A stretch of DNA of 64,000 bases from sequence record NC_054906.1. One strand, written 5' to 3'. The translations under genes were made by a program, and so were the position numbers. The DNA comes from Enterobacteria phage RB18. The notes under the pieces were generated by a model. The model had not been told where the DNA came from. It worked only from the letters and a program-made list of their open reading frames with translations, and made no database searches. How positions within the stretch are numbered: the stretch's first letter is position 1; each line of letters opens with the position of its first letter. Of the stretch, positions 1 to 64,000 are shown piece by piece.

Positions 1-955
1 TGCTGCTAAATTAGATGCCGAAGTTAAGAAACAAATGGAAGCTGGTGTACTGGTAGAAATCGCTGAAGGCATGGCTACTTCTATCGCTGAACTTCAGGAA
101 GGTTTCAACGGTTCTACCGATAACCCATGGAATGAAATGGGCTTCCGTATCGATAAACAAGTTATCGAAGCTAAATCTCGTCAGCTGAAAGCTGCTTACT
201 CTATCGAATTAGCACAGGACCTCCGCGCTGTTCACGGTATGGATGCTGATGCTGAACTGTCTGGTATTCTGGCTACAGAAATTATGCTGGAAATCAACCG
301 CGAAGTTGTTGATTGGATTAACTACTCAGCTCAGGTTGGTAAATCTGGTATGACCCTGACTCCGGGTTCTAAAGCTGGTGTATTTGACTTCCAGGATCCG
401 ATTGATATTCGTGGTGCTCGCTGGGCAGGTGAATCCTTTAAAGCTCTGTTGTTCCAGATTGACAAAGAAGCAGTTGAAATTGCTCGTCAGACCGGTCGTG
501 GTGAAGGTAACTTCATTATCGCTTCCCGTAACGTAGTTAACGTTCTGGCTTCAGTTGATACCGGCATTTCTTATGCTGCACAGGGTCTGGCTACCGGCTT
601 TAACACTGATACTACCAAGTCAGTATTTGCTGGTGTTCTGGGTGGTAAATACCGTGTATATATCGACCAGTATGCTAAACAGGATTATTTCACTGTAGGT
701 TATAAAGGTCCGAACGAAATGGATGCTGGTATTTACTATGCTCCATATGTAGCTCTGACTCCGCTGCGTGGTTCCGATCCGAAGAACTTCCAACCGGTAA
801 TGGGATTCAAAACTCGTTACGGTATCGGTATCAACCCATTTGCAGAATCCGCTGCTCAGGCTCCGGCTTCTCGCATCCAGAGCGGTATGCCTTCTATTCT
901 GAATAGCCTTGGTAAAAACGCTTACTTTAGACGTGTATATGTTAAAGGTATCTAA
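1..955 (+). CDS. 23: Major capsid protein gp23, C-terminal portion (5' end outside window)
   Basis: ORF runs to the window edge; translation matches remembered T4 gp23 C-terminus; followed by terminator hairpin. Confidence 0.9.
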   Translation, partial: AAKLDAEVKKQMEAGVLVEIAEGMATSIAELQEGFNGSTDNPWNEMGFRIDKQVIEAKSRQLKAAYSIELAQDLRAVHGMDADAELSGILATEIMLEINREVVDWINYSAQVGKSGMTLTPGSKAGVFDFQDPIDIRGARWAGESFKALLFQIDKEAVEIARQTGRGEGNFIIASRNVVNVLASVDTGISYAAQGLATGFNTDTTKSVFAGVLGGKYRVYIDQYAKQDYFTVGYKGPNEMDAGIYYAPYVALTPLRGSDPKNFQPVMGFKTRYGIGINPFAESAAQAPASRIQSGMPSILNSLGKNAYFRRVYVKGI

Positions 956-981
956 TCTCTAACGATAGAAACACAATTTTA

Positions 982-1005
982 GGGAACCTTCGGGTTCCCT
1001 TTTTC
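982..1005 (+). terminator. Intrinsic terminator after gene 23
   Basis: gggaacc-TTCG-ggttccc stem-loop followed by T-run. Confidence 0.7.
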
Positions 1006-1667
1006 TATTTTATACGATAGCAATCAGGCATATCATCCGCATTTATCCAATTGCGAATAGTTTTAGGACTAACTTTAAAATGCTCCGCTGCGTAATCAGG
1101 ATTATCAAATTTAACGCCCTTTATACATATTGGAATAAATTTTTTAATACCACCAAGTTTTTCAGAAATAGCTTTACGATGTGAAATCGATATAGGTTTA
1201 TTTTTTCGTGGATGAACATGTGTTTTATAATATTCATTGCGCCCTTTAACTCGCTTCGCAATAGTTTCATCAGATTGCTTAACGCCTGTTTTTGCCTTTG
1301 ATATTTTTCGTTTAGCTTCCACAGTCATTCCTTCTTTTGTTCGTATTGATAACATATTACGATATGAAGGATCTTGCAAATGAACTATAACTGGATTTCC
1401 TCTGCCACCAATAGCAGCATTATAGGTATCAGTTCTCATAACGAATTCCTCATTGACTAGTAAAGCTTCCATTTTATACATCTCCTCAGATGAGGAGAAA
1501 GAATAAAGAATTTCTTTTTTAAAGTTATGAATACCATATTTTTTGATGGATTTTTTGATGTTTACGCCAGAACCCATATAACCATCGTTTTCGTCAAGAG
1601 TAGCATGAGCTCCGATGTAAATTTTTCCATTGATGATATTAGTAATTTGATATATTAAATATTTCAT
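1005..1667 (-). mobile_element. segD: GIY-YIG homing endonuclease, SegD-like (free-standing HEG between genes 23 and 24)
   Basis: N-terminal KYLIYQITNIINGKIYIG GIY-YIG motif; position between 23 and 24 as for T4 segD; start probably an internal Met with SD (track ORF extends to 1706). Confidence 0.6.
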
Positions 1668-1696
1668 TTTAAACATCGCTCCGTTTGTATATGAAT

Positions 1697-1725
1697 ATAA
1701 TATCATATTACTTTGGTCTTGTAAA
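1697..1725 (-). promoter_or_regulatory. Candidate early promoter for the segD-like gene
   Basis: TTTACA -35, 17 nt spacer, TATTAT -10 on minus strand. Confidence 0.3.
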
Positions 1726-1731
1726 TAACTT

Positions 1732-1739
1732 TATAAATA
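1732..1739 (+). promoter_or_regulatory. Late promoter (TATAAATA) for gene 24
   Basis: Exact TATAAATA about 28 nt upstream of the gene 24 ATG. Confidence 0.7.
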
Positions 1740-1766
1740 GTATTATATTTCAACAAGGAAAATACA

Positions 1767-3050
1767 ATGGCTAAAATCAACGAACTTCTGCGCGAATCAA
1801 CCACAACGAATAGCAACTCAATCGGTCGCCCAAATCTCGTTGCTTTGACTCGCGCTACCACTAAATTAATATATTCTGACATTGTAGCAACGCAAAGAAC
1901 TAATCAACCTGTTGCTGCTTTTTATGGTATCAAATACCTTAACCCAGACAATGAATTTACATTTAAAACTGGTGCTACTTACGCTGGCGAAGCTGGATAT
2001 GTAGACCGAGAACAAATCACAGAATTAACAGAAGAGTCTAAATTAACTCTCAATAAAGGCGATTTATTCAAATATAATAATATCGTTTATAAAGTATTAG
2101 AAGATACTCCATTTGCTGATATTGAAGAAAGCGACTTAGAGTTAGCTCTTCAGATTGCAATTGTTCTTTTAAAGGTTCGTCTATTTTCTGACGCAGCGTC
2201 AACAAGCAAATTTGAAAGCTCTGATAGTGAAATTGCGGATGCTAGATTCCAGATTAATAAATGGCAAACCGCAGTTAAATCTCGTAAACTTAAAACTGGC
2301 ATCACAGTTGAATTAGCACAAGATTTAGAAGCAAATGGATTCGATGCTCCTAATTTCTTGGAAGATTTGCTTGCAACTGAAATGGCAGATGAAATCAATA
2401 AAGATATTCTGCAGTCTTTGATTACAGTGTCAAAACGCTATAAAGTTACAGGAATTACTGATAGTGGATTCATCGATTTGAGTTATGCATCTGCTCCTGA
2501 AGCTGGTCGTTCATTATACCGAATGGTATGTGAAATGGTTTCGCATATCCAAAAAGAATCAACTTATACAGCAACGTTCTGTGTTGCTTCAGCTCGTGCT
2601 GCTGCGATTCTTGCTGCATCAGGTTGGTTAAAACATAAACCAGAAGATGACAAATATCTTTCACAAAATGCCTATGGGTTCTTAGCTAATGGTTTACCGC
2701 TTTATTGCGATACTAACAGCCCATTAGATTATGTAATCGTTGGCGTAGTAGAAAATATCGGTGAAAAAGAAATTGTTGGATCAATTTTCTATGCTCCGTA
2801 TACAGAAGGTCTCGACTTAGATGACCCTGAACATGTGGGTGCATTTAAAGTTGTTGTTGATCCAGAAAGCTTACAACCGTCTATCGGTTTATTAGTTAGA
2901 TATGCTTTATCAGCAAATCCTTATACCGTAGCAAAAGATGAAAAAGAAGCAAGAATAATTGACGGTGGAGACATGGATAAAATGGCGGGTCGTTCAGATT
3001 TGTCTGTTTTATTAGGTGTTAAATTACCAAAAATTATTATTGATGAATAA
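1767..3050 (+). CDS. 24: Head vertex protein gp24
   Basis: 427 aa, same length and position as T4 gp24; capsid-protein-like sequence. Confidence 0.85.
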   Translation: MAKINELLRESTTTNSNSIGRPNLVALTRATTKLIYSDIVATQRTNQPVAAFYGIKYLNPDNEFTFKTGATYAGEAGYVDREQITELTEESKLTLNKGDLFKYNNIVYKVLEDTPFADIEESDLELALQIAIVLLKVRLFSDAASTSKFESSDSEIADARFQINKWQTAVKSRKLKTGITVELAQDLEANGFDAPNFLEDLLATEMADEINKDILQSLITVSKRYKVTGITDSGFIDLSYASAPEAGRSLYRMVCEMVSHIQKESTYTATFCVASARAAAILAASGWLKHKPEDDKYLSQNAYGFLANGLPLYCDTNSPLDYVIVGVVENIGEKEIVGSIFYAPYTEGLDLDDPEHVGAFKVVVDPESLQPSIGLLVRYALSANPYTVAKDEKEARIIDGGDMDKMAGRSDLSVLLGVKLPKIIIDE

Positions 3051-3056
3051 AGCAAA

Positions 3057-3077
3057 GGGACCTTTCGGTCCCTTTTT
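3057..3077. terminator. Terminator hairpin between convergent genes 24 and rnlB
   Basis: gggacc-TTTC-ggtccc followed by T-run. Confidence 0.65.
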
Positions 3078-3079
3078 AT

Positions 3080-4084
3080 TTAGCTCACCAACTCAATCCA
3101 AGCTGGACGAAGTACATCTTGTACCATTTTAACTAATTCCTTCTTAATCAAAGAAGGATTATCCGCTTGAGTTAGAGTAATACCTTCACGAGAAGTTTCT
3201 TCCAAAATATCTTGAACAGTTAGCCCCATCACCTTTCCAAAATCCTTTGGACCAATTTCACCAATTTTAGAAATAACGTTATTTACTCGGTTTAGTGTAA
3301 CGTAACAAGCTAAAATCCCCACCAATTTGTTATCAGCTTCTGACAGTTCAACTTTAGCTTTAATAGGCTTATCAGACTTTTTCTTTTCACTAAATTTGGA
3401 ATTCTTGCATTTAATCGCTACACGATTGCGATTAGGCAGCCAAGAAGGATAACAAGGTTTCAATACATATCCTTCAGCGGTAAATACTTCGCCTTTTGCT
3501 TCGGCATTCCAAACGCATTTATTTGCATCAACTAATCCAGCATGGTCTACTGTAAAATTATAATCTTGGACAACAGAATCTAAATCATTTGGCAATTTAA
3601 TAAGCTCTTCAAATTTACCGCGACCTAAAAGTGGAGCCATTTTAAATTTAAATGTATTGCAGAATGATTCCATCATATAATCGTCGACATAAGTCACATC
3701 GCCACTTTCTGTAGTGACAATAATGTCAAATACATAAAAATCTTTATCACCATAATCGACATTCTTCTGAATGCCAGGTCCAGCGAATTCGCCAAAGACT
3801 TGATAAGATACAACCGCTGAGGTTTCCATAATATCTTGTACTGCTTTAATGGAATCAGCGTAATTCTTTAAAATAATTTCATACCCAAAGAAATCTTCAG
3901 CAGGAAGAATCGGTCCAGTACGTTTAGCGCAAGTTACTTTATCACGCTCAATAATCAATGAGAAATTTGTGCCGTGAATCTTTTCACGAGCTACCCATTC
4001 GCCGCCAGTCAATCCTAAGCTATAAAGTTTTTCAATAAATTTAGAGTTGTAATGATTTTCAAGACTGCTATACTTTTTAAACAT
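3080..4084 (-). CDS. rnlB: RNA ligase 2
   Basis: 334 aa; N-terminus [16 protein letters not shown] and KIHGTN lysine motif as in T4 Rnl2. Confidence 0.9.
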
Positions 4085-4093
4085 AATTAATCC

Positions 4094-4372
4094 TCAAAAT
4101 GTAATTTCTAACCAATCACCATCACGCTGATCACTATTAACTTTAAAGCTGAATCCTTCTTTTCTCAGCCAATCACCAATTTCTTCAGTAATCAATTTAT
4201 CACGAGCAATACAATAATAATTAAAATGTGTTTTACCTTGTTCAGCTGCTTTATTAGCAAGTTCCGAAAAATCTTTAATAAAACACTCTAGCTTAAACTG
4301 TTTACTTTTAAGTGCTTTTTCGCGCAATTGATTAGCAAAAGATTCATTTTCATAAAGATCATACTGTTCCAT
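4094..4372 (-). CDS. Hypothetical protein (T4 24.2 position)
   Basis: 92 aa ORF, syntenic. Confidence 0.5.
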   Translation of the reverse strand: MEQYDLYENESFANQLREKALKSKQFKLECFIKDFSELANKAAEQGKTHFNYYCIARDKLITEEIGDWLRKEGFSFKVNSDQRDGDWLEITF

Positions 4373-4574
4373 TTTTCACCTTTTTATTGATATGTCTTTT
4401 TCTATAGACAACTTTTTCTCGAGTTTCAAATTTATTCTTAGCAGTCATAGCTCGAGCCCATAATACAGCCACTTCTTTTGCCTGTAAGTTTAATTCACGA
4501 GCAATTTCAATGAATGGCTTTCCAGACTCATGAAGAGTAAACACCACAACCTCAGTTCTCATAATCAATCTCAT
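4359..4574 (-). CDS. Hypothetical protein (T4 24.3 position)
   Basis: 71 aa ORF, syntenic. Confidence 0.45.
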   Translation of the reverse strand: MRLIMRTEVVVFTLHESGKPFIEIARELNLQAKEVAVLWARAMTAKNKFETREKVVYRKRHINKKVKNGTV

Positions 4575-4642
4575 GTTATCGAGTTGGTGCCATTATATAC
4601 ATCATTTTCTGATTGTGTTTTGTGTGCTTTCAAAATGAAGAA

Positions 4643-4658
4643 AGGGGCCGAAGCCCCT
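4643..4658 (-). terminator. Terminator hairpin after hoc
   Basis: ggggc-CGAA-gcccc with T-rich tract on minus strand. Confidence 0.6.
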
Positions 4659-4662
4659 ATGA

Positions 4663-5793
4663 TTATGGATAGGTATAGATGATACCAGTTTCTAAAGCAG
4701 TTTTATGAATGATGTATCCATTACGCGATTCTTGGACATCAACTTCTGGATAGTCTTTCATCATCTTCTGAAGAGTGTAACGATGCAAGTAGTACTTACT
4801 ATCTGGATCGTCAGTTTTCCAATCTTTACCTTCTTCGGTCATTTTTTGGATTTCATCCATAACCCACCAACCGCACCAGATGTAAGCTGAAGTACGATGT
4901 GGAAGAGGATGAACATAAGGTAATTCACCTTCTGGTTCTGGAGCAACTTTATCAGTTACCTGAACTTGACCTTCTGCTGTAATAGTTTTGCTATCATAAT
5001 CAGTAGCAGTAACAATTGCAGTAACTTCAATAGTTTGACTTCCAATAGATGAGGTATCAACGGTATATACATTAGTTGACCCTTCTACAGGAGAAGAATC
5101 TTTCTTCCATGAATACTCAATTTGCGCTTCTTCTGGAGCATCAGTGACATTAGCGGTAAATGTAGCCGAAGCATCTTGCTGAACGTTAATAGAAGGAGGA
5201 GTCAATGTAACCTGTGGATTCATTGTCTTCTTATTAACTGTTAATGATACTTCATTAGAAGTAACTTCCTTTGCATCATAATCTGCCGCGGTTACTTGAG
5301 CCACACACTTAATTCTTTTTACTCCGCTTTCGGCAGGAGTGTAATTGAACGTAGCGTTAGTTGCTTCGCCCACAGGAGAATCATCTACATACCATTGATA
5401 AGTAGCGTTTGCGCCCGCTGGCTGCGAAGCTAAAGCGGCAGTAAATTCAACAGCTGTTCCGATTACTCCAGCAGCAGGGCTATCAGGAGTTACAGCCAAT
5501 GTAGTCGTCTGTGTCTTATTTTGAACTGTGATAGTTGTAGTAGCTTCTGCTGTTTCAGCTTCAGCTTCTGGAACTGTATTTGTTGCAACTACTTTAATAG
5601 TCTTTTGTCCAGCAGGTCCTTTTAATACATAATCAAAAGTTTCTTCAGCTCCATCTTGTGGAACATTATCTACAGTCCAAGCATATGTAATAGGTCCATC
5701 TCCAGTTTGACCACTGGGTGTAGCAGTAAACTGCTTGGTTTCATCAATAACCCCTGTCGGTGTTTTAGGAGTTATATCAACTGTAAAAGCCAT
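4663..5793 (-). CDS. hoc: Highly immunogenic outer capsid protein Hoc
   Basis: 376 aa, Thr/Val-rich Ig-like repeats; length and position as T4 Hoc. Confidence 0.85.
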   Translation of the reverse strand: MAFTVDITPKTPTGVIDETKQFTATPSGQTGDGPITYAWTVDNVPQDGAEETFDYVLKGPAGQKTIKVVATNTVPEAEAETAEATTTITVQNKTQTTTLAVTPDSPAAGVIGTAVEFTAALASQPAGANATYQWYVDDSPVGEATNATFNYTPAESGVKRIKCVAQVTAADYDAKEVTSNEVSLTVNKKTMNPQVTLTPPSINVQQDASATFTANVTDAPEEAQIEYSWKKDSSPVEGSTNVYTVDTSSIGSQTIEVTAIVTATDYDSKTITAEGQVQVTDKVAPEPEGELPYVHPLPHRTSAYIWCGWWVMDEIQKMTEEGKDWKTDDPDSKYYLHRYTLQKMMKDYPEVDVQESRNGYIIHKTALETGIIYTYP

Positions 5794-5802
5794 AAGTTAT
5801 CC

Positions 5803-6483
5803 TTATTTTAATGTTACGAAAGAAGAATTGCGTGTTTCACGAATTAAAACTGATCCGTCACGGTTAATGTAATAAATTAAGCTAAATAAAGTTTGGTGTG
5901 CTGACGCATGCTCAAAACTTGTTGGGTGAGATTTCCAATCCGGAGTTTCAGCAATCCATTGATAAATCCACCAAGGAACAGTACAGAATCCTGGATTTTT
6001 TCCAATCAACTGAAGATTCGGGCTAAAGTTTTCCGGAAGAGTAAATACAGACGGCTTTTCAGATTCAATAATCTCAGCTACAGCCTGTTCAAATTTTTCT
6101 TCAACAAAAGGAGTATCTTCAATCAAAACATCGGTATTTTCAGGAATTTTATCCGTTTCTACTACTTCAATTTTAATGTCAGATTTAACCGGAGAATCAA
6201 TCAAAAGTGCTGCTTCTGGATTGACTTCTTCATCGTCATATTTTAATCCCTCTGCAGCATCAGCAGCATCAATTAAGTCTTTAATAGATAACCCATCAGT
6301 CTCTGGCATAGGTTCACTAGCGAGCTTCTGGAGGGCTTCTTCAATATCAACAACGATATTATCAAAAGATTTATTCTTTTTGACCTTTATACCAAACTGT
6401 TCAGCATATTCAGCTAATTTAGCTTTAGCTTCTTTGTTATCATCAAGAGCCTTCAGCTCTGCAATATAATCTTTATCTATCAT
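5803..6483 (-). CDS. inh: Inh-like protein (inhibitor of prohead protease), acidic
   Basis: 226 aa acidic ORF between hoc and uvsW; assigned by synteny. Confidence 0.5.
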   Translation of the reverse strand: MIDKDYIAELKALDDNKEAKAKLAEYAEQFGIKVKKNKSFDNIVVDIEEALQKLASEPMPETDGLSIKDLIDAADAAEGLKYDDEEVNPEAALLIDSPVKSDIKIEVVETDKIPENTDVLIEDTPFVEEKFEQAVAEIIESEKPSVFTLPENFSPNLQLIGKNPGFCTVPWWIYQWIAETPDWKSHPTSFEHASAHQTLFSLIYYINRDGSVLIRETRNSSFVTLK

Positions 6484-6496
6484 AATATTTCCTCAG

Positions 6497-6504
6497 TATA
6501 AATA
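6497..6504 (+). promoter_or_regulatory. Late promoter (TATAAATA) for uvsW
   Basis: Exact TATAAATA about 30 nt upstream of the uvsW ATG. Confidence 0.7.
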
Positions 6505-6533
6505 TAGATATATTTATTACATGGTATTTAGAC

Positions 6534-8045
6534 ATGACTGACATTAAAGTACATTTTTATGATTTTAGTCACGTGAGAATTGATTGTGAAGAAAGTACAT
6601 TTCATGAACTCCGTGATTTCTTTAGCTTTGAAGCTGATGGGTATCGTTTTAATCCGAAATACAAATATGGCCACTGGGATGGACGAATCCGTCTTTTAGA
6701 TTATAATCGTCTTCTTCCATTCGGCTTAGTCGGGCAAATTAAAAAGTTCTGTGATAACTTTGGCTATAAAGCCTGGATTGACCCACAAATTAACGAAAAA
6801 GAAGAATTATCAAGAAAAGATTTTGATGAATGGCTTTCTAAATTAGAAATCTATTCAGGAAATAAAAGAATTGAACCACACTGGTATCAAAAAGATGCAG
6901 TGTTCGAAGGATTAGTTAATCGTCGTAGAATTCTTAATCTTCCAACATCCGCTGGTAAATCGTTAATTCAAGCTTTGCTTGCGCGATATTATTTGGAAAA
7001 TTATGAAGGTAAAATTCTTATCATTGTTCCAACAACTGCTTTAACAACTCAGATGGCTGATGACTTCGTTGACTATCGTTTATTCAGTCATGCAATGATA
7101 AAGAAAATTGGTGGCGGAGCATCAAAAGATGATAAATATAAAAATGATGCACCAGTTGTTGTTGGTACATGGCAAACTGTAGTAAAACAACCAAAAGAAT
7201 GGTTCTCACAGTTTGGAATGATGATGAATGATGAATGCCATCTTGCTACAGGAAAAAGTATTTCATCTATCATATCAGGTTTAAATAACTGCATGTTCAA
7301 ATTCGGTTTGTCTGGTTCATTACGTGATGGCAAAGCCAATATCATGCAGTATGTTGGAATGTTTGGTGAAATATTTAAGCCAGTAACGACTTCTAAATTA
7401 ATGGAAGATGGACAAGTAACTGAGCTAAAAATTAATAGTATTTTTCTTCGCTATCCCGATGAGTTCACTACTAAATTAAAGGGAAAAACTTATCAAGAAG
7501 AAATAAAAATTATTACTGGGCTTAGTAAAAGAAATAAATGGATCGCTAAATTAGCTATTAAGCTTGCGCAAAAAGATGAAAACGCTTTTGTCATGTTTAA
7601 ACATGTATCACATGGTAAAGCTATTTTCGATTTAATTAAAAATGAATACGATAAAGTTTATTACGTATCAGGGGAAGTTGATACCGAAACCCGCAATATA
7701 ATGAAAACCTTAGCTGAAAATGGTAAAGGAATAATTATAGTAGCTAGTTATGGTGTATTTTCTACTGGTATTTCAGTTAAAAATCTGCATCACGTTGTTT
7801 TAGCGCACGGTGTTAAATCAAAAATCATTGTATTACAAACAATCGGTCGTGTATTACGTAAGCATGGTTCTAAGACAATAGCAACCGTCTGGGACCTCAT
7901 AGATGATTGTGGCGTTAAGCCAAAATCTGCTAATACGAAAAAGAAATATGTTCATTTGAACTATCTTTTAAAACACGGCATTGATCGTATTCAGCGCTAC
8001 GCAGATGAAAAATTTAATTACGTAATGAAAACAGTTAATTTATAA
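6534..8045 (+). CDS. uvsW: UvsW RNA-DNA / DNA helicase (main 503-aa reading frame)
   Basis: SF2 helicase motifs (PTSAGKS Walker A, DECH box); T4 uvsW position. Confidence 0.85.
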   Translation: MTDIKVHFYDFSHVRIDCEESTFHELRDFFSFEADGYRFNPKYKYGHWDGRIRLLDYNRLLPFGLVGQIKKFCDNFGYKAWIDPQINEKEELSRKDFDEWLSKLEIYSGNKRIEPHWYQKDAVFEGLVNRRRILNLPTSAGKSLIQALLARYYLENYEGKILIIVPTTALTTQMADDFVDYRLFSHAMIKKIGGGASKDDKYKNDAPVVVGTWQTVVKQPKEWFSQFGMMMNDECHLATGKSISSIISGLNNCMFKFGLSGSLRDGKANIMQYVGMFGEIFKPVTTSKLMEDGQVTELKINSIFLRYPDEFTTKLKGKTYQEEIKIITGLSKRNKWIAKLAIKLAQKDENAFVMFKHVSHGKAIFDLIKNEYDKVYYVSGEVDTETRNIMKTLAENGKGIIIVASYGVFSTGISVKNLHHVVLAHGVKSKIIVLQTIGRVLRKHGSKTIATVWDLIDDCGVKPKSANTKKKYVHLNYLLKHGIDRIQRYADEKFNYVMKTVNL

Positions 8046-8070
8046 GGGCTTCGGCCCTTTGGAGAAAAAG

Positions 8071-8301
8071 ATGTTACTAGAATTTAAACAATTTCTTTAT
8101 GAAGCTTCTATTGATGAATTTATGGGTAAAATTGCCTCTTGTCAAACATTAGAAGGTCTAGAAGAACTTGAAGCTTATTATAAGAAAAGAGTCAAAGAAA
8201 CTGAATTAAAAGATACTGATGACATCTCAGTCAGAGATGCTTTGGCAGGAAAAAGAGCTGAATTAGAAGATTCAGACGATGAAGTAGAAGAAAGCTTTTA
8301 A
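8071..8301 (+). CDS. uvsW.1: UvsW.1, probably the C-terminal part of UvsW (see findings)
   Basis: 76-80 aa ORF directly downstream in +1 frame; track ORF begins at TTG 8059. Confidence 0.6.
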   Translation: MLLEFKQFLYEASIDEFMGKIASCQTLEGLEELEAYYKKRVKETELKDTDDISVRDALAGKRAELEDSDDEVEESF

Positions 8302-8356
8302 ATTAAAAAAGGCCCAACCAAAAAGGAAGGGCCAAAACTATAGACTAAAGGTCACA

Positions 8357-8524
8357 CTATAGCAAAAGTTGTGTTTCATTTAATTGTTCTTCCGAACTTT
8401 CTGAAACTGGTAGTTCTTTAATGTAATTATAGCAAGGCCCAGGATGTACAGGACCTTTGTCTGTTTCAACAACCAATGCAGAATCGATTGGAGTTTTACA
8501 GACAACACAAATCTTATCTGACAT
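8357..8524 (-). CDS. Small hypothetical protein (55 aa), uvsY.-2 position
   Basis: Hand-translated MSDKICVVCKTPIDSALVVETDKGPVHPGPCYNYIKELPVSESSEEQLNETQLLL; late promoter just upstream; not in ORF track. Confidence 0.4.
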   Translation of the reverse strand: MSDKICVVCKTPIDSALVVETDKGPVHPGPCYNYIKELPVSESSEEQLNETQLLL

Positions 8525-8549
8525 GATTGTCTCCTCTGAATTATATATC

Positions 8550-8557
8550 TATTTATA
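8550..8557 (-). promoter_or_regulatory. Late promoter (TATAAATA, minus strand)
   Basis: tatttata on plus strand about 25 nt upstream of the small ORF start at 8524. Confidence 0.5.
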
Positions 8558-8647
8558 ACCCCATCTTAAAGCGCATTTCTTGTACACGCTTTAAACATGC
8601 TTCCATTTCTGCTAAAAGTCTAAATACTTCTTTATAATTTGTCATAT

Positions 8648-8875
8648 TTACCCCATATCTCTCATATGCATATCAATGCCCATATCTTTAGAATAAAAAT
8701 ATTCATCAAGATATCCGGCAAATTTTCCTTTAATATAAAGGACATCTTCACCACACGGGTGGTCGGCCAGAATACGAATATCCTGACGCTTAAGATTATG
8801 CTTTTTCATTAAGAATTGAATCTCAGTTTCAAATTCTTCTTCATAATTAAAAGCATCATCAATGCTATATCTCAT
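8648..8875 (-). CDS. Hypothetical protein (uvsY.-1 position)
   Basis: 75 aa ORF overlapping uvsY stop. Confidence 0.5.
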   Translation of the reverse strand: MRYSIDDAFNYEEEFETEIQFLMKKHNLKRQDIRILADHPCGEDVLYIKGKFAGYLDEYFYSKDMGIDMHMRDMG

Positions 8876-9288
8876 TATTTTCCAGCCTCAAATGCTCGCA
8901 TGTCTTGAATATGCTTAATAGCAAATCCGCGTGATTTGATAGCATCAAGAGCTCCGCTACAGAAATCTAATAAAATTCCCCAATATTGTAATGAAGTATC
9001 AACCTTTAAAACATCCTTATCAGCTGATAGAACTGTCTTCATTTCTGATTTCTCGTAACGATCCATACTAAATTCATCACCATCTCCTCGTCCCGAGTAG
9101 TAGTCTAATTTAGCTTTAAGAGCAACTTTTTTCTGTGCATCAATTCTAAGCATTTCCTTTTTAATACTTGAATGCTTATTAAGCCATTTACTATATAACA
9201 TCACATTATTAGCTGCTTCATACTGTAATTTAGTCGAATCTATAAACACATCTTTCTTCAATTCTTCTTGAAGATCTTCTAATCTCAT
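8875..9288 (-). CDS. uvsY: UvsY recombination mediator
   Basis: 137 aa, same length and position as T4 UvsY. Confidence 0.85.
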   Translation of the reverse strand: MRLEDLQEELKKDVFIDSTKLQYEAANNVMLYSKWLNKHSSIKKEMLRIDAQKKVALKAKLDYYSGRGDGDEFSMDRYEKSEMKTVLSADKDVLKVDTSLQYWGILLDFCSGALDAIKSRGFAIKHIQDMRAFEAGK

Positions 9289-9328
9289 ATTGTTCTCTAT
9301 TCAATTGTTATTGGATGGACTTAGATTC

Positions 9329-9356
9329 ATTATACCACGTTTATACGTGAAGCATT
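9329..9356 (-). promoter_or_regulatory. MotA-dependent middle promoter for uvsY
   Basis: Minus strand AATGCTTCA MotA box, 13 nt spacer, TATAAT -10. Confidence 0.6.
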
Positions 9357-9753
9357 ATACTCTGTTACTGGAAGCCAGTTGTAGTTTTATCTGCTCAATA
9401 TCATCAGGGTTATCGATGACCGAAAAGCGTATTTCTACTATCAGAGTATAATCATCATAAACCGGTATTACATTAACTGCTAATTTATCAATACGTGGCT
9501 CATAGTTTCTTACTGCGCTTTCGATATTACGCTCAACCGTGTCAGCAGTAAGAGGAGTCATATTCTCAAAAAGTTGGTCAGATAAATCGCATCCAAATTC
9601 AGGGTCAAACGGTCTTGAACCTTTTCTTGTTGTAATAATTCCTAAAAGACTATTTTTAATTGACCTTAATCCAAGTGATCTTGAAACGTCTTTGTTCCAA
9701 TCCATTTTCATTTCTGGGTCAATATCAGAATAAAGCTTATTAATATTTGCCAT
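9355..9753 (-). CDS. 25: Baseplate wedge protein gp25
   Basis: 132 aa, synteny and length as T4 gp25. Confidence 0.85.
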   Translation of the reverse strand: MANINKLYSDIDPEMKMDWNKDVSRSLGLRSIKNSLLGIITTRKGSRPFDPEFGCDLSDQLFENMTPLTADTVERNIESAVRNYEPRIDKLAVNVIPVYDDYTLIVEIRFSVIDNPDDIEQIKLQLASSNRV

Positions 9754-10379
9754 TACAATAGCTCAAAGAATTCTTTGAGTCCTCTTATTACGTGAGCATG
9801 GGTTTTTCCACACTCTGGACACTTAATTGGAACAGCCAAATAAACAGTAGGCTTTAAAAGCATATCTTTTATAGCTACAATATCTGACTCTGTGATGATA
9901 GAATATAAATCTTCCAGTTCTTTTTCATTTAAGTCTTCAACTGGAATGCTTTCCCCGTTAGCATGAATCGTTTCTATGCATGATACTATCATGTGGGCTA
10001 TATTTTTATCATCAAAAATTTTAGGGTAATGGAATTTAATTTTAATGTCATCCAGTGTATACCAGAGGTCTTCTGGTGCATCTATTTGTGTATGTAATAG
10101 ATTTATATGGGTTGGTATTTCAGTTCCACAGGTGCACTTCCAGGAGTTTTCGTGATTAACTTCTCCAAGAGAATGCGCCCATAAATGAATCAGTAATAGT
10201 TCTGATTCTTGGCGGTTTAAATCTTTTGCATTTGTACAGTCTTTGATTAGCTTTTTAACAATCTCTTCTACTGAACCATTCTTTTTAGCAGTAATAAGTT
10301 CTAGATATTCTTTAAGAGTAAATGCGCGACAGTTGATTATTTTAGAACCAACTCTCACATCAAATTTGTATTCATACAT
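9753..10379 (-). CDS. 26: Baseplate hub protein gp26
   Basis: 208 aa, synteny. Confidence 0.8.
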
Positions 10380-10400
10380 ATTTAGCTCCTTTATTTATCA

Positions 10401-10408
10401 TATTTATA
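10401..10408 (-). promoter_or_regulatory. Late promoter (TATAAATA, minus strand) for genes 26-25
   Basis: tatttata on plus strand 22 nt upstream of gene 26 start. Confidence 0.55.
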
Positions 10409-10412
10409 AATA
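10405..10412 (+). promoter_or_regulatory. Late promoter (TATAAATA) for gene 51
   Basis: Exact TATAAATA 18 nt upstream of the gene 51 ATG; overlaps the divergent minus-strand box. Confidence 0.65.
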
Positions 10413-10429
10413 GAATAAAAGGAGCATCT

Positions 10430-11182
10430 ATGGCAAACATTATTCGTTGTAAATTACCAGATGGTGTTCATCGTTTTAAACCATTTACGGTAGAAGATTA
10501 TCGAGATTTTTTGTTAGTTCGAAACGATATAGAACATCGGTCACCACAAGAACAAAAAGAAGTAATTGCTGATTTAATTGCTGATTATTTTGGAGATTAT
10601 CCAAAGACTTGGCAACCATTTATATTTTTGCAGGTATTTGTAGGGTCAATAGGTAAAACTAAAGTACCAGTCACATTTGTATGTCCAAAATGTAAAAAAG
10701 AAAAGACAGTTCCATTTGAAATATATCAAAAAGAATTAAAGGAACCTGTTTTTGATGTAGCTAATGTTAAAATTAAATTAAAGTTTCCTTCTGAGTTTTA
10801 TGAAAATAAAGCAAAGATGATTACTGAAAATATTCATTCTGTCCAAGTAGATGAAACGTGGTATGATTGGAAGGAAATTAGTGAATCAAGTCAAATAGAA
10901 CTTGTTGACGCCATCGAGATAGAAACATTAGAAAAAATTCTCGATGCAATGAATCCTATTAATTTAACATTGCATATGTCATGTTGTAATAAGTATGTAA
11001 AAAAATACACTGATATAGTAGATGTGTTTAAGCTATTAGTTAACCCAGATGAAATATTTACTTTTTATCAAATCAATCACACGCTTGTAAAAAGTAATTA
11101 TAGCTTAAATTCAATAATGAAAATGATTCCTGCCGAGCGCGGATTCGTATTAAAACTGATTGAGAAGGATAAACATCAATGA
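10430..11182 (+). CDS. 51: Baseplate hub assembly protein gp51
   Basis: 250 aa, synteny. Confidence 0.8.
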
Positions 11183-12354
11183 GTATGTTACAACGCCCTG
11201 GATATCCAAATCTCAGCGTTAAATTATTTGAGAGTTATGACGCTTGGAGTAATAATAGATTTGTTGAATTAGCTGCTACTATTACCACATTAACTATGCG
11301 TGACTCTCTTTATGGTCGAAATGAAGGAATGCTACAATTTTATGATTCTAAAAACATTCATACAAAAATGGATGGAAATGAAATAATTCAGATTTCTGTA
11401 GCTAATGCAAACGATATTAATAATGTTAAAACACGAATTTATGGATGCAAGCATTTTTCCGTGTCAGTAGATTCAAAAGGCGATAACATCATTGCTATTG
11501 AATTAGGAACTATTCATTCTATAGAAAATCTTAAATTTGGTAGACCATTTTTCCCTGATGCCGGTGAATCTATAAAGGAAATGCTTGGCGTAATTTATCA
11601 AGATCGTACATTATTAACTCCAGCGATAAATGCTATTAATGCTTATGTTCCTGATATTCCATGGACTAGCACATTTGAAAACTATTTGTCCTATGTAAGA
11701 GAAGTTGCTCTAGCTGTAGGAAGTGACAAATTTGTATTTGTGTGGCAAGACATCATGGGAGTTAACATGATGGACTATGATATGATGATAAATCAAGAAC
11801 CATATCCAATGATTGTAGGTGAGCCAACTTTAATAGGTCAATTCGTCCAAGAATTGAAATATCCATTAGCATATGATTTTGTTTGGTTGACTAAATCAAA
11901 CCCGCATAAACGTGATCCAATGAAAAATGCTACTATCTATGCTCATTCATTTTTAGATTCTTCATTACCAATGATTACTACAGGAAAGGGTGAAAACTCT
12001 ATTGTAGTGTCAAGGTCAGGTGCTTATTCTGAAATGACTTATAGAAATGGATATGAAGAAGCTATTCGTCTTCAGACTATGGCGCAGTATGATGGTTACG
12101 CTAAATGTTCTACTGTCGGTAATTTTAACTTGACTCCTGGCGTTAAAATTATTTTTAATGATAGTAAAAACCAATTTAAAACAGAATTTTATGTTGATGA
12201 AGTTATCCATGAATTATCAAATAATAATTCAGTAACTCATCTTTATATGTTCACTAATGCAACGAAACTGGAAACAATAGACCCAGTTAAGGTTAAAAAT
12301 GAATTTAAATCTGATACTACCACTGAAGAAAGTAGTTCTTCCAATAAGCAATAA
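11179..12354 (+). CDS. 27: Baseplate hub protein gp27
   Basis: 391 aa, same length as T4 gp27. Confidence 0.85.
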
Positions 12355-12832
12355 AGAAGTTTCTATTCCTAAAATGGGTCTTAAACATTATAACATTTTA
12401 AAGGATGTTAAAGGTCCTGATGAAAATTTAAAACTTCTTATTGATTCTATTTGTCCGAATTTATCACCGGCAGAAGTTGATTTCGTTTCTATTCATTTAT
12501 TGGAATTTAATGGAAAGATTAAATCTCGTAAAGAAATAGATGGCTATACTTATGACATTAATGATGTCTATGTATGCCAAAGATTGGAATTTCAATACCA
12601 AGGAAATACATTTTATTTTAGACCTCCTGGAAAATTTGAACAATTTTTAACGGTGAGCGATATGTTATCTAAATGCTTACTTAAGGTCAATGATGAAGTT
12701 AAAGAAATTAATTTTCTTGAGATGCCAGCATTCGTTTTAAAATGGGCAAATGATATTTTTACAACTTTAGCAATTCCTGGCCCTAATGGTCCAATAACTG
12801 GAATTGGCAATATTATTGGATTATTTGAATGA
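12299..12832 (+). CDS. 28: Baseplate hub distal protein gp28
   Basis: 177 aa, synteny. Confidence 0.8.
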
Positions 12833-14601
12833 AAAAGCCACAAGAAATGCAAACGATGCGTAGAAAAGTTATTTCAGATAATAAACCAACACAGGAAGCG
12901 GCTAAATCTGCTTCTAACACTTTATCTGGACTTAATGATATATCTACGAAATTGGATGATACTCAAGCTGCTTCTGAATTAATAGCTCAGACTGTTGAAG
13001 AAAAATCAAATGAAATAGTTGGAGCAATTGATAACGTTGAAAGCGCAGTAAGTGATACTACTGCCGGTTCTGAGTTAATTGCTGAAACTGTTGAAATTGG
13101 AAACAATATTAATAAAGAAATCGGTGAATCGCTCGGAAGCAAATTAGATAAATTAACAAGTTTACTGGAACAAAAAATTCAGACAGCTGGAATTCAGCAA
13201 ACTGGAACGAGTTTAGCAGTAGTCGAAAATGCTATTCCTGTTAAAGTCGTCGAGGATGATACAGCTGAATCTGTGGGTCCTTTATTACCGGCTCCTGAAG
13301 CAGTTAATAATGATCCTGATGCTGATTTTTTCCCTACTCCTCAGCCAATTGAACCAAAACAAGAGTCTCCAGAAGAGAAGCAAAAAAGAGACGCATTTAA
13401 CTTAAAATTATCTCAAGCTTTAGATAAATTAACAAAGACAGTTGATTTCGGATTTAAGAAATCTATTTCAATTACTGATAAAATATCTAGCATGCTATTT
13501 AAGTATACCGTCAGTGCTGCTATTGAAGCTGCTAAAATGGTTGCATTGATAATGGCTGTTGTTATTGGAATAGACCTGCTGATGGTTCATTTTAAATACT
13601 GGTCAGATAAATTTTCAAAAGCCTGGGATTTATTTAGCACTGATTTTAAAACTTTCTCAAGCGAAACAGGAACTTGGGGCCCTTTATTACAAAGCATCTT
13701 TGAATCTATTGATGAAATTAAAAAGTTCTGGGAAGCTGGAGATTGGGGCGGATTAACAGTAGCTATTGTTGAAGGGCTTGGAAGTGTTCTTTATAATTTA
13801 GGAGAGCTTATTCAATTAGGTATGGCTAAATTATCTGCAGCAATTCTTCGAGTTATTCCTGGCATGAAGGATACTGCTGATGAAGTAGAAGGAAGAGCAT
13901 TAGAAAATTTTCAAAATTCTACTGGAGCATCTCTTAATAAAGAAGACCAAGAAAAAGTAGCAAATTATCAAGATAAACGAATGAATGATGATCTTGGCCC
14001 AATAGCAAAAGGATTAGACAAAATTGCGAACTGGAAAACTCGTGCATCTAACTGGATTCGTGGTGTAGATAATAAAGAAGCATTGACTACTGACGAAGAA
14101 CGTGCAGCAGAAGAAGAAAAATTAAAACAACTTTCACCGGAAGAAAGAAAAAATGCTTTAATGAAAGCTAATGAAGCTCGTGCTGCGATGATTCGTTTTG
14201 AAAAATACGCTGATTCAGCTGATATGAGCAAAGACTCGACAGTTAAATCAATTGAAGCTGCTCATGAAGACCTTAAAAAACGAATGAATGATCCGGATTT
14301 AAATAATTCACCAGCAGTTAAAAAAGAACTTGCTTCTAGATTTGCTAAAATTGATGCCACTTATCAAGAGCTCAAGAAAAATCAACCTGAAGCAAAACCT
14401 GAAACTTCTGCTAAATCACCAGAAGCAAAACAGGTCCAGGTGATTGAAAAGAACAAAGCACAACAAGCTCCTGTTCAACAAGCATCTCCTTCAATCAATA
14501 ATACTAATAATGTTATTAAGAAAAATACTGTCGTTCATAATATGACACCTGTCACAAGCACAACTGCTCCTGGTGTATTTGGTGCGACGGGAGTTAATTA
14601 A
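12829..14601 (+). CDS. 29: Tail tube tape measure / baseplate hub protein gp29
   Basis: 590 aa, coiled-coil rich, synteny. Confidence 0.85.
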   Translation: MKKPQEMQTMRRKVISDNKPTQEAAKSASNTLSGLNDISTKLDDTQAASELIAQTVEEKSNEIVGAIDNVESAVSDTTAGSELIAETVEIGNNINKEIGESLGSKLDKLTSLLEQKIQTAGIQQTGTSLAVVENAIPVKVVEDDTAESVGPLLPAPEAVNNDPDADFFPTPQPIEPKQESPEEKQKRDAFNLKLSQALDKLTKTVDFGFKKSISITDKISSMLFKYTVSAAIEAAKMVALIMAVVIGIDLLMVHFKYWSDKFSKAWDLFSTDFKTFSSETGTWGPLLQSIFESIDEIKKFWEAGDWGGLTVAIVEGLGSVLYNLGELIQLGMAKLSAAILRVIPGMKDTADEVEGRALENFQNSTGASLNKEDQEKVANYQDKRMNDDLGPIAKGLDKIANWKTRASNWIRGVDNKEALTTDEERAAEEEKLKQLSPEERKNALMKANEARAAMIRFEKYADSADMSKDSTVKSIEAAHEDLKKRMNDPDLNNSPAVKKELASRFAKIDATYQELKKNQPEAKPETSAKSPEAKQVQVIEKNKAQQAPVQQASPSINNTNNVIKKNTVVHNMTPVTSTTAPGVFGATGVN

Positions 14602-14609
14602 GGAATAAT

Positions 14610-15704
14610 ATGGCAATTGTTAAAGAAATAACTGCTGATTTAATTAAAAAGTCCGGTGAAACAATTTCAGCCGGACAGAGTACTAAATCAGAAGTAGGAA
14701 CTAAAACATACACAGCCCAGTTTCCAACTGGGCGTGCTAGTGGTAATGACACTACAGGGGACTTCCAGGTAACAGATCTATATAAGAATGGATTATTATT
14801 TACTGCATACAATATGTCATCTAGGGATTCTGGAAGTCTTAGAACGATGAGATCTAACTACTCTTCTTCATCTTCGAGTATTTTACGTACAGCCAGAAAC
14901 ACTATCAGTAATACAGTATCAAAACTATCAAATGGACTAATATCAGATAATAATTCAGGAACAATAAGTAAAGTTCCTGTTGCAAATATTCTTTTACCTA
15001 GATCTAAATCTGACGTCGATACGTCATCACATAGATTTAATGATGTTCAAGATAGTCTTATTACAAAAGGCGGAGGAACTGCTACGGGCGTATTAAGTAA
15101 TATGGCTTCAACTGCAGTATTTGGCGCGCTTGAAAGTATAACACAAGGAATAATGGCTGATAATAATGAACAGATTTATACGACAGCCAGAAGTATGTAT
15201 GGAGGTGCTGAAAATAGAACTAAAGTGTTTACATGGGATTTGACTCCACGTTCAACAGAAGATTTAATGGCTATTATTAATATCTATCAATATTTTAACT
15301 ATTTTTCTTATGGTGAAACGGGTAAATCTCAATATGCTGCTGAAATAAAAGGATATTTAGATGAGTGGTATCGTTCTACATTTATTGAACCATTAACGCC
15401 AGAAGACGCGATTAAAAACAAGACGTTATTTGAAAAAATGACATCGAGTTTAACGAACGTTCTTGTAGTTTCAAACCCGACAATTTGGATGGTGAAAAAC
15501 TTTGGTGCAACTTCTAAATTTGATGGAAAGACTGAAGTATTCGGTCCATGCCAAATACAGAGTATTAGATTTGATAAAACACCAAATGGTAACTTTAATG
15601 GATTAGCTATTGCTCCTAACCTTCCAAGTTCTTTTACACTCGAGATTACTATGAGAGAGATTATTACGTTAAACCGTGCTTCTTTATATACGGGGACTTT
15701 CTAA
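14610..15704 (+). CDS. 48: Baseplate-tail tube junction protein gp48
   Basis: 364 aa, synteny. Confidence 0.8.
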   Translation: MAIVKEITADLIKKSGETISAGQSTKSEVGTKTYTAQFPTGRASGNDTTGDFQVTDLYKNGLLFTAYNMSSRDSGSLRTMRSNYSSSSSSILRTARNTISNTVSKLSNGLISDNNSGTISKVPVANILLPRSKSDVDTSSHRFNDVQDSLITKGGGTATGVLSNMASTAVFGALESITQGIMADNNEQIYTTARSMYGGAENRTKVFTWDLTPRSTEDLMAIINIYQYFNYFSYGETGKSQYAAEIKGYLDEWYRSTFIEPLTPEDAIKNKTLFEKMTSSLTNVLVVSNPTIWMVKNFGATSKFDGKTEVFGPCQIQSIRFDKTPNGNFNGLAIAPNLPSSFTLEITMREIITLNRASLYTGTF

Positions 15705-16669
15705 TGTATTCTTTAGAGGAATTTAATAATCAAGCAATAAACGCAGACTTCCAACGTAATAATATGTTCAGCTGTGTTTTTGCTACAACTCCATCAACTA
15801 AAAGCTCATCGTTAATAAGCTCAATTAGTAACTTTGCTTATAATAACTTGGGTCTAAATTCAGATTGGTTGGGATTAACTCAAGGTGATATTAATCAGGG
15901 AATTACCACGCTAATTACCGCTGGCACACAAAAACTAATAAGAAAATCGGGAGTCAGTAAATATCTTATTGGCGCTATGAGTCAGCGTACTGTCCAGAGT
16001 TTATTAGGCTCATTTACAGTTGGTACATATTTAATTGACTTCTTTAACATGGCATATAATTCATCTGGATTGATGATATATTCTGTAAAAATGCCAGAAA
16101 ATAGATTATCTTATGAAACTGACTGGAACTATAACTCTCCTAATATTCGTATAACTGGAAGAGAATTAGACCCTTTGGTTATTTCATTCAGAATGGATTC
16201 AGAAGCTTGTAACTATCGTGCAATGCAAGACTGGGTTAACGCTGTTCAAGACCCAGTAACTGGATTGCGTGCTTTACCGCAAGATGTCGAGGCAGATATT
16301 CAGGTTAATCTTCATTCTCGCAATGGATTACCACATACTGCGGTGATGTTCACTGGCTGTATTCCAATATCTGTGAGTGCTCCTGAGTTATCGTATGATG
16401 GAGATAACCAAATAACTACATTTGATGTTACTTTCGCTTATAGAGTCATGCAGGCTGGAGCAGTTGATAGACAAGCTGCCCTTGAATGGCTTGAATCTGC
16501 TACTATAAATGGTATTCAAAGCGTTCTCGGAAATAGTGGAGGTGTTACTGGACTATCTAATTCGCTTTCACGACTTAGTAGATTAGGAGGAACTGCAGGA
16601 AGCATTTCAAATATTAATACTATGACAGGAATTATCAATTCGCAAAGTAAAATATTAGGAGCAATATAA
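15704..16669 (+). CDS. 54: Baseplate-tail tube initiator gp54
   Basis: 321 aa, synteny. Confidence 0.8.
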   Translation: MYSLEEFNNQAINADFQRNNMFSCVFATTPSTKSSSLISSISNFAYNNLGLNSDWLGLTQGDINQGITTLITAGTQKLIRKSGVSKYLIGAMSQRTVQSLLGSFTVGTYLIDFFNMAYNSSGLMIYSVKMPENRLSYETDWNYNSPNIRITGRELDPLVISFRMDSEACNYRAMQDWVNAVQDPVTGLRALPQDVEADIQVNLHSRNGLPHTAVMFTGCIPISVSAPELSYDGDNQITTFDVTFAYRVMQAGAVDRQAALEWLESATINGIQSVLGNSGGVTGLSNSLSRLSRLGGTAGSISNINTMTGIINSQSKILGAI

Positions 16670-16673
16670 CAAT

Positions 16674-16699
16674 GGGGACCGAAAGGTCCCCATATTTTT
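16674..16699. terminator. Bidirectional terminator between gene 54 and the alt-region ORF
   Basis: ggggacc-GAAA-ggtcccc followed by T-run. Confidence 0.7.
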
Positions 16700-16988
16700 A
16701 TTTACGGAATGAAATAAAAGCAGCAACTGAAGCAACAGAGGTTTCTTCAATATAAACTTCAATTTTTACCGGAGCTTCTGACTCAAATTTACCTGTTACT
16801 ACACCCTGAAAAATACTTTCAGTCTGTTCTGGCTTTGAAAAATTTTCAGAAGGAAAAATTCCGAACTTTTTATCTGTTCCAAAAATTTTAATAAATTCAT
16901 CGTAAACTGCTTCATTAAAAGCATTATCAGCAGGAATAACGCCTTCAACTACAAGTTCTTGACCTAAAAAGCGCAAAGAAGATTTCAT
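16698..16988 (-). CDS. Hypothetical early protein (alt.-3 position)
   Basis: 96 aa ORF with SD; preceded by conserved early promoter. Confidence 0.5.
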   Translation of the reverse strand: MKSSLRFLGQELVVEGVIPADNAFNEAVYDEFIKIFGTDKKFGIFPSENFSKPEQTESIFQGVVTGKFESEAPVKIEVYIEETSVASVAAFISFRK

Positions 16989-17019
16989 TTTGTGTTCCTC
17001 ATGTTATGTCAGTAAGACT

Positions 17020-17049
17020 ACTATAACACAATATGAGGGACTTGTAAAC
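17020..17049 (-). promoter_or_regulatory. T4-type early promoter with conserved leader
   Basis: Minus strand GTTTACA, 17 nt, TATAGT; roughly 55-nt block nearly identical to 32145-32188. Confidence 0.55.
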
Positions 17050-19106
17050 TACATTTTGAACTTTTTAGACATTCCGTTGATGTTAACCAAAGAAGCTAAG
17101 ATTTGAGAAACTTCGTTTTCCTCTTCTTTTGATTCTTCTACAAGGAATTGATTAAATCCAGCCATTGGACGAACTTCTCCGGTTTCCATTAGATAGTCAC
17201 CATCATATACTGATTCTTCTAATTGTTCAGAAGGAGGAACGATTGTACCTTCGATTAGATACTTGTTATAAGCAGTTTCTTTCATAAAGTAAGTACTTAC
17301 TTTATTAATCTTCAGTAAAATTCCACGCGGTAGAATAACTTCAGCTTCTGATGGAAATCCTGTTAAATGACCTGGAACGATAACTTTGATTCGCTCAGCT
17401 CCTTTAATTACCATACCCACGCTAGTTTCAGCATCTTCATTAGCATATGTAGAATGACTACCCATATGCATCAAATCTTCTGCATCAACAGAACCTTCTC
17501 CTTCACCAGAAAATACTGCGCCGGAATCATCTAGAGCCATATAGTTTTTACCATGCTCACCGAAGATATTTGGTTTAAGTGATGTCGATACGAAGTTCTT
17601 GAAATAGAACATTTTGTTTTCAATGTTATGACGCAAAGTTTTAAAGGTAACTTCTTGTCCACGATAAAGCGTAGTTCCTGGAGGAAGAACTGAACCTTTA
17701 GCGAATGCAGAATCCAACGTCTCGATGTGCTTAATAGCTCGTTCCATATATTCTTCACGGGTAGAATCTGGTTTACCCAAAAGGAACGAGTTCATTTCAA
17801 CATATGAATCTGCACAATAATCTTCAATTACATCAGATTCAGCTTGAGTTAATCCTTTTGGAGTTACTTCGGTGCTTGCGTATTCATATGCCTGAGCAGC
17901 AGATTCATTAATCAATTTATAAATGCCATTCATGACAAATTGAATAATAGCTGTCTTTTCATCTGGCGTAGCTTTAGAACCTTTAACCAAATCATTGATA
18001 ATTTTCTTAATAACATCAAAGCTATTAGAAATATTAATATCAGCAAGATCGCTTAAAATTTTATCAGTTTTATAATCAAAGAATTCTTTATTCTTTAAAT
18101 ATTCTTGAGAACCTTGATATGTTATATCGCTCTGCAACTTGATGGATGGATCACGTAAACGTGCATGGGCTAATGCAATATGATTTCGGAAGTTTTCTAG
18201 TTCATAATCGCTAGATTTAAAACGAGAAGCACTCCTCATACCACCGATAGCTCCTTTGTTGAAGTTTGAACCAATCTGAATAACGCCAGAGTTCATTGGT
18301 CCTTCTGCTTTATATACCGGAACTTTGGATTCAAACTCTTGATATTTCTTAGCAGCGAAGCTATCACCCTGAAGTGAAGCATCAACAGTAGAATATTGAG
18401 CTTGTGCTGCTAATCGACGACTAATTTTAGTTTTCTGAATAACAGCTTGGTCAGTGCGCTTATCATTTTCTAAAGCAATAGAAGCAGCAACTGCGACAGC
18501 TTTAGGAACAGCATTACCTGTTTTAACGTCTACATAAACATCACCAACCTTTGATTCAACTTTTGTGAATAACTCAGCTGAAATAGGAGGTACACCTGGA
18601 ATGTCTTCTAAATTGGCATTTTTACGGTAAACCATAATATATGCATATTTCTTATCATAGTCCCAGATTTCCTTTAAAAGAACATATCGGCCTGCTCCTT
18701 TAGTACGTACTAAACGGTCAGCAATAACTTGCATTTGACGAGCAGCGCCATTTGTTTTACTCTTTAGTACGCGGAATAAGCATGCATCAATTTTATACTG
18801 TTTCATTGTTTGAAGAGCAGTATCAAAAACAGCATTAATGACGCCAATTGGATTTCCACCCAAGTTTTTAAGCTTAACTAATGATAGTTTCTCATTAACA
18901 CCTATCATTACGATATGCATCATTTTGTCGCCTGGCTTAACGTTTTTATTCGTATCACCGCCAGAGGTGTATGTACAAAATCTAAATCCGGGGAGAACGC
19001 TTTCTTCACCGGCTTGAATAGCAAAAATTTGTGGTATTTTATGCTTAGGATTTAAGTTAACAACCGGCGCCGAAGCGCCGTCAAATAATTCTGTAATAAG
19101 TTCCAT
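17049..19106 (-). CDS. Alt-like mono-ADP-ribosyltransferase, second paralog (685 aa)
   Basis: N-terminal ~230 aa near-identical to neighbouring Alt; FVSTSL and EAEVILPRG ART motifs. Confidence 0.75.
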   Translation of the reverse strand: MELITELFDGASAPVVNLNPKHKIPQIFAIQAGEESVLPGFRFCTYTSGGDTNKNVKPGDKMMHIVMIGVNEKLSLVKLKNLGGNPIGVINAVFDTALQTMKQYKIDACLFRVLKSKTNGAARQMQVIADRLVRTKGAGRYVLLKEIWDYDKKYAYIMVYRKNANLEDIPGVPPISAELFTKVESKVGDVYVDVKTGNAVPKAVAVAASIALENDKRTDQAVIQKTKISRRLAAQAQYSTVDASLQGDSFAAKKYQEFESKVPVYKAEGPMNSGVIQIGSNFNKGAIGGMRSASRFKSSDYELENFRNHIALAHARLRDPSIKLQSDITYQGSQEYLKNKEFFDYKTDKILSDLADINISNSFDVIKKIINDLVKGSKATPDEKTAIIQFVMNGIYKLINESAAQAYEYASTEVTPKGLTQAESDVIEDYCADSYVEMNSFLLGKPDSTREEYMERAIKHIETLDSAFAKGSVLPPGTTLYRGQEVTFKTLRHNIENKMFYFKNFVSTSLKPNIFGEHGKNYMALDDSGAVFSGEGEGSVDAEDLMHMGSHSTYANEDAETSVGMVIKGAERIKVIVPGHLTGFPSEAEVILPRGILLKINKVSTYFMKETAYNKYLIEGTIVPPSEQLEESVYDGDYLMETGEVRPMAGFNQFLVEESKEEENEVSQILASLVNINGMSKKFKM

Positions 19107-19109
19107 GAT

Positions 19110-21206
19110 TTATCCTTGAACGAACTTGTAAGGCATGTTTGTAATATCTATGCAAGACGCAATAATTCCAAGAGATGATTCTACTTTCTGTTTAACATTT
19201 GATGAAACAAATGATGCAAAGTCAACTCTGTCTTCTATTTCAATATCACCTGTCATTGCAACCAATTCACCAGTTTCCATTAAATGGTCTCCGTCATAGA
19301 TTACCGATTCGGTGAGTTCTTCGGTGGTCATAACTTCAGCTTGAATGAGTTTTGTATTATTAGACGTGGTTCCGTCATTATTAGAAGCATCAGTTATTTT
19401 ATTAACTTTGACCATCAATCCGCGCGGTAGAATAACTTCAGCTTCTGTTGCTATTCCGAGATTTCCTGGATATACAACATTAACTTTATGAGCTCCATCA
19501 ATTGCCCATCCTATTTGAACTTTAACGTATTCAGGATTTTCTTTATACGCTCTTATTTCGCTTGGATTAATAGTTATTCCTTCTTCATTTTTATCAACTG
19601 TCAATTCATTACGAGCTTCTGGTTCTAAAAGACCAATACCAGCATGTGTAATTCCAAAACGTCCAAAAATGATAGGAGTTAAAGAAGTAGATACAAAATT
19701 TCTGAAATAGAACACTTTATTTTTAACTAGTGCTTCGTATATAGGAGCAGTCATACTTTGAGCACGATAAACTGTGATGCCTTCCGGTATGCGGTCACCA
19801 TTTTCAAAAGCTGAATCTAAGTTATTTATAGCAGATTCAATTTCTTTTTCACTCATTACATCATATCGTTCTGGATTGTAACGACCTAAAAGAAGATTAT
19901 TGATGTCAGTATATCCTGAACCGCAATATTCTCTAATGCCACGCTTTTGTGATGGAGTATATTTAGAACCATCGCGGGCAATAGTAATATCAATCATTGG
20001 ACCAGCACCAATTCCAGAAAAACTGTAAATCATTCGTTTGAGGAATTTAGTTTTTGCTGCGTTCCAGGAATTTTTAGTTATTTCTTCCCAGACTTCATCT
20101 GGTTGTCCTTTACGATTTTTATTATGATTAGCAAGCCATTTATCTTTATAATCTTCAAAGAATTGATTTACAGCTGCTGCGTATTTCTCTAAACATTTTA
20201 TTGAAGTAGTTGGTTCATTTTTAATTGCATTAAAAATTACTTCTTTAATTTTTTCTGAAACTTCACCGACTTGACTCATTGGAAAGAATTTATAATCATA
20301 GTGAAGTTCATCTGCCGTTCCTTCAGCAATAATTTTTGCTGCCTTTGTTTTAGAAGCTAATGAATTAATTCCAATTTTCATTTCTTCTGCTTCGGGAATT
20401 AAAGGTGCAGTAGCTGGTTTATTAAAATTAGCTGCTGTAGATTCATACTTCTGGAATAATTCACTTTCAAATCTAGAAGATTCCAATGACTGACTTTGTG
20501 CAATTGCTCTACGGGAAATTTTAACTTTAACGATTACAGCTTGGTCAGAACGTTTATCATTTTCTTGCGCAATAGATGCTGCAATTGCCTCATTTTTAGT
20601 TACTTGGGCTCCAGTATCTTTATTGATATAAACATCACCGACTTTCGATTCAACTTTAGTAAAGAGCTCGGTACTAATTTCCGGAACTCCTGGAATGTCT
20701 TCTAGTGATACATTTTTGCGATGTATAAGAATATATGCATACTTTTTATCGTAATCCCAGAGTTCCTTAAGAAGGACGTATCTACCACCTGAACGACTAC
20801 GGATAAGTCTATCAGCAATAACTTGAATTTGTCGAGCTTGGCCAGCAGTTTTAGACTTAAGAATACGAAGCATACAAGCATCAATTTTATATTGACGCAT
20901 TGTTTGCATTGCAACAGTAAAAACTGAATTGATATAATTAATCGGGCTTGGACCAAGACCTTTTAATTTGGCAATTGAACCTTTAGCAGTTAATGTAAAA
21001 GGAACAATATGCATCATTTTATCGCCCATCTTTAAATCGCGATTAGTATCACCTCCAGATGTATAGGTACATAAACGAAAGCCTGGTTGTTCAATTGCAT
21101 CATCAACATGAACTGAAAAAATTTGTGGTATTTTCTTCTTTGGATTTAAGTTTGTAATCGGAAGAGTAGTATCTTCGTCAAATAATTCTGTAATAAGTTC
21201 CATCAT
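19110..21206 (-). CDS. alt: Alt ADP-ribosyltransferase (capsid-packaged, 698 aa)
   Basis: FVSTSL (STS) and EAEVILPRG (ExE) motifs; late promoter upstream; T4 alt position next to ligase. Confidence 0.8.
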   Translation of the reverse strand: MMELITELFDEDTTLPITNLNPKKKIPQIFSVHVDDAIEQPGFRLCTYTSGGDTNRDLKMGDKMMHIVPFTLTAKGSIAKLKGLGPSPINYINSVFTVAMQTMRQYKIDACMLRILKSKTAGQARQIQVIADRLIRSRSGGRYVLLKELWDYDKKYAYILIHRKNVSLEDIPGVPEISTELFTKVESKVGDVYINKDTGAQVTKNEAIAASIAQENDKRSDQAVIVKVKISRRAIAQSQSLESSRFESELFQKYESTAANFNKPATAPLIPEAEEMKIGINSLASKTKAAKIIAEGTADELHYDYKFFPMSQVGEVSEKIKEVIFNAIKNEPTTSIKCLEKYAAAVNQFFEDYKDKWLANHNKNRKGQPDEVWEEITKNSWNAAKTKFLKRMIYSFSGIGAGPMIDITIARDGSKYTPSQKRGIREYCGSGYTDINNLLLGRYNPERYDVMSEKEIESAINNLDSAFENGDRIPEGITVYRAQSMTAPIYEALVKNKVFYFRNFVSTSLTPIIFGRFGITHAGIGLLEPEARNELTVDKNEEGITINPSEIRAYKENPEYVKVQIGWAIDGAHKVNVVYPGNLGIATEAEVILPRGLMVKVNKITDASNNDGTTSNNTKLIQAEVMTTEELTESVIYDGDHLMETGELVAMTGDIEIEDRVDFASFVSSNVKQKVESSLGIIASCIDITNMPYKFVQG

Positions 21207-21226
21207 AGCCTCTCTAGTGTTTATTC

Positions 21227-21234
21227 TATTTATA
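21227..21234 (-). promoter_or_regulatory. Late promoter (TATAAATA, minus strand) for alt
   Basis: tatttata on plus strand about 21 nt upstream of the alt ATG. Confidence 0.6.
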
Positions 21235-21238
21235 AAAT

Positions 21239-21258
21239 TAAAGGCCCGAAGGCCTTTA
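21239..21258 (-). terminator. Terminator hairpin downstream of the ligase operon
   Basis: aaaggcc-CGAA-ggccttt. Confidence 0.6.
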
Positions 21259-21444
21259 ATAATCTAGTGGTAAGAGAGTACGGTATATTTCAAACTTTGG
21301 ACCTTTTTCATAGGCATCAAATGTTTCTGTGAATTTATTATAAGCATATGCATCTACAAATTCGAGAATGACTTGTGATACAGAAGTAGAAACATCTCCA
21401 CCTTCTTTTTGAGCAATGACAATTGTTTCTAAGTAAGCTTTCAT
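21256..21444 (-). CDS. Hypothetical protein (62 aa)
   Basis: ORF with ATGA overlap to ligase stop. Confidence 0.4.
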   Translation of the reverse strand: MKAYLETIVIAQKEGGDVSTSVSQVILEFVDAYAYNKFTETFDAYEKGPKFEIYRTLLPLDY

Positions 21445-22904
21445 AAACCAGTTACCTCATGAAAATCACCAAATACATCCTCGAATGTATTAGCTTTAGT
21501 TTTATCTTCACGTAAACGAATCGCAATCGGAAGAAATAATTTAACGTAATCAGTGCGGCCATCAGATTTTAACCAACCGTTACATTCGCACTCTAGAATT
21601 TTTCCAATATAATAATTTTGGTTTTCCATAATGCGAGTACGGTCAAGTTCATGTGATTTTACGCCGGCTTTATCTTTTAAGCCTGAACCAGCATTTACCT
21701 TAATTTTTCCACACTCTGACTCAAGAATAAATCCACCCGCTTTAGTAGGGTCTTTACGGTGAGGATAAATTCCTACAATTTTTAAATCAACATCAATTAC
21801 TTCTTTAAATTTATAGAGATTTTTTGAACGAGCATTTTCCCATAATCCATCGATATTTTTGAGAATAATACCTTCAAGACCTTGGTCAATATACTTTTTA
21901 TAAATTACCTTAGCTTCATCTAGGTTATTTACTACTTGGTTTTCAATTAAAATTACTTTATCATATCCTGATGTCATTTGTTCTAGTTTAGAAAAACGTA
22001 CATCATATTTTAAACGAAACACCGGAAGACCATATATTTCTACTAATGGAACATAGTCCCAGACCTGAAACTTCATGCATTGAGCTTCTTTTTCTGAAAT
22101 AGTTCCCTTTAAAGATTTATTGGCGATGCCATTAGATGCAGTACGTGATTCAGCTACTTCGGCGAATTCTTTAGCTTTACTAATTTCAGGATAAGCATCA
22201 AAAAGAAAATCTAGGCCTTCTGGCTCCTTTTTAACTTGCTCATGGTATACCAATTCGCCATCAATTAACACACCTTCTGGATGAATCTGGCGGGCTTCAG
22301 CGGTCATTTTAATTAACTCTTCCTTAAGAAGATCTAATCCTAGATATTCATTACCAGCTCGTGATAAAAGACGAACATCATCTAATTCATCACCTCTGAC
22401 TTCAGCAAAGCACCGAGCTCCATCAGCTTTTAACTGGGCAAAAGCTGGAAATTTGATATTCTTATTAATGCCTTTTTCATCATAAGAACTTGCAAGCATT
22501 TGAGGTTGTTCAGGAATTAAACCTGGCCAAACTTTGTTTGCAATAGATACTGAAGCACCGCATTCAAGGTCTCGCATCATCACACGACGCAAAACTTCAA
22601 CATCATCTTTTTTACCGTCAGTAATATATCCAGTTAATTCCTCAATTGCCGCATTTCCAGTCAATTTCCGAGTAGCTAACGTTAATTCAATGAAGTCAAG
22701 CATATCGGTAAGAGTCAACATTCCAAAACTCTGGGTAGCAATACCCGGTTTAGGCCATTTCTTGATATAATACTGTAACCCGCGAGAATAAGTCAGACGA
22801 TATACTCGTTTAAGCAATTCATTATCTTTGTTCTTTTCAAGAATTGCTTGCTTCTGCTTAGTTGAACCAATAGATGCTATTTCGTTCAGAATTTTAAGAA
22901 TCAT
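21441..22904 (-). CDS. 30: ATP-dependent DNA ligase gp30
   Basis: 487 aa; KADGAR adenylation motif. Confidence 0.9.
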   Translation of the reverse strand: MILKILNEIASIGSTKQKQAILEKNKDNELLKRVYRLTYSRGLQYYIKKWPKPGIATQSFGMLTLTDMLDFIELTLATRKLTGNAAIEELTGYITDGKKDDVEVLRRVMMRDLECGASVSIANKVWPGLIPEQPQMLASSYDEKGINKNIKFPAFAQLKADGARCFAEVRGDELDDVRLLSRAGNEYLGLDLLKEELIKMTAEARQIHPEGVLIDGELVYHEQVKKEPEGLDFLFDAYPEISKAKEFAEVAESRTASNGIANKSLKGTISEKEAQCMKFQVWDYVPLVEIYGLPVFRLKYDVRFSKLEQMTSGYDKVILIENQVVNNLDEAKVIYKKYIDQGLEGIILKNIDGLWENARSKNLYKFKEVIDVDLKIVGIYPHRKDPTKAGGFILESECGKIKVNAGSGLKDKAGVKSHELDRTRIMENQNYYIGKILECECNGWLKSDGRTDYVKLFLPIAIRLREDKTKANTFEDVFGDFHEVTGL

Positions 22905-23170
22905 TGTTCATCCTTTAGAGTTTGGTTTACAGCTCTATTATAAATCAATTCATCATTAAGCTCAGTCAAAGACCTGTGGTACGTGGTTCTAACTTTATTT
23001 CCTTGCATCCAGTGCTTGACGTAAATGAAACCTTGCTCTACACATTTTTTAAAAATTCGTTCGTCTTTTTGAGCTCGGAATTCTGGATTGCATCTAAAAA
23101 ATTGATTTACGTGACCGTAATCACGTGTAGTATTACCTTCATTTTCATAAATAGTGTGAACGACAAACAT
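22901..23170 (-). CDS. Hypothetical protein (30.1 position)
   Basis: 89 aa ORF. Confidence 0.5.
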   Translation of the reverse strand: MFVVHTIYENEGNTTRDYGHVNQFFRCNPEFRAQKDERIFKKCVEQGFIYVKHWMQGNKVRTTYHRSLTELNDELIYNRAVNQTLKDEQ

Positions 23171-24006
23171 TAGAATGCTCCTTGGAAAATATTATCACCA
23201 CTAGTAGGTCTATTATACAAATACTCTATGCCACCAGGTTTAATATAGTTCCATGTCTGAAACGGATGTGTCTGATATGGATGATATAGATTATAAGGAT
23301 TAAATCCAGGAGTTCTCCAGGTAGTGTTCCAAGGAAAAGAATCATTTTTAATCATCTTTTCAATTACATCTTTTATAACTTTTTCACTATCAAAACTTTC
23401 TTTATTTTCCTTCGATGGAAAAAGCTTATTCTCTACATCATTCCATGTATAAACTCGCTGAGCGGTTTTTGGAATACTGTCACGCTCCCCTCGAGCCATC
23501 CAATAAACAGGAACATTTAATATTTCACTCGCGTGATCGCAATGGTGAGCGAGATCGTCAATATAACAAATTACGTTATATTTCTCTTTTGCCTTTTTGA
23601 ACAACTCTTCTTTTGAAGAATCATGACCACACATCAATACTTCTGAGAAGGCACCAGGAAAAAGAGCATTCAAATTAAATTGACGATTCAGCAGAGCGTC
23701 AATAGAATCACCCAATGCTGTAACAGCTACAAAATTATAATCTTCTTTTAATTTGTTAATTACACACAGGGCATCTTTATATGGAGACAAGTAACGAATA
23801 AAATCTGAACGATTATACTTTTCGATTAATTTAACACCGAGTTCTTCATCGCAATTAAAGAGCTTACCAGGAGAAATAAATTTTTCGTCCTGAATCATTT
23901 TTAAAATATGTTCCAACGGAAGATTATATTTTTGGGCAAAATAAGGAAGGCCCGATTGCCAGCTTAAACATACCCCGTCAATATCAGTCAAAATAGTAGG
24001 CTTCAT
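23170..24006 (-). CDS. HAD-like phosphatase / nucleotidase-like protein (30.2 position)
   Basis: N-terminal LTDIDGV DxDG motif typical of HAD superfamily. Confidence 0.5.
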   Translation of the reverse strand: MKPTILTDIDGVCLSWQSGLPYFAQKYNLPLEHILKMIQDEKFISPGKLFNCDEELGVKLIEKYNRSDFIRYLSPYKDALCVINKLKEDYNFVAVTALGDSIDALLNRQFNLNALFPGAFSEVLMCGHDSSKEELFKKAKEKYNVICYIDDLAHHCDHASEILNVPVYWMARGERDSIPKTAQRVYTWNDVENKLFPSKENKESFDSEKVIKDVIEKMIKNDSFPWNTTWRTPGFNPYNLYHPYQTHPFQTWNYIKPGGIEYLYNRPTSGDNIFQGAF

Positions 24007-24467
24007 AGAGAGTCTCTTAATAGGTTTAACACATCAATAAATTCAGCTTCGGTTAGTATTGTATCATCTTTTGTTAGACCGCTGGCCATGCTGTGCTTCA
24101 AAATTTTTCCTTTAGAGGCTTGTAAGGCATCACGAAACCCCTTGTTTTGAATCGCTGCTTCAAAATATGCATTTGTGTACAACTCTTTCCACGCTGGTGA
24201 GTATCTTGAAAACGGAACTCCAAGCCAGAAGAGGGTCCCACGGTCCTGAGCTCTAGCATAAGACCTTCCAGCTTGTTGGGCGGCAAGCCCGGATAACCCA
24301 AATATACGTCTTTGCTGCTCAACATTTTTCACCTTGCATCCTTGGAGGAATCCTTCGAGACCTCCAAATTGAATACCATCCATGACGAAAGGCCATTGGG
24401 CGAAATTACTTAATGCGCATGATGGCCATCTAAAATTGCTTCTAATCTCTAACTCAGACATTTTCAA
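24003..24467 (-). CDS. NADAR (YbiA-like) domain protein (30.3 position)
   Basis: LSNFAQWPFVMDGIQFGGLEGFLQGCKV resembles the YbiA/NADAR core motif. Confidence 0.55.
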   Translation of the reverse strand: MKMSELEIRSNFRWPSCALSNFAQWPFVMDGIQFGGLEGFLQGCKVKNVEQQRRIFGLSGLAAQQAGRSYARAQDRGTLFWLGVPFSRYSPAWKELYTNAYFEAAIQNKGFRDALQASKGKILKHSMASGLTKDDTILTEAEFIDVLNLLRDSL

Positions 24468-24660
24468 TACTTATAATTTCAACATCAGCCCAATGACCAT
24501 AACAAGGAAGACGAAATTCAACTGGCCAGTTAGGGTCCTTTTCTAATATAATAGACTTAACTTGTGGTTCTTCATGTTCATCAGTATATGGATTTTTATC
24601 TGTTACTTTATATGTGACCTTAATGTACTGAATTCCAAAAATCTTATTAATTATATTCAT
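24454..24660 (-). CDS. Hypothetical protein (68 aa)
   Basis: ORF in compact operon. Confidence 0.4.
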   Translation of the reverse strand: MNIINKIFGIQYIKVTYKVTDKNPYTDEHEEPQVKSIILEKDPNWPVEFRLPCYGHWADVEIISIENV

Positions 24661-24854
24661 GCTAATTCCTTTAATCCGTAAATAGGAGATAATTCATCAC
24701 CCATACGAAGGTCTTCATTTCCATCTACCCAGGAAACAATATAAGCCTCTTTTATTTGAACACCACTCCATTTAAATGGAGGTAGAACCTTAGAAATTAA
24801 TCCAGGTATACCAACTCCCTTTAATTCAACAGTTTGACCTAAAAAGAATTTCAT
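24657..24854 (-). CDS. Hypothetical protein (65 aa)
   Basis: ORF in compact operon. Confidence 0.4.
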   Translation of the reverse strand: MKFFLGQTVELKGVGIPGLISKVLPPFKWSGVQIKEAYIVSWVDGNEDLRMGDELSPIYGLKELA

Positions 24855-25177
24855 TAGAACCTCATCTGAAAACCGTGCGATTTAACATTACCACCGCCAA
24901 TATCAGAAATGTTAATTTCACTCGCAATTGAAGGGTCAATGTCAATTTCACGATTAAGTTTAGTGATAGCTAAAGTATCGCGCCCATTTACAGTACGGAA
25001 CTCTAAAGGGCAGACTACATTAACGTAGTTTTTAATCGATTCACTGGTAGGCTGCAAATGAGCAGGAAGGTCTTTGGGCGCCTTTGAGAAAACAACTTCA
25101 CAGAAATTTTTGCGGGTGTCAAAATAAGTAGTCATAAACATAATATTTTCCTCAGTAAGGGGCCGAAGCCCCCTCAT
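24854..25177 (-). CDS. Hypothetical protein (up to 107 aa; start may be internal Met)
   Basis: ORF; N-terminal codons overlap a GC hairpin, so a later start is likely. Confidence 0.4.
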   Translation of the reverse strand: MRGLRPLTEENIMFMTTYFDTRKNFCEVVFSKAPKDLPAHLQPTSESIKNYVNVVCPLEFRTVNGRDTLAITKLNREIDIDPSIASEINISDIGGGNVKSHGFQMRF

Positions 25178-25182
25178 TCATT

Positions 25183-25560
25183 TTAAATATCAAATTCGTT
25201 AAGAACTACATCAAAGATTGCTTCAAGATGCTCAGGTTTAGCTCTGTTACTCAGAATATGACGAATCCAAGTTTTAACCAAAAGCTTGCGATTAACGCCA
25301 TTCCAGCAAGGATGAGTCCCTAAATCGCGTTCACGGAAATCATCATCCAGAGCGATTTTAAAGTTGGAACCTTCCATCGTGATTGAAACCGTGATACCGT
25401 TTTCAAATCGCATATAAACGTAATTAGGAGTCATATACTGCTCAATTTCGCATACTGATCCATTTTGATGTTTCCAGAGGCAAATAGTATCAATAGAACC
25501 TGCAATACCATTAGAAACATATTTACGTTCAAAGTTAATGTAGTTCATTTTATTCTCCAA
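25183..25560 (-). CDS. Hypothetical protein (125 aa)
   Basis: ORF preceded by early promoter. Confidence 0.45.
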   Translation of the reverse strand: MENKMNYINFERKYVSNGIAGSIDTICLWKHQNGSVCEIEQYMTPNYVYMRFENGITVSITMEGSNFKIALDDDFRERDLGTHPCWNGVNRKLLVKTWIRHILSNRAKPEHLEAIFDVVLNEFDI

Positions 25561-25584
25561 GATGTTTAATTGCGGTACAGGTAT

Positions 25585-25613
25585 ATAATATCATATCCTG
25601 TACCAAAGTAAAC
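25585..25613 (-). promoter_or_regulatory. T4-type early promoter
   Basis: Minus strand GTTTACT, 17 nt, TATTAT. Confidence 0.5.
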
Positions 25614-25615
25614 AA

Positions 25616-25948
25616 TTATTTTACTACTTTCCAATGCTGCATGTCAAGTTTACCAACTTTTTTCATCTTCTCAATTAAGCGTTCGGCACGTTGGCGAGCT
25701 GTAACATAATACCATTCACCTAATTCATTTTGTTCAATTTTTCCAACGATTACTGTATTCAATTCATAAATCCAACCAGTAAAGAAATTATGAACTTGAA
25801 TTGTAAAGGTGAAATCTGTTCCCATACCTTCTGTTGTTTCTACTTCAATAATATCACCTTCAACTGCCATTAAGAACCACATAGTTTCATCATATTTACC
25901 ATTGAAGCATTTAGTTTTAACTGTAGCGTTCAGATTAATCGTTTTCAT
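25616..25948 (-). CDS. Hypothetical protein (110 aa)
   Basis: ORF with SD. Confidence 0.45.
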   Translation of the reverse strand: MKTINLNATVKTKCFNGKYDETMWFLMAVEGDIIEVETTEGMGTDFTFTIQVHNFFTGWIYELNTVIVGKIEQNELGEWYYVTARQRAERLIEKMKKVGKLDMQHWKVVK

Positions 25949-25975
25949 TTTATTCTCCTTTGTTTGTGTAAGATA

Positions 25976-26005
25976 ATACTATCACAAAGGAACCATACTG
26001 TAAAC
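25976..26005 (-). promoter_or_regulatory. T4-type early promoter
   Basis: Minus strand GTTTACA, 17 nt, TAGTAT. Confidence 0.45.
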
Positions 26006-26034
26006 AACTTTATGCAATCTTTGGAAAATAAAAA

Positions 26035-26052
26035 AGGACTCCCGAAGGAGTC
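26035..26052 (-). terminator. Intrinsic terminator
   Basis: ggactcc-CGAA-ggagtcc followed by T-run on minus strand. Confidence 0.65.
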
Positions 26053-26058
26053 CTCAAC

Positions 26059-26235
26059 TTATGCTTTCTGCTTACCAAAACGAGAAGCATCATCTCGAAG
26101 AACCGCACGTGCTCGGCGCATGATCTTCTCAACAGTTTGATTGATACGAGAGTTCGACCCACGCTTGTAGCCAGCGCGTTTAGAATCACCAACTTTCTTT
26201 TCAACTGCTTTCTTTGCTTTAGCTTGTTTTGCCAT
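26059..26235 (-). CDS. Small lysine/arginine-rich basic protein (30.9-like position)
   Basis: MAKQAKAKKAVEKK...; start at internal Met of track ORF. Confidence 0.4.
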   Translation of the reverse strand: MAKQAKAKKAVEKKVGDSKRAGYKRGSNSRINQTVEKIMRRARAVLRDDASRFGKQKA

Positions 26236-26358
26236 TATAAATTCTCTTTTAAATGAAAATGCAGGACTTATTGGCATTGCCTGCGCAAGCCCTCAAAAAA
26301 GGGGTACTTAGGTTTTGAATATTTACCGACAGGATAACCATAAACCTCGTCAACATAA

Positions 26359-26607
26359 TTACTTCAGTGTTACCACAAAGTGACGAACTGCTTTTCGTGC
26401 AGCAGAAGCCAAAGGCTTAGCATATTTAAGTTCATCTTTTTCCTGAAGCTCAGCAGCTAATGCAGTTTGAGCAGGATTCAGATGTTTGAAATAACGCAGG
26501 ATTTCAAGAGCTTCGGCTTCAACATCAATAGATGCGCCATAGTTTTCGTGACCATTATTCCATGCGTTTCGTTGCAGTTCAAGAGCGTGTTGTAATTGTT
26601 TAATCAT
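26359..26607 (-). CDS. rIII: rIII lysis inhibition accessory protein
   Basis: 82 aa ORF immediately downstream of gene 31, as T4 rIII. Confidence 0.6.
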   Translation of the reverse strand: MIKQLQHALELQRNAWNNGHENYGASIDVEAEALEILRYFKHLNPAQTALAAELQEKDELKYAKPLASAARKAVRHFVVTLK

Positions 26608-26733
26608 TTAAAAATTCTCGTTAGAGATTAAAACTCGGTAGTCACGTTCTTCTGAATTTCATCTTCTTTCGACAGATCTCTCAGTTGTAGACTACCACAT
26701 AGAATTGAAACTCAATTCATATTATTATTTATA

Positions 26734-27069
26734 TCACTTATAAAGACACGGAATAGCTTTATAGTGACAGGTAACGAATTTTTGTTTAATTTCTTTTGGC
26801 TGCTTAAGACCCAGAGCTACAAAAGGATGTGGAACGTTTCGAATTTGACCAACTGGAAGAGAAGTCAAATCACCAACTTCACAGAAACCTTCAGGAACAT
26901 CAGGACCAACAGAGTGAATTACACACAGTTCAGGAACTTCACCTTGAACACGTTTACCGATAATAAGTCCTGATTCTGTAACTTCTTCATCACCGGCTTG
27001 TGCAGGTTCAGAAACTAAAATAACATATTCACCGACAGCACGAATTGGTAGCTGTTGTACTTCAGACAT
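26734..27069 (-). CDS. 31: Co-chaperonin gp31 (GroES analogue)
   Basis: 111 aa, same length and position as T4 gp31. Confidence 0.85.
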
Positions 27070-27098
27070 CGTTTTTCCTTTTTGTTAACAGATGAATT

Positions 27099-27126
27099 AA
27101 TAATAACAAATAATTCTTAAAGCATT
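27099..27126 (-). promoter_or_regulatory. MotA-dependent middle promoter for gene 31
   Basis: Minus strand AAATGCTTTA MotA box, 12 nt, TATTAT -10. Confidence 0.55.
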
Positions 27127-27434
27127 TATTTACCAATAAATTGGAGTAAATGCTCAACTTTCATACCATTAACAGAAATCAATTTGTCAATAGAAAAACC
27201 TCGCCACTCGCCAAGCTCAACATCAAATACTGGAATCATGTCAGTAGATTCTTTCCGAGCAGATTCAGTCAATTTACCAGTTTGCATGGTTGGCATAAAG
27301 TCAGCATCGCGAGTACCTTTCATAGTACGAATAGTACCATCAGACTTTTCAAAAACTACGTTTGAAATACCCATGGACAATTTAGTTTTCAAAATTTCAC
27401 GAATTGCCACTTTCTGTTCAGTTGTCAGTTTCAT
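27126..27434 (-). CDS. Hypothetical protein (31.1 position)
   Basis: 102 aa ORF. Confidence 0.5.
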   Translation of the reverse strand: MKLTTEQKVAIREILKTKLSMGISNVVFEKSDGTIRTMKGTRDADFMPTMQTGKLTESARKESTDMIPVFDVELGEWRGFSIDKLISVNGMKVEHLLQFIGK

Positions 27435-27671
27435 TTATTTACCTATTACAGTTTTAATATGAGTTGTTCCACGTTCTTTAAGGGTGGAAAGTAATTTTTG
27501 GCATTTTTCTAAATCAGATTTCCAACTATATGGTCTATCAATACTAGTCCAATCAGTTTTATAATACTGTTTCCATTTAGAGAAAAAATATTTCTTATAC
27601 TCTACAGCAAACGAGATGTTCTCGTTAGAATAAGAACTAATTGCTGTGAGTTGTACCAAACGAAATTTCAT
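27435..27671 (-). CDS. Hypothetical protein (31.2 position)
   Basis: 78 aa ORF. Confidence 0.45.
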   Translation of the reverse strand: MKFRLVQLTAISSYSNENISFAVEYKKYFFSKWKQYYKTDWTSIDRPYSWKSDLEKCQKLLSTLKERGTTHIKTVIGK

Positions 27672-28252
27672 TATTCACCACAGAATTCGTTGATATTTTC
27701 CCAGTTTAACTTATTCAAGTTTTTCTTAGGAACATTAAACACTTCAATACCTGCATTTCGCAGAATATCATCCCAACCAGGTTTATTTTTATCGTATGTT
27801 TCGCAATAAACCAGCTTTTTAATACCAGATTGAGCTATCGCTTTTGCACAATCTGGACAAGGAGAAAGTGTTACATACATAGTAGCACCTTCAATAGAAG
27901 AACCATTTCGTGCAGCAAACAAAATTGCATTTAGTTCAGCATGAATTTCATTTTTAGACGACCATTCAGAGTGAGCGCTACGGTGTTCTTTCGCCAAGAC
28001 AAAGCGATCAGTTGAACCAAATGATACGCATTCAGGCTTATGGCCTTGGATAATAGTATGTTTAGGTTTATTCAGCAACCAACCTTGCTCGGCGGCATAA
28101 TCACAACAGTTCACACCACCAGCAGGTGAACCATTATATCCAGTAGAAATAATACGTCCATTCTTTTCAATTACTGCTCCTACCTTCCAGGAGCAACATT
28201 TTGATTCCTGCGATACTAAATATGCAATTTGAAGTACTGTACTCGCTTTCAT
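27671..28252 (-). CDS. cd: dCMP deaminase
   Basis: 193 aa; HAELNA and PCPDCAKA zinc-binding motifs. Confidence 0.9.
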   Translation of the reverse strand: MKASTVLQIAYLVSQESKCCSWKVGAVIEKNGRIISTGYNGSPAGGVNCCDYAAEQGWLLNKPKHTIIQGHKPECVSFGSTDRFVLAKEHRSAHSEWSSKNEIHAELNAILFAARNGSSIEGATMYVTLSPCPDCAKAIAQSGIKKLVYCETYDKNKPGWDDILRNAGIEVFNVPKKNLNKLNWENINEFCGE

Positions 28253-28587
28253 TTCATAATCACCAGATAAGCAGATTTAGCAGTTTCAACACGATAAATT
28301 TCGTGACGAAGTTTAGTTATACTTTTAATAACAGAACTAATTATATTCTGCCCATCTTTAAAGCGGTTTTTCTTATCAATAAAAATTGCGCCAACCATCT
28401 TTTTGTGAAGCTCAACTGGATACTTCGTCACAATAATAGCATCATATACGGAAGGATGAATACTATTCACCAGAGTGTCATTCATTAAAGTTATTCTAAT
28501 GAACTGAGCTGTTTCAGAGTCAAGCGCTCTATGATCGCCAGTATCATTTTCAAGACAATTATCAATTATATCAGTTAAATTCATCAT
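28249..28587 (-). CDS. Hypothetical protein (cd.1 position)
   Basis: 112 aa ORF. Confidence 0.45.
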   Translation of the reverse strand: MMNLTDIIDNCLENDTGDHRALDSETAQFIRITLMNDTLVNSIHPSVYDAIIVTKYPVELHKKMVGAIFIDKKNRFKDGQNIISSVIKSITKLRHEIYRVETAKSAYLVIMK

Positions 28588-28823
28588 AGTACGCCATACA
28601 CCCTTTGTGCTTCAACTAATCCATCAAAATCCAATTTGAGATGTGTTATTTGATCACCATCACCTGGATTCACAATTACTAATACTGAACGAGGAGTTTC
28701 GGTAATAACACGAACTGATGTTTCAGGAAATCGTTCAGAAACCTTATTTACCAATTCCTGTGCAAATAGCTTAACTTTTTCTTGGAATTCTTTAACAGTA
28801 ATCGGTTTTTCACTTAGCAGCAT
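28584..28823 (-). CDS. Hypothetical protein (cd.2 position)
   Basis: 79 aa ORF. Confidence 0.45.
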   Translation of the reverse strand: MLLSEKPITVKEFQEKVKLFAQELVNKVSERFPETSVRVITETPRSVLVIVNPGDGDQITHLKLDFDGLVEAQRVYGVL

Positions 28824-28852
28824 TTTGTTTTCCTCATTTGTTTGGTAGAGCT

Positions 28853-28882
28853 ATAATATCACAACTCTACCGTAAAGTAAAC
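28853..28882 (-). promoter_or_regulatory. T4-type early promoter
   Basis: Minus strand GTTTACT, 17 nt, TATTAT. Confidence 0.5.
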
Positions 28883-28884
28883 TA

Positions 28885-29160
28885 TTAAATTGCTTTGAAT
28901 TCTGCTGTCTGCGATTCAAAACGAATATCGCCTTTGATAACTAGCTCAGCATCAAGACCGAATACAACAATGATATGCGCGGAACCTGGATACAACGTAA
29001 TTGCAATAGAATCCACTTGGTCTGGAAGCAAAGCGTTCAATACATGAGTCACTTGAGCATGGATTCGAAGCTCAGCTGCATTATCAAGTTTTTCAAACAT
29101 ATTATTAGCGATAATTTGGCTAAACACTACTTCTACGATTTTAGAGTAAGTCGGAAACAT
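28885..29160 (-). CDS. Hypothetical protein (cd.3 position)
   Basis: 91 aa ORF. Confidence 0.45.
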   Translation of the reverse strand: MFPTYSKIVEVVFSQIIANNMFEKLDNAAELRIHAQVTHVLNALLPDQVDSIAITLYPGSAHIIVVFGLDAELVIKGDIRFESQTAEFKAI

Positions 29161-29162
29161 AT

Positions 29163-29355
29163 TTACCTCACATAATTTTCTTCAAGCCAATCAATAACAT
29201 CCAACGCATTATCAAAAGTTGAACCATCTACTCTGTCTTCTGTTTCATAATCAAGAACATCTAAGCCTACTCTTCCATCAACAATAGGCCATAAACAAAA
29301 TAGATATTTCTTTTCTTTTTCAATTTTATCACAAAGACGATAAATCTTTTCTAGG

Positions 29356-29363
<8 letters not shown>
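29163..29363 (-). CDS. Hypothetical protein (cd.4 position)
   Basis: 66 aa ORF. Confidence 0.45.
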
Positions 29364-30756
<1,393 letters not shown>

Positions 30757-30760
<4 letters not shown>

Positions 30761-30987
30761 TTATTTTTCTCAACCAATGATTGAATATAATCATGTAGGT
30801 CTTTAGATGCTTTACCCCACTTATTTTGGTATTCATTTTTAAGATTAGCACGTGATTGAGCTAATAAAACATCATTAGTTGGAGGTAAAGATTCTAACCG
30901 CTGAATCTGGCGTCCATAAATCATTGCAGCCATCTCGGATTCATAAATCAATCCTTTGAGATGTTCAAATTGATGCCACGAAATCAT
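30757..30987 (-). CDS. Hypothetical protein (76 aa)
   Basis: ORF. Confidence 0.45.
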
Positions 30988-31283
30988 TTACATTTATCCT
31001 CTTTTAACTCTTGACGATAATAACATATCATAGTTTTCTGGTCATGTACATATCGTTTTACATCATTAAGCCAAATACGAAATTCCTGGGAATCTTCAAA
31101 TGGCATACCGACCCAAGCTTTACCATCGATAACTTTAACTTGCCAAGATAGTTTAGCTTCGTCATATGACTTTATTTGCACAGGCCAATTGGGATGAACT
31201 GTTTCTTTCTTTACTTCTAGAGGCTTTGTAGAACAACCAACTAGAAGACCAATAGATAATATTACTGCTGATAGTTTAATCAT
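30984..31283 (-). CDS. Outer-membrane spanin (o-spanin) lipoprotein
   Basis: Signal peptide with lipobox LLVGC; overlaps i-spanin by 4 nt; T4 pseT.2/pseT.3 spanin position. Confidence 0.6.
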   Translation of the reverse strand: MIKLSAVILSIGLLVGCSTKPLEVKKETVHPNWPVQIKSYDEAKLSWQVKVIDGKAWVGMPFEDSQEFRIWLNDVKRYVHDQKTMICYYRQELKEDKCK

Positions 31284-31633
31284 TTAGAAAGGTCCTGGAT
31301 GTCTTCTGCGAACTTGTTGAAGGAGTTGTTGATTTGTTTTTCAACCAATCCTGGCTTATGAGCCACCACATCCGCCTTCTTTGCGTCTTTGCGCAGCTTT
31401 TCATTTTCACGCTCAATAGCAGCAATTGCCTCACGATTTTTATTATTCATCGCATCAATATAATTATACTGAATTCGCAAATTATTTAATGCTAAAGCGT
31501 TTTCATTGGCCGTTTTTGTAATTTCTACAACAGACGTTTCTAATCTTTCAATTTTATTTTTTAAAATTAAAGAAGTTCCGCCCAATGCAATTACAATTAA
31601 TAACAAGCCTGCTGTCGTATTACTTAATTGCAT
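31280..31633 (-). CDS. Inner-membrane spanin (i-spanin)
   Basis: N-terminal TMD followed by coiled-coil periplasmic domain. Confidence 0.6.
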   Translation of the reverse strand: MQLSNTTAGLLLIVIALGGTSLILKNKIERLETSVVEITKTANENALALNNLRIQYNYIDAMNNKNREAIAAIERENEKLRKDAKKADVVAHKPGLVEKQINNSFNKFAEDIQDLSK

Positions 31634-32130
31634 AAAGTTTTAATAACCTCTATAATATCGTCTTGAGAAAGACCGTTAATTAAAATATGATGTTCAGCCG
31701 GAGATTTAGAAATTTTAAAGCATGCCTCAACATCTTCTGCCATATCCGATGCACTACGATTTGGATTACTAATACCAAGGCGGTGTTTTCCCGTCAAAGG
31801 ATTAACGATGATATAGCATTTGCAGCTATTGATATGAACATTGGGTTGAGTCTGATTAATGAACACTTCACAATCATACTTAGCGAGTTGATTTTCTAAA
31901 AAGACTTTCATCTCTTCAACCGCATCAGGAAGCATATCACGGGCTTGCTCAAGACGACGATTTCGATATTCTTTAATGGTCGTTTTCCGCTTGACTTGCT
32001 TTGCTAAATCTTTCTTAAGATCGGTGATATATCCAACTCGACGATTTCCTTTGAATACAGAAATCCCATCTGTAGTATCACCGTATGCTTCAACGACCAT
32101 TTCAGTAGTAATAAGCTGTAAATCCATCAT
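31624..32130 (-). CDS. alc: Alc-like protein (host transcription inhibitor on C-containing DNA)
   Basis: 168 aa; position between rnlA and the spanins as T4 alc. Confidence 0.55.
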   Translation of the reverse strand: MMDLQLITTEMVVEAYGDTTDGISVFKGNRRVGYITDLKKDLAKQVKRKTTIKEYRNRRLEQARDMLPDAVEEMKVFLENQLAKYDCEVFINQTQPNVHINSCKCYIIVNPLTGKHRLGISNPNRSASDMAEDVEACFKISKSPAEHHILINGLSQDDIIEVIKTLCN

Positions 32131-32158
32131 AAAGTCCTCATGTTATGTCAGTAAGACT

Positions 32159-32188
32159 ACTGTAACACAACACGAGGGACTTGTAAAC
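32159..32188 (-). promoter_or_regulatory. T4-type early promoter with conserved leader (copy of 17020-17049)
   Basis: Minus strand GTTTACA, 17 nt, TACAGT, then shared leader CTTACTGACATAACATGAGGA. Confidence 0.5.
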
Positions 32189-32191
32189 AGC

Positions 32192-33779
<1,588 letters not shown>

Positions 33780-33806
33780 AATAAAATGGGCCTTGCGGCC
33801 CACTCC

Positions 33807-34985
33807 TTAAAAATATTTTTTAAAACTCATCATAACTTTATCATCAACATCATTATCAATCTGTGCAACAAGGTAAGATGACAGTTCTACTTCTTGCGGT
33901 GCAGATTGAACATTATCAGAATTAAGATATTCACGAATCCAAGGATATGGATGTTTAACCGGAGCATCGGTAATTGGGCATGGAAGACCGCACTGTTTCA
34001 TACGAGATACAGTTAAGTAATCAATAAAGCTCCACATGCTATTTGTATTTAATCCAGGAACATCGCCATCTTTAAATAAATGAACTGCCCAATCTTTTTC
34101 TTGGCGGTTAACTTCCATGAAAATATCAACTGCTTCTTGTTCACACTCTTGAGCAATTTTAACCCATTCATCGCCATCAGTACCAGATTGAAGTTGACGA
34201 ATAATATATTGAGTGCCTTTAAGGTGAAGCTGTTCATCGCGTGCAATGAACTTCATAATCTTGGCATTACCTTCCATGATTTCCATGTTCTTATGGAAGT
34301 TAAAGGTACATGCGAAAGATACATAAAAACGAATAGCTTCCAATGCGTTGATTACATGCAAACAGAGGTAAAGAGATTTCATTAGCTCACGCTTCCAATA
34401 TGTCTCATGCTCAATAGCATCTTCAATAACGTCTTCGTCTGCATTAATTTCTTTTTGGTATTCGATATCAGCTTTAGCGTTTTCCCAATAACGAGTTTTA
34501 ATCAGAACATCATCATAATAACGTCCAATGGATTCAGCACGTTTCATAATAGCTTCATCTAATACAATTTCATCAAATACCTTCGATGGATCAGTATAAA
34601 GATTTCGCATGATATGTGTATATGAACGGCTGTGAATAGTTTCACTAAAAGTCCACGTAGCAACCCATGTATCAAGGCTTGGGTCTGAAATTAATGACAT
34701 AAGTACAGCAGACGGCGCACGACCCTGAATGCTATCCAAAAGTGATTGATACTTCAAGTTATTAGTAAAAATATCTTGCTGATACTGAGGAAGCTTGTTA
34801 AATTGTGCAGCATCCATCATCAAGTTTACTTCTTCAGGACGCCAGAAAAATGACAATTGCTTTTCGGTTAAATCTTCAAAAACTTTATGACGTTGAATAT
34901 CATAACGCGCAATACCAAGACCTGAACCAAAAAACATAGGTTCTTTTAAAACATCAACTGGATTTGTATTAAAAACTGTGCTCAT
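33807..34985 (-). CDS. nrdB: Ribonucleotide reductase beta subunit, uninterrupted
   Basis: 392 aa continuous ORF with ferritin-like di-iron motifs; no intron. Confidence 0.9.
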   Translation of the reverse strand: MSTVFNTNPVDVLKEPMFFGSGLGIARYDIQRHKVFEDLTEKQLSFFWRPEEVNLMMDAAQFNKLPQYQQDIFTNNLKYQSLLDSIQGRAPSAVLMSLISDPSLDTWVATWTFSETIHSRSYTHIMRNLYTDPSKVFDEIVLDEAIMKRAESIGRYYDDVLIKTRYWENAKADIEYQKEINADEDVIEDAIEHETYWKRELMKSLYLCLHVINALEAIRFYVSFACTFNFHKNMEIMEGNAKIMKFIARDEQLHLKGTQYIIRQLQSGTDGDEWVKIAQECEQEAVDIFMEVNRQEKDWAVHLFKDGDVPGLNTNSMWSFIDYLTVSRMKQCGLPCPITDAPVKHPYPWIREYLNSDNVQSAPQEVELSSYLVAQIDNDVDDKVMMSFKKYF

Positions 34986-35036
34986 AAATTTTCCGCTTAG
35001 TTAATAGTTGGTGACTCGTCCGTGAGTCAAATTATA

Positions 35037-37301
35037 TCATAATTTACAGGATGAACAATCTTCAGCTTTTGGAGTTTCTATTTCATAATCATCAGTACCA
35101 GAACCATCGCGGGTATTGTGATAATAGAAATTTTTTCCGCCAAAATACCAAAAATACAAAAGGTCATCAATCATTATTGACATTGGAACCTTGCCTTTAG
35201 GGAAGATTTGGGGGTCATAGTATGTATTCGCCGAAGCTGATTGACAAACCCATTTCAGCATAATAGCTACCTGCGTAAGATAAGGTTTATTACCTTTCTT
35301 AGCTAATTTCCATGTATAGTCGTAAAGGTCTATGTTATGCTCAATATTGGGCACGACTTGATTAAAGGAGCCCTCTTTTGATTCTTTAACAGAGACTGGT
35401 CCACGTGGAGGCTCGATACCGTTTGTACTGTTAGAAACTTGGGAAGATGACTCACATGGCATAAGTGCTGATAATGTGCTATTACGGATGCCAAAGAGCT
35501 TAAGGTCTTCCCGCAACGACGACCAGTCACAAACGTATTTTGGAGCTGCGATTTGGTCAATCTTTTTATTGTACCAGTCGATAGGTAATTCGCCTCGAGA
35601 CCAACGAGTGTCTGAATAATATTCACAAGGTCCTTTTTCTTTGGCGAGCTTAATGGATGCTTTAATGAGTCCATACTGTAATCTCTCAAATAGTTCATGT
35701 GTTAAATCGTTAGCATCTTCATAAGAAGCAAAGTTACTTGCCAGCCAAGCTGCATAGTTAGTAACACCTACACCGAGGTTACGACGCTTTTTAGCTTTTT
35801 CTGCTTCAGGAACTGGATATCCTTGGTAATCCAAAAGATTATCAAGAGCACGAACTTGGACTTCTGCCAATTCATTAATTTTATCTTGGTCTTGCCAGTC
35901 AAAATTATCTAGTACGAATGCAGAGAGAGTACACAATCCAATTTCAGCATCAGGGCTATTCACATCATTTGTTGGAATAGCAATTTCACAGCACAAGTTA
36001 CTCTGACGAATAGGTGCCTTTTCACGAATAAACGGAGTGTAGTTATTCGTATTATCAATGAACTGTACATAAATCCTTGCTGTTCCTGAGCGTTCAGTCA
36101 TGAGCAATTCAAATAGTTCACGGGCTTTAATACGCTTTTTACGAATATTAGGGTCTTTTTCTGCTGCTTCGTATAATTCACGGAAACGGTCTTGGTCTTT
36201 AAAATAAGAATAATAAAGCTCGCCACCCATTTCATGCGGACTGAACAAAGTAATGTAATCGTTCTTTCCGAATCGTTCCATCATCAAATCATTCAGCTGA
36301 ACACCATAATCCATATGACGAATGCGGTTTTCTTCTACGCCTTTGTTATTTTTCAAAACGAGAAGATTTTCAACTTCCAAATGCCAAATAGGATAATAAG
36401 CAGTAGCAGCGCCGCCACGAATTCCACCCTGTGAACATGATTTAACTGCAGTCTGAAAATGTTTCCAAAAAGGAATAACACCGGTATGGCGTACTTCACC
36501 CATACCAATCTTAGAACCTTCAGCACGAATCATACCAACGTTAATACCAATTCCAGCGCGTTTAGAGATATATTCAACAATTGAAGCGGAAGCCTTGTTG
36601 ATAGACTTTAATGAATCACCTGCCTCAATAACAACACATGAACTAAACTGTCTAGTCGGAGTACGACAACCAGCCATAATAGGAGTTGGCAATGAAATCT
36701 GTCGAGTGGATACTGCTTCATAAAAATGGATAACATGTTTTAATCTATCAACAGGTTCATCTTGATGCAGTGCCATTCCAATAGTCATAAATGCAAACTG
36801 TGGAGTTTCATAAATTTGACCAGTGGTTTTATCTTTAACTAAATATTTTTCTTTTAATTGCATCGCCCCGGAATAAGTAAATTCCATATCCCGTTCGTGC
36901 TTAATTTTTGATTCTAAAAATGTAATTTCTTCTGCTGAATATTTTGACAATAATTCAGGGTCATATTTACCTGCATTTACACAATAAGAAATATGGTCAA
37001 TAAATGAACGTGGTTCATACTGCCCATAAACATGCTTACGAAGAGCGAACATTAAACAACGTGCAGCTACATATTGGTAATCAGGCTCTTCAACCGAAAT
37101 AGAATTCGCAGCGGCCTTAATGACAATAGTCTGAATATCATCAGTTGTCATTCCATCACGGAGATAAGATTTAATATTTTCATATAATTCATAAGGATCT
37201 ACTGATGTTCCTTCAGCTGCCCAAGATAAAACTTTAATAATTTTTTGTGGGTCAAAGCTCTGAGAAACACCACTACTTTTGATAACATTAATTAATTGCA
37301 T
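35037..37301 (-). CDS. nrdA: Ribonucleotide reductase alpha subunit
   Basis: 754 aa; class I RNR large-subunit signatures. Confidence 0.9.
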   Translation of the reverse strand: MQLINVIKSSGVSQSFDPQKIIKVLSWAAEGTSVDPYELYENIKSYLRDGMTTDDIQTIVIKAAANSISVEEPDYQYVAARCLMFALRKHVYGQYEPRSFIDHISYCVNAGKYDPELLSKYSAEEITFLESKIKHERDMEFTYSGAMQLKEKYLVKDKTTGQIYETPQFAFMTIGMALHQDEPVDRLKHVIHFYEAVSTRQISLPTPIMAGCRTPTRQFSSCVVIEAGDSLKSINKASASIVEYISKRAGIGINVGMIRAEGSKIGMGEVRHTGVIPFWKHFQTAVKSCSQGGIRGGAATAYYPIWHLEVENLLVLKNNKGVEENRIRHMDYGVQLNDLMMERFGKNDYITLFSPHEMGGELYYSYFKDQDRFRELYEAAEKDPNIRKKRIKARELFELLMTERSGTARIYVQFIDNTNNYTPFIREKAPIRQSNLCCEIAIPTNDVNSPDAEIGLCTLSAFVLDNFDWQDQDKINELAEVQVRALDNLLDYQGYPVPEAEKAKKRRNLGVGVTNYAAWLASNFASYEDANDLTHELFERLQYGLIKASIKLAKEKGPCEYYSDTRWSRGELPIDWYNKKIDQIAAPKYVCDWSSLREDLKLFGIRNSTLSALMPCESSSQVSNSTNGIEPPRGPVSVKESKEGSFNQVVPNIEHNIDLYDYTWKLAKKGNKPYLTQVAIMLKWVCQSASANTYYDPQIFPKGKVPMSIMIDDLLYFWYFGGKNFYYHNTRDGSGTDDYEIETPKAEDCSSCKL

Positions 37302-37618
37302 AAGTCCTCAACTTGAAAATCGTCTTTAAACAATCGGTTAACTATATGAGCTATTATATCACCATGACACGGCTTTGGTTTACATGTGCATCCTAGCCTC
37401 ATTCCACGTAAAGGCTCTAAATGTGCTTTAGTTATTTCTCCGGATTTAATTCGACGTATAAAATCTTTTTTGAATAATTCAATGGCAGCCTCCCGGCTGC
37501 CAGCATCTTTACCGACGTAATTTCCCCAAAATGTACCACGGTGAATATTAACATCAAAGTCGGATTTGTATTTATTCACTACCCGGCATAGACGGCCCAC
37601 GCTGGAATAATTCGTCAT
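37292..37618 (-). CDS. Small protein with C-terminal CxC-x4-CHGD motif
   Basis: 108 aa; [16 protein letters not shown] cysteine/histidine cluster. Confidence 0.45.
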
Positions 37619-37835
37619 ATTGTTTTTCCGTTAATACAGTAATATCATAGTAACAATCGGAAGAAGTTTTAACTGTGGAAATTTTATTGTCAAAATACTC
37701 ACGAGTCATTTTATGAGTATAGTATTTTTTACCATAAATGGTAATAGGCTGTTCTGGTCCTGGAACTTCTAACTCGCTTGGGTTAGGAAGTGTAAAAAGA
37801 ACAACGCCAGAAGTATCTTTAAATCGTAAAATCAT
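37572..37835 (-). CDS. Hypothetical protein (87 aa)
   Basis: ORF overlapping td start by 4 nt. Confidence 0.4.
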
Positions 37836-38692
37836 ATTGCCATTTTCCCTTTAATTGCTGGATGCGATTCATAATTTTCAAGGATAAAATCTTTCGGTTT
37901 CATGTATTCAGTTAACCAGTAAAGCTGTGTTTCGGTGTCACAATTTCCAAACTCTATAGGCCAATCAATTTTAAGTTCACACAGTTCTTTAGGCTCACGA
38001 CGTAAAATTTCTTTACATTGCGCAGTATGATTCATATAGATGTGAGTATTACCACCAGAAAATATCAAATCTCCTGGGATAAGATTACACATCTTAGCCA
38101 CAATATGCGTCAAGGCAGCGTACGAGGCAATGTTGAATGGCAATCCCAAGAAAACATCTACACTTCTTTGGTACCATTGTAAATCAAGATAACCATTACG
38201 CACATTAAACTGATAGAACATATGACAGGGCGGTAATGCCATTTGATTGATTTCAGCTGGATTCCATGCTGAAACGATTTGACGTCGATCAGTTGGTAAT
38301 TTTTTAATACGATCAATAGTTTCAACTAATTGATCCACACCGCCGAAATCACGCCATTGTTTACCGTATATAGGACCAAGTTCACCACTATGATATCCTA
38401 GGTCTTTAGCCTGGTTTTCATAGTTATCGTCCCAAATAGTTTTACCTTGAATAAGACTGCCATGAGTGCGAAGACGTAAATCATTAACATTGGTAGAACC
38501 GGAAATAAACCATAGAAGCTCAGCAATGCATGCATTCCAGGCGAGCTTTTTAGTTGTTACCGCAGGAAAACCTTTAGTTAAATCCCAGCGTAATTTAGTA
38601 CCGAACAAAGCAATTGTTCCTGTGCCTGTTCGGTCATCGGTTTCATAGCCATTTTCAAAAATGTCTTTAATTAAATCTTGGTATTGTTTCAT
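37832..38692 (-). CDS. td: Thymidylate synthase, uninterrupted
   Basis: 286 aa continuous ORF; PPCH active-site motif; no intron. Confidence 0.9.
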
Positions 38693-38737
38693 TTAGTACC
38701 TTATATAAATTATAATACATTTTATGAAGCTAAATAA

Positions 38738-39097
38738 TCAATACGGTTTAGCATCAAATTTTCTCTCAATTTCAGGCGTGAAATATAATTCTTTACCGCG
38801 TTTGGAAAAGCGACCAATAATATGATAATTATTTTCATCAAATGTGATATTACCAATATCCATAGCTTTCAACCAAATATCGATATTTCTATCCAGCTTT
38901 ATGTCAAAATTCCAATACGGAGAACTATTACCGAAAATACTGCAAGCGGATTCAGTGAAACAACTGCTATAAATCTTGTCTTTAGGAACTACTAATTGAT
39001 AGACGCCTTTAATAAACTGAGGACCTTGCCATTTTGGCTGTTTCACGTCTTTTTCTAATAGAATAGGGTAATAATTAAAATTCATATTTTCCGCCAC
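38738..39097 (-). CDS. Hypothetical protein (119 aa) inserted between frd and td
   Basis: ORF with SD filling a roughly 410-bp frd-td spacer. Confidence 0.5.
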   Translation of the reverse strand: MAENMNFNYYPILLEKDVKQPKWQGPQFIKGVYQLVVPKDKIYSSCFTESACSIFGNSSPYWNFDIKLDRNIDIWLKAMDIGNITFDENNYHIIGRFSKRGKELYFTPEIERKFDAKPY

Positions 39098-39105
39098 GCG
39101 TTATT

Positions 39106-39932
<827 letters not shown>

Positions 39933-39943
39933 ATTATCTCCTA

Positions 39944-40276
39944 TTAAAAAGGATCAGGAACATATCCGCTAGCTTTAATCATTTTAATTAACGTTAACAT
40001 TCCTTTGTTAACTGCTCGTGAGATTTCATCAAAAACTTCATCACTAAAAAGTTCTAACACGCCCTTCTGAACTTTTAATTTACAGCCAACAATTTCTTCA
40101 TCGCCTATAGTAAATTCATTACCACCAATTCCACCGAAAAACTTAATTACACCAGTTAACTGTCTTCCACGAGAATATGGGTCGTGTGATAAAGTAATAT
40201 GAGTCACCCCGGGTACAGTTTTAAATTGGCAGCGAATATTTACTTGTGAAATTCCAGTTACATGAATGTCAGACAT
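39944..40276 (-). CDS. Hypothetical protein (110 aa)
   Basis: ORF. Confidence 0.45.
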   Translation of the reverse strand: MSDIHVTGISQVNIRCQFKTVPGVTHITLSHDPYSRGRQLTGVIKFFGGIGGNEFTIGDEEIVGCKLKVQKGVLELFSDEVFDEISRAVNKGMLTLIKMIKASGYVPDPF

Positions 40277-40286
40277 AATATTTTCC

Positions 40287-40529
40287 TCAAATAGACTTTT
40301 TCACAATTTTCCAATCAGCTTTAAACTGATCAACGTCAGAGTGATAAATCCAAAATCCTGCGCTTTCACCGTCTTCATAAAGCGGACACCCATCGCATTC
40401 ATCTTCCCATCCCATATCACGCAAAAGATGTTCAGCTTTTTCAACAAGCTCAGAATCTTTACCGATGATATTAAAATACCATTTACCTCTAACTTCTGAA
40501 TCTTTGATGCTCTGACGTTGTAATCTCAT
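40287..40529 (-). CDS. Hypothetical protein (80 aa from SD-proximal start)
   Basis: Track ORF 40287-40586; upstream part overlaps an early promoter, AAGGAGAATAAAATG start at 40529 preferred. Confidence 0.4.
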   Translation of the reverse strand: MRLQRQSIKDSEVRGKWYFNIIGKDSELVEKAEHLLRDMGWEDECDGCPLYEDGESAGFWIYHSDVDQFKADWKIVKKSI

Positions 40530-40552
40530 TTTATTCTCCTTAGTTGATAAGG

Positions 40553-40584
40553 CTATAGTATCACTACCATAGCCTGTTGTAAAC
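40553..40584 (-). promoter_or_regulatory. T4-type early promoter
   Basis: Minus strand GTTTACA, spacer, ATACTATAG. Confidence 0.45.
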
Positions 40585-40586
40585 AA

Positions 40587-40847
40587 TTATTTTTGAATTT
40601 TATCAAGCCACTTACCAAGCTTAATCATTTCTTTAGTAGCCTTTTCCATACTTCTGAACTTAACCAATAGAGGATAGGTATCGACACCCATAACTAAGCT
40701 AGTTACAAGACTGTGTTCACCCACAAGCCATAACGAATACGTTTGAATATCGAGCCCGTAATTTCTGTCTTTATGGACCCGTACACCCATCACTTCAAAT
40801 TTCTCACTAGCTTTTTCTACCGCATCCAGGAAATCATCTTTAGTCAT
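40587..40847 (-). CDS. Hypothetical protein
   Basis: ORF (track 40587-40889; internal Met start avoids overlap). Confidence 0.4.
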   Translation of the reverse strand: MTKDDFLDAVEKASEKFEVMGVRVHKDRNYGLDIQTYSLWLVGEHSLVTSLVMGVDTYPLLVKFRSMEKATKEMIKLGKWLDKIQK

Positions 40848-40848
40848 A

Positions 40849-41229
40849 TTAGGCCTTAAAAGTTTTTCGCAAAAGTTCAATGATTTCATCTACATTGTTT
40901 TCGTCAACAATGCAGTGAATTTTTGTTACGCCAGAAACCTTGTCTTTGACTTCATCTTTTTCAGAAGTCGGTTCTTTATACTCACGAAAACAATGAAATT
41001 CGTCTTCGCAAATTTCTAAAAGTCTATCTTTGAGGTAAAAATGCTTTCCATTTGCGCATTCAATGTGTTTTACTGCTTTATATCCATTAGCGACGGAAAC
41101 TTCTTTAACTTCAAACCATCCGCCATTATCTCGAATCGCTTTAACTATTGATGAATTAGAACGTGGGCTATAATTAATAAATGTATCAATAAGTCTTGGA
41201 ACAAGCTCATACTTTTTACCGGTATACAT
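40849..41229 (-). CDS. Hypothetical protein (126 aa)
   Basis: ORF. Confidence 0.45.
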   Translation of the reverse strand: MYTGKKYELVPRLIDTFINYSPRSNSSIVKAIRDNGGWFEVKEVSVANGYKAVKHIECANGKHFYLKDRLLEICEDEFHCFREYKEPTSEKDEVKDKVSGVTKIHCIVDENNVDEIIELLRKTFKA

Positions 41230-41274
41230 TACGTTTTCCTCATTTTAATAGGGGCTGTAATAGCCCCTCGATAA

Positions 41275-41502
41275 TTATTGTTCAATCAGTCCCATGTAAA
41301 ATTCTGCGTCTTCAGAATCCATGCCATCACAGTATTCATTAGCCATAAAGCGGGTGAGGTCTTCAAGAGGACCTTCAATAACAATTTGAATACTCCAAAA
41401 CTTAGAATCTTGCACGCTTGTGATACTAAGTTCAGGATAACGATTACGAATAATTTCTTCGATATATTCAAAATCAACGATGTCAATATCAACTTTAGCC
41501 AT
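41275..41502 (-). CDS. Small acidic hypothetical protein
   Basis: ORF; start at second Met which has SD AAAGAGGAA. Confidence 0.4.
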
Positions 41503-41543
41503 ATTATTTTCCTCTTTAATCATCAGCAGTATTGCCGATAGTT

Positions 41544-41575
41544 GTATAGTACCATGGAAGAACAGGGATGTAAAC
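41544..41575 (-). promoter_or_regulatory. T4-type early promoter
   Basis: Minus strand GTTTACA, 17 nt, GGTACTATAC. Confidence 0.5.
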
Positions 41576-41606
41576 AGTTTTGTGAAAAAATTTTTGAAAT
41601 AAAAAA

Positions 41607-41625
41607 GGGGACCCTAGAGGTCCCC
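41607..41625 (-). terminator. Terminator after gene 32
   Basis: ggggacc-CTAGA-ggtcccc followed by T-run on minus strand. Confidence 0.7.
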
Positions 41626-41647
41626 AATTAATTAGTAATATAATCTA

Positions 41648-42556
41648 TTAAAGGTCATTCAAAAGGTCATCCAGGTCCGTGTCATCAGCACTAGATGAAC
41701 TGCCAGAGCTTGAGCTCATAAAATCATCTTCAGTTTTTGTATTGAAGTCATCAACATTGAATGCATCCAAATCATCAGCAACTTTATCAGCTTTCTTAGC
41801 GGCAGTTGCTGCGGCACCGCCCATCACAGCAGTTCCCATAACTTGACCGAATTTAGTGCTCAGTTCTTCAAACGATTTGAATTTATCTTTAGAAGTCATT
41901 TCAGAAAGGTCAACCATTTGTTCGAACAGTTCTTTCTGGAAAGATTCATCGTCAATGTTTGGAATCGCAGATTGATTCAGGAATTTAGATTCGTCGTAGT
42001 TACTAAATCCAGAAACTTGTTTAACTTTCAGTACAAAGTTAGCACCTTCCCACGGACAAGTTACATCAACCGGAGTTTCACCCATTTCAACATCAACTGC
42101 AATCATTGCATTGATTTTATCCCAGATTTTCTTACCGAAACGGTATTTAAATACTTTACCTTCATTTTCTGGAGCAGCTGGGTCTTTTACTACAAGAATG
42201 TTAGCCCAGTAAGAAGTTTTACGTTTAACAAGACTGTACTCTTTATTGTCAGTGTTGTACAGATCATTTTTACTAATGTATTGACATACTGGGCAAGAAT
42301 CGTAATCACCGTGGGTAGATGAACAGTTTTCAATATACCATTTACCATTTTTCTTGAAACCGTGATTTACAAGAATTGCGAATGGTGCTTGTTCATCATT
42401 TTTAGACGGAAGAAAACGAATTACTGCTTGACCGTTACCCGCATTATCGAGTTTCAGTTTCCACTCGCCTTTATCTTCAGAAGAAAAACCGCCTTTATTT
42501 CCAGCCAGTTTAGCCATTTGTGCAGCGAGTTCAGCAGTAGATTTACGTTTAAACAT
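41648..42556 (-). CDS. 32: Single-stranded DNA-binding protein gp32
   Basis: 302 aa; acidic Ser/Asp-rich C-terminal tail; T4 gp32 position. Confidence 0.9.
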
Positions 42557-42639
42557 TTTTATTTCCTTTTTAATTTAATTAACAGTTGGTGCTATGACGA
42601 TGTATGACCTCATAGCTGGTCAGTGAGATAATTATAATC

Positions 42640-42647
42640 TATTTATA
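42640..42647 (-). promoter_or_regulatory. Late promoter (TATAAATA) in composite gene 32 promoter region
   Basis: tatttata on plus strand with adjacent TATAAT and MotA-like TTGCTTA on minus strand. Confidence 0.45.
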
Positions 42648-42655
42648 ATAAGCAA

Positions 42656-43309
42656 TTAATACTTGCAAGATTTCACAGTTTCAATAAAAACACTTTTAGC
42701 TTTCTGTGAATCAATATTTAAAATTTTTCTATAAGCCTTTAACTTTATAGAATAATTATTCCAGACTAAATTATCAGTCTGTTCATCATGTTTATCAATT
42801 ATATTTAAAAACGAATCAAGCAAGATAAACGTCTCAAACGAAATTATATTTGATTGAAGTAGTTTAAAAATATAACTTGATTGAACTTTTGGATTATACT
42901 CAAAAATTTCTTTAAAAGCAGAAACTTCAACTTTTTTACTAAAATAATAAATGTTGCGAATATCTTCTTCAAACTTAAATTTAATTTGCTTTAAGCGTCC
43001 GATATATTCACGATAAAACACAAGTGCATCAGCGTCAGAGATGTCACCAATCCAAGCATCTTGGTTAGCAACCAAATTACTTATAAAGATTAAAGCAAGT
43101 TCCTTTAATTTATATTTTTCTGATAACTTCTGGAAAAAATACTTATCCCTTCGCTTTTGATAAGCGGCATCAGACACCCGCATGCACCAATTATACTTAA
43201 TAACATCATACTTTCCATTCATATGTTGTTTTATCATTAAGTATAATTTATAAACTGATTTACCATCAATGTATCTTTCACCACCAGCAGGCATGCGGAG
43301 TTTAATCAT
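42656..43309 (-). CDS. 59: Helicase loader gp59
   Basis: 217 aa, synteny. Confidence 0.8.
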   Translation of the reverse strand: MIKLRMPAGGERYIDGKSVYKLYLMIKQHMNGKYDVIKYNWCMRVSDAAYQKRRDKYFFQKLSEKYKLKELALIFISNLVANQDAWIGDISDADALVFYREYIGRLKQIKFKFEEDIRNIYYFSKKVEVSAFKEIFEYNPKVQSSYIFKLLQSNIISFETFILLDSFLNIIDKHDEQTDNLVWNNYSIKLKAYRKILNIDSQKAKSVFIETVKSCKY

Positions 43310-43653
43310 AGTAGAAAATCTAATGTATTAGTTTTTTCACAACGAACAACAGAAGGACGTAAAAGATTTTCGTCAATAGCTTCTGACTGAATTTTTTCAA
43401 TTATACCCGAAGGAATAAATTTAGCAAATTGGGTTTCAGGAATAGAGTTTTCTTCCAAGAATGCTGTCGTAGCTTCAAGATAACTCATTCCAAACTCTTC
43501 TACCATTTTTTCAATGATAAATCCATTTTCTTGACGATCAAGAAGCTTTGCAATTTCATCCTTTTCTTTCTTAAGGGAAAGTTCTTTTTCTGAAAGCCCG
43601 GCCTCATCGACCGGACGAATATCATTTAGAGAAAACTGTGTCATAAAGTTCAA
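43306..43653 (-). CDS. 33: Late transcription co-activator gp33
   Basis: About 112 aa from internal Met; synteny. Confidence 0.7.
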   Translation of the reverse strand: MNFMTQFSLNDIRPVDEAGLSEKELSLKKEKDEIAKLLDRQENGFIIEKMVEEFGMSYLEATTAFLEENSIPETQFAKFIPSGIIEKIQSEAIDENLLRPSVVRCEKTNTLDFLL

Positions 43654-43891
43654 CTACCTCTTCAGTTTCAGCTTCAAACACATCACGATTATCTTTATGA
43701 TACAAAGCTAATAGACGATTAAACATCTTACCATCAACGCCAAGTTCATCTTTAGCACGAATTCGAATATCTTTAATCAGTTCATTATAACCGGAAATTT
43801 TCAGTTTATGATCAGATGCTTCTTTAATAAATTTAGCCAAGTCTTCGCCATGGATAGCTTCATCAAATTCAACCATTTCTTTTTTAGCCAT
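43622..43891 (-). CDS. dsbA: DsbA double-stranded DNA-binding protein
   Basis: 89 aa, synteny. Confidence 0.65.
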   Translation of the reverse strand: MAKKEMVEFDEAIHGEDLAKFIKEASDHKLKISGYNELIKDIRIRAKDELGVDGKMFNRLLALYHKDNRDVFEAETEEVVELYDTVFSK

Positions 43892-43899
43892 TATTCACC

Positions 43900-44832
43900 T
43901 CAAAATTCATTAATGCTATTAGTTAATTTAGAAAGACCCGCTTTTACAAAATATGAATAAATTTTGCCACGCGGTGGTAATTTATATGAATTATAGTAAT
44001 TCACAATGTTTGAAGCAATATTATCAGGAATATAATCAAAATCAATTAGAACTAGATTTTCTTTATAACGATTATATTCAGATTCTGTGAGAAGCACCTT
44101 AGCTTGCTCACGGTCATTAGCAATAGCTTCAACGATTGAAGTTTTCATTGAAGGAGTTCGTTCACCTTCAACTTTGGTAAACCAAAAGTCAGATCGTACT
44201 TTAACTGAAGCAACGTTATCCTTTTTGTCGCCTTTAAGGATTTTAGTCATACAGTCAATTTCAGCAGAACCGCTTTTAATTTTAACCCATTTCTTGTGCA
44301 TCGGTGACCATTGCTTAACATTTGGGTATTTGTGAAGTTGAGTAAAGTCACCATCCGACGAAATGATTAAAATCTTATGTCCTTCTAAAGAGAACTTTTT
44401 AACAAGAACAGCAATGTGGTCATCTGCTTCATACTTATCAATATCCATAACAATGTATGGCATATAAGCTTTCAATTCATCTATAACTTTATGGCTGGAT
44501 TCAAAATAACCTTCCCAGTCCCAAGTAGATTCTTCTCGTGCTTTTCCACGGTTTTTCTTGTAATAGTAAGCAAAATCACGACGCCAGTATCCAGATTTCG
44601 CATTATCAATACACAGTACAATTTTAGTGTATCCAAGCGTTTTTGCTTTTTTGACATTAAACTTAATTGAGTTCAATATCAAATGACGAACCATTGATAA
44701 ATTAATTTTTTCTTTATCTGGGAAGTTTACCAGAGCAGTTGAAAGCGCGATTTGACTAAAGTCAATAAAGCAAATTCCCTCTTTGTAATCTTCATCCAGC
44801 ATCATTTCTAAATCCATATGAACCTCGTTCAA
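43900..44832 (-). CDS. rnh: RNase H (5'-3' exonuclease / flap endonuclease)
   Basis: About 305-310 aa; FEN-family acidic residue pattern; synteny. Confidence 0.8.
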   Translation of the reverse strand: MNEVHMDLEMMLDEDYKEGICFIDFSQIALSTALVNFPDKEKINLSMVRHLILNSIKFNVKKAKTLGYTKIVLCIDNAKSGYWRRDFAYYYKKNRGKAREESTWDWEGYFESSHKVIDELKAYMPYIVMDIDKYEADDHIAVLVKKFSLEGHKILIISSDGDFTQLHKYPNVKQWSPMHKKWVKIKSGSAEIDCMTKILKGDKKDNVASVKVRSDFWFTKVEGERTPSMKTSIVEAIANDREQAKVLLTESEYNRYKENLVLIDFDYIPDNIASNIVNYYNSYKLPPRGKIYSYFVKAGLSKLTNSINEF

Positions 44833-44879
44833 TTAGTGAGATTTCTATTATATACCATCCAAATCTTAAAGTAAACAAG

Positions 44880-44887
44880 TATAAATA
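44880..44887 (+). promoter_or_regulatory. Late promoter (TATAAATA) for gene 34
   Basis: Exact TATAAATA about 35 nt upstream of the gene 34 ATG. Confidence 0.7.
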
Positions 44888-44921
44888 CTTATTATTGAAA
44901 ACACAATAGGAGCCCGGGAGA

Positions 44922-47900
44922 ATGGCCGAGATTAAAAGAAAGTTCAGAGCAGAAGATGGTCTGGACGCAGGTGGTGATAAAATAATCAACGTAGCTTTAG
45001 CTGATCGTGCCGTAGGAACTGACGGTGTTAACGTTGATTACTTAATTCAAGAAAACACAGTTCAACAATATGATCCAACTCGTGGATATTTAAAAGATTT
45101 TGTAATCATTTATGATAACCGCTTTTGGGCTGCTATAAATGATATTCCAAAACCAGCAGGAGCTTTTAATAGCGGACGCTGGAGAGCATTACGTACTGAT
45201 GCTAACTGGATTACGGTTTCATCTGGTTCATATCAATTAAAATCTGGTGAAGCAATTTCGGTTAACACCGCAGCTGGAAATGACATCACGTTTACTTTAC
45301 CATCTTCTCCAATTGATGGTGATACTATCGTTCTCCAAGATATTGGAGGAAAACCTGGAGTTAACCAAGTTTTAATTGTAGCTCCAGTACAAAGTATTGT
45401 AAACTTTAGAGGTGAACAGGTACGTTCAGTACTAATGACTCATCCAAAGTCACAGCTAGTTTTAATTTTTAGTAATCGTCTGTGGCAAATGTATGTTGCT
45501 GATTATAGTAGAGAAGCTATAGTTGTAACACCAGCGAATACTTATCAAGCGCAATCCAACGATTTTATCGTGCGTAGATTTACTTCTGCCGCACCGATAA
45601 ATATTAAACTTCCAAGATTTGCTAATCATGGAGATATTATTAATTTCGTCGATTTAGATAAACTAAATCCACTTTATCATACAATTGTTACTACATACGA
45701 TGAAACGACTTCAGTACAAGAAGTTGGAACTCATTCCATTGAAGGCCGTACAACAATTGACGGTTTCTTGATGTTTGATGATAATGAGAAATTGTGGAGA
45801 TTGTTTGACGGGGATAGTAAAGCACGTTTACGCGTTATAACAACTAATTCTAATATTCGTCCAAATGAAGAAGTTATGGTATTTGGTGCGAATAACGGAA
45901 CAGCTCAGACAATTGAACTTCAGCTTCCAACTAATATTTCTGTTGGTGATACTGTTAAAATTTCCATGAATTACATGAGAAAAGGACAAACAGTTAAAAT
46001 CAAAGCTGCCGGTGAAGATAAAATTGCTTCTTCGGTTCAATTGTTGCAATTCCCAAAACGCTCAGAATATCCGCCTGAAGCTGAGTGGGTTACAGTTCAA
46101 GAATTAGTTTTTAACGGTGAAACTAATTATGTTCCAGTTTTACAACTTGCTTATATAGAAGATTCTGATGGAAAATACTGGGTTGTGCAACAAAATGTTC
46201 CAACCGTAGAAAGAGTAGACTCTTTAAATGATTCTACTAGAGCAAGATTAGGCGTAATAGCTTTAGCTACACAAGCTCAAGCTAATGTCGATTTAGAAAA
46301 TTCTCCACAAAAAGAATTAGCAATTACTCCAGAAACATTAGCTAACCGTACTGCTACTGAAACTCGTAGAGGTATTGCAAGAATAGCAACTACTGCTCAA
46401 GTGAATCAGAACACCACATTCTCTTTTGCTGATGACCTTATCATCACTCCTAAAAAGCTGAATGAAAGAACTGCTACAGAAACTCGCAGAGGTGTCGCAG
46501 AAATTGCTACACAACAGGAAACTAATACAGGTACTGATGATACTACAATCATCACTCCTAAAAAGCTTCAAGCTCGTCAAGGTTCTGAATCATTATCTGG
46601 TATTGTAACTTTTGTATCTACTGCAGGTGCTACTCCGGCTTCTAGCCGCGAATTAAATGGTACCAACGTTTATAATAAAAACACTAATAATTTAGTTGTT
46701 TCACCTAAAGCTTTGAATCAGTATAAAGCTACTCCAACGCAACAAGGTGCAGTAATTTTAGCAGTTGAAAGTGAAGTAATTGCTGGACAAAGTCAGCAAG
46801 GATGGGCAAATGCTGTTGTAACGCCAGAAACGTTACATAAAAAGACATCAACTGATGGAAGAATTGGTTTAATTGAAATTGCTACGCAAAGTGAAGTTAA
46901 TACAGGAACTGATTATACTCGTGCAGTCACTCCTAAAACTTTAAATGACCGCAGAGCAACTGAAAGTTTAAGTGGTATAGCTGAAATTGCTACACAAGTT
47001 GAATTCGACGCAGGCGTCGACGATACTCGTATCTCTACACCATTAAAAATTAAAACCAGATTTAATAGTACTGATCGTACTTCTGTTGTTGCTCTATCTG
47101 GATTAGTTGAATCAGGAACTCTCTGGGACCATTATACCCTTAATATTCTTGAAGCAAATGAGACACAACGTGGTACACTTCGTGTAGCTACACAAGTTGA
47201 AGCTGCTGCAGGAACACTAGATAATGTTTTAATAACTCCTAAAAAGCTTTTAGGTACTAAATCTACTGAAGCACAGGAAGGTGTTATTAAAGTTGCAACT
47301 CAGTCTGAAACTGTGACTGGAACGTCGGCAAATACTGCTGTATCTCCAAAAAATTTAAAATGGATTGTGCAGAGTGAACCTACTTGGGCAGCTACTACTG
47401 CAATAAGAGGTTTTGTTAAAACTTCATCTGGTTCAATTACATTCGTTGGTAATGATACAGTCGGTTCTACACAAGATTTAGAACTGTATGAGAAAAATAG
47501 CTATGCGGTATCACCATATGAATTAAACCGTGTATTAGCAAATTATCTGCCGTTAAAAGCAAAAGCTGCAGATAGTAATTTATTGGATGGTCTAGATTCA
47601 TCTCAGTTCATTCGTAGGGATATTGCACAGACGGTTAATGGTTCACTAACCTTAACCCAGCAAACGAATCTGAGTGCCCCTCTTGTATCATCTAGTACTG
47701 CTACGTTTGGTGGATCAGTTTCGGCAAATAGTACATTAACTATTTCTAACACTGGAACGGCAACTCGTCTGATTTTTGAGAAAGGACCTCAAACTGGAAC
47801 TAACCCAGCACAGACGATGACTATCAGAGTTTGGGGAAATCAGTTTGGCGGCGGTTCAGATACAACACGTTCTACTGTATTTGAAGTTGGTGATGAAACA

Positions 47901-48791
47901 TCTAATCACTTTTATTCTCAACGTAATAAAGCTGGGAATATAACGTTTAGTATCAATGGTACTGTGATGCCAATAAATGTTAACGCTTCAGGCACGTTGA
48001 ATGCGAATGGCGTTGCAACATTCGGTCGTTCAGTTACAGCCAATGGTGAATTCATTAGCAAGTCTGCAAATGCTTTCAGAGCAATAAACGGTGATTATGG
48101 ATTCTTTATCAGGAATGATGGTGGCAGCACATATTTTATGCTTACTGCATCTGGTGATCAGACTGGCGGATTTAATGGATTACGTCCTTTAGCTATTAAT
48201 AATGTATCTGGTCAAGTAACAATTGGTGAAAGCTTAATCATTGCCAAAGGTGCTACTATAAATTCAGGTGGTTTAACTGTTAACTCGAGAATTCGTTCTC
48301 AGGGCACTAAAACATCTGATTTATATACCCGCGCGCCAACATCTGATACTGTAGGATTCTGGTCAATCGATATTAACGATTCAGCCACTTATAACCAATT
48401 CCCGGGTTATTTTAAAATGGTTGAAAAAACTAATGAAGTGACTGGGCTTCCATACTTAGAACGTGGCGAAGAAGTTAAATCTCCTGGTACATTGACTCAG
48501 TTTGGTAACACACTTGATTCGCTTTACCAAGATTGGATTACTTATCCAACGACGCCAGAAGCGCGTACCACTCGCTGGACACGTACATGGCAGAAAACCA
48601 AAAATTCTTGGTCAAGTTTTGTTCAGGTATTTGACGGAGGTAACCCTCCTCAACCATCTGATATCGGTGCTTTACCATCTGATAATGCCACAATGGGTAA
48701 TCTTACTATTCGTGATTTCTTGCGAATTGGTAATGTTCGCATTATTCCTGACCCAGTGAATAAAACTGTTAAATTTGAATGGGTTGAATAA
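44922..48791 (+). CDS. 34: Long tail fibre proximal subunit gp34
   Basis: 1289 aa, same length as T4 gp34. Confidence 0.9.
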   Translation: MAEIKRKFRAEDGLDAGGDKIINVALADRAVGTDGVNVDYLIQENTVQQYDPTRGYLKDFVIIYDNRFWAAINDIPKPAGAFNSGRWRALRTDANWITVSSGSYQLKSGEAISVNTAAGNDITFTLPSSPIDGDTIVLQDIGGKPGVNQVLIVAPVQSIVNFRGEQVRSVLMTHPKSQLVLIFSNRLWQMYVADYSREAIVVTPANTYQAQSNDFIVRRFTSAAPINIKLPRFANHGDIINFVDLDKLNPLYHTIVTTYDETTSVQEVGTHSIEGRTTIDGFLMFDDNEKLWRLFDGDSKARLRVITTNSNIRPNEEVMVFGANNGTAQTIELQLPTNISVGDTVKISMNYMRKGQTVKIKAAGEDKIASSVQLLQFPKRSEYPPEAEWVTVQELVFNGETNYVPVLQLAYIEDSDGKYWVVQQNVPTVERVDSLNDSTRARLGVIALATQAQANVDLENSPQKELAITPETLANRTATETRRGIARIATTAQVNQNTTFSFADDLIITPKKLNERTATETRRGVAEIATQQETNTGTDDTTIITPKKLQARQGSESLSGIVTFVSTAGATPASSRELNGTNVYNKNTNNLVVSPKALNQYKATPTQQGAVILAVESEVIAGQSQQGWANAVVTPETLHKKTSTDGRIGLIEIATQSEVNTGTDYTRAVTPKTLNDRRATESLSGIAEIATQVEFDAGVDDTRISTPLKIKTRFNSTDRTSVVALSGLVESGTLWDHYTLNILEANETQRGTLRVATQVEAAAGTLDNVLITPKKLLGTKSTEAQEGVIKVATQSETVTGTSANTAVSPKNLKWIVQSEPTWAATTAIRGFVKTSSGSITFVGNDTVGSTQDLELYEKNSYAVSPYELNRVLANYLPLKAKAADSNLLDGLDSSQFIRRDIAQTVNGSLTLTQQTNLSAPLVSSSTATFGGSVSANSTLTISNTGTATRLIFEKGPQTGTNPAQTMTIRVWGNQFGGGSDTTRSTVFEVGDETSNHFYSQRNKAGNITFSINGTVMPINVNASGTLNANGVATFGRSVTANGEFISKSANAFRAINGDYGFFIRNDGGSTYFMLTASGDQTGGFNGLRPLAINNVSGQVTIGESLIIAKGATINSGGLTVNSRIRSQGTKTSDLYTRAPTSDTVGFWSIDINDSATYNQFPGYFKMVEKTNEVTGLPYLERGEEVKSPGTLTQFGNTLDSLYQDWITYPTTPEARTTRWTRTWQKTKNSWSSFVQVFDGGNPPQPSDIGALPSDNATMGNLTIRDFLRIGNVRIIPDPVNKTVKFEWVE
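46315..47330 (+). repeat. Tandem degenerate peptide repeats within gp34
   Basis: Repeated ITPKKL-x-TATETRRG-x-IAT-Q units in translation. Confidence 0.6.
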
Positions 48792-48799
48792 GAGGTATT

Positions 48800-49915
48800 A
48801 TGGAAAAATTTATGGCAGAGTTTGGACAAGGATATGTCCAAACACCATTTTTATCGGAAAGTAATTCAGTAAGATATAAAATAAGTATAGCGGGTTCTTG
48901 TCCGCTTTCTACCGCAGGACCGTATGTTAAATTTCAGGATAATCCTGTAGGAAGTCAAACATTTAGCGCAGGTCTTCATTTAAGAGTTTTTGACCCTTCC
49001 ACCGGAGCATTAGTTGATAGTAAGTCATATGCTTTTTCGACTTCAAATGATACTACATCAGCTGCTTTTGTTAGTTTCATGAATTCTTTGACGAATAATC
49101 GAATTGTTGCTATATTAACTAGTGGAAAGGTTAATTTTCCTCCTGAAGTAGTATCTTGGTTAAGAACCGCAGGAACGTCTGCCTTTCCATCTGACTCTAT
49201 ATTGTCAAGATTTGACGTATCATATGCTGCTTTTTATACTTCTTCTAAAAGAGCTATTGCATTAGAGCATGTTAAACTGAGTAACAGAAAAAGCACAGAT
49301 GACTATCAAACTATTTTAGATGTTGTATTTGACAGTTTAGAAGACGTCGGAGCTACCGGGTTTCCAAGAAGAACGTATGAAAGCGTTGAGCAATTTATGT
49401 CAGCGGTTGGTGGAACTAATAACGAAATTGCGCGTCTACCAACTTCAGCTGCTATAAGTAAACTCTCTGATTATAATTTAATTCCTGGTGATGTTCTTTA
49501 TCTTAAAGCACAGTTATATGCTGATGCTGATTTACTTGCTCTTGGAACTACAAATATATCTATCCGTTTTTATAATGCATCTAATGGATATATTTCCTCG
49601 ACACAAGCTGAGTTTACTGGACAAGCTGGGTCATGGGAATTAAAGGAAGATTATGTAGTTGTTCCAGAAAACGCAGTAGGATTTACGATATATGCACAAA
49701 GAACTGCACAAGCTGGTCAAGGCGGCATGAGAAATTTAAGTTTTTCTGAAGTATCAAGAAACGGCGGCATTTCAAAACCTGCTGAATTTGGCGTCAATGG
49801 TATTCGTGTTAATTATATCTGTGAATCTGCTTCACCTCCGGATATAATGGTACTTCCTACACAAGCATCGTCTAAAACTGGTAAAGTGTTTGGGCAAGAA
49901 TTTAGAGAAGTATAA
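48800..49915 (+). CDS. 35: Long tail fibre hinge protein gp35
   Basis: 371 aa, synteny. Confidence 0.8.
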   Translation: MEKFMAEFGQGYVQTPFLSESNSVRYKISIAGSCPLSTAGPYVKFQDNPVGSQTFSAGLHLRVFDPSTGALVDSKSYAFSTSNDTTSAAFVSFMNSLTNNRIVAILTSGKVNFPPEVVSWLRTAGTSAFPSDSILSRFDVSYAAFYTSSKRAIALEHVKLSNRKSTDDYQTILDVVFDSLEDVGATGFPRRTYESVEQFMSAVGGTNNEIARLPTSAAISKLSDYNLIPGDVLYLKAQLYADADLLALGTTNISIRFYNASNGYISSTQAEFTGQAGSWELKEDYVVVPENAVGFTIYAQRTAQAGQGGMRNLSFSEVSRNGGISKPAEFGVNGIRVNYICESASPPDIMVLPTQASSKTGKVFGQEFREV

Positions 49916-49920
49916 ATTGA

Positions 49921-49943
49921 GGGAGCCTTCGGGTTCCCTTTTT
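49921..49943 (+). terminator. Terminator hairpin after gene 35
   Basis: gggagcc-TTCG-ggttccc followed by T-run. Confidence 0.6.
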
Positions 49944-49946
49944 CTT

Positions 49947-49954
49947 TATAAATA
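49947..49954 (+). promoter_or_regulatory. Late promoter (TATAAATA) for gene 36
   Basis: Exact TATAAATA about 24 nt upstream of the gene 36 ATG. Confidence 0.7.
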
Positions 49955-49977
49955 CTATTAAAATAAAGGGGCATACA

Positions 49978-50643
49978 ATGGCTGATTTAAAAGTAGGTTC
50001 AACAACCGGAGGCTCTGTCATTTGGCATCAAGGAAATTTTCCATTGAATCCAGCCGGTGACGATGTACTCTATAAATCATTTAAAATATATTCAGAATAT
50101 AATAAACCACAAGCTGCTGATAACGATTTCGTTTCTAAAGCTAATGGTGGTACTTATGCATCAAAGGTAACATTTAATGCTGGTGTTCAAGTACCATATG
50201 CTATAAACAACACAAACCAATGTGGTATTTATCCAGGTAACGGTGATAATGCTACTTTTGCTGTAGCAAATATTGATATTGTTTCGTGGAATGGTATTGG
50301 TTTTAAATCATCACAGGGTTCAGCAGAACGAACTGTTGTAATTAATGCACGTAATGGTGATATTAGTACAAAAGGCGTTGTGACAGCAGTAGGTCAAATA
50401 AGAAGTAATGCAGTTGCTCCTATAGCAGCGAATGACCTTACTAGAAAGGACTATGTTGATGGAGCAATAAATACTGTTACGGCAAATGCAAACTCTAGGG
50501 TGCTACGGTCTGGTGACATCATGACAGGTAATTTAACAGCGCCAAACTTTTTCTCACAGAATCCTGCATCTCAACCTTCACATGTTCCACGATTTGACCA
50601 AATCGTAATTAAGGATTCTGTTCAAGATTTCGGCTATTATTAA
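49978..50643 (+). CDS. 36: Long tail fibre distal connector gp36
   Basis: 221 aa, synteny. Confidence 0.8.
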   Translation: MADLKVGSTTGGSVIWHQGNFPLNPAGDDVLYKSFKIYSEYNKPQAADNDFVSKANGGTYASKVTFNAGVQVPYAINNTNQCGIYPGNGDNATFAVANIDIVSWNGIGFKSSQGSAERTVVINARNGDISTKGVVTAVGQIRSNAVAPIAANDLTRKDYVDGAINTVTANANSRVLRSGDIMTGNLTAPNFFSQNPASQPSHVPRFDQIVIKDSVQDFGYY

Positions 50644-50651
50644 GAGGACTT

Positions 50652-53600
50652 ATGGCTACTTTAAAACAAATACAATTTAAAAGAAGCAAAATCGCAGGTG
50701 CACGTCCTGCTGCTTCAGTATTAGCCGAAGGTGAATTGGCTATAAACTTAAAAGATAGAACAATTTTTACTAAAGATGATTCAGGAAATATCATTGACTT
50801 AAGCATTTCTGCTGGTGGTAATATCAGTGGAAATATCACTCAAACTGGTGATTATACACAGACTGGAAAATTTAATTTAATTGGTCCGCAAATTGTAGCA
50901 AGCGGTGGATATATTGAGTTTAATTATCGTACTACTGGAAGTGGGGCTTGGTCCGGTCAACATACTGCGAAAGCTCCAATTTTTGTAGATTTAAGCTCAG
51001 CTACTTCCACATCTGAATATAATCCTATAATTAAACAGCGCTTTAAAGATGGAACTTTTTCATTAGGTACTTTAGTTTCTGAAGGTTCGTTGAAGATTCA
51101 TTATATCAATGAATCTGGCGATTCGAAATATTGGACGTTTCGACGTGACGGCGGATTTACTGTTGACGGTGGAGGTTTAGGAGTATCAGGAGGTAGTATA
51201 ACTACATCTGGAAATATTGCAGCTCTCGGAAATATTACTTCGCCTCAGATTAATACTAAAAATATTATTTTAGATACAAAAGCATTTGGACAATACGATT
51301 CGCAATCATTAGTTCAATATGTTTATCCTGGAACAGGTGAAGAAAATGGTATAAACTATCTTCGTAAAGTTCGAGCTAAATCAGGCGGAACCATTTACCA
51401 TGAAATCGCTTCAGCTCAAACCGGTAAAAATGATGAAATTTCTTGGTGGACCGGAAATACACTTACTACTAAATTAATGGGTCTTCGTAATGATGGCGCA
51501 ATGGTATTACGTCGTTCACTTGCTATTGGCACAATTACCACTGACGAAAATACTAACAACTATGGTTCTCCTACTCCAATGGGAGAAAGATATATTGCTT
51601 TGGGCGATGCTGCCACTGGTTTAAAATACATTAAGCAGGGTGTTTATGATTTAGTAGGTAATTGGAATTCTGTTGCTTCTATTACTCCTGATAGTTTCCG
51701 TAGTACTCGTAAAGCGTTATTTGGACGTTCAGAAGACCAAGGCGGAACCTGGACAATGCCTGGAACGAACGCTGCCTTTTTATCAGTTCAAACACAGGCT
51801 GATGAAAACACTGCTGGAGACGGCCAGACGCATATTGGCTATAACTCAGGCGGAAAAATGAACCACTATTTCCGTGGTAAAGGCAAAACTAATATTAATA
51901 CTCAGGAAGGTATGGAAGTTAATCCGGGTATTTTGAAATTGGTAACTGGCTCTAATAATGTAATGTTTTATGCTGATGGCGGTATTACATCTGTTAAGCA
52001 GCTTTCAATATATAATGGCATATATTTAGCAGCTAATAATTCTACTGCTGGGCTAACATTCGCTCCAACTACTACAATTGATGGTACTAAGCAAATTTTG
52101 TGGGAAGGCGGTACTCGCGCTGGGCAGAATAAAAGCTATGTAACTGTTAAAGCATGGGGTAATTCATTTAACGCATCTGGCGATCGTAATCGTGAAACGG
52201 TTTTTGAAGTAGCTGATGGACAAGGATATTATTTTTATTCACAGCGTGTGGCTCCAAGTGGCTCTGAAACTACTGGGCCTGTTGTAACCCAGTTCAATGG
52301 ACAAGTTAATGCTAGAGGAAGTATTATTACTGACGGAAGTTTTAAAGTTAATGGATTAAGCACTTTAGTCGGTAATGTTACTATGTCTAATGGTTTGTTT
52401 GTCCAAGGTGGTTCTTCTATTACTGGACAGGTAAAAATTGGTGGAACGGCTGATGCATTAAGAATTTGGAATGCTGAATACGGTGCTATTTTCCGTCGCT
52501 CAGAAAGTAATCTTTATATTATCCCGACTCCTAAAGATGCTGGAGAATCGGGCGGTATAAGTAATCTTAGACCATTGATAATAGAACTGAACACTGGCAC
52601 AGTTAAAATGTCGCATGATGTTCATTTAGGAGATTCTGGATCTGGTACAGGACTTTTACAAGTAAGTAATAGTCTTAAAACTATTAAAATGATATGTCCA
52701 GTAACTATTAATTCACCTAATGCAGTGCTTACTCTAGATTCTCCTTCATCTTCTGCTAATTATTTACTGGGTTCTAGAGATGGAACTAGATCGTGGTATG
52801 TTGGTCTTGGTGGCGCTGGAAATGATTTATCGCTTTATAGTCAATATAATGGACACGGTCTTGTTATAAGCAATAATTTAGTATCAATCACTAAACCTCT
52901 TAAAGTCGGAAATGCACAATTAGGAACTGACGGTAATATTACCAATGGTTCAGGAAACTTTGCCAACTTAAATACCACGTTAAATCGTAAAGTTAATTCT
53001 GGATTTATTACTTATGGAGCAACCTCTGGATGGTATAAGTTTGCAACAGTAACAATGCCACAATCCACTTCAACAGTCTTCTTTAAAATAGTTGGAGGTT
53101 CTGGATTTAATAGCGGATTATTCACCCAATGTAATATTGCTGAAATTGTTTTACGTACTGGTAATGAAAGACCTTCTGACTTAAATGCTGTATTATACAC
53201 AAGAACAACTGGAATGTATAGCGCAGCATTTAGAAATATTGCAGTTAACAATGTCTCTGGAAATACATATGACATTTATGTTTATGCTGGAACATATTGT
53301 AATCAACTAGTTTGTGAATGGTCATGTACCGAAAATGCTACTGTTAGCGTTATTGGTATTAACTCATCTACCCAATCACCTGTGGATGCTCTTCCAGATA
53401 CAGCAGTTGATGGGCAAGTTGCTAATGTTCTTAATAACTTGGTTGATCGCGGTAAAGTTAAGCGTTATGAAGCCGATTCTGAAATAGCTATTAATAGCCC
53501 AACCGGTATTCGTATCAGAAGCAATGGCGATAAAACTGGTTCTGTTGCTACAATGCTACGAAATGATGGCGGCAGTTTTTATATTCTGTTTACAGATAAA

Positions 53601-54437
53601 AATGCCACCGATGGCGCAGCAACTGTTAATGGTGATTGGAATAGTAAACGTCCTTTCGCAATTAACTTAACAACCGGCGAAGTGATGATGAATAATGGCA
53701 TAGCTGTTCGCAGCGCTGCTTTATTCTATAATAGCATAAACGTCAAAGATAATGGTTCTATTAACTTTGATAAATCAGGTGCTAACCCGAGAAATATGAG
53801 AATATTTCATGCTGGCGATGCTTCTCGCGGTAACCGCATTGAAATTGCAGATGAAACTAACTATATTGCTTACTTTGAAAAGGCTCCAGGTGGAGCTAAC
53901 CGCTTTGTAGTAAATAATGCTACTGTAGCTGGTGTTAACCAAATGAATTCATTTGGTATTAATATCAATAACGCACTTGGTGGAAATAGTATAGCATTTG
54001 GTGATAGCGATACTGGTATTAAGCAAAATGGCGATGGATTATTAGACATATATGCGAACAGCGTACAAGTGTTCCGTTTCCAAAACGGTGATTTGTACTC
54101 ATACAAAAATATAAATGCTCCAAACGTTTATATTCGTTCTGATATTCGTTTAAAATCCAACTTTAAGCCTATCGAAAATGCACTTGATAAAGTTGAAAAA
54201 CTTAACGGTGTCATTTACGATAAAGCTGAATACATCGGTGGAGAGGCAATTGAAACTGAAGCGGGTATTGTGGCTCAAACGTTACAAGACGTTTTACCAG
54301 AAGCTGTCCGCGAAACAGAAGATAGCAAGGGTAATAAAATACTCACTGTTTCTTCTCAAGCCCAGATTGCTCTTCTGGTTGAAGCTGTGAAAACACTTTC
54401 TTCTCGTGTAAAAGAACTTGAATCTAAACTTATGTAA
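50652..54437 (+). CDS. 37: Long tail fibre distal subunit gp37, T2-type with C-terminal auto-processing chaperone domain
   Basis: 1261 aa; C-terminal SDIRLK...VKELESKL resembles intramolecular chaperone/peptidase S74 module. Confidence 0.85.
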   Translation: MATLKQIQFKRSKIAGARPAASVLAEGELAINLKDRTIFTKDDSGNIIDLSISAGGNISGNITQTGDYTQTGKFNLIGPQIVASGGYIEFNYRTTGSGAWSGQHTAKAPIFVDLSSATSTSEYNPIIKQRFKDGTFSLGTLVSEGSLKIHYINESGDSKYWTFRRDGGFTVDGGGLGVSGGSITTSGNIAALGNITSPQINTKNIILDTKAFGQYDSQSLVQYVYPGTGEENGINYLRKVRAKSGGTIYHEIASAQTGKNDEISWWTGNTLTTKLMGLRNDGAMVLRRSLAIGTITTDENTNNYGSPTPMGERYIALGDAATGLKYIKQGVYDLVGNWNSVASITPDSFRSTRKALFGRSEDQGGTWTMPGTNAAFLSVQTQADENTAGDGQTHIGYNSGGKMNHYFRGKGKTNINTQEGMEVNPGILKLVTGSNNVMFYADGGITSVKQLSIYNGIYLAANNSTAGLTFAPTTTIDGTKQILWEGGTRAGQNKSYVTVKAWGNSFNASGDRNRETVFEVADGQGYYFYSQRVAPSGSETTGPVVTQFNGQVNARGSIITDGSFKVNGLSTLVGNVTMSNGLFVQGGSSITGQVKIGGTADALRIWNAEYGAIFRRSESNLYIIPTPKDAGESGGISNLRPLIIELNTGTVKMSHDVHLGDSGSGTGLLQVSNSLKTIKMICPVTINSPNAVLTLDSPSSSANYLLGSRDGTRSWYVGLGGAGNDLSLYSQYNGHGLVISNNLVSITKPLKVGNAQLGTDGNITNGSGNFANLNTTLNRKVNSGFITYGATSGWYKFATVTMPQSTSTVFFKIVGGSGFNSGLFTQCNIAEIVLRTGNERPSDLNAVLYTRTTGMYSAAFRNIAVNNVSGNTYDIYVYAGTYCNQLVCEWSCTENATVSVIGINSSTQSPVDALPDTAVDGQVANVLNNLVDRGKVKRYEADSEIAINSPTGIRIRSNGDKTGSVATMLRNDGGSFYILFTDKNATDGAATVNGDWNSKRPFAINLTTGEVMMNNGIAVRSAALFYNSINVKDNGSINFDKSGANPRNMRIFHAGDASRGNRIEIADETNYIAYFEKAPGGANRFVVNNATVAGVNQMNSFGININNALGGNSIAFGDSDTGIKQNGDGLLDIYANSVQVFRFQNGDLYSYKNINAPNVYIRSDIRLKSNFKPIENALDKVEKLNGVIYDKAEYIGGEAIETEAGIVAQTLQDVLPEAVRETEDSKGNKILTVSSQAQIALLVEAVKTLSSRVKELESKLM

Positions 54438-54439
54438 AA

Positions 54440-54462
54440 GAGGGCTTCGGCCCTCTAAGGAT
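54440..54462 (+). terminator. Hairpin between genes 37 and 38
   Basis: agagggc-TTCG-gccctct followed by T-rich tract. Confidence 0.5.
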
Positions 54463-54467
54463 TTTTA

Positions 54468-55259
54468 ATGGCAATTGTAGGTGTTCCTGGCTGGATTGGC
54501 GAATCTGCCGTGAATGAAACTGGACAACGTTGGATGGATGCTGCAATGAAAGCAGTTCGTGTTTCAGTTCCTGGTTGGATGAGCTCAATGGCTGGACAAT
54601 CTAAAGAAGTATATTACAGCATTGGTGCTAGCAATTCTTATAATAAAGATACACTAATAAATTGGATAAAAGCCCAAGGAAGTACTCCTGTTGTTATTAC
54701 TATTACAGGAAATATTGTTTCTCAATCTACTGGTGTTCCATGCTTAGATTTTCCTAGCTCATTAACTAATGCATATGTTACCTTAAATATTAATAGTGGG
54801 GTTCATGTATTAGGTCGGGGAGGAAATGGCGGAAGTAACTCTGCTGGTGGAGCAGGAGGAACTGCAATAAATAACGGAATTGGAACTCGTTTAAGAATAA
54901 ACAATAATGGTATTATTGGTGGCGGTGGCGGTGGCGGCGCAGGTGCTAGATACAATCCTTTCCCTCAAATGGATATGAAATTTGGTGGCGGCGGAGGTCG
55001 TCCATTTGGCGCAGCTGGCGCAGCAGGAGGTGGCGCAGCTGCAGCATCTGCTGGTACAATTTCTGCTCCCGGTAAAGGCACTGTTTCTGGGGTTCACCAT
55101 GGAGGAGATGGTGGAGATTTAGGAGCTGCTGGCAAATCTTCATATATTCAAGGTGGTACTGGAGGAACTGTTCACTCGGGTGGTGCTGCGGGTAAAGCTG
55201 TTACTGGTAATGCTCCAACTTGGACTAAAGTTGGCACAATATATGGTTCAAGAGTATAA
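54468..55259 (+). CDS. 38: Tail fibre tip adhesin gp38 (T2-type, glycine-rich)
   Basis: 263 aa with poly-Gly blocks (GGGGGGGAGA, GGGGGRPFGAAGAAGGG) separated by short variable segments. Confidence 0.8.
   Translation: MAIVGVPGWIGESAVNETGQRWMDAAMKAVRVSVPGWMSSMAGQSKEVYYSIGASNSYNKDTLINWIKAQGSTPVVITITGNIVSQSTGVPCLDFPSSLTNAYVTLNINSGVHVLGRGGNGGSNSAGGAGGTAINNGIGTRLRINNNGIIGGGGGGGAGARYNPFPQMDMKFGGGGGRPFGAAGAAGGGAAAASAGTISAPGKGTVSGVHHGGDGGDLGAAGKSSYIQGGTGGTVHSGGAAGKAVTGNAPTWTKVGTIYGSRV
54918..54940 (+). repeat. GGY-codon simple repeat encoding poly-glycine in gp38
   Basis: ggtggcggtggcggtggcggcgc. Confidence 0.7.
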
Positions 55260-55291
55260 TTTTTGAATAAATATCCTTAAAAGGAGGGTCT

Positions 55292-55948
55292 ATGGCAGCA
55301 CCTAGAATATCATTTTCGCCCTCTGATATTCTATTTGGTGTTCTAGATCGCTTGTTCAAAGATAACGCTACCGGGAAAGTTCTTGCTTCCCGGGTAGCTG
55401 TCGTAATTCTTTTATTTATGATGGCGATTGTTTGGTATAGGGGAGATAGTTTCTTTGAGTACTATAAGCAATCAAAGTATGAAACATACAGTGAAATTAT
55501 TGAAAAGGAAAGAAATGCACGCTTTGAATCTGTCGCCCTGGAACAACTCCAGATAGTTCATATATCATCTGAGGCAGACTTTAGTGCGGTGTATTCTTTC
55601 CGCCCTAAAAACTTAAACTATTTTGTTGATATTATAGCATACGAAGGAAAATTACCTTCAACAATAAGTGAAAAATCACTTGGAGGATATCCTGTTGATA
55701 AAACTATGGATGAATATACAGTTCATTTAAATGGACGTCATTATTATTCCAACTCAAAATTTGCTTTTTTACCAACTAAAAAGCCTACTCCCGAAATAAA
55801 CTACATGTACAGTTGTCCATATTTTAATTTGGATAATATCTATGCTGGAACGATAACCATGTACTGGTATAGAAATGATCATATAAGTAATGACCGCCTT
55901 GAATCAATATGTGCTCAGGCGGCCAGAATATTAGGAAGGGCTAAATAA
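55292..55948 (+). CDS. t: Holin T
   Basis: 218 aa; single TMD and large periplasmic domain; T4 t position. Confidence 0.85.
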   Translation: MAAPRISFSPSDILFGVLDRLFKDNATGKVLASRVAVVILLFMMAIVWYRGDSFFEYYKQSKYETYSEIIEKERNARFESVALEQLQIVHISSEADFSAVYSFRPKNLNYFVDIIAYEGKLPSTISEKSLGGYPVDKTMDEYTVHLNGRHYYSNSKFAFLPTKKPTPEINYMYSCPYFNLDNIYAGTITMYWYRNDHISNDRLESICAQAARILGRAK

Positions 55949-56221
55949 TTATTTGTTCGTATACATCTCTAGATATCGATATACACCCTCAAAACCCTCG
56001 TTGAATTCGTCGATGAGGGTTTTCTTATCTTCTTGAGTTAATTCAGAAACAATTTTACGGAATGAATTCTGATTTAATTTTCTACCTTCATGCGTTACTC
56101 CAATCTCATTCAGAAATGCAATAAAATTAGCACGATTCTCAACAATATCTTCTCTGGAAAATTTAATCAAAATAGACGCAATAGTAATAATTTCACGAAC
56201 TGTATCAATATTTTTATTCAT
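55949..56221 (-). CDS. asiA: Anti-sigma-70 factor AsiA
   Basis: 90 aa, length and position as T4 AsiA. Confidence 0.85.
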   Translation of the reverse strand: MNKNIDTVREIITIASILIKFSREDIVENRANFIAFLNEIGVTHEGRKLNQNSFRKIVSELTQEDKKTLIDEFNEGFEGVYRYLEMYTNK

Positions 56222-56233
56222 TAACTATACCAC

Positions 56234-56386
56234 TCAATTAGTTGACTTTGTTATAATATCATCAGACGCTTGATTTGTAAACTGGTCTGTGTTATTTTCT
56301 TCAAAAATTTTTTCTACGAATTCCTTGAACGACTCACGTTCCTGAGCTACATTATGCTCGATTACCATTTCAAGATTATGACTCAT
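56234..56386 (-). CDS. Small hypothetical protein (50 aa)
   Basis: Hand-found ORF with ATGA overlap to upstream gene; not in track. Confidence 0.3.
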   Translation of the reverse strand: MSHNLEMVIEHNVAQERESFKEFVEKIFEENNTDQFTNQASDDIITKSTN

Positions 56387-56661
56387 TCGAAATAATCTTC
56401 AATTTCGTAATCATGGACATAAAACATTATAGTTTTTAATACATCATCGATACTTTTTCCTGGAGCTGGAATTACGTAAAAATATCCTGCTTTTGAGAGG
56501 TCTTTATAAGTTCCAATCAAGAAATCATTATTCTCGAGATGTAGTTCTTCAACTAATTCATTAACAATTGAGTGGTATAAATTTGGTAGAAACTTATATA
56601 GCTTTTCTAGAATATCAATTTTGATTGTGTATTGAACCACAGACTGAGAATCAATAATCAT
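56383..56661 (-). CDS. Acidic 92-aa protein, candidate Arn (anti-restriction nuclease)
   Basis: Length, acidity and position next to asiA fit T4 arn; sequence not independently recognised. Confidence 0.4.
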   Translation of the reverse strand: MIIDSQSVVQYTIKIDILEKLYKFLPNLYHSIVNELVEELHLENNDFLIGTYKDLSKAGYFYVIPAPGKSIDDVLKTIMFYVHDYEIEDYFE

Positions 56662-56744
56662 AGACCTTCCCCTTATGTTTCTGTTTGCGATTAGATTCTT
56701 TAAACGCTTTCTTCTTATCTTTATGAACAGAAGCTTTATTAAAA

Positions 56745-56963
56745 TTATGCTTTGCGACTAAATTGTTCATAGTGCTGAATTACCTCTCTCAAACATTTGC
56801 ATGTGAATGAAAACTTTTTAGCTACACCACATTCAAATATGTGTTCTCTTAAATCACATGTATCGGTATATCCCATCTCAACAATAAAATGCCGTATTAG
56901 ATTTTTATCTTTATCATTGAGAGAATTAAAATAATCAGATTTTGAATTAATTTCCCTGGCCAA
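56745..56963 (-). CDS. Hypothetical protein (72 aa)
   Basis: ORF. Confidence 0.4.
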   Translation of the reverse strand: MAREINSKSDYFNSLNDKDKNLIRHFIVEMGYTDTCDLREHIFECGVAKKFSFTCKCLREVIQHYEQFSRKA

Positions 56964-57243
56964 ATTGAATCACCTTCAGTTGACGTTTTAATTCTTTTAT
57001 CATTTCTTCGTTCATCGCAATATAAAGATCGCGTAAAGCAGGTTTTAGCATGTCATTTATTATAGAACTAAATGGACATACATAATCTTTTCCTACGAGC
57101 TTTTTGGTGAATTCCATATCACAGAACTTAAATCCCGGCTCATTGGTATAAATTCCCCAATTAGTTGACATCATTTTATTGGCATATTCTAGTGCCTGGA
57201 TTTGATTCATAATTCCATCAATTTGAAACTTTTTAATATTCAT
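56947..57243 (-). CDS. Hypothetical protein (98 aa)
   Basis: ORF. Confidence 0.4.
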   Translation of the reverse strand: MNIKKFQIDGIMNQIQALEYANKMMSTNWGIYTNEPGFKFCDMEFTKKLVGKDYVCPFSSIINDMLKPALRDLYIAMNEEMIKELKRQLKVIQFGQGN

Positions 57244-57704
57244 TAGTAAAGGTCCTCAGAGTAAAGTTCTTTTTCACTACCACCACGTTCAATACGTACT
57301 TGTCCAGCGTAAGTTGCAATAATCATTGCTTCTTCACGAGTCCAATAATTACTATATTGGTCAATAAATCCTTGGTCATCATCACAAACTTGCTGAGTAA
57401 CTAATTGAGGTTTAACTACATCTAAAACTTCTGCCATATCTTTAGAATAATGACGAGCACCTGGAATAATAAGAGTTCGTCCATCTTTTAATTTAAAACG
57501 ATTTGCTGCGCAAACAATTCGTCGTTGATACTTTTGGTTTTCATCCCAATACGCAGTCTGCCAACAAATTTCAGGAACTTCTTTCAGAATATCTTCTTCT
57601 GTGCATTTATAACCATGTGCTTTAAATTTTTGAACAAGACTTTCTGGAGTCTCACGAGATAAAGGAACATTCAGCATTTTTAAACGATTAATAAATGGAT
57701 TCAT
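57243..57704 (-). CDS. Hypothetical protein (153 aa)
   Basis: ORF. Confidence 0.45.
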
Positions 57705-58030
57705 TTAAACCACCCTTTAATACGCTGCCACAAAGTTTTCTGTTGAGCTTTGTTAACACCAATTGAACGAATAACCGGTTGAGATTCCTGGAATTCTTTA
57801 TAATCGGCAAGGTAAATTTCGTAAGCTGCATCTGTAAAGGAACTTATCGCTGCCATGAAATTATTGCGAATACCTACTGGAGCATCTTTACTTTCACGAA
57901 TAATCATGTATTTACCAGTCTTAATCTTTACAATAGTTCCAAGATAAGCTCCATGGTACCAAATATCCCAACCCTCTTGAGTAGGTTCTGCACAACGACG
58001 AAGTTCATTGACAATTTCTAACTTGTTCAT
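57701..58030 (-). CDS. Hypothetical protein (109 aa, motA.1 position)
   Basis: ORF. Confidence 0.45.
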
Positions 58031-58040
58031 TATTTATTCC

Positions 58041-58676
58041 TCATAGTTCAGATGCTACAGTGATTACGGCTTCAATGTTTTCTGCCGAGCGTTTAATGTC
58101 AAGATACACATTACCGTTTTTAGCGATTTTACATGACATTCCGATATCAGTAAATTTCTGAATATGATGTTCCATCATTTTGTATCCAAAAATTCGCATA
58201 TTTCCATTGTTGTTAATTTCAAAATTACGAATTCCGTGAGTGCGTTTTTCTAAAATAGCGAGATAGTTACTGCGATAAGTTTCAACCTTTTTAAGAACAA
58301 ATCCATTTTCATCTAAAAGTTTTAACATGAGGTCTTTATCTTCTTCCATATCAGAAGTAATCTCACGAGCTTTACGAGTTGCTCGTTTTTTCAGCAGTTC
58401 AGGAGCGTTTTCCTGTGCGTATAAAGTTGCTGCGTTTGAAATAATATCCTGAGCTTCACCAGTAATGATTAATCCATCACCAGATTTCTCTACCAGGCCT
58501 TTTTTAATCAATACCCCAATATTACTATTAACTACTGCGTTACCTAAATCTGGATGCACCTCACGAACTTCTGCAGCTGTAATGAAATCTTTCTTAGCAA
58601 TGGTAATTAAAATCGCAGCAGTTTTTTCATTCAGAACATCGTTAGAAGCTTTGATGATGTAAGTTACTTTAGACAT
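58041..58676 (-). CDS. motA: Middle-transcription activator MotA
   Basis: 211 aa, length and position as T4 MotA; early promoter upstream. Confidence 0.8.
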   Translation of the reverse strand: MSKVTYIIKASNDVLNEKTAAILITIAKKDFITAAEVREVHPDLGNAVVNSNIGVLIKKGLVEKSGDGLIITGEAQDIISNAATLYAQENAPELLKKRATRKAREITSDMEEDKDLMLKLLDENGFVLKKVETYRSNYLAILEKRTHGIRNFEINNNGNMRIFGYKMMEHHIQKFTDIGMSCKIAKNGNVYLDIKRSAENIEAVITVASEL

Positions 58677-58715
58677 TTTCTAATCTCCGTAATTCTGTAT
58701 CAGTAGTTGATAGTT

Positions 58716-58747
58716 GTATAGTACCACAGTATGCTTTGGTTGTAAAC
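58716..58747 (-). promoter_or_regulatory. T4-type early promoter for motA
   Basis: Minus strand GTTTACA, 17 nt, GGTACTATAC. Confidence 0.55.
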
Positions 58748-58776
58748 CGTTTTGTGAAAAAATTTTAAAATAAAAA

Positions 58777-58796
58777 GGGAGAGCCGAGGCTCTCCC
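58777..58796 (-). terminator. Intrinsic terminator
   Basis: gggagagcc-GAG-gctctccc followed by T-run on minus strand. Confidence 0.65.
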
Positions 58797-58801
58797 TAAA
58801 A

Positions 58802-58951
58802 TTACTGCATGACTGTGATAACTGTCATGATAACACGTTGAATTCCGAACGCAAGAAGACCTCCTGCTACGGCTGGAACAACGCCTAAACCCGCCAGTAA
58901 AATGCTACCGGATACTAATGCAGCGCTTGTAATACCTATGAATGGACTCAT
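58802..58951 (-). CDS. Small hydrophobic membrane protein (about 49 aa)
   Basis: MSPFIGITSAALVSGSILLAGLGVVPAVAGGLLAFGIQ...; internal start with ATGA overlap to gp52 stop. Confidence 0.35.
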   Translation of the reverse strand: MSPFIGITSAALVSGSILLAGLGVVPAVAGGLLAFGIQRVIMTVITVMQ

Positions 58952-60276
58952 TTGATTTCCTCTAAATCTTTGGTGTATTCTGTAACTACATCGGTAGTTT
59001 TCCAATATTCGTTTTCTTCTTTTTTGGCTTTAGCTTCTTCAGCAAGTTTCTTTGCTTCATCTGAAGTCATATGAAAAATATTCATTCCAACTAGTTTATC
59101 AACATAAGAAGAATACATCTCAATTTTAGAAAGTTCTTCGGTCAGTTCTTTACGAGTTTTACCCTGCACAACAATTTCACCTGAAATTACTTTCTTAATG
59201 AAATGTGCCTTGGCAAAAGCTAAACGAAAAGCTGACTCAGTTTCTTTAATTTTATTATCAATTCGTTTTTGGACATAAGTTTTACGAACTTCAACAAAGT
59301 CTTTAATTAAATCGACTACGTTATCGTAAACTTGTAGTTTTCCTTTCTCATTAATAACCGTAATATTCTGAGAACGACGCTCAATCAACCCGAAGTCTTT
59401 CATAATTTTTGCATGACGTTCTTCTTCATTATCGCTCAAAGAATATTCTTTGCGGAATTTAACTTTGAATCCAAAACCATGCTCACCACAAGCATCATCC
59501 CATGTAATGAAGCCTTTATCTTCAAGTGGGTCTAAGATTTTACTCACATAAGTTTCACGATCATACTTATACGGAATCTCAGTGATATGCATTTGAGTTC
59601 GTGAAGTAAACTTATATGTTCCACGAATTTCATATTGCCCATCAATTTCAACGACTTCACCACGAAATTCTGGGAATTCTACCTTCGGTTTAGTTACTTT
59701 CTTTCCTTGAAGAGCTTGTAGTACAGCTTTCTTGACAGAAGAAACACTATGAGGAAGAATGTAAGTTGCATAACCAGTTGCAATACCGGAAACGCCATTA
59801 AGAAGAACAGTAGGAATAATAGGCAAATAGAAAGCAGGCGGAATGTGTTCTTTATCTTGATGTACCGGAGCATATTCAGTATCTTTATATACGTTATAGA
59901 AATTTTTACTTACACGAGCAAAAATATAACGACTTGCCGCTGCCTTTTGGACAGTACGAGAACCAAAGTTTCCTTGACCATCTAATAGAGGAAAGTTATT
60001 ATTCCAAGTATTAGCCATCAAAGCACCTGCGTCTTGCGCAGAGTTTTCGCCATGATGATATCCAAGGTCCGCTACACCACCTGCGATAGAAGCGAGTTTG
60101 TGAAACTTATCTTTATTTCCTCGTGCCAAATCAAGAGCTCGAGCAATAACAAATCGTTGAACTGGCTTAAATCCATCAATCATATTTGGGATAGCACGAT
60201 TTTCAACCGTGTACATAGCATAAGCCAATGCTTCATTATCAATGATACTTTTTAAATCGCGATTATTCAGTTGCAT
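58948..60276 (-). CDS. 52: DNA topoisomerase II medium subunit gp52
   Basis: 442 aa; GyrA-like DNA breakage-reunion domain; T4 gp52 length. Confidence 0.85.
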   Translation of the reverse strand: MQLNNRDLKSIIDNEALAYAMYTVENRAIPNMIDGFKPVQRFVIARALDLARGNKDKFHKLASIAGGVADLGYHHGENSAQDAGALMANTWNNNFPLLDGQGNFGSRTVQKAAASRYIFARVSKNFYNVYKDTEYAPVHQDKEHIPPAFYLPIIPTVLLNGVSGIATGYATYILPHSVSSVKKAVLQALQGKKVTKPKVEFPEFRGEVVEIDGQYEIRGTYKFTSRTQMHITEIPYKYDRETYVSKILDPLEDKGFITWDDACGEHGFGFKVKFRKEYSLSDNEEERHAKIMKDFGLIERRSQNITVINEKGKLQVYDNVVDLIKDFVEVRKTYVQKRIDNKIKETESAFRLAFAKAHFIKKVISGEIVVQGKTRKELTEELSKIEMYSSYVDKLVGMNIFHMTSDEAKKLAEEAKAKKEENEYWKTTDVVTEYTKDLEEIK

Positions 60277-60280
60277 AAAT

Positions 60281-60421
60281 TTACCATACTAGTGAATGTA
60301 GTGCCATAATAACATCAGAAATGAAAAGCACGACTTGAATTAATCCGAACATTACTCCATAATATAGTGCTACTAATAAAGTAGCAAGGGCTAATGAATA
60401 GCCCAAGATTTTCTTAATCAT
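60281..60421 (-). CDS. Small hydrophobic protein (46 aa)
   Basis: Hand-translated MIKKILGYSLALATLLVALYYGVMFGLIQVVLFISDVIMALHSLVW. Confidence 0.3.
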   Translation of the reverse strand: MIKKILGYSLALATLLVALYYGVMFGLIQVVLFISDVIMALHSLVW

Positions 60422-60572
60422 TAGTAGATAACAACACAAATGTTAAATATGCACACATACCCTGAGCTAAAGCTTGCGAAAACACACTGCTGGCATCAAT
60501 ACAGATAGTTAAAACACATGCTACTATCCAACAAATAAATGAAATAACTCCTAATAATTTTACAATATTCAT
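60414..60572 (-). CDS. Small hydrophobic protein (52 aa), possible ac-like
   Basis: Hand-translated MNIVKLLGVISFICWIVACVLTICIDASSVFSQALAQGMCAYLTFVLLSTND. Confidence 0.3.
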   Translation of the reverse strand: MNIVKLLGVISFICWIVACVLTICIDASSVFSQALAQGMCAYLTFVLLSTND

Positions 60573-60579
60573 ATTTTCC

Positions 60580-60660
60580 TCACTGGCGTCCGAAGACGCC
60601 TTTAGTTTTAAGATTATTACGATAGAACTGCATCACGTGTTCGTTGTGGAAATTACTCAT
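60580..60660 (-). CDS. stp: Stp peptide (suppressor of three-prime phosphatase), 26 aa
   Basis: Hand-translated [26 protein letters not shown], matching remembered T4 Stp; below track size cutoff. Confidence 0.7.
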
Positions 60661-61118
60661 TAATATGCCTGCAAAACGAATTTAAAGTTATCAGCCAACA
60701 TACGGTTCATTTCTTCAAGTGTTTGATACTCGGAATGATGATTACGGGTAAACGCCAAAGCTAACTGACCTTTACCAAATCCTGTCGTCAGAGGTTTCAT
60801 CTTAGAAGCAGGCAGATAAAATACTGTGTATACCATATTGTTATTTGCAATAGTACGTGCAAGCTGAGACCGACGTTGACGAATATGACTTAGAACTGCA
60901 CTGAATCCTTGCTTAGAACGCTGATTACCTACATAAAATCGTGCTGACACACATGGATTACTAAATGGACGACCATCTAATTTACTTACTAAAAAGTAAA
61001 ATCCAGGTTTAGATAAAATATCTTTATGCGGAGTTCCCAAAAACCACTCACCACCCTTGATTGTACCAATAACAGTAGCGCCTGCGTTGTTCAGATCAGT
61101 AACAGTCATGTATTTCAT
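60660..61118 (-). CDS. ndd: Nucleoid disruption protein Ndd
   Basis: 152 aa, position immediately upstream of stp as in T4. Confidence 0.6.
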
Positions 61119-61176
61119 ATTAATTTCCTCTAAATTATTTTCTACTCCATGGCCGCGTATTCATGCGGCCATTAAA

Positions 61177-61392
61177 TTAATCGTCGCAGTCGACGCTCAA
61201 TTCCCAAAACTCTTCTACGGTATAAGTTTCAGTATCATTTTCAATACAGAAACGTTCATTACTGTTATTTGCTAAAGTAGCATTAACTGTCGGTTTCTCG
61301 CTAGTGCTCTTAAGAGGTGAAATACGAATTAACTGATCACCGTTATCTAAACAGAAAATTTCACCAACTTTTACATCTTTAAAGCTTTTCAT
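61177..61392 (-). CDS. Hypothetical protein (71 aa)
   Basis: ORF. Confidence 0.4.
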   Translation of the reverse strand: MKSFKDVKVGEIFCLDNGDQLIRISPLKSTSEKPTVNATLANNSNERFCIENDTETYTVEEFWELSVDCDD

Positions 61393-61507
61393 AATTCACC
61401 TCAAGGAGTATAAAATCCGAATGCAGTTGTTGACCATCCCATCCAATACGGGAAATTTGCACCAATGTAAAACATAAGAATATAAAACCAACCGCTCAAC
61501 AAATTCA

Positions 61508-61726
61508 TCATTTTACACCATTCCAAATTGTTTCAACTACGGATTTTAAACCATTTTGATGAATATCCATTCCGACTACTGCCATCAAATATATTCCAAC
61601 TACCACTGAACCTAGCGCAAAAATCAGCATGAAAATGAATAAAGCCGGAAAAATATTATCGAAAAACCATTCAATAAATGTAAAAGCACTGCGTTTACGC
61701 TTCATATTTTCCTCACATAAATCCAA
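61508..61726 (-). CDS. Small membrane protein (72 aa)
   Basis: Two hydrophobic segments. Confidence 0.4.
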   Translation of the reverse strand: MDLCEENMKRKRSAFTFIEWFFDNIFPALFIFMLIFALGSVVVGIYLMAVVGMDIHQNGLKSVVETIWNGVK

Positions 61727-61826
61727 AGTAAACGTTTAATACATCAATCATTAAAACGATTGGGAATATACTCAAAACTACTAGTATTATAACTACATTC
61801 CATATAGCTTTAACAATCTTTTTCAT
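61713..61826 (-). CDS. Small membrane protein (37 aa)
   Basis: MKKIVKAIWNVVIILVVLSIFPIVLMIDVLNVYFGFM with SD GGAGGAA; upstream part of track ORF overlaps a promoter. Confidence 0.3.
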   Translation of the reverse strand: MKKIVKAIWNVVIILVVLSIFPIVLMIDVLNVYFGFM

Positions 61827-61852
61827 TTTCTGTTCCTCCGTAGTTGATAGGG

Positions 61853-61884
61853 TAATAGTACCACGGAAGAACAGTCTTGTAAAC
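61853..61884 (-). promoter_or_regulatory. T4-type early promoter
   Basis: Minus strand GTTTACA, 17 nt, GGTACTATTAC. Confidence 0.45.
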
Positions 61885-62131
61885 AACTTTTTTAAAAATA
61901 TTCGTAATAAATGTGAATACCAACTACTACCGCTGAAACCTGTGCAACCCACCACGCACAAGCAATAAGTACAGAATTCAAAATTTTCATAATAACCTCA
62001 TCACAAAAGTAAATGTTAAACAAATTACTGGAATACTAATTAACCAAACAAAACACCACCATAATGAACTCATAGCTCAATCTCAGCGATTTTCATTTTA
62101 TTCTCCAAATCTGTATCAGTAGTTGATAGTT

Positions 62132-62163
62132 GTATAGTACCACGGTCCTTGTGGTATGTAAAC
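62132..62163 (-). promoter_or_regulatory. T4-type early promoter
   Basis: Minus strand GTTTACA, 17 nt, GGTACTATAC. Confidence 0.5.
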
Positions 62164-62179
62164 TGTTTTGTGAAATTTT

Positions 62180-62737
62180 TTAAATGGAAAGATACCATCC
62201 GTTGTAGTTGCTTTTTCGCACTACCTTACGAAGGTCTTCTCTGTCACCGATGAACTTCGGAGTGTACTGGATGACACCTGGATGAATTTCTTTAGTGTTG
62301 AATATAATTATACAGTCAGCGACTTGATGATTTAGAATGGGCCCTAGATTTATTCCAGAACCGTATGGATACTCTCCGCTGCATCCTGTTGTTACCGAAA
62401 TCCAACGTGAGTCAGTTTGATGTGTCTTAACTTCTACACGAAGCCCACAGTATTTTGGATGTGCTAAAACATCCCATGCATATGTGTACGGATCATCGAC
62501 ATCTTCTTGGCCTTTATTGACATATCCGCTTAGCCAATCTGCTACAAAAAACTCTGCGTACACAGCGATACGGCATCTTTCGATAACTTCTGCCTTATCC
62601 TGATTTGGGTTTTGTTTTAAAGAGTATCTTACAGTATCAGCAATTTTGACCTTCATTTCATTGGTTAAATCGCTGTTCGATAGAGTAAATGTCGGAATCT
62701 GAAATAGTCTCTGTAACCCAGGATTCGTTTTCTGCAT
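62180..62737 (-). CDS. denB: Endonuclease IV
   Basis: 185 aa, length and position as T4 denB. Confidence 0.65.
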   Translation of the reverse strand: MQKTNPGLQRLFQIPTFTLSNSDLTNEMKVKIADTVRYSLKQNPNQDKAEVIERCRIAVYAEFFVADWLSGYVNKGQEDVDDPYTYAWDVLAHPKYCGLRVEVKTHQTDSRWISVTTGCSGEYPYGSGINLGPILNHQVADCIIIFNTKEIHPGVIQYTPKFIGDREDLRKVVRKSNYNGWYLSI

Positions 62738-62803
62738 TTAAACTTTCCTTTATGTCGGAATCACTGATATTCATATAATAAATCATAATTTCTCTTAAAA
62801 CAA

Positions 62804-62819
62804 AAGGGCCGAAGCCCTT
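62804..62819 (-). terminator. Terminator hairpin
   Basis: aagggc-CGAA-gccctt followed by T-rich tract on minus strand. Confidence 0.55.
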
Positions 62820-62823
62820 TATT

Positions 62824-63018
62824 TTACTTGAATTGTGCAATTCTTTTCTCTAGACATTCAGCATAAGATTTCATTGAGATGAACTGCGAAAGTAGCAGTT
62901 CTTGCTCAACTGCGTTAACTGTTAGAAACTTTGCGCTTTCTAAAAATTTACTCAGTGCATTAATTTTGAGCATTAATTGATCGTATTCTTCTTTTACTCG
63001 TGCTTGATAACCTAACAT
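62824..63018 (-). CDS. Hypothetical protein (64 aa)
   Basis: ORF. Confidence 0.4.
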   Translation of the reverse strand: MLGYQARVKEEYDQLMLKINALSKFLESAKFLTVNAVEQELLLSQFISMKSYAECLEKRIAQFK

Positions 63019-63050
63019 AATTTTCCTTAATGTGATAAGGGCCGAAGCCC

Positions 63051-63989
63051 TTATTTAAATTGTTCAGTAACGTCTTCAACTACTTCATATTGGCAGGTAC
63101 GCATTTTAGCATCGTTGTAATCAATCGGAATTGATACTACATCACGCGGATGTACTTTAACTTTTACAACTCGACTGGTTGAACTGCCAAAGTGACGAAT
63201 ATAAGATTTAGAACACACATGCAGACCACGAGAACAAGTTTGTGTATCATCGTCATTCACACGAGTACGTGGCATTTTAACTACTTTACCCGGACTGTTA
63301 TCAAAGGTGTTTGAGTGACAGTCAAAGTAGTTGTCACGAACTACTTTCCAAGCATAGAAGTAACCATCTTCTGTAATTTCAATATCGTTTGCTACCAAGA
63401 AATCAAAAAGTCGAGATACCGCTTTTTGGCTTGGGTTTTCCAGCAGATTTTCCAAGAACGGAAAATAAAATTCAAAGTTTTCGCCTTTTTCCATCGAATC
63501 AAGAATACGATCAACTAAACCAGACCGCAATTCAATATTTTGATAGAACAAGCTTCCACCTTCAATTCGAACATCGCCGGAAATATATTTTTCAACAGCG
63601 CGACGAACATTAATTTTTTGTGCAGCTTCTTCCAGCTTATCCGCTACGAGCAGATTAAGAATTTCCTGGAAGTTTGAATGAGTATTAGGTGTTGCATTAT
63701 AAGTTACACCATCAACAGTAATCGAAATGAATTTTTTAGATGCATTCCAAATAATGTCAGATTTAGCAACTGGAGCAATAACTTCATCGCTATTAACTTT
63801 AACTGTAATATCACCGCTAATAGTAACTTTAGGGCGTTTAGCTTCTTCAGCATTTTTCAAAACACGACGGATTGTGTCAACCGATACATCCTTCCAATAA
63901 GCTAATTCCTGCTGAGTGTAATTACCGCTTGAATACAGTTTAACAATTTCAGCTTGTTCGTTTTTGGTCAGGCATTTAATATTGTACAT
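63051..63989 (-). CDS. rIIB: rIIB membrane-associated protein
   Basis: 312 aa, length and position as T4 rIIB. Confidence 0.8.
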   Translation of the reverse strand: MYNIKCLTKNEQAEIVKLYSSGNYTQQELAYWKDVSVDTIRRVLKNAEEAKRPKVTISGDITVKVNSDEVIAPVAKSDIIWNASKKFISITVDGVTYNATPNTHSNFQEILNLLVADKLEEAAQKINVRRAVEKYISGDVRIEGGSLFYQNIELRSGLVDRILDSMEKGENFEFYFPFLENLLENPSQKAVSRLFDFLVANDIEITEDGYFYAWKVVRDNYFDCHSNTFDNSPGKVVKMPRTRVNDDDTQTCSRGLHVCSKSYIRHFGSSTSRVVKVKVHPRDVVSIPIDYNDAKMRTCQYEVVEDVTEQFK

Positions 63990-64000
63990 AATTTTCCTTA

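Follow-up and report, generated by a model that had tools for sequence, protein, structure and literature searches.

Phage T4 nrdA.1 in a Tequatrovirus gene string: a stand-alone DUF4326 domain with a candidate Cys/His active site

Which protein is encoded by the small open reading frame (ORF) that ends inside the start of nrdA, and what might its cluster of cysteines and histidine do? Within the window, i.e. the whole 64,000-nucleotide stretch of phage DNA that was analyzed, this frame runs from ATG to TAA at 37292..37618 on the minus strand (as do all features described below) and encodes 108 residues, and it is clearly no chance ORF. The corresponding T4 gene is one of many without an assigned function, though it lies in the best-studied viral nucleotide-synthesis operon, and it is readily testable in T4. 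Searches of the accessible literature returned neither biochemical nor genetic data on any protein of its family.

An orthologue of T4 nrdA.1 between nrdA.2 and nrdA

Protein identity and gene order show that the frame is the orthologue of phage T4 nrdA.1, carried by a T4-like phage (Tequatrovirus) among its genes for deoxynucleotide synthesis. The encoded protein is 100% identical to T4 NrdA.1 (J03968.1) over all 108 residues by tblastn, and synteny with RB14 gives the frame the same name. The order of genes around it matches RB14 and 27 related loci, and the arrangement td-DUF4326-nrdA is preserved across the Straboviridae down to approximately 62% identity; tblastn placed relatives of NrdA.1 in 1779 phage records. 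T4 nrdA.1 is a 12.4-kDa ORF between td and nrdA, and both phages share its location between nrdA.2 and nrdA as well as a 10-nt overlap with the latter. The DNA differs from that of T4 at a few synonymous sites and, unlike in T4, the td gene of the window is intronless, so we regard the phage as a relative of T4 and not T4 itself.

A DUF4326-type family had been suggested in the original prediction, and the Pfam search bears this out: NrdA.1 matches DUF4326 (PF14216) with 78.7 bits (curated gathering threshold 25; E = 5.5e-22), residues 11-90 being aligned to profile positions 1-81 of 82, and the match to PHROG 464 has an E value of 1.7e-48. The coding sequence corresponds to a stand-alone DUF4326 domain. 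NCBIfam and PADLOC models gave no match for either NrdA.1 or NrdA.2. The gene is already known, as a T4 gene without a characterized function in a widespread viral family, and as a sequence finding the assignment is a correct re-identification of that family, which comprises more than 10,000 clusters at 50% identity and is found in phages, archaeal viruses, giant viruses, and a bacterial cassette.

The gene string, established from the ORF list and RB14 synteny, reads frd-td-nrdA.2-nrdA.1-nrdA. The thymidylate synthase gene td (37832..38692; ORF list and related-phage annotation) is uninterrupted and encodes 286 residues; it is followed by nrdA.2 (37572..37835; 87 residues, DUF5496 by Pfam), whose 3' end overlaps the 5' end of nrdA.1 out of frame by 47 nt (37572..37618). 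Directly downstream of nrdA.1 lies nrdA (35037..37301), which encodes the alpha subunit of a class Ia ribonucleotide reductase (RNR) according to the ORF list and identical annotated regions in related phages. The overlap with the nrdA start that had been noticed from the sequence measures 10 nt (ATGCAATTAA, 37292..37301) and includes both the nrdA.1 stop codon TAA (37292-37294) and the nrdA start codon ATG (37299-37301). Translational coupling of the two genes, which had been taken as a consequence of this overlap, is plausible, with two caveats: nrdA has its own GAGG Shine-Dalgarno site within the final nrdA.1 codons (37306..37309), annotated as a ribosome_binding_site in J03968.1, and the 1988 T4 record annotates an nrdA promoter inside the nrdA.1 ORF. 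For nrdA.1 itself, the start codon to be preferred is the ATG at 37618. The shorter GTG start (V14) of the RB14 annotation was rejected because it would remove conserved residues and predicted strand beta1: C11-R12-V13 and the strand (residues 12-15) all begin upstream of it.

Conserved residues and predicted fold of the DUF4326 domain

Conservation was assessed over 281 aligned DUF4326 domains, drawn from clusters that are only 27-60% identical. The CxC-x4-CHGD cluster described for the frame is exact in the translation (C77, C79, C84, H85, G86, and D87) and forms part of the signature C77-T-C79-K-P81-K-P-C84-H85-G86-D87 (37358..37390), a candidate active or metal site. Every position of the general form C-x-C-x-P-x-x-C-H-G-D is conserved in 265-279 of the 281 domains; for C77, C79, P81, C84, and H85 the count is 277-279 each, i.e. 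the cysteines singled out from the one sequence are conserved among its homologues. A second conserved block spans residues 11-33 near the N-terminus (C11-R-V-V-N15 ... D22-V-N-I-H-R27-G ... W31-G32-N33; 37520..37588). Here, NrdA.1 carries V13-V14-N15, D22-V-N-I-H-R27-G28, and W31-G32-N33 for the family motifs VVN, D-[VI]-x-I-x-R-G, and W-G-N-P, and N15, D22, R27, G32, and N33 each occur in more than 93% of the domains.

The Tequatrovirus clade departs from the family consensus (VVNK..YDVYIGRGS.WGNPF) in reading DVNIHRG and WGNY instead of DVYIGRG and WGNPF, and in having an additional Cys at position 11. The proline of W-G-N-P, position 34, is a Tyr in the T4 clade and in 22 of the 281 domains. 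C11 is not family-wide either (Cys in 147 and Thr in 64 of 281 domains), and it was ruled out as the residue completing a four-Cys site, since Thr or Ala takes its place in approximately a quarter of the family. Across the 281 domains, approximately 13 residues, polar or small, hardly vary, a pattern that suggests enzyme-like conservation.

On the basis of its AF2 model, NrdA.1 is predicted with high confidence to be an alpha/beta domain of approximately 90 residues in which a buried strand carries C77 at its C-terminal end. The strand (residues 74-77) ends at C77 and is followed by a loop (78-84) and a helix (85-96); mean pLDDT for the 10-residue blocks spanning residues 71-90 is about 96-97, and the fold is that of other viral DUF4326 members (TM up to 0.87 in BFVD). 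Also predicted with high confidence is the arrangement of the C77 strand, the loop C79-K-P81-K-P-C84, and the helix starting at H85-G-D87 in the active-site cradle geometry of Cys-phosphatase/rhodanese-type enzymes. The model shows the trait of the rhodanese-phosphatase superfamily, in which a core strand closes with a Cys at its C-terminal end and leads through a loop into the N-terminus of a helix. The well-conserved N15, D22, R27, N33, and R42 are candidate contributors to the C77 site.

A clade uniting RapZ-C, DUF488, and DUF4326 was reportedly defined by Burroughs and Aravind in 2023. Similarity scores between RapZ-C/DUF488 and DUF4326 lie under the usual significance thresholds: hhalign of DUF4326 against DUF488 gave P values of 0.0018 (4 sequences) and 0.0033 (36 sequences) with a probability of 10-15%, below usual significance, while the CH motifs were in register and a reversed control gave P = 0.77. 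DUF4326 profiles compared by hhalign with single RapZ, YeaO, and YbiA sequences gave no significant match. The motifs differ as well: RapZ has the canonical C-x5-R-S loop and DUF488 has C-x-E...C-H-R, whereas the C-x-C-x-P-x-x-C-H-G-D of DUF4326 contains no Arg. The signature of classical Cys phosphatases and rhodaneses, C-x5-R (or C-x4-R), is absent from NrdA.1, which has no Arg at +5/+6 after C77, and the DUF4326 loop is longer than that of classical CX5R phosphatases and holds the invariant P81. Neither phmmer and profile hmmsearch against PDB sequences (nothing under E 0.4) nor Foldseek against PDB structures (nothing under E 3) returned a solved relative.

Three invariant Cys and one His inside nine residues could also be read as the ligands of a purely structural zinc site, which would make NrdA.1 a small non-catalytic adaptor or regulator, e.g. 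of RNR or of the T4 dNTP-synthesizing complex. The small size of the protein fits this, as does DUF488, where Glu occupies the C79 equivalent and C...CH is retained in what resembles a ligand-type swap, and so do the conserved adjacency to nrdA in the Straboviridae and a position between nrdD and nrdG in jumbo phages. However, C77, C79, C84, and H85 are the only four family-wide candidate ligands, C84 and H85 are adjacent and thus poorly placed to chelate one ion, C11 is not conserved, and no zinc-finger family in Pfam matched NrdA.1. A stabilizing site would have no need of the nine further invariant residues (polar or Gly); furthermore, DUF4326 is fused to catalytic domains that process ADP-ribose (ADPr) or nucleotides, and roughly 90% of sampled viral copies are located away from any RNR gene. 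We consider a structural role of this kind unlikely.

Domain fusions, the bacterial cassette, and the candidate substrate class

The most likely reading, which we infer and hold tentatively, is that NrdA.1 is an enzyme that depends on cysteine and histidine and whose substrates are ribose-phosphate compounds or derive from nucleotides. The substrate class is suggested by the company that the domain keeps: among 54 multidomain representatives, DUF4326 is fused to SLOG (7 mSLOG and 6 YAcAr), NADAR (5, plus 1 matching the DarT1-associated NADAR model), Macro (1), and TIR (1), and a DuOB-DUF488-mSLOG::DUF4326 operon is found in E. coli and Pseudomonas. A prediction from the Aravind lab likewise assigns DUF4326 to the rhodanese-phosphatase superfamily, as an enzyme that would process terminal phosphates carried by the ribose of ADPr derivatives (PMC9503650, PMC7824862). 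NrdA.1 is distinct from the NADAR proteins (YbiA-like ADP-ribose/ribosyl N-glycosidases), which do not have the Cys-His motif of DUF4326: the NADAR HMM (PF08719) found no match in NrdA.1, and the profile-to-sequence comparison was not significant.

As such an enzyme, and not a scaffold, NrdA.1 would bind a ligand containing ribose-phosphate, be it an ADPr-derived small molecule, a nucleotide, or a nucleic-acid terminus, and its Cys/His center would process a phosphate or ribosyl linkage, with C79 and C84 possibly acting also as metal ligands or resolving thiols. It would be co-produced with the nucleotide-precursor enzymes and have an accessory function, which could be the clean-up or salvage of nucleotide- or NAD-derived metabolites or the destruction of ADP-ribose-based immune signals or modifications of the host. 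An activity on ribose-phosphate or ADPr-derived substrates, if true, would add an enzyme class to the NAD/ADPr arms race and might account for the recurrence of DUF4326 next to ribonucleotide reductases.

The same cassette can be taken to point toward polynucleotides, with NrdA.1 as the stand-alone version of the DuOB-DUF488-SLOG::DUF4326 conflict-cassette enzyme that would process DNA or RNA ends or modifications. One partner in this three-gene cassette has an OB-fold of the nucleic-acid-binding type, the cassette sits on islands flanked by integrase or resolvase, and it is listed as a defence candidate: DuOB and DUF488 match PDC-M45A and PDC-M45C of the PADLOC candidate defence system PDC-M45, and no PADLOC model matches the SLOG::DUF4326 proteins. 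DUF4326 is also fused to DNA polymerase A, RNA polymerase, and RNase H, and its recurrent neighbors include N6/N4 DNA methylases, a 5'-3' exonuclease, the RNA-repair genes Thg1-like and RlaP, and T4 RNA ligase 1. Links of DUF4326 to DNA modification have been proposed by the Aravind lab (PMC7824862). Unlike the cassette gene, nrdA.1 stands alone, without DuOB, DUF488, or SLOG partners. An enzyme that works on polynucleotides and not on small molecules seems improbable to us: the 108-residue protein has no recognizable nucleic-acid-binding module, the polymerase fusions, single cases, may have arisen from faulty gene calling, and inherited gene order accounts for the adjacency to RNA ligase and denA in T4-like phages.

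A bolder proposal, about which we are doubtful, would make DUF4326 a new Cys/His (perhaps metal-assisted) enzyme class of bacterial, archaeal, and eukaryotic viruses that either destroys ribose-phosphate-based immune signals or adducts, or serves as an unrecognized accessory factor of ribonucleotide reduction. In the former case, T4 NrdA.1 would be a stand-alone counter to host systems such as the PDC-M45 cassette or TIR/SLOG signaling; the latter case is drawn from the insertion of the gene in class Ia, II, and III RNR clusters of unrelated phages.

Gene neighborhoods across viruses

Viral DUF4326 loci were scanned with a degenerate DNA pattern of the signature motif. RNR alpha genes were found near DUF4326 at 12 of 120 unbiased viral loci compared with none of 120 random loci, and approximately 90% of the viral copies sampled lack an RNR gene in their vicinity. 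The DUF4326 gene recurs next to RNR genes of classes Ia, II, and III and next to td, and lies between nrdD and nrdG in Rak2-like jumbo phages; to a large extent, the linkage to RNR reflects descent within a single phage family. No single partner gene is conserved across viruses, the commonest neighbor being present at only 5 of 105 independent loci, and gene context is therefore a weak guide to function.

A thiol-redox relay supporting the reductive nucleotide chemistry of RNR or thymidylate synthase would fit the recurrence beside RNR genes and td, and also the three invariant Cys residues, one of which occupies the nucleophile position at the strand end; in the same superfamily, arsenate reductases and Cdc25-type members pair a nucleophilic Cys with resolving Cys residues. 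Yet T4 encodes a dedicated RNR reductant, class III RNR generally does not need a dithiol, the fusion partners of DUF4326 are related to ADPr and NAD and are not redoxins, and most members are located away from any RNR gene, all of which makes such a relay very unlikely.

RNA ligase 1 and GIY-YIG genes beside DUF4326 in Aeromonas-type T4-like phages were considered as a link to RNA repair, and this was rejected: the arrangement reflects the ancestral T4 gene order, td-nrdA.1-[nrdA-nrdB]-denA-rnlA, with the RNR genes relocated.

Identity and conservation of nrdA.1

The 108-residue ORF with a cysteine cluster that the original prediction placed upstream of nrdA is present on the minus strand at 37292..37618, running from ATG to TAA, with the motif C77-T-C79-K-P-K-P-C84-H85-G86-D87 encoded at 37358-37390 (minus strand). 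It encodes a protein with 100% identity to that of the original T4 nrdA record (J03968.1), and the RB14 counterparts of the two ORFs upstream of nrdA are named nrdA.1 and nrdA.2. The nrdA.1 region shares 99.2% identity with Tequatrovirus genomes, among them Yersinia phage phiD1. The phage is a relative of T4, as a few synonymous sites distinguish the DNA from that of T4 and its td is uninterrupted, unlike that of T4, which carries a group I intron.

DUF4326, suggested in the original prediction, is the correct family: NrdA.1 matches Pfam PF14216 with 78.7 bits (cut-off 25; E 5.5e-22) over essentially the whole model, and also matches PHROG 464, a family without assigned function; NCBIfam and PADLOC hold no matching model. 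The prediction is therefore a correct re-identification, its observation confirmed and its interpretation supported, of a T4 gene and DUF4326 member that is already known and has published computational function predictions. No experimental function was found in the searchable literature. The family comprises 10,757 representatives of 50%-identity clusters (profile search, E <= 1e-3), and tblastn located relatives of NrdA.1 in 1779 of 50,697 phage records. Structure comparison against BFVD returned DUF4326 proteins of phages, haloarchaeal viruses, pandoraviruses, pithoviruses, and marseilleviruses. Some proteins contain two or three DUF4326 domains in tandem (P0133, 352 aa; P0142, 324 aa).

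Conservation was assessed in an alignment of 281 domains, including cluster representatives 27-60% identical to NrdA.1. C77, C79, P81, C84, and H85 each occur in 277-279 of these, G86 and D87 in 265-269, and N15, D22, R27, G32, and N33 in more than 93%. An ORF without a family, whose cysteines vary among homologues, is clearly contradicted by this alignment and the DUF4326 match. C11 is conserved among T4-like relatives only, the position being occupied by Thr in 64 and by Ala in 9 of the 281 domains, and therefore cannot serve as a fourth Cys ligand across the family.

The credible start is the ATG at 37618. In other genera, homologues start 2-3 residues ahead of an invariant Cys/Thr-Arg-Val-Val-Asn. 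In RB14 (L001:3493-3780) and several other records the gene is annotated from an internal GTG (V14; 37579 in the window), giving 95 aa, and other gene callers report 97-101 aa. These shorter starts cut the conserved C11-R-V and part of the predicted strand β1 (residues 12-15) and are therefore probably mis-annotated; the GTG start, which would remove the Cys/Thr-Arg-Val-Val-Asn segment, was rejected on these grounds.

Predicted fold and superfamily relationships

The AlphaFold2 model of NrdA.1, built with a 53-sequence alignment, is confident (mean pLDDT 89.7, pTM 0.81) and predicts a compact α/β fold. Strand 12-15, a short strand 23-24, and a long conserved loop (R27-G ... W31-G-N33) are followed by helices 42-59 and 64-70 and by strand 74-77, which ends at C77. 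The loop T78-C84 then leads into helix 85-96, which starts at H85, so that the invariant Cys-x-Cys-x-Pro-x-x-Cys-His-Gly-Asp is confidently placed at a strand-loop-helix junction; Asn, Asp, Arg, and a second Asn are invariant as well. Searching the PDB by sequence and by profile yielded no close solved structure, and a Foldseek search of the PDB with the model gave no match.

DUF4326 has been described as a clade within the rhodanese-phosphatase superfamily in two papers from the Aravind laboratory (PMC9503650, PMC7824862). The C-terminal domain of E. coli RapZ contains segments (FDVRFLPNPHW ... IGCTGGKHRSVYIAEQL) that parallel the N-terminal and motif segments of NrdA.1, and hhalign reproduces exactly this register, with a score that is not significant. 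DUF488 proteins encoded next to DUF4326 genes carry DVRLNN ... CLLCSEHKPHHCHRRLV, and profile-profile comparison of the two families gave P values of 0.0018 and 0.0033 with KP..CH in register, against 0.77 for a reversed-sequence control. These results agree with the superfamily placement without proving it. NrdA.1 lacks the classical C-x5-R signature.

Genomic context, domain fusions, and possible function

Throughout Straboviridae the nrdA.1-type gene keeps its place after td and is followed by nrdA or, in phages whose ribonucleotide reductase (RNR) genes are located at another site, by denA and RNA ligase 1. Independently, Rak2-like (121Q-like) jumbo phages carry a DUF4326 gene inside the anaerobic RNR operon, between nrdD and nrdG (L050:3106-5757); at L070:2714-5757 a 120-aa GrcA-like glycyl-radical protein (TIRVSGYAV) separates nrdD from the DUF4326 gene. 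In one metagenomic phage the gene is immediately upstream of a 1223-aa RNR.

For an unbiased sample, viral contigs were searched for CxCxPxxCHGD by means of a degenerate DNA pattern, giving 120 loci (L088-L207), 108 with a complete motif-bearing ORF, which form 105 independent groups. There was no dominant neighbour, no family occurring in more than 5 of these groups; recurrent ones were N6/N4 DNA methylase (5), dCMP deaminase (4), an unknown protein (4), and 5'-3' exonuclease, class Ia RNR, and class II RNR (3 each). Over the whole stretches (1.00 Mb), RNR alpha was found in 12 loci, td in 4, and dCMP deaminase in 6, against 0 for all three in 120 random-pattern viral loci (L214-L333, 0.99 Mb), a comparison in which several matches are related by descent and DUF4326 favours large phages; some queries came from the DUF4326 set itself, and the T4 NrdA query alone gives 7 versus 0. 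DUF4326 genes thus tend towards nucleotide- and DNA-metabolism modules, with no obligate partner. An RNR adaptor in which the motif is a purely structural Zn site appears unlikely, and a thiol-redox relay serving RNR or Td very improbable.

In GAP32-like jumbo phages a second DUF4326 locus (L055:3726-7254, L059:3732-7556, L075:3875-6909) is surrounded by genes for a Thg1-like 3'-5' nucleotidyltransferase, an N6/N4 DNA methylase, RlaP (RNA-repair pathway pol-beta family), and several unknown proteins. Such surroundings would fit NrdA.1 as a polynucleotide-end or modification-processing enzyme; the adjacency to denA and RNA ligase 1 is inherited gene order, and we assign this alternative a low probability.

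Among 54 multidomain representatives, DUF4326 is repeatedly fused to enzymes and sensors of NAD, ADP-ribose, and nucleotide derivatives: mSLOG (7), YAcAr SLOG (6), and NADAR (5, plus 1 fitting the DarT1-associated NADAR model), with single fusions to Macro, TIR (P0178), and RNase H. Single fusions to DNA polymerase A (P0267) and a phage-type RNA polymerase (P0221) may be gene-calling artefacts. From the family, the fold, the invariant motif and polar residues, and these fusions, we infer an enzyme whose pocket would bind a ribose-phosphate moiety. C77 and H85 would act in catalysis within a phosphatase/rhodanese-like cradle, with C79 and C84 as putative metal ligands or resolving thiols. NrdA.1 would be produced together with the enzymes of dNTP synthesis and could clear away or recycle metabolites derived from nucleotides or NAD, or could counter ADPr-based host immunity. 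We favour such a Cys/His ribose-phosphate enzyme, albeit tentatively and at somewhat below even probability. The interest lies in the activity of this pan-viral Cys-His domain and its recurrence beside RNRs, a tractable question.

In bacteria, a three-gene operon of DuOB (PF22557), DUF488-N3a (PF22751), and mSLOG::DUF4326 occurs on an E. coli chromosome (L208:5339-7034), adjoining resolvase and integrase genes, and at an unrelated chromosomal site in Pseudomonas mandelii (L211:4286-6040). For DuOB and DUF488, PADLOC returns the defence candidate PDC-M45 (PDC-M45A/C); it has no model for the DUF4326 component. DUF488 followed by a long DUF4326 gene is also found in four viral contigs (L056:1915-3050, L073:4249-5288, L081:4249-5288, L109:297-1321).

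Neighbouring genes and control elements

The predicted overlap with the start of nrdA (35037..37301, minus strand; class Ia RNR alpha subunit, 754 aa) is borne out by a shared 10-nt string, ATGCAATTAA, and the GAGG Shine-Dalgarno sequence of nrdA sits in the final codons of nrdA.1. Given this overlap, translational coupling is plausible, and close relatives keep the tight spacing. Since nrdA has its own Shine-Dalgarno sequence and promoter elements annotated within nrdA.1, its expression need not depend on nrdA.1 translation.

Inside nrdA.1, the 1988 T4 record J03968.1 marks a late promoter along with two stem-loops and the -35 and -10 elements of an nrdA promoter (37477-37482 and 37455-37460, minus strand). 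The stem-loop upstream of this nrdA promoter is a G+C-rich hairpin with a perfect 7-bp stem, GGCAGCC-GGGA-GGCTGCC (37484-37501, minus strand), which encodes AGSREAA. Three of the compared loci (L005, L006, L012) retain it with a G·U pair or an altered loop, and three others (L014, L017, L020) have lost it; the z-score of the 81-nt fold is -1.96. The annotated late promoter, AATAAATA (37563-37576, minus strand), agrees with the T4 late consensus TATAAATA at 7/8 positions and lies where nrdA.2 and nrdA.1 overlap by 47 nt in different frames.

nrdA.2 (37572..37835, minus strand; 87 aa) belongs to Pfam DUF5496 (E 2.2e-63) and PHROG 2458, and its tblastn matches among related loci are limited to the closest Tequatrovirus relatives and, weakly, L022. 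Further upstream are td (thymidylate synthase; 37832..38692, minus strand) and, beyond it, frd (dihydrofolate reductase). Between these two lies a 119-aa ORF (38738-39097, minus strand) that matches PHROG 1928 and has no Pfam match; its RB14 counterpart is annotated as "flanked by 9 bp repeat", suggestive of a small insertion.

Follow-up and report, generated by a model that had tools for sequence, protein, structure and literature searches.

Comparison of alleles and homologs has shown that the interval between frd (dihydrofolate reductase) and td (thymidylate synthase) of Enterobacteria phage RB18 holds a genuine, strongly conserved phage gene, here called A, which is intact and under strong purifying selection. 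The gene is already catalogued, having been deposited hundreds of times, and is not a new insertion in this genome; in fact, it is phage T4 which is the exception at the frd-td junction, and the "putative homing endonuclease" labels given to A in some records are without support. In general, the frd-td slot represents a compact case of modular evolution in T4-like phages, in which up to three small genes, kept in a fixed order, appear to have been lost or swapped at the precise borders of genes; a relic left in the junction would record one such event. Small ORFs of unknown function that vary between T-even phages are common, and their presence would be no surprise to a T4 specialist; A is tightly constrained, its neighbours on both sides encode well-studied enzymes, and its structure, which has no solved relative, is predicted with confidence.

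Layout of the frd-td locus

The window, that is, the whole stretch of 64,000 nucleotides from sequence record NC_054906.1 which was analysed, carries the following features at this locus, all of them on the minus strand:

39106..39687 (minus): frd, dihydrofolate reductase, 193 aa, from the ORF listing
39139..39173 (minus): region equivalent to the T4 promoter Ptd, with AAATGGTTGA at 39164-39173, N12, a candidate -10 element TAAAAT at 39146-39151 and the start equivalent at 39139
39101..39112 (minus): left 12-nt direct repeat TAAATGAAATAA, comprising the last codon of frd, its stop (TGA, 39106-39108) and a td-like start that is dead (ATG AAA TAA)
39086..39100 (minus): leader of A, CGCGTGGCGGAAAAT, with a GTG at 39095-39097 and a Shine-Dalgarno-like GGCGGA at 39090-39095
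38738..39085 (minus): A, 115 aa from its ATG, PHROG 1928, predicted compact beta-rich domain
38693..38737 (minus): A-td spacer of 45 nt, with the MotA-box-like TTTAGCTTCA at 38725-38734 and TATAAT at 38709-38714
38684..38695 (minus): right 12-nt direct repeat TAAATGAAACAA, comprising the functional td start ATG (38690-38692)
37832..38692 (minus): td, thymidylate synthase, 286 aa, from the ORF listing

The original prediction had placed a 119-aa ORF between an frd end at 39106 and a td start at 38692, and both the ORF listing and the sequence bear this out, the start of the ORF being amended to the ATG at 39085. The gap (38693..39105, 413 bp) contains a single long ORF, on the same strand as both genes, and the ORFs in its other frames do not exceed 57 aa. 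In its GTG form the ORF spans 38738..39097, has 119 aa and begins MAENMNFNYY. The likely start, as read from the sequence, is the ATG at 39085 (115 aa, MNFNYY...) and not the GTG at 39097, since the homologs and most database annotations start at MNFNYY. Moreover, GGCGGA lies 4 nt 5' of the ATG of A, while the GTG has no Shine-Dalgarno-like sequence, and the related contigs L022 and L023 lack one nucleotide of the leader, so that GTG and ATG no longer share a frame there.

Since td is uninterrupted over its 286 aa, it is intronless in the window, and the Frd protein is 98% identical to that of T4. The T4 genes overlap by 4 bp (ATGA), the end of frd being at 145109 and the start of td at 145112 in NC_000866, in agreement with the original prediction. 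The junctions of RB69 and WG01 show the same overlap of frd stop and td start (ATGA), an arrangement which the window lacks. An Rfam scan of the gap for structured RNA or tRNA gave sub-threshold noise only, and the RNA fold of the spacer was no better than that of shuffled sequences (z -1.2). On the other side of td, the td-nrdA interval of the window holds the small ORFs nrdA.1 (37292-37618, minus; DUF4326, E 5.5e-22) and nrdA.2 (37572-37835, minus; DUF5496, E 2.2e-63), which overlap by 47 nt, the same as in T4.

Family, distribution and constraint

A is an ordinary member of PHROG 1928, a family with no described function, structure or Pfam model. It matches the profile over the full length (E 1.6e-35; residues 8-115 on positions 2-125 of 126). 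The relatives in CC31 and in the metagenomic contig L013 match this profile too, and in other genera the family takes in the A type as well as the B type (a paralog, see below). A 1-kb junction probe matched 630 phage records, 355 of them with near-full coverage and identity of up to 98.3%, while tblastn with A itself found about 361 phage records at 90% identity or more and another 192 below 60%. The carriers at 90% identity or more include T2, RB14, RB32, RB27, RB10, RB33, wV7, AR1, PP01 and phiD1. The proteins of T2, RB14/RB32 (RB32ORF229c), Shfl2 (Shfl2p237) and phiD1 (g240) occupy the same frd-td place with 95-99% amino acid identity, the T2 copy differing from that of the window at one residue of 115, and homologs down to 30% identity occupy the same position in other genera. 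The records label A "hypothetical protein" nearly throughout, those of the BASEL collection "putative homing endonuclease". A literature search on the ORF names and on the frd/td junction found nothing relevant.

The constraint on the protein can be read from both close and distant comparisons. Among the alleles of the T-even group, the dN/dS ratio of A is 0.01-0.05 (Nei-Gojobori), and the comparison with phage PTK gives 31 synonymous differences and 10 non-synonymous ones (dS 0.79, dN 0.036). A profile search of 1.84 billion representative proteins returned just 37 clusters (at 50% identity), in which length and motifs are conserved, and all but four of these are stand-alone proteins of 95-139 aa. 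In an alignment of 40 sequences, W19, G91, K95 and G97 are invariant and Q16, G27, Y29, F93 and F102 nearly so, the family motifs being Q-x-K-W, HG[IV]Y, GN and IGRFxKxGxxxxF. The earlier remark that no motif could be recognised in the 119-aa protein agrees with the sequence searches of Pfam, NCBIfam and PDB, where the A protein found no match; likewise, neither the 40-member profile nor individual members reached any PDB chain or Pfam family. Within the 64-kb window no second copy of A was found, and in T4 no family member turned up elsewhere either, the best E being 0.7 when all six frames of the complete genome were scanned with the family HMM.

One unusual relative has been observed, a 195-aa ORF (P0013; contig L020, OR941409.1) in which an unrelated N-terminal part precedes the last 40 residues of a Jiaodavirus-type member. 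In this contig td, nrdA and other genes are duplicated and fragmented, which probably reflects an error of assembly or else extensive rearrangement of the genome.

The frd-td slot in other phages

Gene order was computed by tblastn with Frd, Td and a 68-aa ORF (C, see below), together with the family HMM on six-frame ORFs. In all 25 loci that have a family member and whose order was computed in this way, as in four further genomes by annotation, the member is flanked by frd and td and shares their strand. The slot family spans about ten Tevenvirinae genera, so that the notion of a newly inserted accessory gene had to be abandoned: the family is an old resident at this same position. Five junction states have been found in all; the order of A, B and C is constant, the states being ordered subsets of A-B-C:

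frd-td: T4, WG01, RB69
frd-A-td: the window, T2, FriedrichMiescher, KP1, PTK, NHEP36, N2 and several IMG/VR contigs
frd-A-B-td: contigs L003, L009-L011, L027
frd-A-B-C-td: F48, metagenomic L013, L025, L026, L028
frd-C-td: fPS-90, EPIMRB01, fPS-2

Two tandem genes occupy the slot in Kanagawavirus (Kosakonia phage 305), Marfavirus (F48), Karamvirus (CC31, PS49), Gelderlandvirus (S16, ABTNLPp2), Moonvirus (Merlin) and Winklervirus (CBH8), and a single one in Jiaodavirus (KP1) and Tegunavirus (phiR1-RT). In these genera the slot genes overlap frd, one another and td by 1-23 nt.

The gene called B, of about 115 aa, is a paralog of A, the family HMM giving 1e-30 to 1e-37 for A and 1e-16 to 1e-22 for B. 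Since the two are always adjacent and overlapping, a heteromer of A and B is possible. After the Q-K-x-W motif, B has an extra conserved segment (…G.{2}PTI[ED]Q[YF]KR.P…) which A lacks. B was located at:

L009, 1983-2333
L010, 1992-2342
L011, 1965-2312
L003, 2817-3176
L013, 4332-4673

C is the 68-aa ORF (MSNKLKVKDVPNAM..., PHROG 9550); it is unrelated to A and B, and about 135 Tequatrovirus records carry a copy that is at least 90% identical. Its loci are:

L006 (Yersinia phage fPS-90), 1798-2004
L007
L008 (fPS-2)
L005, 3148-3351
L013, 4670-4879

C occurs both as an alternative occupant of the slot and as the third gene of A-B-C arrays. A homolog that is 43% identical is present in Phapecoctavirus phages, and some records misannotate C as "flagellar biosynthesis protein".

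The A-carrying junction is the majority state in Tequatrovirus, with about 361 records against about 30 of the T4 type, which makes T4 the unusual one; the latter figure, out of roughly 510 Tequatrovirus-like records in all and with T4 itself making up many of the 30 or so, is an estimate from row spread and subtraction, the 50-bp junction probe having let half-matches past the threshold. Compared across T-even genomes, the ORF is thus present in most of Tequatrovirus and absent from T4, and so is not universal.

Junction anatomy and history of the slot

The 3' end of frd is identical in T4 and in the window as far as TATAAATGAAA. In the window this shared end is followed by TAACGCGTGGCGGAAAAT-ATG, the ATG being that of A, and the stop of A by the 45-nt spacer, which ends ...GGTACTAAATGAAACAATACC at td. 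The two border sequences, TAAATGAAATAA and TAAATGAAACAA, form a direct repeat, identical at 11 of 12 positions and 417 bp apart, and excision of one copy together with the interval gives the exact T4 junction. Thus, the flanking genes of T4 are nearly identical to those of the window, which differs in having 417 extra bp between the repeat copies. The ATG AAA TAA of the left repeat corresponds to the beginning of td, in which a change from C to T has turned a codon into a stop. Seven of its 12 positions are constrained by frd, and a match is found at 7 of the 8 positions left free by one gene or the other, which, by our own estimate, would happen by chance about once in 100 to once in 1000 cases in AT-rich DNA; exact 9-mer repeat pairs 300-500 bp apart number 223 across the 64-kb window. 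Both junctions are common to all the Tequatrovirus A alleles examined, which indicates a single origin, and the empty junction is found in the nearest genera, in RB69 (Mosigvirus) and WG01 (Dhakavirus).

The description of the ORF as extra and inserted can therefore be kept in part, as it is absent from T4 by the whole-genome six-frame HMM scan and the junction fits an insertion, but it is not specific to this genome, being shared by some 361 records. The repeat with its dead td start favours an old insertion into a T4-type junction, a polarity which we infer from the border sequences. Moreover, with the family resident in the slot of about ten genera, the empty junction has probably arisen, at depth, by loss, and the copy of the T-even phages by re-acquisition. 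It appears probable, on the whole, that the T-even lineage had an empty junction, into which A was regained by recombination and then spread by homologous exchange. The old slot-resident Tevenvirinae family would have been lost in the T-even stem, leaving the lineage that led to the T-even phages with an empty, overlapping frd/td junction, still seen in T4, RB69 and WG01. The A cassette would then have been restored by recombination with a distant Tevenvirinae phage carrying a resident A, an entry which would have left the dead copy of the td start behind the frd stop. The cassette would later have spread to most Tequatrovirus and some Mosigvirus phages by homologous recombination, and C would have returned separately, by recombination with a distant relative.

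The same borders can be read with the polarity reversed, A having been continuously present and the overlap of T4, RB69 and WG01 being a deletion between the border repeats, and this reading we regard as possible, though not as probable. A and its paralog B do hold the slot in about ten genera, the junction states are ordered subsets of A-B-C, and the A type is the majority in Tequatrovirus; furthermore, removal of the 417 bp between the repeats yields the T4 junction to the base, and the ATGA overlap of frd and A in NHEP36 looks native. Nevertheless, the left repeat has no function of its own, and the match of 7 of the 8 frd-free positions to the td start is better fitted by a duplication at insertion than by chance. 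In addition, an identical empty junction is common to three genera, and the A alleles of Tequatrovirus and Mosigvirus-like phages (92-93% at the amino acid level) are far closer to each other than the Frd proteins are (57-59%, NHEP36).

Two Mosigvirus-like phages show how the junction may vary. PTK has the same leader with two extra A residues ahead of the frd stop, and its Frd is longer by 12 codons, an extension which underlines that the frd end is easily remodelled. In NHEP36, an RB69-type frd overlaps A directly by ATGA. In PTK (contig L016, about 685-723), the Frd readthrough (…SVYKNEIATGGKYEF) crosses the leader of A into the start of A. The leader of A in the window loosely resembles the sequence upstream of the A start, the frd 3' tail, in the metagenomic contigs L013 and L014, a likeness that a ribosome-binding site common to both might fully explain, and to which no weight is given.

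Mosaic ancestry of frd, A and td

The three genes do not share one degree of divergence. Between NHEP36 and the window, Frd is 57-59% identical, A 93% and Td 95%, a contrast which indicates a recombination breakpoint at the frd/A border; in general, the A alleles of Tequatrovirus and of Mosigvirus-like phages are 92-93% identical at the amino acid level. Within Tequatrovirus, frd is nearly uniform (dS 0.11-0.13 for the window against T4, T2 and fPS-90), but for td there are diverged classes of allele (dS about 0.9-1.2 for the window against T4, exon 1, or fPS-90), and recombination breakpoints at gene borders are therefore indicated here as well. The ungapped comparison of td with T2 gave a dS of 1.16 and a dN of 0.137, the latter being implausible and suggestive of misalignment. 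In the distant genera, identities to the window are 45-49% for Frd, 30-46% for A and 71-80% for Td, while the metagenomic contigs L013 and L014, with a full A-B-C array, reach 63-66% for A and 81% for C, with Frd at just 48%. The td of the window matches the allele of phage FriedrichMiescher.

Expression context

The T4 middle promoter Ptd starts at 145142 (PMC2988021, Table 1), that is, 30 nt upstream of the td ATG and within frd. By alignment, AAATGGTTGA-N12-TAAAAT, with its start equivalent at window position 39139, is identical in the window and in T4; the assignment of the MotA-box-like and -10 sequences within it is our own reading, and they are to be taken as candidate elements. The first gene downstream of the Ptd equivalent is A in the window, 51 nt from the start equivalent, and td in T4.

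About 30 nt of the A-td spacer are not present in the spacers of PTK and NHEP36. This extra segment of the window spacer carries TTTAGCTTCA-N10-TATAAT (38709-38734, minus), with one mismatch to the MotA-box consensus (a/t)(a/t)(a/t)TGCTTtA and a perfect -10, at a spacing of 10, which is just outside the usual 12 +/- 1; for a looser motif, GCTTYA-N10-13-TANNNT, the window has 20 occurrences, where 9.5 would be expected. This element is a candidate replacement middle promoter for td, the Ptd equivalent now lying upstream of A. A generic scan for sigma-70 promoters and terminators gave nothing notable.

Since A is always found between frd and td, and in other genera is overlapped with its neighbours at start and stop, it belongs to the transcription unit of the thymidylate-cycle enzymes. 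The frd.1-3, nrdA.1 and nrdA.2 genes of T4 are likewise short, uncharacterised, co-oriented and interleaved with frd, td and nrdA; they are unrelated to A, their families being DUF5417, FRD2, Phage_FRD3, DUF4326 and DUF5496.

Predicted structure and function

The AlphaFold model of A had a pLDDT of 81 with 13 sequences, and of 93.3 (pTM 0.85) with the 40-sequence alignment. Strands are predicted at residues 6-12, 27-34, 38-40, 48-50, 62-64, 80-82, 86-96 and 99-104, and a helix at 68-76. In the model of pLDDT 93, the order of the DSSP elements is compatible with a five-stranded OB barrel with a helix between strands 3 and 4, extra short strands being present; structural similarity of the model to solved OB domains (HIN, S1, Teb1/RPA-like) was not significant, and a Foldseek search of viral models (BFVD) returned uncharacterised proteins of T4-like phages only. 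In the model, the beta1-beta2 loop and the beta4-beta5 hairpin carry the conserved residues; in an OB-like fold, these two elements would make up the ligand-binding face. No catalytic-looking set of conserved residues is seen, the invariant ones being aromatic, lysine and glycine, and most family members have a pI of 8-9.5.

The product would be a mildly basic, single-domain protein of 13 kDa, whose binding partner would most likely be another protein, a nucleic acid or a nucleotide-like ligand. Tentatively, A may be a small non-enzymatic binding protein which acts alongside the co-expressed enzymes of the thymidylate cycle and dNTP synthesis. The gene is dispensable, since T4 and RB69 do without it.

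With somewhat more reservation, A might instead have no part in nucleotide metabolism and serve in host takeover or against host defences, as an effector whose gene happens to occupy a permissive slot of an early or middle operon. As would suit such a role, A is small, phage-restricted, dispensable, patchy and without known domains; the slot is hyperplastic and also hosts the unrelated C, and nearby small ORFs such as nrdA.1 (DUF4326) are of unknown function too. However, a strict frd-td position with start/stop overlaps across about ten genera is unusual for effectors. Rather improbable, in turn, is a more specific role within thymidylate synthesis, with A and B as small subunits of a structurally new class that couple dihydrofolate reductase (DHFR) and thymidylate synthase (TS) physically or functionally, a counterpart in trans of the linker of bifunctional DHFR-TS, or as binders of folate or nucleotide ligands that regulate thymidylate synthesis. 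The conserved position, the translational coupling, the strong constraint and the confident model with no solved structural neighbour make this reading compatible with the data and, if true, it would account for the fixed place of the genes between frd and td throughout about ten genera.

Homing endonuclease labels and the neighbourhood of td

The annotation of A as a "putative homing endonuclease" in the BASEL records (MZ501066, MZ501089, MZ501050, MZ501067) would make it a free-standing homing endonuclease or self-mobile selfish gene, a reading that we consider very unlikely. Some features of the locus could suggest it: the presence of A is patchy among close relatives, direct repeats flank the cassette, and td, the target of I-TevI in T4, is close by. 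Gene 32, the target of SegG in T4, also lies nearby. The seg and mob genes of T-even phages likewise vary in presence among close relatives, and the region of A is rich in such genes. Nevertheless, no GIY-YIG, HNH, LAGLIDADG or other nuclease domain was found at E<=10 in A and 40 family members, A itself has no recognisable catalytic motif (GIY-YIG, HNH, LAGLIDADG, PD-(D/E)XK), and there is no nuclease fold among the structural neighbours. At 115 aa, A is also shorter than the T4 seg and mob products (140-264 aa, truncated or defective ones aside), and its locus is constant, unlike theirs; it is under strong purifying selection with vertical coherence across genera, and is accompanied by no transposase and no meaningful terminal inverted repeats. 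With no motif, no fold and a fixed locus, the label has been rejected.

That A has arisen by chance as an ORF, or is a pseudogene decaying in the spacer, to which the missing T4 annotation and the lack of a known domain would point and nothing further, can practically be dismissed, being refuted by the conservation pattern (dN/dS 0.01-0.05; length and motifs conserved in 37 clusters) along with the confident AF2 model.

A transposon-like insertion was considered and rejected as well: the flanking 12-nt repeat (11/12) is present, but the only ORF has no transposase domain. The inverted repeats of the region are short and AT-rich, and do not lie meaningfully at the cassette termini.

The original prediction had also proposed a hotspot of accessory-gene insertion beside the mobile intron of td. 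The slot has turned out to be variable, with its five states, but no tie to the td intron was found, and such a link was discarded as a rule, A occurring both with an intronless td (the window, T2) and with an intron-containing one (N2, L021). C also co-occurs with the td intron (fPS-90, fPS-2). Annotated homing endonuclease genes lie in or next to td in several relatives, so that the td neighbourhood is a frequent target of mobile endonucleases, separately from A. Their positions are 2862-3327 in L033 (phiR1-RT), 2517-3254 in L035 (ABTNLPp2) and 4184-4921 in L008 (fPS-2), the gene of phiR1-RT being antisense and directly after td.

Follow-up and report, generated by a model that had tools for sequence, protein, structure and literature searches.

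Stp is a delayed-early anti-restriction peptide known from the work of the Kaufmann laboratory (reviewed in PMC3014915). It was demonstrated that the N-terminal 18 residues of Stp act on the host type IC complex EcoprrI, blocking DNA restriction, and that EcoR124I is also inhibited, whereas type IA enzymes are not (PMC3014915). The anticodon nuclease PrrC is held latent by EcoprrI, and Stp unmasks it in prr+ hosts; PrrC then cuts tRNA-Lys 5′ of the wobble base, and the cleaved tRNA is healed by Pnk and sealed by Rnl1 (PMC3014915). Loss-of-function suppressor mutations of Stp cluster at residues 4-14, and the loss of the eight C-terminal codons reduced both activities only moderately (PMC3014915). 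The inhibitory mechanism of Stp was still described as unknown in a 2025 review (PMC12707154). The T4 mRNA is also where UUCG tetraloop hairpins, termed "extraordinarily stable", were first described (Tuerk et al. 1988, recounted in PMC4371310).

Here, a small open reading frame (ORF) in a stretch of 64,000 nucleotides, hereafter the window, was compared with these systems. This ORF is almost certainly the stp gene of a T4-like phage, an identification that is correct but ordinary, the gene being already well known. What is added to it is evidence for an independently selected hairpin at the 3′ end of stp, together with a set of largely unannotated Stp homologues in siphophages. The coordinates of all features are collected in Table 1.

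The stp gene and its tRNA-repair partners

The sequence-only reading had singled out a small minus-strand ORF and matched its 26-residue peptide to T4 Stp. The translation agrees exactly with the peptide quoted there, and its alignment with T4 Stp (NP_049878) gave 26/26 identical residues and thus no mismatch to the authentic sequence; given identity over the full 26, the N-terminal 18 residues, including positions 4-14, are all as in T4. The Pfam family PF08133 (Anticodon nuclease activator family) was matched with a score of 75.3 bits (cut-off, 25), with protein residues 1-26 aligned to profile positions 1-26 of 26, and NCBIfam holds no model for Stp, Ndd or Ac. At the DNA level, stp carries two synonymous third-position differences from T4 and none from RB14, and a 100% identical peptide was found by tblastn in at least 421 phage records. 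Over 1.4 kb around stp, the nucleotide identity is 99.1% with Escherichia phage RB14 and 95-99% with hundreds of Tequatrovirus records; over a 24-kb stretch that includes the partner genes, it is about 96-97% with many T4-like phages. Additionally, the genes are arranged 52 / 52.1 / ac / stp / ndd / ndd.1, as in RB14 and T4, so that stp has the place between ndd and ac that it takes in T-even phages, within their early leftward transcription unit. Therefore, from its T4-like gene order and nucleotide identity, the window is a Tequatrovirus (T4-like) genome segment.

The ORF had also been called unannotated, which holds for the 60-aa ORF cut-off used by that reader but not for the databases, in which the equivalent ORF of RB14 (NC_012638) and T4 (NC_000866) is annotated as stp, "activator of host PrrC lysyl-tRNA endonuclease". 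In other T4-like GenBank records stp is often not called; in at least two of them (OL964745.1 (T4) and OP870145.1) it stands under the label "naphthalene 1,2-dioxygenase", an obvious automated mis-annotation, and in KAW1E185 only a "terminator" is annotated at the stp site. Thus, ORF-length cut-offs and many automated annotations drop or mislabel this gene. Both of its junctions are tight. The stp ATG overlaps the ndd TAA stop by one base (TAATG), an overlap that suggests translational coupling of stp to ndd, and the stp TGA stop overlaps the GAGG Shine-Dalgarno sequence of ac (60578-60581; TGAGG), the junction reading TGAGGAAAATATG.

Both enzymes of the tRNA-repair pathway are encoded in the window. 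The pseT ORF matched the T4 Pnk structure 1ltq (E 1.8e-201, query 2-302 aligned to chain 1-301), with an N-terminal P-loop 5′-kinase domain at residues 6-149 (PF13671, AAA_33) and a C-terminal HAD 3′-phosphatase domain at 160-302 (PF25109, HAD_PNKP). It opens with an adjacent ATG pair (ATGATG, 30456-30461, minus strand) that overlaps the stop of an upstream 100-aa ORF; the second of the pair, at 30458, is the start in the T4 reference and in the numbering of the crystal structure. The placement of a T4-type Pnk at 29553-30461 by the sequence-only reading is thus upheld as to identity, while its start is probably one codon too long. The rnlA gene, given there at 32192-33316, is indeed that of Rnl1: it matched PDB entries 2c5u, 5tt6 and 9do4 (E about 1e-253) and the NCBIfam equivalog TIGR02308 (633 bits against a cut-off of 242), and it contains the nucleotidyltransferase domain PF09511 (RNA_lig_T4_1) as well as the Rnl1-specific C-terminal domain PF20819 (T4_Rnl1_C).

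Because the two peptides are identical, the mechanism established for T4 carries over to the window peptide, which would be expected to inhibit type IC restriction (EcoprrI, EcoR124I) and to activate latent PrrC. In a prr+ host, Stp would block EcoprrI, so that latent PrrC would be unmasked; PrrC would then cleave tRNA-Lys, the ends would be healed by Pnk, and the break would be sealed by Rnl1. The earlier account, in which Stp releases PrrC and the phage answers with Pnk and Rnl1, follows the textbook version (PMC3014915) and is in agreement with the two repair genes of the window, except that Stp acts via inhibition of EcoprrI and not on PrrC directly. No tRNA genes were detected in the window by ARAGORN, and therefore no phage tRNA-Lys bypass is present there. 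In this T4-like phage, stp, the short and readily overlooked gene of the classic Stp / PrrC / Pnk / Rnl1 system, is thus present and intact.

Table 1. Positions of stp, its neighbours, its repair partners and the C(UUCG)G hairpins in the window, followed by stp-related loci in other genomes (L numbers)
Feature	Position	Strand	Remarks
stp CDS	60580..60660	-	26 codons + TGA stop, ATG start
ndd (nucleoid disruption protein), 152 aa	60660..61118	-	immediately upstream of stp; PF06591 Phage_T4_Ndd, 314 bits
ac (acridine resistance), 52 aa	60414..60572	-	immediately downstream of stp; position and size as RB14 and T4 ac
pseT (Pnk), bifunctional polynucleotide 5′-kinase/3′-phosphatase	29553..30458	-	healing enzyme of tRNA repair; start at 30458 probable
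rnlA (RNA ligase 1, Rnl1), 374 aa	32192..33316	-	sealing enzyme of tRNA repair
C(UUCG)G tetraloop hairpin in stp, 6-bp GC-rich stem, C:G closing pair	60585..60600	-	minus-sense GGCGUC-UUCG-GACGCC; + strand GGCGTCCGAAGACGCC
Stemmed C(UUCG)G hairpin	981-1000	+	
Stemmed C(UUCG)G hairpin	4643-4658	-	
Stemmed C(UUCG)G hairpin	8044-8059	+	
Stemmed C(UUCG)G hairpin	19065-19080	-	
Stemmed C(UUCG)G hairpin	21237-21260	-	
Stemmed C(UUCG)G hairpin	25157-25174	-	near-twin of stp context; then ACUGAGGAAAAU
Stemmed C(UUCG)G hairpin	26034-26055	-	
Stemmed C(UUCG)G hairpin	26508-26519	+	
Stemmed C(UUCG)G hairpin	49919-49940	+	
Stemmed C(UUCG)G hairpin	54439-54456	+	
Stemmed C(UUCG)G hairpin	62803-62820	-	
Stemmed C(UUCG)G hairpin	63035-63054	-	
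Unannotated T1-like / YX3973 stp	L004 1501-1581 (OL960579.1 45164-45244); L005 1201-1281; L006 1201-1281		
Henu7 stp	L042 19270-19350 (NC_054894.1)		
Further T1-like stp loci	L010-L015, L020, L022-L024, L027, L032, L034, L036		
Kagunavirus stp	L037 4001-4078 (NC_048181.1 43056-43133); L038 3001-3078		L037, Raoultella phage RP180; L038, phage hz69
Further Kagunavirus (Guernseyvirinae) stp loci	L021, L025, L026, L029		
177-aa gene annotated "polynucleotide kinase"	L042 19827-20360 (Henu7 gp30)		equivalents in L005, L010-L013, L015, L020, L022, L024, L027, L032, L034, L036

The C(UUCG)G hairpin in the last stp codons

A stem-loop had been reported inside the stp coding sequence, and it is present there as a hairpin that spans codons 21-25 and the first base of codon 26 and ends 3 nt ahead of the ac Shine-Dalgarno sequence. 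It was found in both the MFE and the centroid folds of the local RNA; the fold of the whole region is not unusually stable (z = -0.59), and only the local hairpin stands out. No Rfam family was matched over 59800-61800 at E ≤ 1. When all 3,072 synonymous encodings of KGVFGRQ plus the stop codon were enumerated and weighted by codon usage, none was more stable than the observed one, which shares the top rank at -11.5 kcal/mol (usage-weighted mean, -1.7), and the usage-weighted probability of reaching this stability was P = 4.9e-4. The stem is built on minority codons (GGC 16%, GTC 8%, CGC 14%) in a genome of 36% GC. Since the observed encoding ties for the most stable and relies on such codons, the hairpin is not a mere consequence of the amino-acid sequence.

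The comparison of stp copies points in the same direction. Among T4-like phages, synonymous changes are found in codons 1-18 but not in codons 19-25, and one Gaprivervirus keeps the stem, with UUUG in the loop, although five residues of its Stp are different. In the siphophage genus Kagunavirus, on the other hand, the same G-V-F-G residues are written GGR GTK TTT GGR and no hairpin is formed; because these residues are kept there without it, the tail must also be constrained as protein. Two Tequatroviruses, fHoEco02 (L039 701-787) and SHFML-26 (L041 701-787), encode a 28-aa Stp that shares the 18-residue head but ends in another tail (..NLKNFGILGSKNS); the GC hairpin is absent there, and the stp 3′ end has been replaced in a cassette-like manner. 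The copies of fHoEco02, SHFML-26 and Kagunavirus all do without the hairpin, which is therefore not essential to the expression of stp or ac.

The stp hairpin also belongs to a larger set in the window. The hexamer CTTCGG occurs 35 times, against 13.7 ± 3.4 expected (2.5-fold over-represented), and 13 of the 35 copies lie in stems of at least 4 bp, whereas none of the copies of the composition-matched hexamers CTCTGG, CCTTGG and CTTTGG do. Most of the 13 stemmed hairpins are intergenic and start 2-30 nt past a stop codon. About half of the twelve further hairpins are followed by T-runs and look terminator-like, while the others lie directly 5′ of a Shine-Dalgarno sequence. This over-represented, stemmed set fits the historical discovery of such hairpins in T4 mRNA (PMC4371310).

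These findings suggest that, under RNA-level selection, the last six stp codons may serve as a C(UUCG)G hairpin as well, one of a family that would punctuate the transcripts of this genome. A simpler reading takes the hairpin as a by-product of the residues G-V-F-G-R-Q, with no function at the RNA level; its location inside a coding sequence, the conservation of G-V-F-G as protein in Kagunavirus and the two Tequatroviruses that lack it would all fit. However, a by-product accounts poorly for minority codons that reach the highest stability attainable, for the Kagunavirus genes that write the same residues without a hairpin, for the absence of synonymous change at codons 19-25 while codons 1-18 vary, and for the excess of CTTCGG and its stems over the matched hexamers, and it is thus considered unlikely.

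An intrinsic terminator is a further possibility, acting either on the plus strand, where it would keep antisense or late transcripts from running into the early ndd-stp-ac-52 unit, or partially on the stp-sense transcript. On the plus strand the stem is followed by TTTAGTTTTA, and a consensus scan flagged the site; in one GenBank record, a "putative transcriptional terminator" is placed at this site on the stp strand, and T-runs follow six other UUCG hairpins in the window. Nevertheless, the T-rich tail on the plus strand is the complement of the Lys/Thr codons AAA ACT AAA, no plus-strand gene lies nearby, and it is on the minus (stp-sense) RNA that the exceptionally stable C(UUCG)G is read, the plus-strand loop being CGAA. 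What follows the stem on the stp strand is AGUGAGGAAAAU, the ribosome-binding site of ac, in which there is no U-tract. A terminator in either form is accordingly regarded as improbable, and a Rho-independent terminator on the sense strand was rejected for want of a U-tract after the hairpin. A literature search for T4 transcript-end mapping found none. The RNA-level reading that fits best is that the hairpin is most likely a barrier at the stp/ac junction that affects mRNA stability or processing, and not a sense-strand terminator; such a punctuation element would be overlaid on the least important part of Stp.

Translational bypass was considered as well. In gene 60, bypass involves a GGA take-off codon, a stop codon and a tetraloop stem. 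A mechanism of this style was rejected for stp, where the stop comes after the hairpin and not at its base and the 26-aa product is the known full-length peptide.

Stp homologues outside the T4-like phages

The tblastn search with Stp also matched genomes of about 45-52 kb. Among them, the Tunavirus SA30RD holds an unannotated 26-codon stp-like ORF whose GTG start overlaps the stop of the upstream gene, and the Klebsiella phages Samwise and YX3973, of which YX3973 is unclassified, encode 26-aa versions. A degenerate-DNA scan of IMG/VR for a 10-residue Stp core gave 30 loci, most of them on contigs of 43-53 kb. The predicted peptides fall into three subtypes, a T4 type, a Kagunavirus type and a T1-like type. 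In the first, Stp ends in ..KTKGVFGR(Q) and every copy has the hairpin. The Kagunavirus type has 25 residues and no hairpin, is unannotated, and is encoded by the first ORF after the lysis genes. The T1-like type, of Drexlerviridae, consists of a 14-residue head followed by [QH]RIKK[IM]LNSTNC, with a start that often overlaps the upstream stop; it was found by tblastn in 185 GenBank phage records, and the name "anticodon nuclease activator family protein" was attached to it in 1 of 45 sampled rows. The Henu7 representative scores 36.1 bits against PF08133, above the threshold, and its match covers profile positions 1-18. A literature search on the phrase "anticodon nuclease activator" found no papers.

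The Stp of the Kagunavirus copies is 24/25 identical to that of T4, and 9-10 of their codons differ synonymously from the window. Over codons 1-18, the window and the copies of RP180 and hz69 differ at six codons synonymously and at none non-synonymously, and T4-like copies differ at 2-4 codons, all synonymously. By this measure, Stp is under strong purifying selection as a peptide, and the synonymous-only pattern, which a 26-codon frame would not give by chance, therefore marks a real coding sequence. That the spacer between ndd and ac stays open over these 81 nt by chance alone, with only the RNA hairpin functional and the peptide irrelevant, is scarcely conceivable: the ORF is very short, has no NCBIfam model, goes uncalled in many T4-like GenBank records and ends in a hairpin of a kind that in this genome is normally intergenic, just past stop codons, but the selection pattern, synonymous only over codons 1-18 across Straboviridae and Guernseyvirinae, refutes it, and the 26/26 identity to the genetically and biochemically defined T4 Stp (PMC3014915) and the same-length homologues of T1-like phages, with unrelated flanks and no hairpin, stand against it too. 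Additionally, the Kagunavirus copies point to a gene that has spread horizontally while under strong purifying selection.

A 177-aa gene annotated as "polynucleotide kinase" was seen in 14 T1-like loci, where it lies 0.5-1.5 kb downstream of stp. Its product corresponds to the HAD 3′-phosphatase domain of Pnk only (PF25109, 75.8 bits; 26% identity to residues 153-300 of the window Pnk), and no kinase domain was found in it. Rnl1 was found neither in any fetched stp flank nor in the Henu7 annotation.

What look like natural stp variants were also observed. In L028 (6458-6535) and L033, which are T4-size IMG/VR contigs, and in L031 (7677-7754), the stp ATG is replaced (CGG or TCA) and no in-frame start is present; these are probably null alleles. 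Loss of stp is the classical route of T4 escape from PrrC. In L019 (226-450), a frameshift has brought Stp into one frame with the downstream ORF, and the fused product has 74 aa.

Comparison with the known systems

Taken together, a broader picture can be drawn, which we hold only tentatively and to which we give somewhat less than even credence: the 3′ third of stp would be dual-coding, carrying a selected RNA element, and the Stp shared by Straboviridae, Drexlerviridae and Guernseyvirinae would be a mobile anti-restriction head, about 18 residues long, whose tail varies with the lineage, linked in T1-like phages to a stand-alone 3′-phosphatase of the Pnk type. If true, conflicts with type IC restriction and with PrrC-like guards would extend well beyond T4. 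The Stp head, found in hundreds of T1-like and Kagunavirus genomes, offers natural variants for studying how a 26-mer inhibits a type IC enzyme, and these siphophage side observations could help work on anti-restriction peptides and guard-type defences.

With respect to T4 itself, the stp gene of the window has the same sequence, length, ndd-stp-ac position, stop/start overlap with ndd and 3′ hairpin, and two synonymous nucleotide substitutions are the sole difference. The tRNA-Lys repair pathway follows the same three-gene logic, with both enzymes present and near-identical to the crystallised T4 proteins, although the host prrC and EcoprrI hsd genes lie outside a phage window. The hairpin shares with those of T4 mRNA the UUCG loop, the C:G closing pair and a GC-rich 6-bp stem; however, most other C(UUCG)G copies are intergenic, whereas that of stp lies within a confirmed coding sequence, of which it occupies the last six codons. 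The siphophage peptides (Drexlerviridae Henu7, Samwise and SA30RD; Kagunavirus RP180 and hz69) resemble T4 Stp in their length of 25-26 aa and in their core, xSxWHNEH[VI]MQ[FW]YR in Drexlerviridae and YX3973, which covers residues 4-14, where the T4 suppressor mutations cluster, as does the 14-residue core of Kagunavirus. On the other hand, they differ from T4 Stp in the C-terminal tail (..RIKKILNSTNC) or in their codons, lack the UUCG hairpin and have other neighbours.
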